35,846 nt of DNA from Archangium sp. Lineage in GTDB: Bacteria > Myxococcota > Myxococcia > Myxococcales > Myxococcaceae. Under the pieces are notes generated by a model. It made no database searches, was not told the origin of the DNA, and saw only the letters and a program-made list of their open reading frames with translations. Below are positions 1 through 35,846 of this stretch, one piece after another. The stretch spans positions 1 to 35,846 of the forward strand of contig JANLPS010000132.1 of NCBI GenBank assembly GCA_031367385.1, in the 5' to 3' direction. The position numbers and the translations under genes are program-made. Position 1 is the first letter of the stretch. Each line of letters opens with the position of its first letter.

Positions 1-1314
1 GCTCATGTTCGAGCGCGCATTAAGCCAGAGCGCGGCGAAGACCAACATGCCGACGGCGAGCAACGAGACGACCGTCTCCATCCACTCCCGGTTGGCGCCG
101 GCGAGCAGGTGCTGACCGAACAGGTACACCACGACGCTGACGGCGAGCGCCACCAGCCAGCCGAGGTGAACGACCCGCGTTTGCTGCGTCGCTCCCATCT
201 TCTTGAGCACCGCGAGCAACGCGCCCACCACGATCGCCGCCTCGAAGCCCTCGCGCAGCATGATCAGCAACGCCGTGATGAACACCGACCAGAAATCACC
301 CGACGCGCGCTGCGTCGACGCCTTCTGAAGCACCGAGAGCAGCACCTGCCCGTCGTGCTCGAGGTCTTCGCGGCGCTGCGCGGTGAGCCTCGCGGCAGTC
401 ACCGCGCTCTCGATTTGCGAGACCAATTGTGCGTCGCGGGCGCGAAGCAGCGGCTCGACCGGCTCGACCCCCGTGAGGTAGGCATCGACGATCGCTTGGC
501 GGGCTTCTTCATGATGACCCTGCCGCGACAGCTCGAGAGCGTGGCGCACGCTCACCATCGCCACGTTCAGCGACGAGTGCTCGTCGACCACCGGCATCAC
601 CCGGCGCAGGCACGCCACGTGCTCTGGCCCAAAGGCGTTCGCCAACGCACCGTCGGTCGAGGTCGCCAGCTGCTGCAGGCTCGCGCTGGGCGGCTGCGTG
701 CCCGTTGGGCACTCGGGGTGTCGCAGCGTGAAAATGAAGAACGCCAGGTTCCACCGCTCGACATCACTGAGCTGGGGAAACGCCGACATCAACGTGCCCT
801 TCACCCCGAAGGTCGTGGTGTTGAAGACCTTGTACGGCGTCAAGGTGCTCACGCGCTCGGCGTCGTGAAAGTTCGCGGGCTTCGGGTTCATCGCCGCCGC
901 CATCGCCGACTGCCCGTCACCTTTTTCGCCGTGGCACGAGGCGCAGGTGGTTCGGAAGAGGGCCGCTCCCGCCGCGAGGTCTGGAGGCTCTCTGGGCGAC
1001 TGCACCAGGTTCTCGGCCGCGATGATCTGCTGCGACAACGCATGACAGGCCGCGCTCACTTCGGCCGCCGGGTGGTGCCCGTCAATCGCCGCGAGAATGG
1101 CCTCGGCGCCCGGCCGGTAGACGCTCTCTTTGGGCAGCGCCTGCACCACTTCATCTGCAAACCCGCGTTGCTCGCTCAGCTCGGCACCGTCGCCGCTCGC
1201 CACCGCCGCGGGGTAATCACCTTCGAGGTACTGCAACAGACCCACGACCCGATGCCAGGTGTGATCACCGTCGGGGGCTGCGGCAAGCAGTACAGCGAGA
1301 AAGAGAGACTTCAT
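1..1314 (-). CDS. Cytochrome c / FTR1-family iron permease fusion (3' end runs off the window)
   Basis: Not in the ORF track; read manually from ATG 1314: [38 protein letters not shown]. In-frame heme motif CASCH (931-945) and FTR1 motif LREGFEA (REGFE at 241-255), followed by hydrophobic helices. The + strand ORF 109..1413 is its antisense shadow. Confidence 0.9.
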
Positions 1315-1349
1315 CGGCGGAGGCGACCTCGTTGCTCGTTCTTATGGCC

Positions 1350-1374
1350 GATTTTGCGAATGAAAGTCAAAATC
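1350..1374. promoter_or_regulatory. Putative Fur box / AT-rich inverted repeat upstream of the iron permease
   Basis: GCGAATGAAAGTCAAAATC (1356-1374) matches 13/19 of the Fur consensus GATAATGATAATCATTATC. GATTTTG..CAAAATC inverted repeat at 1350-1356/1368-1374. Lies about 40 nt upstream of an FTR1 gene. Confidence 0.55.
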
Positions 1375-1424
1375 AACCAGCAAACGGGCGCCTCCCGAGC
1401 GTGGCTGCGCTAGAACCTGCGGTT

Positions 1425-2273
1425 ATGTCTGAAGTGGCGTACCTCGAATTGCTGAAGAAGTTGGTCACCGACGGCAAGGTGCGAAAAGACCGTACAGGGG
1501 TCGGCACGAAGGGCCTGTTCGGCGCGCAGCTGCGGTTCGATTTGCGCGAGGGCTTTCCTCTGCTGACGACCAAGAAAGTGCACCTCAAGTCGATTCTGCA
1601 CGAGCTGCTCTGGTTCGTTCGCGGCGAGACCACGGTGAAGCCGCTGCAAGACGTCGGCGTCTCGATTTGGGACGAGTGGGCGACCGCAGAGCAGACCGCG
1701 AAGTTCGGGCGGGCCGCGGGTGATTTGGGGCCGGTGTACGGGCACCAATGGCGCAACTTCGGAGCGAGCTTGCAGGCGAACGGGCAGTACGCGAATGACG
1801 GCGTTGATCAGCTGCAGAAGGTGATGACTGAGCTGCGAGAGCGGCCGATGAGCCGCCGGTTGATCGTCTCGGGGTGGCACCCGAAAGAAGCTGATCAGGT
1901 CGCGCTGCCTCCGTGTCACACGCTGTTTCAATTTCACGTGCAAGACGGCGAGCTGTCGTGCCACCTGTACCAGCGCAGCGCTGACTATTTCTTGGGAGTG
2001 CCCTTCAACATCGCCAGCTACGCGCTGTTGACGATGATGGTGGCGCAGGTCTCGGGCCTGAAGGTGGGCGACTTCGTGCAGAGCTTTGGTGATGTGCACG
2101 TGTATTCGAATCACATGGAGCAAGCCGCCGAGCAGCTGGCCCGCTCGCCGCGTCGCTTGCCGGTGATGCGGCTCAACCCCGAGCGAAAGAGCCTGTTCGA
2201 CTTTCGCTTCGAAGATTTCACGCTCGAGGGGTACGACCCGCTCCCCGCGATCAAAGCGCCGGTGGCGGTGTGA
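1425..2273 (+). CDS. thyA: Thymidylate synthase
   Basis: [36 protein letters not shown] (catalytic Cys), [15 protein letters not shown] and C-terminal IKAPVAV. Start set at ATG 1425. Confidence 0.97.
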
Positions 2274-2737
2274 AGCCGCTGAGCGTCATCGTGGCGATCG
2301 CGCGCAATGGGGTGATCGGGAAGCAGGGTGCGTTGCCGTGGCACATTCCCGAAGATCTGCGGTTCTTCAAGGCCACCACCATGGGCCACGCGATGATCAT
2401 GGGGCGCCGAACGTACGAGTCGATTGGCAAGGCGTTGCCTGGCCGTCGCAGCATCGTGGTGACCCAGGGGGCGGCGGCTCCCGGGTGTGAAGCGGCGCCG
2501 AGCGTGGCTGCAGCCATCGAGCTGGCGCGAACGACTGATCACGAGCCGGTGATCATCGGCGGCGCGCGGCTCTACACCGAGGCCTTGCCGCTGGCGACCC
2601 GGCTGTATCTCACCGAGATCGATCGCGAGGTCGAGAATGGTGACACGTTTCTACACATCGATCGCAGCCACTGGCGCGAGGTCAGCCGGCGCGCGGGCAC
2701 CGAACCCGGCGTGACCTTCGTCGAGCTCGTGCGCTAG
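2270..2737 (+). CDS. folA: Dihydrofolate reductase
   Basis: [44 protein letters not shown] overlap with the thyA stop. Confidence 0.96.
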
Positions 2738-2746
2738 AGGAGACCC

Positions 2747-3298
2747 ATGAAGATCTACACCAAGACTGGCGACGGCGGAGACACCGCGCTTTTCGGCGGC
2801 GGCCGCATCGGCAAAGAAGACATTCGCGTCGAGGCCTACGGCCAGGTCGATGAGCTCAACGCCGTGCTGGGCATGGCGCGGTCTGAAGGCCTTTATTCGA
2901 TGGATGCGCTGATGCAGTCGCTGCAAGATCAGCTGTTCACCGTGGGTTCGGTGCTGGCGACTCCGGCGGGGTCGAAGGCCGAGAAGGCGATACCGAAGAT
3001 CAAAGCGGGGTGGATCACCGCGATGGAGCAGGCCATCGACGGGTTCGATGCGCAGATGGAGCCGCTGACCAGCTTCATCTTGCCTGGAGGCACCAAGGCC
3101 GCGAGCGTGTTGCACCTGGCGCGAACGGTGTGCCGACGGGCCGAGCGTCGAACGGTGCCGTTGATGCGCGCGGGGAAGATCGGGCCCGAGGTGATTGTGT
3201 ACTTGAATCGGCTCTCTGATCTGCTGTTCACCATGGCGCGCTTCGCGAACTTCAAGGCGAGCGTGAAAGACGTACCGTGGCAGCCGCCGAAAGACTGA
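2747..3298 (+). CDS. PduO-type cob(I)alamin adenosyltransferase
   Basis: MKIYTKTGDGGDT, EAYGQVDELN, FILPGG, ARTVCRRAER, YLNRLSDLLF. RBS GAGGAG upstream. Confidence 0.95.
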   Translation: MKIYTKTGDGGDTALFGGGRIGKEDIRVEAYGQVDELNAVLGMARSEGLYSMDALMQSLQDQLFTVGSVLATPAGSKAEKAIPKIKAGWITAMEQAIDGFDAQMEPLTSFILPGGTKAASVLHLARTVCRRAERRTVPLMRAGKIGPEVIVYLNRLSDLLFTMARFANFKASVKDVPWQPPKD

Positions 3299-4308
3299 GC
3301 AGCTCACAGCTGAAAGCCTTCGCGGTGGCGGCGGGGTTTGATCTGGTCGGGTTTGCCCGCGCTGAGCCGATCGAGCCGCGATTTCTCACCGAGTGGCTCG
3401 AGGCCGGTCACCACGCCGACCTCGACTGGATGCGGCTCAAGCTCGCGGAGCGGCTCGATGTTTCGAAGCTGCTGCCGGGCGCCAAGACGGTGATCGCGCT
3501 GGCCTCGAATTACTGGCGTTCAGACGAGCCGGGGCCGATCGCCAGGTACGCGAGGGGCCGCGACTACCACGCGACCGGGCGCGACCGAATTCGCGCGCTG
3601 CGCCGGGCCATTGGGGCGAAGTGGCCGGGCACGAGAGACTATGCGTCAGTCGATGCCGGGCCTGTGATGGAGAAGGTGTGGGCGGCGAGGGCCGGGCTTG
3701 GCTACGTCGGCAAGAATGGGTGCTTCATCACGCCGGAGCTGGGGTCATGGGTCGTGCTCTCGACGATGACGCTCGACGCCGAGGTCGATGCCTACGCGGG
3801 TGGCCCCACCGACGATCGATGCGGGCGGTGCACGCTGTGCATCACGTCGTGCCCGACGGGGGCGATCGTCGCTGATCAGGTCGTCGATGCGACGGCGTGC
3901 TTGTCGTACCAGACCATCGAGAACACGCAGGCGGTGCCCCAGTCGCTTCGCGCGGCGATGCCGAACCTCGTGTTCGGCTGCGACATTTGCCAGGACGTGT
4001 GCCCGCTGAATTCGTCTCCGGTGCTGGCGCCTGAGCGATTCGCGCCGCGTGCCGTGGGCTCGGTGAGCGTGCAGCAGTTGGCTGCGATGACCCGTGAGCA
4101 GTACGACGCGTGGGCCCCGGGTACGCCGTTGGCCAGGGCCGGGTTCGAGGGGCTCAAGCGCAACGCGGCGTACGCGCTGGGGGCGATGCGAGATGTGAAC
4201 GCGAGGTCGATACTCGAGGCGCTGCGAGGTGACTCGGCGCCACTCGTTGCCGAAGCCGCCCAGTGGGCGTTGGCCCGATTGGCGCGTGGTTCGACAGGCT
4301 CACCCTGA
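3277..4308 (+). CDS. queG: tRNA epoxyqueuosine(34) reductase
   Basis: IARYARGRDYH, AGLGYVGKN, CGRCTLCITSCPTGA, FGCDICQDVCP and a C-terminal HEAT-like segment. Exact start uncertain. Confidence 0.93.
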   Translation: MAAAERLSSSQLKAFAVAAGFDLVGFARAEPIEPRFLTEWLEAGHHADLDWMRLKLAERLDVSKLLPGAKTVIALASNYWRSDEPGPIARYARGRDYHATGRDRIRALRRAIGAKWPGTRDYASVDAGPVMEKVWAARAGLGYVGKNGCFITPELGSWVVLSTMTLDAEVDAYAGGPTDDRCGRCTLCITSCPTGAIVADQVVDATACLSYQTIENTQAVPQSLRAAMPNLVFGCDICQDVCPLNSSPVLAPERFAPRAVGSVSVQQLAAMTREQYDAWAPGTPLARAGFEGLKRNAAYALGAMRDVNARSILEALRGDSAPLVAEAAQWALARLARGSTGSP

Positions 4309-4399
4309 GATGGAGGGGCTGTTCATGCACCACGTTCAGTGGGTCACGCGGCTCGAGCAGAGGGCCCACCCACTCTCATTGTGAGCCCGTCGAACCACG
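4285..4399. repeat. REP/REPIN-like palindromic element
   Basis: CGTGGTTCGACAGGCTCAC (4285-4303) and GTGAGCCCGTCGAACCACG (4381-4399) are 19-bp inverted repeats with one mismatch, with an imperfect inner stem extension. Confidence 0.75.
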
Positions 4400-4418
4400 A
4401 ACCACGAACCACGAACAC
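4392..4418 (+). repeat. 7-bp tandem repeat (GAACCAC)x3 plus a partial copy
   Basis: GAACCAC at 4392, 4399 and 4406, then GAACAC. Confidence 0.85.
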
Positions 4419-4420
4419 CC

Positions 4421-4750
4421 CTACCGCTTCTTCAGCTTCTTCGGCCGCGCGTCATGCTGCGCGAAGTGACTCTTCAACCCCTCCGGCGTCGAGTCGAACT
4501 TCACTCCGATTCGGCTGTACACGCTCAGCTGGGGGTTACCGGCTTCGGCCCACGCGACGGTGCCCTGAAAGGCGACCTCGGCCTCATTCACCAAGAAGTA
4601 CCCGTGCACCTTCGAGCCCGGCAAGAACACCTGCGCCAGCTCAGCTTGAAAGCCACCGCGTGACACATCGGCGGTGAGCGCGGGCAACCGCCGGCCCAGC
4701 GACAAGGGCAACCGCATGCTTCGACGCAACGTGTTTCGGCGAGTCGTCAT
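4421..4750 (-). CDS. Single-domain PilZ protein (putative c-di-GMP receptor)
   Basis: RRSMR (RxxxR) and DVSRGG (DxSxxG) motifs, then GTVAWA and IGVKF beta strands. Start ATG 4750. Confidence 0.8.
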   Translation of the reverse strand: MTTRRNTLRRSMRLPLSLGRRLPALTADVSRGGFQAELAQVFLPGSKVHGYFLVNEAEVAFQGTVAWAEAGNPQLSVYSRIGVKFDSTPEGLKSHFAQHDARPKKLKKR

Positions 4751-4789
4751 GCGCGACACGTTTTCACAGGTCTGTGGCACGGCAAGTTT

Positions 4790-5317
4790 TCAGGTGTCGA
4801 AAGCCTCGAGGGCGAGCCACAGCTGATCATCGAACTCGAGCAGTGACGCGTTGCGAAACTCGGCCAACGTGCCGCCATCAGAGAGGTGGGCGTCACGCAC
4901 ACCCATCAGCGGAGTCACCCGCATCGCCCCCTTGGGCGACGCAATCGCGCGAATTCGCGCCTCGAATTGATCAACTGGCGCGGTGCTGTGCTCAGGCGTG
5001 TCGCGCTCGAGCCCATTGGCCTTCAAGAACACCTCTTCGCTCCCCTTCGGTATTCGCAGCAGCGCATCGAAGAACGAGTCTTGAAACCCGCCCTCGCGTT
5101 GTTGCGTCTGCAGCACCTCGGCGGGCAGCGCGTCGAGGCCGAACAGGTCTCTCGCTTTCGTCACCGAGACGGGCTCCGTCGACCACGCGCCACCAATCGC
5201 CTCGTCGAAGTGCCGAACCAACAGCCAGCCCGCTCCCGAGCACACGGCCGTCAGCACGGTCATCGCGCCGAGCACAATTGCCGCGACCCGTAGGCCCTTA
5301 TTGCAACTCAACTGCAT
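4790..5317 (-). CDS. Hypothetical membrane-anchored protein
   Basis: 175-aa ORF with an N-terminal hydrophobic helix and host-like codon usage; no family recognised. Confidence 0.7.
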   Translation of the reverse strand: MQLSCNKGLRVAAIVLGAMTVLTAVCSGAGWLLVRHFDEAIGGAWSTEPVSVTKARDLFGLDALPAEVLQTQQREGGFQDSFFDALLRIPKGSEEVFLKANGLERDTPEHSTAPVDQFEARIRAIASPKGAMRVTPLMGVRDAHLSDGGTLAEFRNASLLEFDDQLWLALEAFDT

Positions 5318-5321
5318 CTAC

Positions 5322-5351
5322 TTGACAGCCTAGGCCAAAGATCTCTAAACC
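5322..5351 (+). promoter_or_regulatory. Putative sigma70-type promoter for the leader/TBDR operon
   Basis: Perfect TTGACA at 5322-5327, 18-nt spacer, weak -10 TAAACC at 5346-5351. Would give a near-leaderless transcript for GTG 5361. Confidence 0.4.
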
Positions 5352-5360
5352 GCCTCTCGC

Positions 5361-5759
5361 GTGTCGCCGGCCAAGCCCATTTCAACCACCGTGGTCTCGC
5401 TGCTGCTGGCGGCGGCGCAGCTGTTGGTGGTCACGCACACCGCCTTCGTGACCCACAGCATCTCGAGCTCGGGCGAGCACCACCACGTCTTGACTGCGGC
5501 TGATCAATCGCACGCGCGCCACGCGGGCCCGAGCGCCACCTGGTGCTCCGAGCATGTCGAGCTCAAGCCGGTCGATGATCTCGCCTGCATCGCGGCCAAG
5601 TGCGCGACCGTCGTCGTGTCGTCAGTGCCCGCGCCTTCAGTCACTGGTGATCTGGCCGCACCCGATCACCACGCAACCGCCTTTCGCTTCACCCGAAACC
5701 CGTTGTCGGTCTTGTCATGCTCGCCGAAGGCCTCACCGCCCTCGACTCGGTTGAGCTGA
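5361..5759 (+). CDS. His/Cys-rich DUF2946 (CruR/CutF)-like leader protein
   Basis: Signal-like N-terminus, His-rich stretch (GEHHHV..SHARH), CIAAKC, Pro/Ala linker and C-terminal SPKASPP. Lies 50 nt upstream of a TBDR. Confidence 0.65.
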   Translation: MSPAKPISTTVVSLLLAAAQLLVVTHTAFVTHSISSSGEHHHVLTAADQSHARHAGPSATWCSEHVELKPVDDLACIAAKCATVVVSSVPAPSVTGDLAAPDHHATAFRFTRNPLSVLSCSPKASPPSTRLS

Positions 5760-5809
5760 CCCTTCAGACAAGTCGACCGTTCACTCTTTTGCAGCGCCCG
5801 GAGTCTGTC

Positions 5810-8341
5810 GTGCATACACGTTCGTGTCGTTGCCTGTTGATTGGCGCGTTGTTCGCCGCATCGGGTGCCAGTGCAGGCGAAGTACAGCCGCCCAAAGTGC
5901 TCAGCCGAGTCGAGGCGCAGGTACCGGTCGGAGCCGAGACGCCCACCCAGAACCACGTGCTGCTCGAGTTCACCATCAACACCGAAGGCAAGGCGGTCGA
6001 GATCTTGGTCATCGAGTCGGCCGGCCGCGCGTGGGACGAAGCGTCGAAGAACGCGCTCGCCGAGTGGGTGTTTCAGCCGGCGCTCCATGAAGGGGTCGCC
6101 ATCGAGAGCCGAACGAGGCTCACCTTCTCGATGCCCATGCCGGGTGACGCGGTGGTCGACGCGGGCAGTGATCTCGCCCCAGAGCCCGACGCGGGGGTGG
6201 TGATGATCGCCGAAGAGATCGACGCGGGCCACCCGGCGCACGAGATGTCGACGCTGGTGCTCGGCCGCACCCAACCCCGAAGCCGAGGGTCGAGCGACTT
6301 TCACTTCGACTTGGGCGAGCAGCGCATCATTCCCCACCCCAAGGCGGCTGACTTCTTGAAGCTCGCGCCAGGCATCTTGCTCACCAACGAAGGCGGCGAA
6401 GGCCACCCGCAGCGCATCTTCTTGCGAGGCTTCGACGCGCGTGAAGGGCAAGACATCGAGCTCTCCATCGACGGCACGCCGATCAACGATTCTGGCAACC
6501 TGCATGGCAACGGGTTCGCCGATACCAACTTCATCATCTCTGACCTGGTCGAGGGCTTTCGCGTCGTCGAAGGCCCGTTCGACCCGCGCCAGGGCAACTA
6601 CGCGGTCGCGGGCAGCGGCGAATACGAGATGGGGCTCGCGCAGCGCGGCCTCACCGCCAAGGCCACCTTCGGCACCTTCAACTCGCAGAAGCTCGACCTC
6701 CTCTGGGGCCCGCGCAATCAATCGACGCACACCTTCGCTGGTGTCGAGCTCTCACGTACCGATGGCTATGGCCAGAACCGCGGCGCCCAAGCTGCGCGCG
6801 TGATGATGCAGTACGAGGGCACGCTCTCTGAATCGACGACCTTTCGAGTGGCGGCCAACGGGTACGCGACGCAATTCAAGACCGCCGGAGTCATTCGCCA
6901 AGACGACCTGATCAGCGGCCGCATCGGCTTCTACGACACCTATGATTCACGACAAGGCGGCGACACCCAGCGCTTCTCGGTCTCGGGAGACCTTCACAAC
7001 CACGAAGGCAACTTCACCAACCACCATCAGATCTTCGCCATCTATCGCAGCTCGCGGTTGCTCGAAAACTTCACCGGCTTCATCACCGACATTCAACAAG
7101 CGCAGCAGTCTCCGCATGATCAGCGCGGAGACCTGGTCGACCGCGACATCTCTGCGATGACGTTGGGCGCGAAGGGCTACGGCCGGTACCGCGGGCGGGT
7201 GTTCGACCGGCCTCAAGAGCTCGAGGTCGGCTACTCCGGGCGCTTCGACATCACCTCCGGGCAACAGCAGCGCATTCTCGCCGGGCCCGACAGCAACACG
7301 CCGTACCACAAAGACGTCGACCTCGATTCGAAGCTCTCTGACCTCGGGCTCTACGCCGACGTGAACCTCTCACTGCTCGATTGGCTCGTCGTGCGCGGTG
7401 GCATGCGCGCAGACTTGTTCACCTATTCGGTTCAGAACAACTGCGCGGTGCAGACGGTGCGCAGGCCTGCGGTGAATGACCCTCCCGGCGACGCGAGCTG
7501 CCTGTCGCAACGTGACTTCGGCATCTACCGTGAGCCCACCGAGCGCGTCGCAGCGACTGGTGCGGCATTCATGCCGCGCGCCAGCCTGCTGCTCGGCCCG
7601 TGGAAGTCGGTGAGCTTCACCGGCTCATACGGCCAAGGCGTTCGCAGCATCGACCCGCAGTTCGTGAATGAAAACCGCGCCACGCCGTTCGCCGCGATTC
7701 GCGCGTGGGAAGGCGGAGCAACCTTTGCCAACCACTTTCGCAACGGCGCGCTCGATGTCACCGGCCGCGCCGTCGTGTTCGGCACACGCGTCGACAAAGA
7801 CCTGATCTTCTCTGAGACCGTTGGCCGCAACGTGTTGGGCGGAGCGACCTCGCGCATCGGCGGCATGCTGCAAGGGCGTGTGCACGGCGGCTTCTTCGAC
7901 GTCTCGGCCCACGCGACCTACGTCACCTCACGCTTCGACGACACCGGGCTGCTGGTGCCCTACGTGCCAGATCTCGTCACCCGCGCCGACGCCGCGTTCT
8001 TTGGCGAGCTGCCCTTCAAGCTGGCCCGCTCGGCCCTCAATGCCCGCGCCGGCATCGGAGCGACCTTCGTCGGGAGGCGTGCCCTGCCCCTGGGTCAACG
8101 CAGCGATGTCATCTTCGTCACCGACGCCAGCACCGAGCTCACCTGGCGCTTCGTCACCATCGGCATCGGCGCGACCAACCTCTTCAACACCCAGTACCGA
8201 GAGTCGGAGTTCAACTACACCGCCGACTTTCACACCACCCAGCCCTACCCCACCCTGGTGCCGGGCCGGCTGTTCACCGCGGGCGCTCCACGAGAGGTCT
8301 TCTTCACCGTGGCCCTCAACGTCGGCGGGAGCGCGTCATGA
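5810..8341 (+). CDS. TonB-dependent receptor with N-terminal TonB C-terminal-like domain
   Basis: GTG 5810 with GGAG RBS and signal peptide. TonB_C-like segment (VLLEFTINTEGKAVEILVIESAG..ALAEWVFQPA), plug motifs (LKLAPGI, IFLRGFD, IDGTPIN, VVEGPF..GNYAVAG) and barrel end NLFNTQY..GAPREVFFTV. Confidence 0.9.
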   Translation: MHTRSCRCLLIGALFAASGASAGEVQPPKVLSRVEAQVPVGAETPTQNHVLLEFTINTEGKAVEILVIESAGRAWDEASKNALAEWVFQPALHEGVAIESRTRLTFSMPMPGDAVVDAGSDLAPEPDAGVVMIAEEIDAGHPAHEMSTLVLGRTQPRSRGSSDFHFDLGEQRIIPHPKAADFLKLAPGILLTNEGGEGHPQRIFLRGFDAREGQDIELSIDGTPINDSGNLHGNGFADTNFIISDLVEGFRVVEGPFDPRQGNYAVAGSGEYEMGLAQRGLTAKATFGTFNSQKLDLLWGPRNQSTHTFAGVELSRTDGYGQNRGAQAARVMMQYEGTLSESTTFRVAANGYATQFKTAGVIRQDDLISGRIGFYDTYDSRQGGDTQRFSVSGDLHNHEGNFTNHHQIFAIYRSSRLLENFTGFITDIQQAQQSPHDQRGDLVDRDISAMTLGAKGYGRYRGRVFDRPQELEVGYSGRFDITSGQQQRILAGPDSNTPYHKDVDLDSKLSDLGLYADVNLSLLDWLVVRGGMRADLFTYSVQNNCAVQTVRRPAVNDPPGDASCLSQRDFGIYREPTERVAATGAAFMPRASLLLGPWKSVSFTGSYGQGVRSIDPQFVNENRATPFAAIRAWEGGATFANHFRNGALDVTGRAVVFGTRVDKDLIFSETVGRNVLGGATSRIGGMLQGRVHGGFFDVSAHATYVTSRFDDTGLLVPYVPDLVTRADAAFFGELPFKLARSALNARAGIGATFVGRRALPLGQRSDVIFVTDASTELTWRFVTIGIGATNLFNTQYRESEFNYTADFHTTQPYPTLVPGRLFTAGAPREVFFTVALNVGGSAS

Positions 8342-9108
8342 GGCCCTCACTCGTACTTTTTCTTCTGGCCACCTCGTGCGTGCAGACCACCGGCGGCGCG
8401 TTGGTTGAATTCTCGGCGACTGCGAGCGGGCCTGCCGACGCAGTCAAAGGGCAGCCGTACCAATTCACCGCGGCCACGGGGTACGCAGTCACCTTGACCC
8501 GCGCCCAGCTCTTCGTCGGCGCCGTGTATCTGAATCAGAGCAACCCCGCCAACTACAGCGGCGAGACTGCGTGCATTTTGCCCGGCATCTACTCAGGCGA
8601 AGTGAAGGGCTCATTGCTCGTCGACGCCCTCGACCCCGCGCCGCAACCTTTTCCAATCAAGGGAGTGGGCACCGACTCGCCCACCCTCGCGGCGGAGCTC
8701 TGGCTCACGGCGGGCGACGTGAATGCCGTCGATGATCAGACCGTGATTCTCTCGGTCGAGGGCACCGCGAAGAAAGACGGCACCGCGTACCCGTTCAGCG
8801 CGAGCTTCACCATTGGCGAGAACCGGCGCACGCCGTCGAGCCCGGCGCTGCCCGGGTCGAACCCGATCTGCAAACAGCGCATCGTCTCGCCGATCGACGC
8901 GCCGTTCACCTTGGCGCAGGGGGGCACGCTCAACGTTCGCGTGAGCCCGGCCGGCTGGTTCGACAGCGTTGATTTTTCTCAGCTCGCACCGGTGAACGGG
9001 CACTTCGAATTTTTCGATGGCCCCAGCAGTCGACAACCCGACATCGCGCTCTACAACGCGTTGCGCGCGCACGCGGGCCCGTATTCTGTCTCTTGGAGTC
9101 AGCCATGA
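8338..9108 (+). CDS. TBDR-associated lipoprotein 1 (unknown function)
   Basis: ATGA overlap with the TBDR, lipobox LATSC, predicted beta-rich body with two further Cys. Confidence 0.85.
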   Translation: MRPSLVLFLLATSCVQTTGGALVEFSATASGPADAVKGQPYQFTAATGYAVTLTRAQLFVGAVYLNQSNPANYSGETACILPGIYSGEVKGSLLVDALDPAPQPFPIKGVGTDSPTLAAELWLTAGDVNAVDDQTVILSVEGTAKKDGTAYPFSASFTIGENRRTPSSPALPGSNPICKQRIVSPIDAPFTLAQGGTLNVRVSPAGWFDSVDFSQLAPVNGHFEFFDGPSSRQPDIALYNALRAHAGPYSVSWSQP

Positions 9109-10199
9109 AGTACGGCCTGCTGGTGACCGCGGCGGTCCTCTCGGCGTGCGGCCCGGTGAAGGGTGGCGGCTTCGACATCATCGTGACCGGCGAAGACGCG
9201 GCGACGCTCGGCATTCCCTTCCCCGCCGCGAGCGATGGGGCTCCGTATTTTCAAGATGGGTGGTCGCTCTCGTTCTCGAAGGTGATTGTTTTCATTGGCG
9301 ATGTTGCGATTTCTGAGAACCCCGATCGCAGCGTCGGTGATCAGTCGCTGACGGGCCCTGTGGTGGCCCACGTCGATGGCCCCTTCGTCGTCGACCTCGC
9401 ACAGCCTGGCCCCCTCGAGTCGAAAGAACAGAACGGCACCGCGTGGCCAGTGACGACGATCACCAGCCCGGCGCTCGACCCCACCCAGAAATACGCGTTC
9501 GGGTACGCGGTGAAGCAGGCCTCGGCCGACGCGAAGAAGCTCAACGAGATTGCTGACGCGACGGTGGCCACCATGGTCGCCCAGGGGTACTCGGTGTGGT
9601 TCGAAGGGGTCGCAGATTTCAAGGGCACCTCGTGCCGATCAACCGTCGCCGACTACGACTTCGCGCGCATCCCCAAGCGCATGCACTTCTCATTCGGGTA
9701 CCGAATACCGACGACGTACAAGAACTGCATCAACCCCGAGCTGCAACCGGCGGAGTCACGAGGCATTCAGGGCATCAGCGGTCAGAACGCGACAGTGCAA
9801 ATCACTTTTCACCTCGATCACCAATTCTGGGAGTCGCTGCAAGAAGACGCACCTCTTCGCTTCGATGTGATCGCCGCGCGCAAATCGGTCGCCATCGGCC
9901 AGGCAGCCCCGGCCTCGGTCGACGTGACGCGAGAAGACCTCACCGGAATCGATTTTCAAGCCGCCCGTGATGCCCAAGGCGTCGCGCTGCCGTGGCGGTA
10001 CTGCGCCGAGTCACTGATCAATGACCGCCAAGAGGGCACCGTCTCATACGACCCCAAGGGCGTACCCGTCAGCGCAGCGGGAGGCACCGCGGGCCTCAAA
10101 GATCTCGCTGACTACATGTCGTACAACCTGTCTTCGTTCGGGCACATGAACAACGATGGGTTCTGCTTTCCCGCGCGTGACTTTGCTGCGCCGAGGTAG
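9105..10199 (+). CDS. TBDR-associated lipoprotein 2 (unknown function)
   Basis: ATGA overlap, lipobox VLSAC, His motifs TFHLDHQFW and FGHMNNDGFC. Confidence 0.85.
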   Translation: MKYGLLVTAAVLSACGPVKGGGFDIIVTGEDAATLGIPFPAASDGAPYFQDGWSLSFSKVIVFIGDVAISENPDRSVGDQSLTGPVVAHVDGPFVVDLAQPGPLESKEQNGTAWPVTTITSPALDPTQKYAFGYAVKQASADAKKLNEIADATVATMVAQGYSVWFEGVADFKGTSCRSTVADYDFARIPKRMHFSFGYRIPTTYKNCINPELQPAESRGIQGISGQNATVQITFHLDHQFWESLQEDAPLRFDVIAARKSVAIGQAAPASVDVTREDLTGIDFQAARDAQGVALPWRYCAESLINDRQEGTVSYDPKGVPVSAAGGTAGLKDLADYMSYNLSSFGHMNNDGFCFPARDFAAPR

Positions 10200-10207
10200 G
10201 TAAGTAC

Positions 10208-10855
10208 GTGGCGGTGAAGAAATTCATTTCGAGCGTGGTTGCAGCATCGTCGATTGCCTGCGCCCCGGCCTGCGTAGCAGCGGGTACCCGAGTGTTGACG
10301 CCCCAAGGTCGACGAAAAATCGAAACGCTCGCCGTCGGCGATGAGATACTTGCTGTCGAAGGGCTTTCGCATCGCTTCGAAATCTCAAGCATTTCAAGGA
10401 TCCGTACGGCGCAACGCGAGTGCGGGATGCTTTCAGCTGCTGAAACGACGCTGATCGTTACACCAGACCATCCGCTCTATGATCCAAACGCTCGCGCGTT
10501 TCATCCAGCCGGAGACTGGCTTCTCGGTGTTCGATCCGCCCTGCTGTCGTTCGATGGTGAGTGCTTTGTTCGAACTGAGGTGACTTCCCGCAGCGTTTTC
10601 GTGGGCGTGCGAACCGTCTTCGACCTCACAGTTGCGTCGTCATTTCATACGTTCGTCGCGGAAGGCGTCGTCGTTCACAACAAGAAACCTATCGAGCCTG
10701 AGTGCGTCATCCCAAACGACGGCGGAGCGACCCGCGCGACCGAAAACATTCGCGATGTCGATGAAGTGCCATGCTCGTGCCTAGACGGCGGCCCCGGATT
10801 GTGGATTTGCGGAGAATTCGGCGCTCCCGCAACCTGTGCTCGATGCAACCGCTAG
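10208..10855 (+). CDS. Putative lipoprotein with a Hint (BIL-A/intein-like) domain and Cys-rich C-terminal peptide
   Basis: Signal plus lipobox-like SIAC(18). Hint block A CVAAGTRVLTPQG (C22, 10271), block B LIVTPDHPLY, blocks F/G VFDLTV..HTFVAEGVVVHN (N158, ends 10681). Then 57 aa with 6 Cys. Confidence 0.88.
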   Translation: MAVKKFISSVVAASSIACAPACVAAGTRVLTPQGRRKIETLAVGDEILAVEGLSHRFEISSISRIRTAQRECGMLSAAETTLIVTPDHPLYDPNARAFHPAGDWLLGVRSALLSFDGECFVRTEVTSRSVFVGVRTVFDLTVASSFHTFVAEGVVVHNKKPIEPECVIPNDGGATRATENIRDVDEVPCSCLDGGPGLWICGEFGAPATCARCNR

Positions 10856-12105
10856 ACGAGCGAAAAACCCTCCGCCGCGCCGCGCCCCAGCCCCTCGGCG
10901 ACGCTGGTGAACGCATCGGCGGTACGCAGCCGCTGGGCGCCGAACTTGCGCGCGAACAACTTCTGCACCGCCGGTATCTGCGAAGACCCGCCGGTCAAGA
11001 ACACCGAGTCGATCTTCAAGCCCGAGGGCACCCGGGCCAGCAGCGAATCGGTCGTCTCTTCGAGCTCGACGATCAAGTGCGCGGAGTACGAATCGAACTC
11101 GTCTCGCGTCAGCTTCTCGTGCACGTGAATGCGCTCGTCATCGAACTCGAGCAACGCCGACTTACTCGTCGAAAGCTCGACCTTCGCCTGCTCAATCGCC
11201 CGAAACAGCCGGTACCCCAGGTTGTACATGACCAAATCATGCAGCGCCTTGATCGCGTCTTTCTTGTCGCTGCTCTTCAACATCTGGTCGATCAGCTCAC
11301 GGGTCGACTTCTCACGAATCAGCGACATCTCGTGCCACGAGAGCAGGCGGCTCAGCACGTAGGTCGGCATCGGCATGCGTTTCATGCCCACCAGGTACGT
11401 CGACCCCTGGCCGAAATATGGCAGCAACTTGTGCTTCATGATCGCCGCGTCGAAGCGATCTCCGCCGACGTACACACCCGCAGACGCGACCACATCGACC
11501 CGGCGGTTCGCGTTGACCCGATGCGAGGGCCCGAGCCACATCAGCGTCAAGTCGGTCGTGCCGGCGCCGAAGTCGGCGACCAGCACCAGCTCATCGCGCT
11601 TCAGGCTCGCCTCGTAGGTCAACGCCGCCGCGATCGGCTCGATCAGAAACCGCACCGACTCGAAGCCCGCGAGCTCGGCTGCCTTTCTCAGGCGCTCCTG
11701 CGCGAACGCATCGGTCTCAGCGCTCGCCGAGAACTGCGCCGGGCGCCCCAGCACGACCTCGGTGATGCTCGAGCCATGCACCTTCGACGCCTGATCACGA
11801 ACCCGCCGCAAGAACACCGCGACCAATTCTTCGAGTGAAAACGCCGAATTGCGAATGGTCGTGCGAGAGAACGAAATGCTCGGCAACCAGGTCTTCATCG
11901 ACTGAATGAAGCGGCCCGAGTTGTCTTCCTGATAGCGCTCGATCGCCTCGTGGCCGGCCAGCGTCTCCTTCGTCTCTTCGGGGAAGAAGAGCACCGAGCG
12001 GAACAACCGGGGCGAGAGCGCCTCTGGGTCGATGCGCAGCACTTCGCCGCTGGGAAGAGCGACGGCGCTGTTGCTGGTGCCGAAGTCGAGGCCGCAGACC
12101 GTCAT
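10852..12105 (-). CDS. Hsp70-family protein (YegD-like)
   Basis: GLDFGTSNS, VVLGRP, EPIAAA, VADFGAGTTD, GGDRFD, VFLTGGSS. No DnaK substrate-binding domain (417 aa). Confidence 0.9.
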   Translation of the reverse strand: MTVCGLDFGTSNSAVALPSGEVLRIDPEALSPRLFRSVLFFPEETKETLAGHEAIERYQEDNSGRFIQSMKTWLPSISFSRTTIRNSAFSLEELVAVFLRRVRDQASKVHGSSITEVVLGRPAQFSASAETDAFAQERLRKAAELAGFESVRFLIEPIAAALTYEASLKRDELVLVADFGAGTTDLTLMWLGPSHRVNANRRVDVVASAGVYVGGDRFDAAIMKHKLLPYFGQGSTYLVGMKRMPMPTYVLSRLLSWHEMSLIREKSTRELIDQMLKSSDKKDAIKALHDLVMYNLGYRLFRAIEQAKVELSTSKSALLEFDDERIHVHEKLTRDEFDSYSAHLIVELEETTDSLLARVPSGLKIDSVFLTGGSSQIPAVQKLFARKFGAQRLRTADAFTSVAEGLGRGAAEGFSLV

Positions 12106-13088
12106 TCAGCCGACGTCTTCGCGGGCTGGTTGCTCTGCTCCGCCTTCATTCGCGCTTCAGCCGCCGCTTCTTCAGCCGTGCCGCCGACCGCTTCGACCGA
12201 GTTCTTCGGAGGCGGCCCCTTGATCACGCCACCCTCACCCGCCGCGCCAGGCACGCCCCAGTCGAAGGCCTTCGCCGCATCACCGACGCCGTCTGGCGTG
12301 GTCGCTCGCAACCGAGATCGCACCCGCGCTATCGACCCCTGCACCACTCTCGGGTCAGGGTGCGTCTTTAGCGCCTCCACCCACAGCTCGATCGCCCGCT
12401 CGTTCTCGCCTTGATCATTCTTCAGCCGCCCCAGCTCGAACAGCGCATGCGGTTTGAGCTCGGAGTCAGGAAAGCGATCGACCAGATCCATGAACGCGCG
12501 CTGCGCTTCGAGCTTGCGGCCATCCATCATCGAGAGGGCCTGGCCGCGCAAGAACAACGCGTCGTCGACGAACACACTGGTCTCGTACTTTCGCGCCACC
12601 GCCGACGCTTCGATTTCACACTGCTCGTAGTCTTGCAGCTCGAAGTAGAGCGTCGCGACCTGGTACGCGAGCTCAGCGCTCTGCGGTGGGTTTCTGGCCA
12701 ACGCCGCGGTCAGCTCGGCGATCGCCCCGCGCAGATCATGAAACTCACGGCGCAACAGAGTCGCCAGGTGAATGCGCCCATCGAGCGTCTCCGGAGCCTC
12801 GGGGCACAGCTGAATCAGCTCGCGGTACACCTGCGTGGCCTTCTTGTAGTCACGCAGCTCGAAGAAATAGGTGTCAGCCGCGCCCCGCAACGCGCGCGCC
12901 CGGTAGACCTGGGCCTGCGGTGAGGTGTCTCGCTCGAGCAGGTCGAGGGCGGCCTTGAACTCCAGCAAGGCCAGGTCGGCGTTTCGAACGAACAACGCGG
13001 TCTTCGCCTTCTCGAGGTGCTCAGGGGCGTCGGCCTTCTTGCAGCCCGCACCCAGCAGCAACACCGTGATCAGCGCCAGGCGTCTCAT
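12102..13088 (-). CDS. Tetratricopeptide-repeat lipoprotein
   Basis: Lipobox GAGC and repeated TPR-like helix pairs (DALFLRGQAL, HALFELGRL). Start ATG 13088. Confidence 0.85.
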   Translation of the reverse strand: MRRLALITVLLLGAGCKKADAPEHLEKAKTALFVRNADLALLEFKAALDLLERDTSPQAQVYRARALRGAADTYFFELRDYKKATQVYRELIQLCPEAPETLDGRIHLATLLRREFHDLRGAIAELTAALARNPPQSAELAYQVATLYFELQDYEQCEIEASAVARKYETSVFVDDALFLRGQALSMMDGRKLEAQRAFMDLVDRFPDSELKPHALFELGRLKNDQGENERAIELWVEALKTHPDPRVVQGSIARVRSRLRATTPDGVGDAAKAFDWGVPGAAGEGGVIKGPPPKNSVEAVGGTAEEAAAEARMKAEQSNQPAKTSAE

Positions 13089-13309
13089 GGAGTGCACGTC
13101 GAGCCATACAAGACACAGTGCGACGCTTCACAGCCGACGCAGCCGTAGCGGGCGTCGATGGTGGCCCCGCACACCAGCGTGTTCGATGGGCGCGGGCAGT
13201 CGGTCGCCTGCACACAACGCATGACCCCGCCATCTGGGCCAACGACCGACTTGGGGCACGTGGGGACACACGCACACAGAATGAACGCCAGGCCGACCAC
13301 GAAACGCAT
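13085..13309 (-). CDS. Small Cys-rich lipoprotein (74 aa)
   Basis: GAGG RBS, MRFVVGLAFILCAC lipobox, 8 Cys in the mature part; the stop overlaps the TPR gene start (ATGA). Confidence 0.8.
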   Translation of the reverse strand: MRFVVGLAFILCACVPTCPKSVVGPDGGVMRCVQATDCPRPSNTLVCGATIDARYGCVGCEASHCVLYGSTCTP

Positions 13310-13335
13310 GACGCCTCGTCTACCACTTTCGCCCG

Positions 13336-13923
13336 TCACTTTTCGAGCACGTTGGCCTGCCACTGCCGCATCGCCTCGCGCAGCAGGGTCGGGGTGTTCT
13401 TGAACACGCCATCGACGGTCACTTCGCCGCCGGCGTACTGAGGCTTGCCGTTTTCGATGCCGACCTTCACCTTGCTCGTGCCCCGGAGCGCCCACTTCTG
13501 AGCGCCCTGGTACATCAGCAACTTCTGCGTCGCAGGAGAGACGTCGCTTCGACACCCGAGCCGGTACTGAAAGCTCACCTCGGCGCGCCCGTTGTCGTCG
13601 ATGTCGGTGACCTCGATCGAGTCGGCGATGACTCCCATCGTCAGGTCGAACGCGCAGTCTTTGACGAAATCTTTGGCCGACCACACCGTGACCCACTTGG
13701 CTTTGGGCGTCGCGCGCACCTCGCTGACCACGGTGAGCGTCGACGAGCGTACCCAGTCGTCACCCTTCTTCACTTTGTCGACTGGCGACTCGGTGATGGT
13801 CACCTGGTGCTCGCCGTCGCGGTCAGAAAACGTGACCACGATCACCCCATCGTGCCGCGGAGAAACCTGAATCAATGGCGAGACTTGCCCAAGCACCACC
13901 CACAGCGCCGCAGCGGTCAGCAT
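13336..13923 (-). CDS. Secreted protein, resembles the M949_RS01915 family
   Basis: Signal-like N-terminus; W..KDFVKDCAFD, VTDIDDNGRAEV, YRLGCRSDVSP, KWALRG. Family assignment is from memory. Confidence 0.65.
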   Translation of the reverse strand: MLTAAALWVVLGQVSPLIQVSPRHDGVIVVTFSDRDGEHQVTITESPVDKVKKGDDWVRSSTLTVVSEVRATPKAKWVTVWSAKDFVKDCAFDLTMGVIADSIEVTDIDDNGRAEVSFQYRLGCRSDVSPATQKLLMYQGAQKWALRGTSKVKVGIENGKPQYAGGEVTVDGVFKNTPTLLREAMRQWQANVLEK

Positions 13924-13925
13924 GT

Positions 13926-14546
13926 TCAGTAGTTCCTCAGGTCGTCATCATCGACTTTCTTCGCAGGAGGCTCGGCCGGCTTCACCACGGGCTCAGCGGG
14001 CGGCGACTTCTTCTTCACCACCGGCGCAGGCTCGGGCGTAGGCTCACGGGGCGCGGGCTTCTCGGTCACGACCGGAGCGCGATCTGACTTCGACAAATCG
14101 TCATCATCGAGGCTCTTCGGCTTTGGCTTCGCGACGGGCTCAGGCAGGGGCTCTGTTTTCTTCGCGGGCTTCGTGACCTTGACCGGTGGCGGCGCTGAAT
14201 CTTCATCGCGCAGCTCCTCTCGGGTCGACGGCTTTTCAGGTGGCGGCGCCTTCTTCAAAATCGGCATGCCGAACTCGTCGACGTCGCGGCTGCTCGGGCT
14301 GCGATCGAGGGCGCCGTCGTTGAGGTGGTTGCTCTTCGTTTCGGTGGTGCGCTCACGGCACGTCTGGGCCTTGCCGCGGCACTTGTTGAGGCACTTGACG
14401 AACTTCGCCTTCATCTCGTCGCGAATCGAGCCGCCGTACTGCACCGAGCAGAGCTCCTGGCACTCTGAAAAATCGTCTTCGCACTCACCCGCCCAGGCGA
14501 GGGTGGGGAGCAGCGCCAACATCGTGAAACCTGTGACAAAACGCAT
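13926..14546 (-). CDS. Secreted hypothetical protein with 6-Cys helical N-terminus and Pro/Lys-rich tail
   Basis: Signal peptide ending AWA; C-x6-C-x3-C..C-x3-C-x6-C; low-complexity tail ending DDDDLRNY. Confidence 0.78.
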   Translation of the reverse strand: MRFVTGFTMLALLPTLAWAGECEDDFSECQELCSVQYGGSIRDEMKAKFVKCLNKCRGKAQTCRERTTETKSNHLNDGALDRSPSSRDVDEFGMPILKKAPPPEKPSTREELRDEDSAPPPVKVTKPAKKTEPLPEPVAKPKPKSLDDDDLSKSDRAPVVTEKPAPREPTPEPAPVVKKKSPPAEPVVKPAEPPAKKVDDDDLRNY

Positions 14547-14605
14547 CGCGACCTCGACTTTACACGGCGTGAGCAGTGGAACACGTCTTGCTCTCATCGG
14601 TATTC

Positions 14606-15208
14606 ATGAGCGTTTTGTTCCGAATGGTGTGTCTGGGTGTGCTCGTCGGCGTGGTTCAGGAGCCTCAACCGGCTCCGTTTGCGCTGCGAAACGGCGACGT
14701 CGTCTTTCAAACCTCGAAATCGTCACGGTCAGCCATCATTCGGGCCGCCTCCGACAGCCCCTATTCGCATGTGGGTCTGGTCGAGGTGACCGACAGCGGC
14801 GTGTTCGTGATCGAGGCGATTCAACCCGTCTCTCGCACCCCTTGGGAGACCTGGTACGCGCGCGGCGTCGACTCGAAGTTCACGGTCATTCGGGCCAAGC
14901 AGGCGAGCCCTCAAGCGCTGGCCAAGGTGGTCGCGAGCGCCAAGGCCTGGGTCGGGCGCCCCTACGACGTGCGCTACCGGTGGGACGACGAGCGTCTCTA
15001 CTGCAGCGAATTGGTGATGAAGGCGTTCGCGACCATCGGCATCGAAGCGGGCCAGCTGCAGACCATCTCGTCACTGCACGTCACTCCAGCGATCTTGCAG
15101 CTGGCAAAGTCGCGGGGCGTCAACCCCGAGCAGAAGCTGGTGACGCCGGCGAGCATCGCGGTCGACGACGACTTCACCACCGCCTATTCGTCGTGGGCCG
15201 TCGACTGA
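14606..15208 (+). CDS. YiiX/YebB-like permuted NlpC/P60 papain-like hydrolase
   Basis: GDVVFQTS, YSHVG, GRPYD, YCSELV (His before Cys, i.e. permuted), LVTPASI. Start could be 14576. Confidence 0.88.
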   Translation: MSVLFRMVCLGVLVGVVQEPQPAPFALRNGDVVFQTSKSSRSAIIRAASDSPYSHVGLVEVTDSGVFVIEAIQPVSRTPWETWYARGVDSKFTVIRAKQASPQALAKVVASAKAWVGRPYDVRYRWDDERLYCSELVMKAFATIGIEAGQLQTISSLHVTPAILQLAKSRGVNPEQKLVTPASIAVDDDFTTAYSSWAVD

Positions 15209-15211
15209 CCC

Positions 15212-15436
15212 TCAGAGCTCTTGCGCCGACTGCAACACCTTGTCTTTGAAGTCTTCGCGCACCTTGATGACCGAGCCCAGCTTCGCCGCCGGGCGCGCGG
15301 TCACCAGCGCCTGATCCGGCCCTGCCCGTTCTCCGTCGATGACGTCTTCGGGGAAGTCGATCTCCACCGGTTTCACGGTCTGCGCGAATGACGAAAGCGA
15401 AACCAACATCACCGCGGTTGCCAGGGCTTTGATCAT
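15212..15436 (-). CDS. Small secreted CglF/GltF-like protein
   Basis: Signal peptide ending SFA; IDFPEDVIDGE..P..LGSVIKVREDFKDKVLQSAQEL resembles the myxobacterial GltF/CglF pattern (IDF..IEGE..P..SLI.VR.NF..EL..S..L). Confidence 0.65.
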   Translation of the reverse strand: MIKALATAVMLVSLSSFAQTVKPVEIDFPEDVIDGERAGPDQALVTARPAAKLGSVIKVREDFKDKVLQSAQEL

Positions 15437-15518
15437 GGGCCCACTCTGGCCTGCCTGCCCCGCCGTGGGCAACCCGCCCCCCTTGCTCGGCGGCGCGCGA
15501 AGGCGTAACCCCCCGCGC

Positions 15519-16310
15519 ATGGACATTCAGAACAAGGTAGCCCTCGTGACCGGCGCCAATGGCGGGCTGGGCGAAGCCATCGCGATGCAGCTCGCCGAGG
15601 CCGGAGCCAAGGTCATCGTGACCGGCCGCCGCGCCGACGCCCTCAAGAACATCGCCGAAAAGACCGGCGCCAAGGCCATCGTCGCCGACCTCTCGGTGCG
15701 CGGCGACGTGAAGCGCATCGAGCAAGAGGCCGGCCCGGTCGACATTCTCATCGCGAACGCCGCCATCCCCGCCACGGGGCACTTCAGCGAGCTCGACGAA
15801 GACTTCATCGACCGAACGCTCGACGTGAACTTGAAGGCTCCGATCTTGATGGCCAAGTACTTCTTGGCCCCGATGGTCGCCAAAGGCGCCGGGCACCTCG
15901 TGTTCATCTCGTCGGTGGCGGGCCGCATGCCCGCCCCGGGGAGCACGATGTACTGCGCCGCCAAGTACGGCATGCGCGGGTTCGCCGCGTCGCTGCGCGA
16001 AGACCTGCACGGTACCGGCGTCGGCGTTTCGACCATCTTCCCCGGGTTCATTCGTGAAGCGGGCATGTTCGCGAAGACCGGCGTGAAGTTGCCCTCGGTG
16101 ATGGGCACCAAGACGCCTGCGCACGTCGCTGACGCGGTGATTCGTTCGATTCGCCGCGACCTGGCCGAGGTGATGGTGGCCTCGGTTGATCAGCGCTTCG
16201 GCGCCTTCATGTCGATGCTCACCCCAAAGCTCATCTCATCGATTCAGCGCAACTTCGGCGGCGTCGCCATCGCCAAGGCCATCGTCTCGAGCCAGCGCCA
16301 CATTCGCTAG
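15519..16310 (+). CDS. Short-chain dehydrogenase/reductase
   Basis: TGANGGLG, ANAA, SSVAG, YCAAK, IFPGFI. Confidence 0.93.
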   Translation: MDIQNKVALVTGANGGLGEAIAMQLAEAGAKVIVTGRRADALKNIAEKTGAKAIVADLSVRGDVKRIEQEAGPVDILIANAAIPATGHFSELDEDFIDRTLDVNLKAPILMAKYFLAPMVAKGAGHLVFISSVAGRMPAPGSTMYCAAKYGMRGFAASLREDLHGTGVGVSTIFPGFIREAGMFAKTGVKLPSVMGTKTPAHVADAVIRSIRRDLAEVMVASVDQRFGAFMSMLTPKLISSIQRNFGGVAIAKAIVSSQRHIR

Positions 16311-16334
16311 AGCGCGACGAACGGCTCTCTGGCT

Positions 16335-17009
16335 TCACGCAGCCGCAGCCGAGCGGCCGCGAAGCCAGGCCAGGGCGCCGACTCCCAGCAGGCTCGCGTA
16401 CAAGGCTGGCAGGGCCAGCGCGTCGCTGTGAAACACCGGGTACAAGGCGCCGCCAACGGTGCCTCCGGTCGCAAAGCCCAGCAGCAGCACCGCGTAGAGC
16501 CGAAAGCGAAACCAGTCGACGGTCTGCCGGCGCAGCGCCTGCCCGATGATCGAGCCGAGATCGGTGACGATGCCGGTCATGTGCGTCGTGCGGAGCGTCG
16601 CGCCGCTGTAATGCGTCGCCAGCGCGTTCTGAAGCCCACTGGCGGCTGCCGCGAAGTATTCGCCAGCGATGCTCTGCCCGCGAAACGAGACGATGGCCCC
16701 GAGCAGCAAGACACCTTCGACCAGCAGCGCGATGCCGTAGGCGCGAGTCAGCCGCAGGTGCGAATCATGAATGATGACGCCGCTGAGCACCGCGCCCAAG
16801 AAGAAGCACCCGACCACCGTGAGCGCTCGCACCGCCAACATCACGTTGCCCTGCGCAAGCTCGATGGTCGAGAGCGTCACCGTACCGGTGACGTGCGTCA
16901 TGCCTTGATGCGCGACCCCGAGAAAGCCAATCGAGTTGGTGACGCCGGCGATGAACGCCAGCGAAAAGCTGCCGAAGAAAACCCAGGCCGGTGGTTGCTT
17001 TCGAAGCAT
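16335..17009 (-). CDS. YoaK/DUF1275-family membrane protein
   Basis: LAFIAG..THVTGT, FFLGA, GLQNA..RTTHMTGIVTDLG and multiple TM helices. Confidence 0.9.
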   Translation of the reverse strand: MLRKQPPAWVFFGSFSLAFIAGVTNSIGFLGVAHQGMTHVTGTVTLSTIELAQGNVMLAVRALTVVGCFFLGAVLSGVIIHDSHLRLTRAYGIALLVEGVLLLGAIVSFRGQSIAGEYFAAAASGLQNALATHYSGATLRTTHMTGIVTDLGSIIGQALRRQTVDWFRFRLYAVLLLGFATGGTVGGALYPVFHSDALALPALYASLLGVGALAWLRGRSAAAA

Positions 17010-17064
17010 CGAGCGAGCGCGACTCTCTCACGCTCACTCTGGGTTTTCTCGAAAACGGCTGTCG

Positions 17065-18321
17065 TTAGCGCTGAACGAGCGGGGCGTGCGCCTTGAGCGC
17101 CTCGAACTGCGGCGTCTTCGCGAGCTCGGGGGTGAGCGACAAGATCTGCTGCATCAAGGTGCCGACCTCAGCCCGCTCGGGCACCGTCAGCTCCTTGGTG
17201 GCAACCCGCTTGGCCATCTCGTCGAGCTTGCCCGGCAGGTCTTCAATCAGCGCAGCGCGCGCGGTGATCGGCTGGCGCGCCTTGAGCGAATCGAACTCGT
17301 CGGTGCGCTGCAGTATCGGCGCGAACACTTCGATGCGTTGCATCAGCTTGCCCAGCTCACGGCGCTCGGGGTTGCTCAGCTCTTTTTTAGCCGCGAGGCC
17401 CGTTGAGGTTCGCTTCAGCTCTTCGGCGAGCTCGGCCTTGGCCTCGTCTGGGCCCATCGGCTTCAGCGCGATCAAGCTCTGCACCGAGGGCCGCTCTTTC
17501 AAGTCGGGAAACTTGCCGAGCGCCTCGTCGAGCGCCGCGCCAATGACCATTCGCTCATCGCGATTCAGCTTCGAGCCCGTGGCCGTGGCTTGCTTCGCCC
17601 AGCCATCGAACATCGCACTGACGTCAGCGCGCTCCTTTTTCTGCGCTTCGGCAGTCGCGACCGGCGCCTTGCCCGCGGGTGCACCAGCGGCACCAGCGGC
17701 ACCCGGCTTGGTCTCAACGACCGGCGTGCCCGGGGGGCGCAGCGGGTCGCCCGGGGGCAACCGCGTACGCAACACATTCACTTCGGGGCTCTCGGCGAGC
17801 TCGGGGAACGAGGCCTTCACTTCCTTGAGTTTCCCGCGAATCTGGTCCTGTTGCGACGGGCTGAGCTCAGGCGCCTGCCGAACACCTTCGGCGAACGCGT
17901 GCAACCCGGTGCGATACTTCTCGACCTCGGCCGTGCGGGCCTTCTTGGCCGCCTCCATCTGGGCTTCTGCTTCGGCCTTGCCGCCATCAGCCGGCGCTGG
18001 GGGCTTGCCCGTCTGCGTGCCCGCCTTCGCGCGGTTCAACCGCACTTCATCACCGACCAGAATGCGATCGCCGTGCTTGCGCTGGGCCGAGGCCAGCTCG
18101 GGGTTGTCTTTCTTGATCGTGTTCACCAGCTTCAGAATCTCGGCGTCGCTCGCCTTGCCGCCCAACACGCTCTTGGCGATGCCCCACAACGTGTCGTCTT
18201 TCTTCACCACGTACTTCTGGTCAGCCGGCACGTCAGAGAGAATGACGAGCTCGTTGGCCAGGTCTCGCTCGCGCGGGGGGCTGGCGACTTTGGGTGCAGC
18301 AGGCGGAATTTTGGCGACCAT
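17065..18321 (-). CDS. LysM-domain protein with four C-terminal helical repeats
   Basis: GGAG RBS and ATG 18321. LysM YVVKKDDTLWGIA..NPEL..RILVGDEVRL at about 18040-18217. No signal peptide. Confidence 0.85.
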   Translation of the reverse strand: MVAKIPPAAPKVASPPRERDLANELVILSDVPADQKYVVKKDDTLWGIAKSVLGGKASDAEILKLVNTIKKDNPELASAQRKHGDRILVGDEVRLNRAKAGTQTGKPPAPADGGKAEAEAQMEAAKKARTAEVEKYRTGLHAFAEGVRQAPELSPSQQDQIRGKLKEVKASFPELAESPEVNVLRTRLPPGDPLRPPGTPVVETKPGAAGAAGAPAGKAPVATAEAQKKERADVSAMFDGWAKQATATGSKLNRDERMVIGAALDEALGKFPDLKERPSVQSLIALKPMGPDEAKAELAEELKRTSTGLAAKKELSNPERRELGKLMQRIEVFAPILQRTDEFDSLKARQPITARAALIEDLPGKLDEMAKRVATKELTVPERAEVGTLMQQILSLTPELAKTPQFEALKAHAPLVQR

Positions 18322-18407
18322 GGTGGGGCTCCATCGTTTGAAAGAACGAGGCAGAAAAGCGCAACAGCTTGACACGGCCTGAGGCCGGTGTGCGCAAGTG
18401 TGGTCGC

Positions 18408-18429
18408 TTTGGGTCAAAGTCGACCCAAA
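18408..18429. terminator. Stem-loop downstream of the ADH-like gene (possible terminator)
   Basis: TTTGGGTC-AAAGTC-GACCCAAA, a perfect 8-bp stem; no clear U-tract on the minus strand. Confidence 0.35.
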
Positions 18430-18548
18430 ATCAGCATGTTACGGGGGTTACTCGCTGATGTTCACGACCGTCACGGCCTTGCGGTAGGCGCCGACGTCGT
18501 GGTCGCGAATGCCGTCGGTCACCCAAATTCGTTGGCCGATGAGAGTGA

Positions 18549-19529
18549 CTACGAAGGTTGGCAGTCGAACACCAACCGGCCGACGAAACCGCCGTCGCGA
18601 AGCCACCACAGCCGCTCGATGGCGCTCTCCAGCGGGGCGGAGTCGATGGTCGCCCGCACCAAGCCGCGCTGATGCAGCTCGAAGACCTCGTTCAAGTCGC
18701 TGCGCGAGCCGAGCACACTGCCGCGAATGGTCAGCCCCTGAAACACGGTGTCGGCGAGCGAGACGTCGAAGCGCCCGGTGGGGCTCGAGCCCACCAACAT
18801 CACCGTGCCTCCGCGTTGAAGGCCCCGGGCCGCCACCCCGATGGCCTGCGTCGAGGGCGTGCACACCACCGCCACATCGACGCCACCCACTGGCATCCCC
18901 GGCGTCGCTCCCAGCGACTCCGCCAGGTGCAGGCGATCGGCGTCTGGCTCGATGACGTGCACCGTCGCGCCCAGCGCCTTCGCGAATTGAATCGCCAGGT
19001 GCCCAACCCCGCCACACCCGAAGACCGCGACCCGTTGACCGACGCCGACGCCCGCGAGCCGCAGCGCGCCCAACGCCGACCACCCCGAGCCGGCGAGGCA
19101 AGCCGCTTGATGGGCAGAGACCGTCTCGGGCACCGGCAACAGGTGCTGCGCCGCGAAGTGGCCGTGGGTGGTGAGCGCTCCGTCTCGGTGAAAGCCATGC
19201 CACTGGGCCTTGGCGCACAACCGCTCCAGGCCGCGCTCGCAGAGGTGACAGGCCCCACAGGTGGTCGCCAGGGGGGTCACCGCCACCCGGGTGCCGAGCG
19301 CCAAACCCACACCTTCACCTACCGCCTCCACCCGGCCGACCGCCTCCTGCCCGCCGATCAGCGGCAACCGGGGCACGGCGTCGAGGGTCAGCACGTCCCA
19401 GTCGCGCAGGCCCAGGGCGCAGGCTTCGAGCCGCAGCCGAACCTCGCCCGGCCCGGGCGCCGGCAGCTCGACCTCGATTCGTTGCAGGGGTTCTTTTGAA
19501 TGGGTCAGGGCGATGGCGTGCGCACGCAT
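18549..19529 (-). CDS. Zinc-binding alcohol dehydrogenase (MDR) homolog with degenerate catalytic site
   Basis: PGPGEV, structural Zn CGACHLCERGLERLC, Rossmann GCGGVG, end GRLVF. Start ATG 19529. Confidence 0.9.
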   Translation of the reverse strand: MRAHAIALTHSKEPLQRIEVELPAPGPGEVRLRLEACALGLRDWDVLTLDAVPRLPLIGGQEAVGRVEAVGEGVGLALGTRVAVTPLATTCGACHLCERGLERLCAKAQWHGFHRDGALTTHGHFAAQHLLPVPETVSAHQAACLAGSGWSALGALRLAGVGVGQRVAVFGCGGVGHLAIQFAKALGATVHVIEPDADRLHLAESLGATPGMPVGGVDVAVVCTPSTQAIGVAARGLQRGGTVMLVGSSPTGRFDVSLADTVFQGLTIRGSVLGSRSDLNEVFELHQRGLVRATIDSAPLESAIERLWWLRDGGFVGRLVFDCQPS

Positions 19530-19592
19530 TCGCACACCAAAGCAGCAACAAGTTGGACCGCGCCACAGACCTGTAGGAACGTCTGCGTCGAA

Positions 19593-22547
19593 ATGGCCTC
19601 CCCGGTGTTGCTCGTCGCTGACGATTTGTCGACCATTGCGGCCGTCAAGCGGGTGTTGGCGCGCGAGGGCTACGAGGTCGTGCTCGCCACCAGCGCGGCC
19701 GATGCGGTGATCGGCTGGAGCCACCACCTGCCCGCCCTGCTGCTGCTGCAGCCCTCGGTCGAGGGAGATCGCGGTGCGGTGGTCATCGAAGAGCTGCAGC
19801 AGCACCCCGAGGCCAGGCTGCTGCGGGTGGTGATGCTCGGCGAGACGTTGCCCGGCTACCCGTACGCTGTCGAGCCGCTGCCCATCGACCCCGAGCACTT
19901 CGCCGAGACCCTCGCCGAGTCGGTGCGCGCGTCGTCGGGCGAGGGCGAAGCGTGGAAGTTGATCGAATCTCCGCGAACGACCGCACCCGAGCTGCCAGTG
20001 CGCACCGAGCGCGATGAGTGGCGCTCGACCAAGCCTGGGGCGACGCTGACCGACGGCCTCGACTCTGCCGAGCCCGAGCTGCCTGCGATGGAGGTCGAGC
20101 CCGCCGCGTCGCCCAAGCTCGAAGACCGGTTGTTTGGTGACCTGCCCTCGATTGAAGAGTCGATGCACCGCGACATCGAGGCCGAGGCGATCGCCAGCGT
20201 CGAGTCGTCACTGGCGCAACGCGAGCAAGACGGAGAGCTCCAGCAGCTCGAAGACGACGTTCGCGCCGAGGCCCAGCGCCGACGTCAGACCCGCGAATCA
20301 CGCATCACCCACCCCGCCGCCGCCACGCTCACCGGCGACGAAGAGACCTCCTTCGCCGCTGAAGAGCCCACGCCCGCGCCAGCCGATGGGCCGCCCCGCG
20401 AAAACCAACCCGCCCAGGCCCGCGAAGTGCTCGCCCGCGCCGAGGCGATGGTGCTCGAGAGCCGCGCCGCCGCTGAAGCGAACCGCCGCGCCGATGAAAA
20501 TGAAGAGCGGCACCTCGCCCAGGAGCTCGAAGCCCTCAAGCGCCGCCTTCAGCTCGTCGAAGACGAGGTTCGGGCCGAGCGCGAAGGCCGAGTCGTCACC
20601 GAAGACGAGCTGCTGCAGACCCGCGGGCAGCTCAGCCAAACCCAAGACCAGCTCGACTCCGACCGGGCCGAGGCCGAGAGCCGGCTCAGCTCCGAGCTTC
20701 AGATTCTGCGCGAAGAGGCCGAGGCGTTTCGGGTCGCACGCGAGCGTGACCTCACCGAGCAGCTCGAGGCCGAGCGGCAGATGGTCGACTCGCTGCAGCA
20801 GGCGGTCGACGCGCGCGAGGTCGCGTTCAACGAGGTGCAGGCGCTGCTCGACGTCTCCAAGGAGCTGAGCACCCAGCTGCAGGCAGAGGTCGATTCGCGG
20901 CAAGAGCGCCTCGATGGCGAGACCCGGGCCAATCAGCAGCTCAACGCGCAAGTGACCGAGGTCTCGAATGAATTGGCGCGCGTCTCCGAGGAGCTGATCA
21001 GCGCGACCACCGAGCGCGAGGCCTTGCAACGCGAGCTGGCCCCGCTCAAGACCGCGCAGCAAGAGCTCGAGGCGCTGACCACGCTGCACGTGAAGCTGAG
21101 CCAAGAACGCGACGCGCTCGACCAACAGGTGACAGACCTGGGGCCACGGCTCGAGGCGGCGAATACCCAGCTGGCGAAGCTCGAGGCAACCACCCAGGCC
21201 TTGCTCCAGTCGAAGGAGCGGGCTGATCAGCTGGCCCAGCACGTCGTGTCGCTCGAGTCGAACCTCTCGACCCATCGCACCGCGGCGCACGAGACGACCA
21301 ACGAGCGCGACGTGCTCAAAGGTGACGTCGATCGCCTCTCGACCGAGCTGGCCGAGGCCGTCGCGACGGTGGCACGGTTGACTCACGACCTGGCGACGGT
21401 GCGTGAGGCGCTCGATGCCACCGCCGCGCGGGCCGAGACCGCCGAGGCCGGAGTGCAGTTGGCAGGCGAACGAATTCAAGAGCTCGAGCACCGGGCCACC
21501 ATGCCGCTCGCGTTGCCTGGGCGACGGGCGCTCGGCGTGGCGCGCACCGGCCAGGTCACCCTCGAGGGGCTGGCCGCGCTGGTCGGGCAGTTGGTGATTG
21601 CGCAAGCCGACGCGCGACTCGAGCTGGGGGTCACCGGAGGCACCCGCGTGCTCTGGTTCAAGAAGGGTCTGGTAGTCGGCGCCGAGTCGAGCCTCCCTCA
21701 CGAAACGCTGATCGATCGCGCCCGCCGAGACGGCTTGATCGACGCGAGGCAAGAGAGCGAGCTGCGCCTGATCAAGCACGCGTCAGGTCGTGAACAGCTC
21801 GACGCGATGCGCTCTCGAGGCGTGCTGCGAGAGCTCGAAGCGGTGCCCCTGGCCCAGCGCTACACCGAGCACCTCGCGCTCGAGGCGTTCGCCGAGACCT
21901 CGTCGCAGTACCGGTTGGCCGATGACGTGCCGACGTCTGAAGTGCTGCAGGCGACGGTGCCCCGCGCCACCCTGCCGATGCTGGCCGAGGCGATTCGCCG
22001 GAGCCTGCCGGTCGACGCGCTGCTCGAGACCTTGGGCGGCGGTGAAGCGCTCTGTGAGCCGCTCGAGTCTGATCTCGACCTTCGCGCCCTGGGGTTCAGC
22101 GATCGCGAGCGCAAGATGCTCTCATGGGTCGATGGTGAAACGACGGTCGAAGACCTCGCGCTGGCCTCGGGCCTCAAGCAAGACGTCGCGTTTCGTGCCT
22201 TGCTGGTGGCCAAGCTGATGGGGTTGATCGCGGTGGTGGCCCCCAAGGAGCGGCCGGTGGCCCCGTCGGGTGACCTCGAGGTGCAGCGGCTCGACGCCAA
22301 GTACGACGAGGTGCTCGAGGCCGACTACTTCACGATTCTGGGGCTCGGGAAGACCGCGGGCAACGATGACGTGCAGCGCGCCTTCAGCCGCCTCTCGAAT
22401 GAGTTCGACCCGCTCAAGTATTCAGGGCACCCCGACCCCGCCCTGCAGCAGCGCGCTCAGGTGGTGTTCACGCACCTCGAAGAGGCCGCCAAGGCCCTCG
22501 AAGACGACCGGCGGCGCAGTGAATACGCGAGGCATCTGCTCGATTGA
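19593..22547 (+). CDS. Atypical receiver + long coiled-coil + DUF4388-like + J-domain-like protein
   Basis: N-terminal PVLLVADD..LAREGYEV receiver fold; E/Q/L-rich heptads; RVLWFKKGLVVGAESS; C-terminal DYFTILGL..VQRAFSRLSNEFDP..ALEDDRRRSEY. Confidence 0.85.
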   Translation: MASPVLLVADDLSTIAAVKRVLAREGYEVVLATSAADAVIGWSHHLPALLLLQPSVEGDRGAVVIEELQQHPEARLLRVVMLGETLPGYPYAVEPLPIDPEHFAETLAESVRASSGEGEAWKLIESPRTTAPELPVRTERDEWRSTKPGATLTDGLDSAEPELPAMEVEPAASPKLEDRLFGDLPSIEESMHRDIEAEAIASVESSLAQREQDGELQQLEDDVRAEAQRRRQTRESRITHPAAATLTGDEETSFAAEEPTPAPADGPPRENQPAQAREVLARAEAMVLESRAAAEANRRADENEERHLAQELEALKRRLQLVEDEVRAEREGRVVTEDELLQTRGQLSQTQDQLDSDRAEAESRLSSELQILREEAEAFRVARERDLTEQLEAERQMVDSLQQAVDAREVAFNEVQALLDVSKELSTQLQAEVDSRQERLDGETRANQQLNAQVTEVSNELARVSEELISATTEREALQRELAPLKTAQQELEALTTLHVKLSQERDALDQQVTDLGPRLEAANTQLAKLEATTQALLQSKERADQLAQHVVSLESNLSTHRTAAHETTNERDVLKGDVDRLSTELAEAVATVARLTHDLATVREALDATAARAETAEAGVQLAGERIQELEHRATMPLALPGRRALGVARTGQVTLEGLAALVGQLVIAQADARLELGVTGGTRVLWFKKGLVVGAESSLPHETLIDRARRDGLIDARQESELRLIKHASGREQLDAMRSRGVLRELEAVPLAQRYTEHLALEAFAETSSQYRLADDVPTSEVLQATVPRATLPMLAEAIRRSLPVDALLETLGGGEALCEPLESDLDLRALGFSDRERKMLSWVDGETTVEDLALASGLKQDVAFRALLVAKLMGLIAVVAPKERPVAPSGDLEVQRLDAKYDEVLEADYFTILGLGKTAGNDDVQRAFSRLSNEFDPLKYSGHPDPALQQRAQVVFTHLEEAAKALEDDRRRSEYARHLLD

Positions 22548-22607
22548 CCGAAGGGTGCTCTCGGGTGTGTTTGCGCGGGGCCACGAGTGGCGTTAATACT
22601 CCCCGCT

Positions 22608-23186
22608 ATGGTTCGCGAAATTCTGGTCTGGCCCCACCCCCTGCTCAAACAAAAGGCCCAGCCGGTCAAGGTCGTCGATGACTCGATTCGAACGCTGATC
22701 AAAGACATGTTCGATTCGATGTACGCGGCCGATGGCGTTGGGCTGGCGGCTCCGCAGGTCGGGGTGCTCAAGAACGTGATCGTGCTCGACACCACGCCGC
22801 GTCAACCCGAGTCGAAGCCGGTGGCGATGATCAACCCTGAAATTCTCGAGCTCAACGGCGAGACGGTGTACCGCGAGGGGTGCCTCTCGATACCCGGTGA
22901 GGCTGAAGACGTCGACCGGGCCGAGACCATCACCGTGCGGTACCTCGATGAGCAGGGCAACGAAGTGGTTTTGAAAGCCGACGGGTTGCTGGCGATCGCG
23001 GTGCAGCACGAGACCGACCACCTCAAGGGCATCATGTTCGTCGACCACATCTCGGCGCTCAAGCGCGAGATCGTTCGAAAGCGAATGAAGAAGTTTCAAG
23101 CGACGATCGAGGCCGAGAAGAAAGAGGCCGCCGAGGCGGCCAAGACCGGCAAGAAGCGCAAGTCCAGCGGCGCCGAAGCACACTAA
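22608..23186 (+). CDS. def: Peptide deformylase
   Basis: GVGLAAPQVG, EGCLS and QHETDHLKG motifs. Confidence 0.97.
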   Translation: MVREILVWPHPLLKQKAQPVKVVDDSIRTLIKDMFDSMYAADGVGLAAPQVGVLKNVIVLDTTPRQPESKPVAMINPEILELNGETVYREGCLSIPGEAEDVDRAETITVRYLDEQGNEVVLKADGLLAIAVQHETDHLKGIMFVDHISALKREIVRKRMKKFQATIEAEKKEAAEAAKTGKKRKSSGAEAH

Positions 23187-23737
23187 CTGCTGACGTTGAG
23201 CAGCCCATCGGGTTTGACGGTGGTGACCCGATTGATGATCTCCGCGATGGTCTTTCGCATCGCGCCCTCACTCGCAAGCCGAAGGCGCTCGGTGCCGATC
23301 AGATGGTCCAAGAAGTGCGCTTTGTATGACTGCGCGATGGTGTCTTGCCACACCACCTGCCCGCTCGGCACGTCGACGAGCTTGCACCACACGGCGGCGG
23401 CGACCGTCATGTCGAAGCCGAGGGTCGGCTGCCGGAGCGACACCAGCGTGACGTCAAGCCGGTACCGAGCCAACTCGCCCTGCGGCGCCAGCAGACCGGC
23501 CTCTTGCAGCGAATCAGACAACGCTCGATGGAGCGCCTCGTTCTCGACCTCGACCGTCGGTGAAAGGAGCTCTTGCGGCAGCCCGCCGGTCACTTCTCCG
23601 ACTTCGACGGCATGACGGGTTGGCGTCGTGGCGGCGGCGGCGCGAGCGACCTCGACTGGTAATACGGTCATGCCTTCGATTGAGGTGGTCGTGTAACAGC
23701 CGCTCAACACCGTGAGCGCTGCGATGAAGAATTTCAT
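23183..23737 (-). CDS. Hypothetical lipoprotein
   Basis: MKFFIAALTVLSGC lipobox; alpha/beta pattern (ALSDSLQEAGLL..YRLDVTL..LVDVPSGQVVW). Confidence 0.8.
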   Translation of the reverse strand: MKFFIAALTVLSGCYTTTSIEGMTVLPVEVARAAAATTPTRHAVEVGEVTGGLPQELLSPTVEVENEALHRALSDSLQEAGLLAPQGELARYRLDVTLVSLRQPTLGFDMTVAAAVWCKLVDVPSGQVVWQDTIAQSYKAHFLDHLIGTERLRLASEGAMRKTIAEIINRVTTVKPDGLLNVSS

Positions 23738-23781
23738 GTGGGGTCCCCCGGCTGCGTGAGGCGCCCCAGAACGCGATGCGC

Positions 23782-24450
23782 TCAGCCTGATTGCTTGGCT
23801 TTTTTGAGACCGCGCTTCGGGCACAGCGGCTCGACCACGCAGCGATGACACTCTGGCTTGCGCGCGTGACAGACCCGCCGCCCGTGCCAGATCAGCAACT
23901 GGTGGCCTTGAAACCAATTCGTGACGGGGAAGATGGTCTGCAGGTCAGCTTCGACGTCATCGGGGTCGGTGTGGGTGCTGAACCCCAACCGGTACGAGAG
24001 TCGGAGAATGTGGGTGTCGACCGGAAACGCGTCGTCGCCTTTGAGGTGCATCGACACCACGCCGGCGGTCTTGGGCCCCACGCCAGGCAGCTCGGCGAGC
24101 TCGGCTCGAGTGATGGGCACCACGCCGTCGTGACGCTCGAGCAGCGCCTTGCCCAGGTTCACCAAGCTCTTCGATTTATTGCGAAAAAGCCCCAGCGTTT
24201 GAATGAATGGCTCGAGCTGCTCGGGCTTGGCCTTCGCGTAGTCGCGCGCGGTTGTGTACGCCGCGAACAGCTTGGGAGTGGCCATGTTCACGCCGCGATC
24301 GGTCGACTGCGCCGAGAGAATCACCGAGACCAAGAGCTCGAGTGGGCTGGTGTAGTCGAGCTCGATTTTCGCCTCGGGCATCGCCGCGTTGAGCCGCGAG
24401 AACACCTCGTTCGCCCGCTTCTGTTTGGCTCCCCGCGTCTCTCTGGCCAT
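23782..24450 (-). CDS. nth: Endonuclease III
   Basis: LLVSVILSAQSTD, HhH LPGVGPKTA, PVDTH and 4Fe-4S motif CHARKPECHRCVVEPLC. Confidence 0.96.
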   Translation of the reverse strand: MARETRGAKQKRANEVFSRLNAAMPEAKIELDYTSPLELLVSVILSAQSTDRGVNMATPKLFAAYTTARDYAKAKPEQLEPFIQTLGLFRNKSKSLVNLGKALLERHDGVVPITRAELAELPGVGPKTAGVVSMHLKGDDAFPVDTHILRLSYRLGFSTHTDPDDVEADLQTIFPVTNWFQGHQLLIWHGRRVCHARKPECHRCVVEPLCPKRGLKKAKQSG

Positions 24451-24505
24451 CGCGTCGAACAGGTTACGAGCGGCCGGGCGCGGGTGGTGGTATTTTTCAC
24501 GGCCT

Positions 24506-25411
24506 GTGACTCGGGCCCCCTCACTCGCCGCAGTGGTGTTGCTGCTGGGCGGCTGTGTCACCACCGAGACACCGGCTCCGAAGTTGCCGTTCGACGAGGC
24601 GATGGGGTTTGCGGCGGCGCAGGCGCGACTGCGGGGCGCTCCGATTGAAGATCTGCATGCGTCTGAAGCGCTGGCCACGGCGATGCGGCAGTTCAGCGTC
24701 GCAAGCCACGCGGTGCGCAAACAGACCGAGCGTGGTGCGCCGATGCCGGCCACGCAAATCGAAGCCTGGGGCGTGGTGCTGAACGAGGTCGAGCACTTCG
24801 CGGCGGTGCCGGCGCGGGCCAGCTCCGTGCTCGACACCGTGCGCACGCGGCTTCAGCTCGAGACCGAGCTCGAGAGCGATGGCTCGACCTACGGCGATGT
24901 GCCGGTGGGGCTGACCGAACGGGTGCAGCTCGCGTTGCGCATGCTCTCGGCCAAGCTCACCGCGCAGACGACGACGGCCAGGCCGCTCACGCCGGCGACG
25001 CTCCAGTGGCCGGTGGCGCCGGTGCTGGTCACCAGCGCGTACGGAGATCGCTTGCACCCGATTCACGGCGAGTACCGTTTTCACGCCGGCACCGACCTGG
25101 CCGCCGAGCCCTCTCAGTCGGTCTACGCAGCAGAGACTGGCACCGTGGTGTTCTCAGGGTGGAACGGGGGTCACGGCAAGCAGGTCGAGGTGCAGCATGA
25201 CGGGCACCTGACCACCCGCTACAGCCACCTCGAGGCGCTGCTGGTGCACAACGGCCAGCACGTCAAACGCGGTGACCTGCTCGGGCTCGCGGGCCAGACC
25301 GGGCTCGCGACCGGCGTGCACCTGCACTTCGAAGTGCGCCGCGACGGTCAGGCGCTCGACCCGGAGTTCGTGCTCGACTCGCAGACCGCGCTCGCCGGAG
25401 CGCTGCGGTGA
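24506..25411 (+). CDS. M23-family metallopeptidase lipoprotein
   Basis: Lipobox LGGC; HAGTD (HxxxD), TRYSHL, TGVHLHFEVR (HxH). Start GTG 24506 inferred. Confidence 0.9.
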   Translation: MTRAPSLAAVVLLLGGCVTTETPAPKLPFDEAMGFAAAQARLRGAPIEDLHASEALATAMRQFSVASHAVRKQTERGAPMPATQIEAWGVVLNEVEHFAAVPARASSVLDTVRTRLQLETELESDGSTYGDVPVGLTERVQLALRMLSAKLTAQTTTARPLTPATLQWPVAPVLVTSAYGDRLHPIHGEYRFHAGTDLAAEPSQSVYAAETGTVVFSGWNGGHGKQVEVQHDGHLTTRYSHLEALLVHNGQHVKRGDLLGLAGQTGLATGVHLHFEVRRDGQALDPEFVLDSQTALAGALR

Positions 25412-25803
25412 CTGACCTGGTCGAGCGGCTCAAGAGCTTGGCCTTCGAGCGCGCGGAGCTGAGCCTCGCCAACGAGGCCATCGGCACGGTTCGCGAACGG
25501 CGCCAGAACGAAACAGGGAGCGCCACCAGCTATGAGGTCGCGCTCCCCGCGTTCGACATCGATGCTTTTCTGACGACGAAGACGCTGCCGAAGCTCGTCT
25601 ACTTTCTCGATTGCCGTGGCGAACGCCCACCGCGCACGCCACACACCTTCGTCTCGTTGTTCACGCCCGAGGGTCTGTACTTCGTCGACGCGGGCGAAAC
25701 GGTGATGGCTTTGGGAGCGACGCTCGGCGTGGTGACACCTGCCGAGCTGATTCGCCGGTATGGAGCCAACGGCACAGGCGACCCGAAACGGTTGGGGGTC
25801 TAG
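25408..25803 (+). CDS. Conserved hypothetical protein (resembles myxobacterial STAUR_1299 family)
   Basis: GTGA overlap with the M23 gene; SYEVALP..LPKLVYFLDCRG..FVSLF. Family name is from memory. Confidence 0.7.
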   Translation: MTDLVERLKSLAFERAELSLANEAIGTVRERRQNETGSATSYEVALPAFDIDAFLTTKTLPKLVYFLDCRGERPPRTPHTFVSLFTPEGLYFVDAGETVMALGATLGVVTPAELIRRYGANGTGDPKRLGV

Positions 25804-25821
25804 CGCGTGCCGGGCTCGGGT

Positions 25822-26091
25822 TTACAACGTGTCTTTGAGCTCTTTGGCCGGGCGAAAGCCAATCGTCTTGGTCGCCTTGAGCTTCATGATCTCGTTCGTC
25901 TGGGGGTTGCGAATCTTGCGAGCTTTGCGCGTGCGAATGCTCCACGTGCCGAAGCCAGGGTAGCTGAAGCGAACGTCTTTCTTCACCGCTTCACCAATGT
26001 TGTCGAACACCACGTCGATGATCTCTGACGCTGACTTTTTGGTGAGTCGGGTTTGTTGTGCAACGGCCTCGACGAGCTCTGCCTTGGTCAT
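25822..26091 (-). CDS. HU-family DNA-binding protein
   Basis: MTKAELVEAVA, GFGTW, RKARKIRNPQT, FRPAKELK. RBS GGAGGG. Confidence 0.96.
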   Translation of the reverse strand: MTKAELVEAVAQQTRLTKKSASEIIDVVFDNIGEAVKKDVRFSYPGFGTWSIRTRKARKIRNPQTNEIMKLKATKTIGFRPAKELKDTL

Positions 26092-26136
26092 GTGTTTTCC
26101 CCTCCGGGAGTTCGCGGCCGCCGCCGCGAGGGCGCG

Positions 26137-26176
26137 TGAGTACCAGAGGCAATTCGAGCGAGTCAATGTAATACAT
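26137..26176 (-). promoter_or_regulatory. Putative promoter of the HU gene with abutting palindrome
   Basis: Minus-strand TTGACT (26161-26166), 18-nt spacer, TG-G-TACTCA; palindrome ATGTA-A-TACAT at 26166-26176 in an AT-rich patch. Confidence 0.4.
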
Positions 26177-26288
26177 ATACACTTTGTGCCGACACCCGAT
26201 GTCTGATCTGACTTGAGTTGTATTTGATCAGAAAAAACGCCGAACCGACCGAAACCACACGGCTTTCAGGCCCCCACTGGATCACGAT

Positions 26289-27752
26289 TTGATCGCACAC
26301 GATCGACAAAAATGCATCGCGCTGTGGCTGATTTTTTCAGCCTGCGTCGAGGTGCCTCAAAAGCCCTTGGAGGCCGGCAGATCGGCGCCTGCGGTGATCG
26401 TGATCGACGCCTTCGCGACCTCCGGAGGAGATGGATCTGCGCACGCGCCGCTCAAGGCATTTCCCCCGGTGATCGCGCCTGGAGCGCGGTTCGAAGTGCG
26501 ATCTGGGCTGTACCAGGGGCCCTTCGTTTTTCCCCGCGACGTGGTGATTGCGGCGCGTGGTGAGGTCGTTTTTCACGCCGAGGGGCTCGATGCGACGGTG
26601 GTCAACGGTGAAGGCGAGCTGACGCTCACCGGCGTCTCGATTCAAGGCGGCCTGACCGGGCTGCGTGCGCACGGCACCACGGTGCTCGAGCGAGCGCACT
26701 TTAGTGGTCAACACGGCGTCGCCATCGAAACCATGAGCACGCTCACCGTCAAAGACTCGGTGTTCAAGGGCCTGGGCTCGGAGTCGAAGGGCATCGTGGT
26801 GCACGACGCGTCGCTGGCGCTCGAGCGGGTGGCGTTCACCGGCGGCTACGGTCGCGCGATCGAGCTGGTGCACGCCTCGGCGACGATTCGTAACGCGACC
26901 TGGGAGGGCCCTCGCACGGCCCTGCACGCGGTCGACTCGACGAGCGCGGTGCTCGAGAGCACGGCGAGCGGAGGCAGCGGGCCGGCGTTCTTCGCGGCGC
27001 GCGGCACGCTGACCCTCGGCAAGGTCAAGGTCGAAGGCCATGAGTACGCAGTGCAAACCGGCTCTGGCACCACGCTCGAGGTCGACGGCTTCTGGGCCAA
27101 ACGGCCGTTGCTCGCGGCGTTCGGCCTGGTCGAGACGCAGGCGCGGTTGACGGCGATCGAGCTCGAAGCGAGCGGGAGCATGGGCGGCGTTCAGGCCATC
27201 GGGTGCGCGCTCCAGTTGACGCACTCGAAGATCTCCGACTCGCCTTCGACCGGGCTGGTATCGAGAAAGGGCACGCTGCTGCTCGATGACGTTCGAATCA
27301 CCGGCGTGCGCGCAGAGGTCGAACGAAACGGGTCGCGCTCGCTCGGAGACGCGGTGCACCTGCGCGATGTGACGGCGAGCTTGAAGAACCTCACCGTGAG
27401 CGATGTCGAAGGCTCGGCGGTGTACGTGACCGCCGGCGCGAAGGTCACCATCGAGCATCTGGTCAGCGAGCGTGCAGGCGAAGGCGCGCTGTTGGTCGAG
27501 CGCAGCTCGCAGGTCGAGGCCAGCGACGTTCAATCGACCGGCACGCTCTCACCCGCAGTGGCGGTCATCGACGGCGCTTCGTTGAAAATCGATGCGCTGA
27601 TCGTGAAGGGCAGCGAAGTACCCCTCTGGGCAGAGTGCAGCCAGCGGGTCAGCGTGACGATTCGCTCGATGCAACCGGCTCCGCAGAGTCTGAAATTGGG
27701 GCCGTGCGTGACGCTTCAACCGTCGCGTGCCGCACCAGCCAGTCGCCAATGA
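26289..27752 (+). CDS. Lipoprotein with right-handed parallel beta-helix repeats
   Basis: Lipobox-like FSAC; GDGSAHAPLK (GDGS..P motif typical of pectin-lyase-fold N-termini), GLYQG and periodic beta-strand/Gly repeats. TTG start uncertain. Confidence 0.75.
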   Translation: MIAHDRQKCIALWLIFSACVEVPQKPLEAGRSAPAVIVIDAFATSGGDGSAHAPLKAFPPVIAPGARFEVRSGLYQGPFVFPRDVVIAARGEVVFHAEGLDATVVNGEGELTLTGVSIQGGLTGLRAHGTTVLERAHFSGQHGVAIETMSTLTVKDSVFKGLGSESKGIVVHDASLALERVAFTGGYGRAIELVHASATIRNATWEGPRTALHAVDSTSAVLESTASGGSGPAFFAARGTLTLGKVKVEGHEYAVQTGSGTTLEVDGFWAKRPLLAAFGLVETQARLTAIELEASGSMGGVQAIGCALQLTHSKISDSPSTGLVSRKGTLLLDDVRITGVRAEVERNGSRSLGDAVHLRDVTASLKNLTVSDVEGSAVYVTAGAKVTIEHLVSERAGEGALLVERSSQVEASDVQSTGTLSPAVAVIDGASLKIDALIVKGSEVPLWAECSQRVSVTIRSMQPAPQSLKLGPCVTLQPSRAAPASRQ

Positions 27753-28779
27753 CCGGGTAGACTTCGGTGTGGGCGAGGCGGCCGATGACCAGGTCTCCGT
27801 GGCCGTAGTCTTCGACCTGGCCGAAGGCTTTGCCAAACGGTGCGAACTGTTTGTCGTGGGTGGTCAAGAGCTCGAAGTACTCGCGAGAGACGGTCAAGGG
27901 GGCCAGGCCGTCGACGCTGCCGGCGACGACGAGAATGGGCACCTGCAGCGCGGCGAGCTGAGCGCGGTAATCGATCTTGCCGTCGCGGCTTCGAAAGGTG
28001 TTCGACCGAACCCAGTCTTCGAGTTGCCAGAGCACGCCCCGCCAGAGCGGAGCGGTACCGTTGGCGAGCAGTGCGCGCTGGCTCGCGGCATCGATGTTCT
28101 TGAGGTTCGCGCTGACCGAGATCACCTTTTCGCCGATGTTGATTCGAGCGGCGAACGGCGCGAGCACCCGAGCCATGAAATCGGTGGGGAAGAGGCCCGC
28201 TGGCGAGAGCCACTGACCTACTTTGAGCAGCCAGCCATACGCGTTCTGCAGCTTGAAAAAAACCGGCGAGCCAATGGTGCAGATGCCGACGATCTTCGGG
28301 CTCACCGCCGCCGAGGCCAACCCGAGCAGACCTCCGAGTGAATGGCCGACCCAGAGCACCCGCTCTTTCTTCGAGTGGGCATACACCGCCTCGAGAATCG
28401 CGGGGATGTCGGCGCGCACGATGTCGTCGAAGTCGGCGTCATTGAGCCAATCGGGGGGCACGCTGTGGGCGTCTCCGCGGTGGCCGACCGAATAGGTGTC
28501 GAACCCCAAATTCGTGAGGAACTGCGCGACGTTCTGAGGCGGGAGGAACTCGAGAAACGAGAAGTTGTTGGCGATGCCGTGGCACAGCACGACTGGCTCG
28601 GCGAAGCGCCGGGTGGGGGCGGCGCGGTGGTAGGCGTGAATCGTCCACCCGTCGGCAGTGAAGACCTCGATGGCGGTGGGCTGATCGGCGCCCAATGCGT
28701 AGCGCTCTTGCCAGAAACCCACCCAGAGCAGGAGGGCTCCAGCTATGACGCAAATCGTGATCAGCCCCAGCGCGCTCAT
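27649..28779 (-). CDS. Alpha/beta-fold hydrolase with N-terminal membrane anchor
   Basis: VVLCHG, nucleophile elbow GHSLGG, AGSVD, DYGHGDL. Start ATG 28779. Confidence 0.9.
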   Translation of the reverse strand: MSALGLITICVIAGALLLWVGFWQERYALGADQPTAIEVFTADGWTIHAYHRAAPTRRFAEPVVLCHGIANNFSFLEFLPPQNVAQFLTNLGFDTYSVGHRGDAHSVPPDWLNDADFDDIVRADIPAILEAVYAHSKKERVLWVGHSLGGLLGLASAAVSPKIVGICTIGSPVFFKLQNAYGWLLKVGQWLSPAGLFPTDFMARVLAPFAARINIGEKVISVSANLKNIDAASQRALLANGTAPLWRGVLWQLEDWVRSNTFRSRDGKIDYRAQLAALQVPILVVAGSVDGLAPLTVSREYFELLTTHDKQFAPFGKAFGQVEDYGHGDLVIGRLAHTEVYPVIGDWLVRHATVEASRTAPISDSAEPVASSESSR

Positions 28780-28806
28780 GAGACCCGTTGGTAAGGTGCC
28801 GCGAGC

Positions 28807-29637
28807 ATGAAGCTTCGCGACCTGATGTTCGTCTTGCCGAACCTCTTCACGGTCTCCTCGATCTTCTGCGGCTTTTACGCCATTGCGTTGTGCAGTGGTG
28901 AAGCGGGCCCGACGCAACTCTACCAGGCCGCGCTGGCAATCTTCTTCGGCATTTTCTTCGACGGCTTCGACGGGCGCGTGGCGCGGCTGACCAAGACGCA
29001 GAGCATGTTCGGGCAAGAGCTCGACTCGCTGGCCGACGTGATCTCGTTCGGCGTGGCGCCGGGCATTCTCGTCTACAAGTGGGCGCTGCAGGGGCTTGGC
29101 TTCATCGGCTTGTTCGCGGCGTTCACGTTCGCGGCGTGCGGGGCGCTGCGGTTGGCGCGGTTCAACGTGCTGGCGATCAAGTCTCCGCATGGCGGCGCGT
29201 CGCGGTTCTTCGTCGGCATGCCGATACCGTTCGCGGCCTGCGGGGTCATCTCGATGATCATCGCGTTTCAGAACGCGCGGGGCGGCACCCTGCCCGAGGG
29301 CGCGCGGTGGCCGGTGTTCGGCGTGGTCTTGTTTCTCGCCGCGTTGATGGTGTCAACGGTTCGCTACCGCACCTTCAAAGACGTGCGGCTGTCGAAGAAA
29401 TCAGCGGCGCTGTTGATGTTCATCTTGGCCGGCGGCGTGATCATCGCGACCCAGATTCACCCGGCCTGGGTGCTCGTCGCGTACTTCGGGCTGTACATGG
29501 TGTCGGGGCTCATCGAATCGGTGTTCTTGCTGCGCCGGTACCTGAGCGACAAGAAGGCCGCGGCGCTGGCCTCGGTGCTCGACGATGACGATGAAGAAGA
29601 GAGCGCTGACGACGTCGACGAGCAAGAAGTGCTCTGA
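28807..29637 (+). CDS. pssA: CDP-diacylglycerol--serine O-phosphatidyltransferase
   Basis: LPNLFT, DGFDGRVAR..G.ELDSLADVISFGVAP, LRLARFN, FFVGMPIP, LMVS. Confidence 0.95.
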   Translation: MKLRDLMFVLPNLFTVSSIFCGFYAIALCSGEAGPTQLYQAALAIFFGIFFDGFDGRVARLTKTQSMFGQELDSLADVISFGVAPGILVYKWALQGLGFIGLFAAFTFAACGALRLARFNVLAIKSPHGGASRFFVGMPIPFAACGVISMIIAFQNARGGTLPEGARWPVFGVVLFLAALMVSTVRYRTFKDVRLSKKSAALLMFILAGGVIIATQIHPAWVLVAYFGLYMVSGLIESVFLLRRYLSDKKAAALASVLDDDDEEESADDVDEQEVL

Positions 29638-29797
29638 AAGTGCGTTCGCGCTGCCTGGTCTGAGCCAAGTCGAAAGACCCACCCCGTTCATGTCGGCGGT
29701 GTCGATTTGGGCTCGACGCTCGAGCGGCCGAGCAACAAATGTTCGAATTGGTCGATACCCCCAACATCAGAATGCCGACGTACCCCCTGGAGAAGTC

Positions 29798-30259
29798 ATG
29801 ACACTGCGTATTGGCTTGGTGAGAGGCTTGGCCGCGCCGCGTTACGGGCTGAGTGGGCTGCCCAGCACCCCGGCTCAAATGCAGATGTTGCGCACGGTCA
29901 CTGATTTTCTGTTCGTCAATGGCAGGCTCGAGAAGCAGGCAGACGCATTCATGGCGGTACTTTCGAAGGGCGCCTTTCAAGACGTCGAGGCAGCGCACCG
30001 GCCGGCTGGCCGAACCGGCAGTCTGCTTGAGTTGCTGGGCGAGATGGAGGGCAAGGCCCTCGTCACCCGCTCCGAGAGTGACGTGAAGGTCTCCCAGCGC
30101 TTTGCGCGAGGGGACTATGCGCTCACTTTCCCTGTCAGGCTCGGGGGGCTGGTGGTTGAAGAAGGGCGCGACCTGGTTCGAGGAGGTGCGGTGAGTGGTG
30201 CGCCCCAAGAAGTCTTCAACTACGCCTCTCTTTTGCGCTCTTTGAGCCCATCGGACTGA
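29798..30259 (+). CDS. Hypothetical protein (153 aa)
   Basis: GGAGA RBS before ATG 29798; no signal peptide and no recognised motif. Confidence 0.55.
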   Translation: MTLRIGLVRGLAAPRYGLSGLPSTPAQMQMLRTVTDFLFVNGRLEKQADAFMAVLSKGAFQDVEAAHRPAGRTGSLLELLGEMEGKALVTRSESDVKVSQRFARGDYALTFPVRLGGLVVEEGRDLVRGGAVSGAPQEVFNYASLLRSLSPSD

Positions 30260-32400
30260 TGACTTCGCTTGTTGCGCCGGGCGGAGAGCATCAACGCGGC
30301 GACCCACGCGCCCAAAGACCCTGAAGCTGAGGTGCAATTGCCGCAACGGCCTATTGCTGAAGTTGGGCTCACACCGTCGTCATGCGCTACACCAGCGTCG
30401 TATCCGAGCGTCCCTGCATCGTCGAGTACGCACTCAGCCGGCGACTCGGAGACCCGAACGGTTCCTCCTGCGCGCCATTGACCACCGTCGTAGGCGAGAG
30501 GACCAAATTCAAGTGCGGGGGCACCCCGTTCTTGTGCTCCCAGATCAGGCCCCGCACCTTCGAATGCATCATTGAAGCCCGCCACTCGGCGGCCAACGTC
30601 GAGGCCTGGGTCGTTGGCTGCCAACGCCCAGCCGTGAAGCAAATCAAATGACGGGCGCCCCCACACCGCGTGTGCCTCGAGCAGCAAGGGCGACGCGCCT
30701 GCGTCGAGGTCGCCAAGCGGTTTGACGAATACCCGTTGTCTGCCATTGAGATAGTCAAAGTCCCAGTCGCCGACCTCGATGATGGGAGCGTTCGAGTAGG
30801 TAGCCGTCACGATGAGGTCGTTGCGGGTGGTTTGAACGATGTTATTTCGCGTGAAGACGCGGCCGACATCTTGAGCACCCCCACCACTTGAGATCCACCC
30901 TGCTCCCTCGCCCGCGTCGGCAAGCCAGCCCACGGTGTTGTGAACGACGAAGAGCCTTCCTGATTGTCCGACGTCTCCGGTGATGCATGGGGGGCTGAAG
31001 CTGCCGCCAGGCAGGCAGTCAACCCTCGCGACGGTACCCGTTTTGAGAAACGATTCAGTATGTCTGCGATTGGCCGGGTCGACGAGTGGGCCCACGAAAT
31101 TCGGCATGCCTGGTTCGACGATGTTGCGAAAGGCGTAGGCCGGCCCCACGCTGTTTGAAGCAAATGACATCGCGACGTAGGCGTTGCTGACGGTGTTGCC
31201 GAATACGCGCGTGTTGCGGTTGGCGCCGTCGATTTCGAGCGCATCATCACAAGCGCCCTCGATGCGGTTTCCGTAAATGTCAGAATCGTAGGCAAAGGTA
31301 CCCAGCCAGCTGAAATTTTCTCCTCCGCTCACGCCGTCCATAAAGCAGCGCGCGGGGTTGCGTGAGATAATGTCGTTGTAGCGTATGACGTGATTGCCCC
31401 CGCAACTGCTGAGCGTGATGCCATTGGTGCCTCTGGGGTGGCGGCCGGTGTGCCACCACTGGCCTGCGCCACAACCGGGGTCATGAATGGTGTTGCGCTG
31501 CACGACAATACGGTCATGCTCGTGTTGCCACTTCGTCGTAAAGCTGGTTGGCGATTCGTAGCAGTGAACTGCCGCCGCTTCATTGCCTTGAAGGTAGTCG
31601 CAGTACCCAAGCTGTTGAAACGTGTACGCCTGAAAACCGCCATCGGTGACATTGCGAAGGTATTCGACGTAGCGATAGCCGCCGTCAGCAAGATAATCGT
31701 ATTTGGGGTTCGTGTACTTCGAGTCGTCATGCAGCGCGCCCCAGCCAGAAATATCGTTGCCTTCAATGATGACGTCGTGGGCGCCGTCGTGGGCGCCGTC
31801 GCCGAGGCGAATGGCATCAGAGCGGCCGCCCCGTAAGGTGAAGCCGCGAATGATGACGTGGTCGGTTCGAACCTCGATGGCTGAGGGTGCCGTCATGCCC
31901 ACGTCGATGGTGCCGCCGACGTACAGCGCGTAGCCACCATCGGTGCCACCAGCGGTGATGAGAAGCTGGGTTGAGCTCGTGCTGGCCGCGATCGTCGTGC
32001 TCGAGAGTGCAAAGGTATCAGACCAAGTGGTTGCCTCGAGCTGTTGAAGCGATGCGCATTGACCATCGAGCCAGAGTTGAATCTCGTAGGTGGTGCCCGA
32101 CGCGAGACTCAGCAACGAACCGCGGTATTCAGCCGCCGGCCGCTCCGCTGGAGTACCCCTCGCCACGGCGCGTGGGTCGAACCACATGTCACCCGCGACA
32201 AACCATCGGGCCGTACCCTTGGGCCGAAATCGAATGTGCGCTGCGATGGCAGCCGAGCCTCCTGAATTGCTCCACATCAGGCCCAGCGATTCGAAGGTTG
32301 GTACAGCCACCACCTCAGCGGCCAAGACAGGTTTGGAAACGCAGAGGCTCGCGAGCGCCGCCACTGCAAGAGCGCGAACGCCAATGAATAAAATTCGCAT
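30220..32400 (-). CDS. Secreted beta-helix (pectin-lyase-fold) protein with MYXO-CTERM-like tail
   Basis: Signal peptide; Fn3-like N-domain (PTFESLGLMW..YRGSLLSLASGTTYEIQL); repeats IIEGNDI, VVQRNTI, VIRYNDI, IYGNRIEGACDDALEIDG; GAGPDLGAQE; tail GRCGNCTSASGSLGAWVAALMLSARRNKR. Confidence 0.85.
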   Translation of the reverse strand: MRILFIGVRALAVAALASLCVSKPVLAAEVVAVPTFESLGLMWSNSGGSAAIAAHIRFRPKGTARWFVAGDMWFDPRAVARGTPAERPAAEYRGSLLSLASGTTYEIQLWLDGQCASLQQLEATTWSDTFALSSTTIAASTSSTQLLITAGGTDGGYALYVGGTIDVGMTAPSAIEVRTDHVIIRGFTLRGGRSDAIRLGDGAHDGAHDVIIEGNDISGWGALHDDSKYTNPKYDYLADGGYRYVEYLRNVTDGGFQAYTFQQLGYCDYLQGNEAAAVHCYESPTSFTTKWQHEHDRIVVQRNTIHDPGCGAGQWWHTGRHPRGTNGITLSSCGGNHVIRYNDIISRNPARCFMDGVSGGENFSWLGTFAYDSDIYGNRIEGACDDALEIDGANRNTRVFGNTVSNAYVAMSFASNSVGPAYAFRNIVEPGMPNFVGPLVDPANRRHTESFLKTGTVARVDCLPGGSFSPPCITGDVGQSGRLFVVHNTVGWLADAGEGAGWISSGGGAQDVGRVFTRNNIVQTTRNDLIVTATYSNAPIIEVGDWDFDYLNGRQRVFVKPLGDLDAGASPLLLEAHAVWGRPSFDLLHGWALAANDPGLDVGRRVAGFNDAFEGAGPDLGAQERGAPALEFGPLAYDGGQWRAGGTVRVSESPAECVLDDAGTLGYDAGVAHDDGVSPTSAIGRCGNCTSASGSLGAWVAALMLSARRNKRSHQSDGLKERKREA

Positions 32401-32488
32401 TCGAGCCTCAGTTCAGCTGCCATGACATCGAGAACAATTCATGTCGCGTACTGGCCCGAAGGTCGCTACCGTAGGTCGGGTGTGGCTC

Positions 32489-32728
32489 ATGCTCAAGCTG
32501 TGCGCATTTTTCGGCGCGATTCTCTTAAGCGGCTGCCTGGGTGACTGCCGGCCGACGGTCGCCTGCGCCTCCAAAACGGATGAATGCGCGACACAAGTGT
32601 TTGGCGACCCTTGCCCCGCTGAAGGCTCGCAATGCAATCAATGCACGGACGGCGGCACCAAGCGGTGGCTCCATTGCGGCGTCAGCGTTGACGGAGGGCG
32701 AGTCTGGGGGCCAGTCACCTGTCAGTAG
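32489..32728 (+). CDS. Small Cys-rich lipoprotein (79 aa)
   Basis: MLKLCAFFGAILLSGC lipobox and 8 Cys in the mature part. Confidence 0.78.
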   Translation: MLKLCAFFGAILLSGCLGDCRPTVACASKTDECATQVFGDPCPAEGSQCNQCTDGGTKRWLHCGVSVDGGRVWGPVTCQ

Positions 32729-33123
32729 TCACGACCCGTGGCTGAAACACTCAGTACAACCCGGTTCGCCGCGTACCGCAACAGCGCTAGCGACGTCTTC
32801 CCGACCACCGCTGGCGTGCGATCGGCCTCGAGCCCGGTTCATCACGCCATCTTGTTCTGACGTCGTGGCCGCGCTGGGGTTTCTCCAAATCGACGATCTG
32901 CGCGCCATCAGCCGTGAACACCCTCGTTGTCAGGCTTGTCTGCGTACAATTTCACGCCGGCATCAATCACTTCATTGAGCGACGCAATCACCCCGGCCGG
33001 AGTCGCCGAGAAAGCGCCGTCAATCTTCGCCGCATTCTCTTTCGCAAACGCCTTGTTCGAGCCCGATTCTCGAGGGAGAAGAATTCGAGAACACCGTGAC
33101 AGCGGTGAGATAGATGTCGCACC

Positions 33124-34362
33124 GTGCGCGTCGAGACGATTTGCACTGGCGATGAGCTGCTCACCGGTCTGACGGCCGATACGAACAGCCCTTTTTTTCA
33201 GGCCTTGTTGCTCGAGCAGTGCGCGCTGCAGGTTCAGCGCTCGGTCACCGTGCCCGACGTGCGCGAAGACATCATCGAGGCGCTCAACGCCGCGGCGAGC
33301 CGATGCGACGCGGTGCTGGTCAGTGGAGGCCTGGGCCCGACCGCCGATGATCTCACCGCGGAGTGCGCCGCCGAAGCCGCGGGCGTCGAGCTCATCGAAG
33401 ACCAACGCGTGCTGAGGCACCTCGAAGAGCGTTACGCCAAGCGCAACTTCAAGTTGACCCCCAACAACAAGCGACAAGCCCGGGTGCCCGCGGGCGCCGA
33501 GGTCGAGCTCAACGCCGAGGGCTCAGCACCGCTCTTCATTCAGAAACGCGGCAAGTGCACCCTGTTCTTCGTGCCTGGCGTGCCCCGCGAGTACCGGCAC
33601 CTGGTCGAGACCCATGTGGTGCCCCGCATCCTCACCCTGTCCGGTGGCCCGAGGGCCTTCAACGCCCTGCGGGTGCTCAAGACCCTCGGCGTCGCGGAGT
33701 CGCATCTCGACGCGTTGGTGCGCCCGTTGTTCGAGGCGCACCCGTTGGTGACCTTCGGGTTTCGAACCCACGCGCCTGAGAACCACCTCAAGCTGATGGG
33801 CACCGCCCCGACGTTGGCAGAGGCCGAAGCCGCGGTCGCAGCGGCCGAGCGCGACAGCAGGGCGGTGCTCGGGGCCTTCGTGTTCGGTACCGGTGGTGAT
33901 TCGATCTCGAGCGTTGTGCTCGCTGCGCTGCGGGCCGCCCACGCCACGCTGGCCGTCGCCGAGAGCTGCACCGGCGGGCTGATCAGCAGCGCCTTCACAA
34001 GGGTGCCAGGCGCCAGCGACGTGTTGCTCGGAGGCGCCGCCACTTACAGCGAGGCCACCAAGACGCTGTGGGCGCAGGTCTCACCTGCGACGATTCGAAA
34101 GCACGGAGCGGTCGGTGAAGCGGTGGCTCGAGAGATGGCGACCGGCATTCGCCGCGCGACCGGGGCGACCTGGGGCTTGTCGGTGACTGGGTACGCTGGC
34201 CCGACCGGCGGCGACGCGCAGAACCCGGTGGGCACCGTCTATCTCGCCGTCTCGCGCGCAGAGCTCGAGCGGGTCGAACGCCACACTTTCTTCGGAGATC
34301 GAGATCGGGTGCGAGCCTTCGCCGCCTCGACCGCGATCGACTTTCTGCGACGCACGCTTTGA
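33124..34362 (+). CDS. cinA: CinA-family protein (MoCF-like domain + NMN deamidase PncC domain)
   Basis: TGDELLTG..DTN, SGGLGPTADDLT, PGVPRE, AVAESCTGG, SVTGYAGPTGG, PVGTVY. Confidence 0.95.
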   Translation: MRVETICTGDELLTGLTADTNSPFFQALLLEQCALQVQRSVTVPDVREDIIEALNAAASRCDAVLVSGGLGPTADDLTAECAAEAAGVELIEDQRVLRHLEERYAKRNFKLTPNNKRQARVPAGAEVELNAEGSAPLFIQKRGKCTLFFVPGVPREYRHLVETHVVPRILTLSGGPRAFNALRVLKTLGVAESHLDALVRPLFEAHPLVTFGFRTHAPENHLKLMGTAPTLAEAEAAVAAAERDSRAVLGAFVFGTGGDSISSVVLAALRAAHATLAVAESCTGGLISSAFTRVPGASDVLLGGAATYSEATKTLWAQVSPATIRKHGAVGEAVAREMATGIRRATGATWGLSVTGYAGPTGGDAQNPVGTVYLAVSRAELERVERHTFFGDRDRVRAFAASTAIDFLRRTL

Positions 34363-34371
34363 GGACTGTTC

Positions 34372-35846
34372 ATGGCTAAGAAGCTCAAGAAAATTCAAGG
34401 CTCCGACCCCGCGGCGGAGATACCGACCGCAGACATGCCGGTGATGGGGCGCTCGCCTGGGGCTGGGGCCCCTTCGGCCGTCACGCTCTGGTTTCGCAAC
34501 CACCGCGTCGAGCTGACGTTGTTCGGCATCGTGCTGGTCACCTTGATGATGTTCAGCGCACAACGATTCTGGCGGCAGAGCGCAGCGCCCCATTTCGTGT
34601 ACCAGGCGAAGTCGTGGCTCGACGGGCGCATCGACCTCGACTTCGACACCCTGCCCAACTTGGAAGACTGGGCCTGCGTGCGCGAGGTCAACGGCGTGAA
34701 GACCCGCTGCGAGGGCCAGCCGATGGCGACCGACAAATGGTACTCGTCGTTCCCCGCGTTTCCCTCGGTGGTGATGCTGCCGTTCGTGCTGATCAACGGG
34801 TACCAGCTCAATGACACCTCGTTCGGCGTGATCATCGGCGCGCTGGCGGTCGCCCTCTTCTACTCGTTGCTGCGGCTGCTCAAAGAGCACGAGGGTACCG
34901 AGCGCACGGCCCTCGACAACGCCGCGCTCGCGCTGCTCCTGGCGTTCGGCACCGTGTTTTTCTACGCGTCGCTGCGCGGTGAAGTCTGGTTCAGCGCCGA
35001 AGTCATGGGCATCGCCTTCACGGCCCTCTACCTGCGCAACAGCGTGCGCGCCCGGCAACCGATGTGGGCTGGGCTCTTCTGGTCGATGGCCGTGCTGACC
35101 CGAACGCCGCTGCTCTTCACCGGGCTCTTCTTCGTCTTGGAGGCCGTGGCCCCCGAGAAAGCCAACCGCCTCGAGCAGCTCAAGGGCTTCATGCGAAACG
35201 AGAAGGCCAAGCAAGCGCTGATGCAGTTCGTCTTGGCCGCCGCTCCGCTGGGCATCACCGCGGCGCTCCTCAACCAACTGCGCTTCGGCCGCTTCACTGA
35301 GTTCGGGCACTCGTTTTTGTTCAACAACCGCGTGAATGGCGACATCGACACCTACGGGTTGTTTCACCCGCATTTTCTCGAGCGAAACCTCGACGCGGCC
35401 TTCGAGCTGATACCCCGGCTCGATCACGGCCGGTTGTTCTACACGCCGTGGGGGCTCTCGCTGTTCTTGACCCTGCCCTTTCTGGCGCTGGCCTTCGTGC
35501 CGGCGACGCAACCGAAGCGCGTGTGGGGCGCCATCGCGGCGATGGGGGCGGTGCTGGTGGGCTCGGCCTTCTTCCCCGGCAAGACGTCGGCGATCGGTGA
35601 ACGCCCGGCGGCTGAGGTGGTCTTGCTGGTCGCGACCCTCGCGCTGTTCGCCTTCTTCGCCTGGCAGTGGGTGACCGACCCCGCTGCGCCCCGCCTGCTG
35701 GTGCCAGTGCTGCTGACCCTGGTGGCCTGCGCCGGCCCCGGTTTGCTCTATCAAAACAGCGGGTATGCCCAGTTCGGGTTTCGCTTCAGCCTCGACTATA
35801 CGCCTTACGTCTTGCTGCTCGTCGCGCTCGGCGGGTGGTCACTGCG
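34372..35846 (+). CDS. Multi-pass membrane protein, GT-C glycosyltransferase-like (3' end runs off the window)
   Basis: Not in the ORF track; read from ATG 34372 (GAGGA RBS): PHFVYQAKSWLDGRIDL..WYSSFPAFP..NQLRFG..EFG..GYAQFGFRFSLDY with many TM helices. The GT-C call is an inference. Confidence 0.75.
   Translation, partial: MAKKLKKIQGSDPAAEIPTADMPVMGRSPGAGAPSAVTLWFRNHRVELTLFGIVLVTLMMFSAQRFWRQSAAPHFVYQAKSWLDGRIDLDFDTLPNLEDWACVREVNGVKTRCEGQPMATDKWYSSFPAFPSVVMLPFVLINGYQLNDTSFGVIIGALAVALFYSLLRLLKEHEGTERTALDNAALALLLAFGTVFFYASLRGEVWFSAEVMGIAFTALYLRNSVRARQPMWAGLFWSMAVLTRTPLLFTGLFFVLEAVAPEKANRLEQLKGFMRNEKAKQALMQFVLAAAPLGITAALLNQLRFGRFTEFGHSFLFNNRVNGDIDTYGLFHPHFLERNLDAAFELIPRLDHGRLFYTPWGLSLFLTLPFLALAFVPATQPKRVWGAIAAMGAVLVGSAFFPGKTSAIGERPAAEVVLLVATLALFAFFAWQWVTDPAAPRLLVPVLLTLVACAGPGLLYQNSGYAQFGFRFSLDYTPYVLLLVALGGWSL

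Follow-up and report, generated by a model that had tools for sequence, protein, structure and literature searches.

The window (the whole 35,846-nucleotide stretch of Archangium sp. DNA that we analysed) carries a gene for a small precursor in which a predicted lipoprotein signal, a minimal Hint domain, a lysine and a cysteine-rich module follow one another closely. Judged from its homologues, this lipoprotein–Hint–Lys precursor is real and not a lone oddity: the family to which it belongs is large and found mainly in Myxococcota metagenome genomes, and its common plan is a lipobox, zero to seven residues, a Hint domain, His-Asn followed by Lys, and a variable cargo. The best of the readings that we weighed, which we put at somewhat less than an even chance, is that the Hint would cut itself out while the lipid stub is ligated to Lys159; the product would be a miniprotein of about 61 residues held by a lipid anchor. 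The first-pass annotation of this DNA had listed splicing into a lipid-anchored miniprotein among several options, and it comes out ahead on account of the fixed Lys at +1, the kept catalytic set and the association with a lipobox.

Translation confirms the layout that had been claimed for the gene, namely Cys18, Ala-Pro-Ala, a Hint domain from C22 to N158 with Cys1, TxxH, a block-F Asp and a terminal His-Asn, then Lys and a 57-aa six-Cys tail (Table 1). The codon of Cys18 occupies 10259–10261 and those of Ala-Pro-Ala 10262–10270, and the cysteines of the C-terminal module are residues 166, 189, 191, 201, 210 and 213. The precursor has the sequence features of a Sec/SPII substrate (basic n-region, uncharged h-region and lipobox Cys), from which its lipidation is predicted. 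Lipoboxes were called with Prosite-type patterns, strict and relaxed. The earlier description of Cys18 as lipobox-like holds insofar as the sequence, S-I-A-C, passes such a pattern and 159 of 170 relatives have a lipobox-type Cys, but the Ser at −3 is non-canonical. The true start may be the GTG at 10214 (MKKF...) instead of 10208; homologues mostly begin M-K/R-K/R. Cys72 is conserved at 72% in 169 family members, and a redox-lock role was considered for it. The stretch is found whole in one contig in three of four sequencing runs, with no differences and no gaps in those contigs; these three runs are listed as sediment metagenomes and may be the source samples of the stretch itself.

Table 1. 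Positions of the precursor gene and its predicted parts in the window.
Feature	Position	Strand	Basis
Precursor gene, lipoprotein–Hint–Lys–Cys-module, 215 aa	10208..10855	+	ORF translation; single copy in G000
Predicted lipoprotein (Sec/SPII) signal peptide, basic n-region K4-K5, uncharged h-region	10208..10258	+	Sequence
N-extein left by signal cleavage: predicted lipidated Cys18 and Ala-Pro-Ala	10259..10270	+	Sequence
Hint domain C22–N158, 137 aa, no endonuclease	10271..10681	+	Profiles, model, structure comparison, family conservation
Hint catalytic residues	Cys1 10271; block B T85 10460 and H88 10469; block F D139 10622; H157-N158 10676..10681	+	
Lys159, +1 residue, proposed acceptor nucleophile	10682..10684	+	Conservation in family
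Acidic C-extein of 57 aa with six Cys, C-x(22)-C-x-C-x(9)-C-x(8)-C-x2-C, and a weak likeness to fibronectin type I	10682..10852	+	

The profile searches that had been named as a check place both Hint_2 (30.2 bits against a cut-off of 28.4) and TIGR01443 (19.0 against 15.6) above threshold. For PT-HINT (PF07591), the profile covering the described type A bacterial intein-like domains (BILs), the result is mixed: the precursor has no match at E 0.01 in the Pfam search, and several relatives match it weakly, two of them above the cut-off. The best profile match of the precursor Hint is the Clostridium thermocellum BIL (E 1e-12), and a search of the ESM Atlas with the whole protein returned only Hint clusters. 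An AlphaFold model of the domain, built on a 59-sequence alignment, has a pLDDT of 87.5 and finds Tetrahymena BIL2 as its top Foldseek match (E 1e-9). By VIA the model matches the C. thermocellum BIL 2lwy with Z 19.9 and an rmsd of 1.8 over 133 residues, with three inteins and BIL2 tied with 2lwy within 1 Z unit; because the Foldseek and VIA ranks among Hints are near-tied, the top rank of BIL2 is uninformative on chemistry. As the first-pass annotation stated, there is no endonuclease: the 137-aa domain has no insert. With all catalytic residues kept it appears to be an intact, type-A-BIL-like self-processing domain, its activity being predicted from sequence. An equivalence of E71 with the Hedgehog catalytic Asp was considered and dropped.

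A single-sequence search found six full-length relatives of 196–241 aa with the same plan, and a profile made from these six reached 179 representatives at E ≤ 1e-30 among 1.84 billion, the best 150 of which were examined. Relatives are named "Hint domain-containing protein" or "hypothetical protein" in the databases, with one stray "filamentous hemagglutinin". All 14 named genome loci lie in Myxococcota metagenome-assembled genomes, 13 of them Myxococcaceae/Archangium-type or unplaced and one Polyangiaceae. With a Hint-only profile, and ten candidates scored per genome, 76 of 401 genomes of the phylum have some match and 23 a strong one (E < 1e-40), and the strong matches in those 23 all come from the lipoprotein–Hint–Lys family. 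Pooling gave 217 proteins, with kinship kept (no dereplication); 42 were dropped for low score or a cut N-terminus and five for leader length, leaving 170. The lipobox pattern is strict in 113 of these, relaxed in 46 and absent in 11. Between the lipobox Cys and Hint Cys1 lie at most seven residues in 146 of 159 members, and none at all in 27. HN-K closes the Hint in 165 of the 170, the six-Cys module is carried by 68, and the longest cargo has 306 aa. These counts overstate independent support, as the members are related and the pooled set keeps near-duplicates. In a quick tree of 87 domains the lipoprotein family forms its own branch (SH-aLRT 96) and 12 toxin-type Hints a separate one (SH-aLRT 99). 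The C-terminal cargo varies widely behind a constant Hint, a pattern that the first-pass annotation had proposed to look for in homologues, and its worry that the gene is a truncated remnant of a longer polymorphic toxin is answered by an intact family with its own branch.

Several other arrangements of the domain occur. Signal-less, stand-alone Hints ending V-G-D or V-H-D (the Hint ORFs of L045, L082, L085 and L086; also L087) are nested inside the lipoprotein family and are possibly a subfamily capable of N-cleavage only; four of them adjoin a conserved protein of about 135 aa with a hydrophobic leader. Some secreted or membrane proteins (P0016, P0062, P0064, P0106, P0117, P0119, P0124, L066 and L067) carry two to five tandem Hints behind an R-G-G-G-G leader, with K, K-G or K-G-G as the links between them; one of these proteins has a Tim44/TimA match below the cut-off, and in L067 a single Lys is shared, standing at +1 to one Hint and at −1 to its successor. 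Genome G402 holds five paralogues in tandem arrays on two contigs (L083, L041, L126–L130), each laid out as lipobox, Hint, Lys, Cys module and a large beta-rich domain. Four long cysteine-rich proteins (L047, L051, L052 and L064) carry a terminal Hint, then Lys and only 6–18 residues. L008, a lipoprotein-like protein of 684 aa, has a different C-terminal Hint that lacks His-Asn and is possibly of the C-type BIL kind.

The feature that most sets the family apart is the residue after the Hint. Among 169 single-Hint members (median identity 43%) Lys occupies +1 in 98%, and Cys1 (99%), the block B Thr and His, the block F Asp and the His-Asn pair are kept in 98–99%; the flanks vary, Ser being commonest at both −1 (38%) and +2 (56%). 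The profile used at first, which included the Lys column, gave Lys in 192 of 195 and the search was repeated with a Hint-only profile lacking that column to remove the built-in bias. Every one of the 85 close domains then found ends in HN followed by Lys, with Arg in none, and 40 of 40 HN-ending domains in 33 distant matches, by Pfam mostly helicase, RecA and portal inteins, have Ser (20), Thr (11) or Cys (9) at +1. Twenty distant Hints were fetched as a control set. In the toxin-type branch (n = 12) position +1 is Ala (4), Thr (4), Asn (2), Gln (1) or Lys (1); 11 of these 12 Hints lie in open frames of 1,000–6,700 codons, and the toxin-tip label comes from length and layout, not from Pfam. 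Since toxin-type Hints have Lys in only one of 12, C-terminal release alone apparently does not need Lys at +1. Across 173 proteins, lipobox and HN-K occur together in 158, HN-K alone in 11, lipobox alone in none and neither in four; by this tally the two features are lost together. HN then Lys also ends the Hints of other secreted proteins and of tandem arrays in Tim44-like proteins. The first-pass annotation had recorded Lys as the mere absence of a Cys, Ser or Thr nucleophile. Those residues are indeed lacking, but Lys is a near-invariant family feature and points to lysine chemistry.

In phage ORFs, by pattern match over 78 viral loci, HN is followed by Lys in four of 14 distinct HN-ending domains (in one case with a stop directly after) and by Gly in eight. 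In nine phage ORFs of about 440 aa (L178–L180, L185, L194, L198, L207, L211 and L213) a run of glycines precedes Cys1 and G-G-G-G-K comes after His-Asn, so that Lys stands at +5 and not at +1.

Splicing onto Lys159 would proceed as follows. Lgt/LspA-type lipidation and signal removal at Cys18, suggested by the lipobox and the family, would come first. By analogy with inteins and BILs, an N-S shift at Ala21-Cys22, aided by T85/H88 and D139, would then form a thioester. The side-chain amine of Lys159 would most likely take the acyl group before Asn158 cyclises, giving an isopeptide; alternatively the Lys159 alpha-amine might take it after Asn158 cyclisation, the route proposed for type A BILs. 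Cyclisation of Asn158 would free the 137-aa Hint, and some uncoupled cleavage is to be expected alongside splicing. The anchored product would be a small disulfide-bonded module, perhaps an Fn1-like binding module. Because Lys is fixed and Arg is not substituted for it, we read the lysine as offering its side-chain amine in place of Cys, Ser or Thr. Were Asn cyclisation or alpha-amine attack all that counted, +1 should be unconstrained, as it is in toxin-type Hints. Retention of both ends of the active site, Cys1 and His-Asn, was counted for splicing. Taken separately, ligation through the epsilon amine is a tentative proposal that we rate clearly below an even chance, and ligation through the alpha-amine is distinctly less likely than that.

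Published work on related domains points both ways. In the passages cited, Tetrahymena BIL2 is described as forming a Lys-epsilon isopeptide by splicing (PMC8616854), a precedent for ligation. Against ligation, the part of the report on type A BILs cited here describes cleavage products as dominant and one domain as splicing only once its +1 residue was changed to Cys (PMC4031507), and a review states that type A BILs cannot ligate (PMC7765530). The lysine could also be a helper residue and not the acceptor, or an oxidising compartment could block Cys1.

The main rival, a real contender although we rate it clearly below an even chance, is timed release of the cargo, which the first-pass annotation had offered as release of a disulfide-rich peptide. 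The anchor would only route the precursor to the envelope, where Asn158 cyclisation would free a Lys-initiated cargo; thioester hydrolysis would be optional, the Hint would act as a delayed second signal peptidase and Lys at +1 would tune the reaction. The dominance of cleavage in type A BILs, as that same report has it (PMC4031507), fits this, as does a cargo that varies widely behind a constant Hint. Homologues of two cargo domains that occur apart from a Hint bear on the choice in opposite directions. For one cargo, nine of ten matches are Hint-less and all nine of those have an A-T-S leader and no lipobox, with Arg (6) or Gln (3) at the place taken by Lys in the Hint form; this is what one would expect if a free domain with a basic N-terminus were released, and it speaks against ligation. 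(These nine proteins, L248–L256, are cysteine-rich, and their motif seems less variable than a usual signal peptidase site.) For another cargo, eight of ten matches are Hint-less and all eight have lipobox-type leaders; because these homologues are ordinary lipoproteins, anchoring suits this cargo, which counts against release. Release is also at odds with the Hints of toxin type, which are held to release their cargo and have a free +1, with the failure of Arg ever to replace Lys in the 85 close Hint forms, and with the retention of Cys1 at 99%. A third cargo (P0150, residues 186–323), in a weak search for Hint-less homologues, gave 17 candidates among proteins of 30–176 aa, none significant. 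The fourth (L083) occurs in only five Hint-bearing paralogues in one of 208 genomes, with no Hint-less relative there. G000 holds no Hint-less paralogue of any of the 170 cargos and no second family Hint.

Some hosts can be read directly in terms of splicing onto the lysine. In L089/L147 a second Cys module precedes the Hint, which thus lies between two tandem modules of a lipoprotein, and in Tim44-like proteins tandem Hints separate signal region from body; clean excision would leave such proteins whole. The same thioester could instead act in trans, with the lipidated stub, Cys(-Ala-Pro-Ala), going to an amine of another molecule, for example Lys+1 in a second precursor or a lysine in a different envelope protein, as an ATP-free lipidation or cross-linking device. 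BIL2 is described, in the text cited, as joining its N-extein, by way of lysine, to another protein (PMC8616854), and in 27 of 159 members the N-extein is the lipobox Cys alone, a pure lipid donor. No common neighbour gene offers itself as acceptor, however, and a nucleophile fixed in cis at +1 would favour an intramolecular reaction; we regard transfer in trans as unlikely.

The 57-aa module is acidic (6 K/R, 9 D/E) and weakly resembles a fibronectin type I finger in its model, though it has six Cys where that fold, with its C-x-C ... G-x-W-x-C core, would have four. Its model has pLDDT 69, and 11 of 18 VIA rows are Fn1-bearing chains at Z of only 2.0–2.9, for example Z 2.9 and rmsd 3.9 over 50 aligned residues. 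Profile matches to fibronectin stay below threshold (E 0.08–0.95). Nothing in Pfam is significant for 23 such modules, the best being FIBL-2 (E 0.02) and fn1 (E 0.22), and an ESM Atlas search with the module gave no usable match. A profile of the module finds matches in 27 of 208 family genomes, directly behind HN-K in 29 of 30 loci and spuriously in one, a result that is partly circular, the profile having been built from such loci. In relatives it often does no more than open a longer cargo. For these reasons (acidic, weakly Fn1-like, often part of something larger) the antimicrobial role once suggested for a released peptide is unlikely.

Both parts appear to be under purifying selection in orthologues. 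For the closest pairs the Hint has dN 0.015–0.046 and dS 0.28–0.33 (dN/dS about 0.05–0.16), and the module has dN/dS 0.03–0.12; pairs with the window's own copy are saturated at silent sites, and the estimate covers orthologues.

The window's copy itself has an unusual codon usage, as the first-pass annotation had seen: GC3 is 0.595, against 0.78–0.88 for most neighbours, which places the gene among the bottom 2.9% of 5,179 ORFs picked heuristically from the genome. Eleven homologues have GC3 of 0.76–0.91, low GC3 being a trait of this copy only, which suggests its recent arrival. A minus-strand ORF at 13085–13696 also has GC3 of 0.55 as called; the real start probably lies further in, in which case the product would be short, cysteine-rich and lipoprotein-like. 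Because truncated, frameshifted or HN-less copies of the family occur (L006, L020 and L021 are broken, truncated or frameshifted, and L087 lacks HN), the gene is accessory. One syntenic site, next to an acyl-CoA-dehydrogenase-like gene, has intact, broken and degenerate copies of the family. A reading of the gene as inert or decaying, in which the full-length lipoprotein works unprocessed in vivo or the low-GC3 copy is a passenger, draws on those broken copies, on the GC3 in the genome's lowest 3% and on the patchy distribution (strong matches in 23 of 401 phylum genomes). Every catalytic residue is kept in this copy, however, its branch length (0.38) is like that of its sister (0.35) and the orthologues are under purifying selection; we give this reading little credence, marginally less than transfer in trans.

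Immediately upstream, at 5361–10199, lies an operon of a His-containing 132-aa ORF, a TonB_C-fused TonB-dependent receptor (TBDR) and two lipoproteins that have no Pfam match; at least six relatives keep the last three of these genes. The 8-nt gap that had been noted between the stop at 10199 and the precursor gene is confirmed, and read-through transcription from the operon is possible. A functional link between the two, as the first-pass annotation had entertained, is rejected: the TBDR and two-lipoprotein operon is kept in G001, G002, G006, G010, G012 and G014 (seven loci), where the 1.5 kb that follow contain no Hint gene, and the operon genes are absent from all other Hint-family loci tested. 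The next gene was read in five of these genomes and is a different one in each; in G002 it resembles, by eye, a CobW-type GTPase, hinting at metal uptake. A 218-nt low-depth contig of a related strain holds the end of the upstream gene followed by unrelated DNA, a weak sign of an empty site. A scan of 9000–11500 gave no promoter-like sites (0.4 in shuffles) and two terminator-like ones (2.2 in shuffles), an uninformative result.

On the other side the next gene, Hsp70-like, lies on the minus strand (10852–12105) and is convergent, so there is no immunity gene downstream; the first-pass annotation was right that neither a toxin domain nor an adjacent immunity gene is present, the former by Pfam families. 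Gene ends were taken from 40 loci, two of them unparsed. Among the 39 scored, 19 have a convergent neighbour, 10 none near, eight a co-directional one and two fall short of flank, and no small gene recurs downstream as an immunity-like partner. Neighbours are shared between family loci only as synteny among close kin. These results bear on whether the gene is a polymorphic-toxin remnant or cassette, or a lipoprotein toxin of the SitA kind. Related genomes do have long RHS-like ORFs in which Hints come before toxin tips (L007), and lipoprotein toxins occur in myxobacteria according to the passages cited (PMC10433427). Pfam, however, finds no toxin family in 65 members with long cargos (one has a META domain), uncurated toxins lying beyond its reach; the absence of a common downstream gene, the modest length of even the longest cargo and the separation of the branches in the quick tree count the same way, and we consider a toxin origin very improbable.

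Protein splicing is known to use Cys, Ser or Thr at +1, and BILs that lack them have been described as mainly cleaving. Here well over a hundred divergent proteins hold Lys at +1 as tightly as the catalytic residues, and the family thus offers a sharp test of splicing by a lysine side chain. With a four-residue donor and a 57-residue acceptor the precursor is about the smallest natural substrate for it. We would go only tentatively further, to a proposal that is possible but less than likely: that His-Asn-Lys Hints are a distinct splicing class, with the Lys side chain as +1 nucleophile, that builds isopeptide-anchored lipoproteins in myxobacteria. If true, this would mean a new splicing class, a new lipoprotein linkage and possibly a tool for isopeptide ligation or lipidation; the lipid anchor would sit on an isopeptide bond, in 27 of 159 members as a bare lipidated Cys on lysine, by a self-catalysed, ATP-free lipidation, and the 215-aa gene would be a minimal model of lysine-side-chain splicing. 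Should splicing fail, the work would still define a family of self-releasing lipoproteins. We found no account of lipoprotein–Hint–Lys proteins in the open full-text literature searched; the primary BIL papers may list His-Asn-Lys BILs.

Among known systems the precursor Hint is closest to the type A BILs. By the sequence features tested, the PT-HINT match excepted, it would be one of them: with the C. thermocellum domain (PDB 2LWY) it shares the minimal Hint fold, Cys1, block B Thr-x-x-His, the terminal His-Asn, the lack of Cys, Ser or Thr at +1, the lack of an endonuclease and variable hosts. In the portions of the literature cited, type A BILs likewise end in His-Asn (PMC4031507) and sit in variable, non-conserved bacterial proteins (PMC5874633). 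It differs in having Lys fixed at +1, in an N-extein reduced to a predicted lipidated Cys plus zero to seven residues, and in giving no PT-HINT match at E 0.01.

BIL2 of the Tetrahymena BUBL1 locus (PDB 6Y75/6TMM), the best Foldseek match, shares the Hint fold and is a Hint that has no standard +1 nucleophile. Its exteins are ubiquitin-like domains in a ciliate, whereas the precursor would have a lipid stub as donor and has its lysine at +1. The BIL2 construct shows L-R-G-G before position 1; here the N-extein is Cys-Ala-Pro-Ala, and a BUBL protein was rejected for lack of a ubiquitin-like domain ending in Gly-Gly.

Class 1 mini-inteins (Mtu RecA, Ssp/Npu DnaB) have the same fold and blocks A, B, F and G, but they need Cys, Ser or Thr at +1 (40 of 40 distant domains, against Lys in 85 of 85 close ones) and sit in conserved housekeeping enzymes, not in variable lipoproteins; membership of that class failed on both the +1 residue and the host type. 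The PT-HINT domains of polymorphic toxins also precede a variable C-terminal cargo, and their immunity gene is adjacent in the same operon, in the account cited (PMC3482391). Our family has no long trafficking region, toxin domain or immunity gene, forms a separate branch and has a fixed Lys; assignment as a polymorphic toxin was rejected for lack of a toxin Pfam family, in the precursor or the long-cargo members, and of an immunity gene. The SitA toxins of myxobacteria are lipoproteins with a variable C-terminus too, described in the section cited as having an escort domain, a C-terminal nuclease and a sitI partner (PMC10433427). Pfam and the neighbouring genes gave neither a nuclease or toxin family nor a partner gene, and on these grounds a SitA toxin was rejected.

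The Hedgehog autoprocessing domain (fold Z 18.7) offers a final parallel, in that a Hint thioester joins lipid and protein in a secreted precursor. The polarity would be reversed: Hedgehog passes protein onto cholesterol, whereas in the proposed reaction the lipid is on the donor and a protein lysine is the acceptor.
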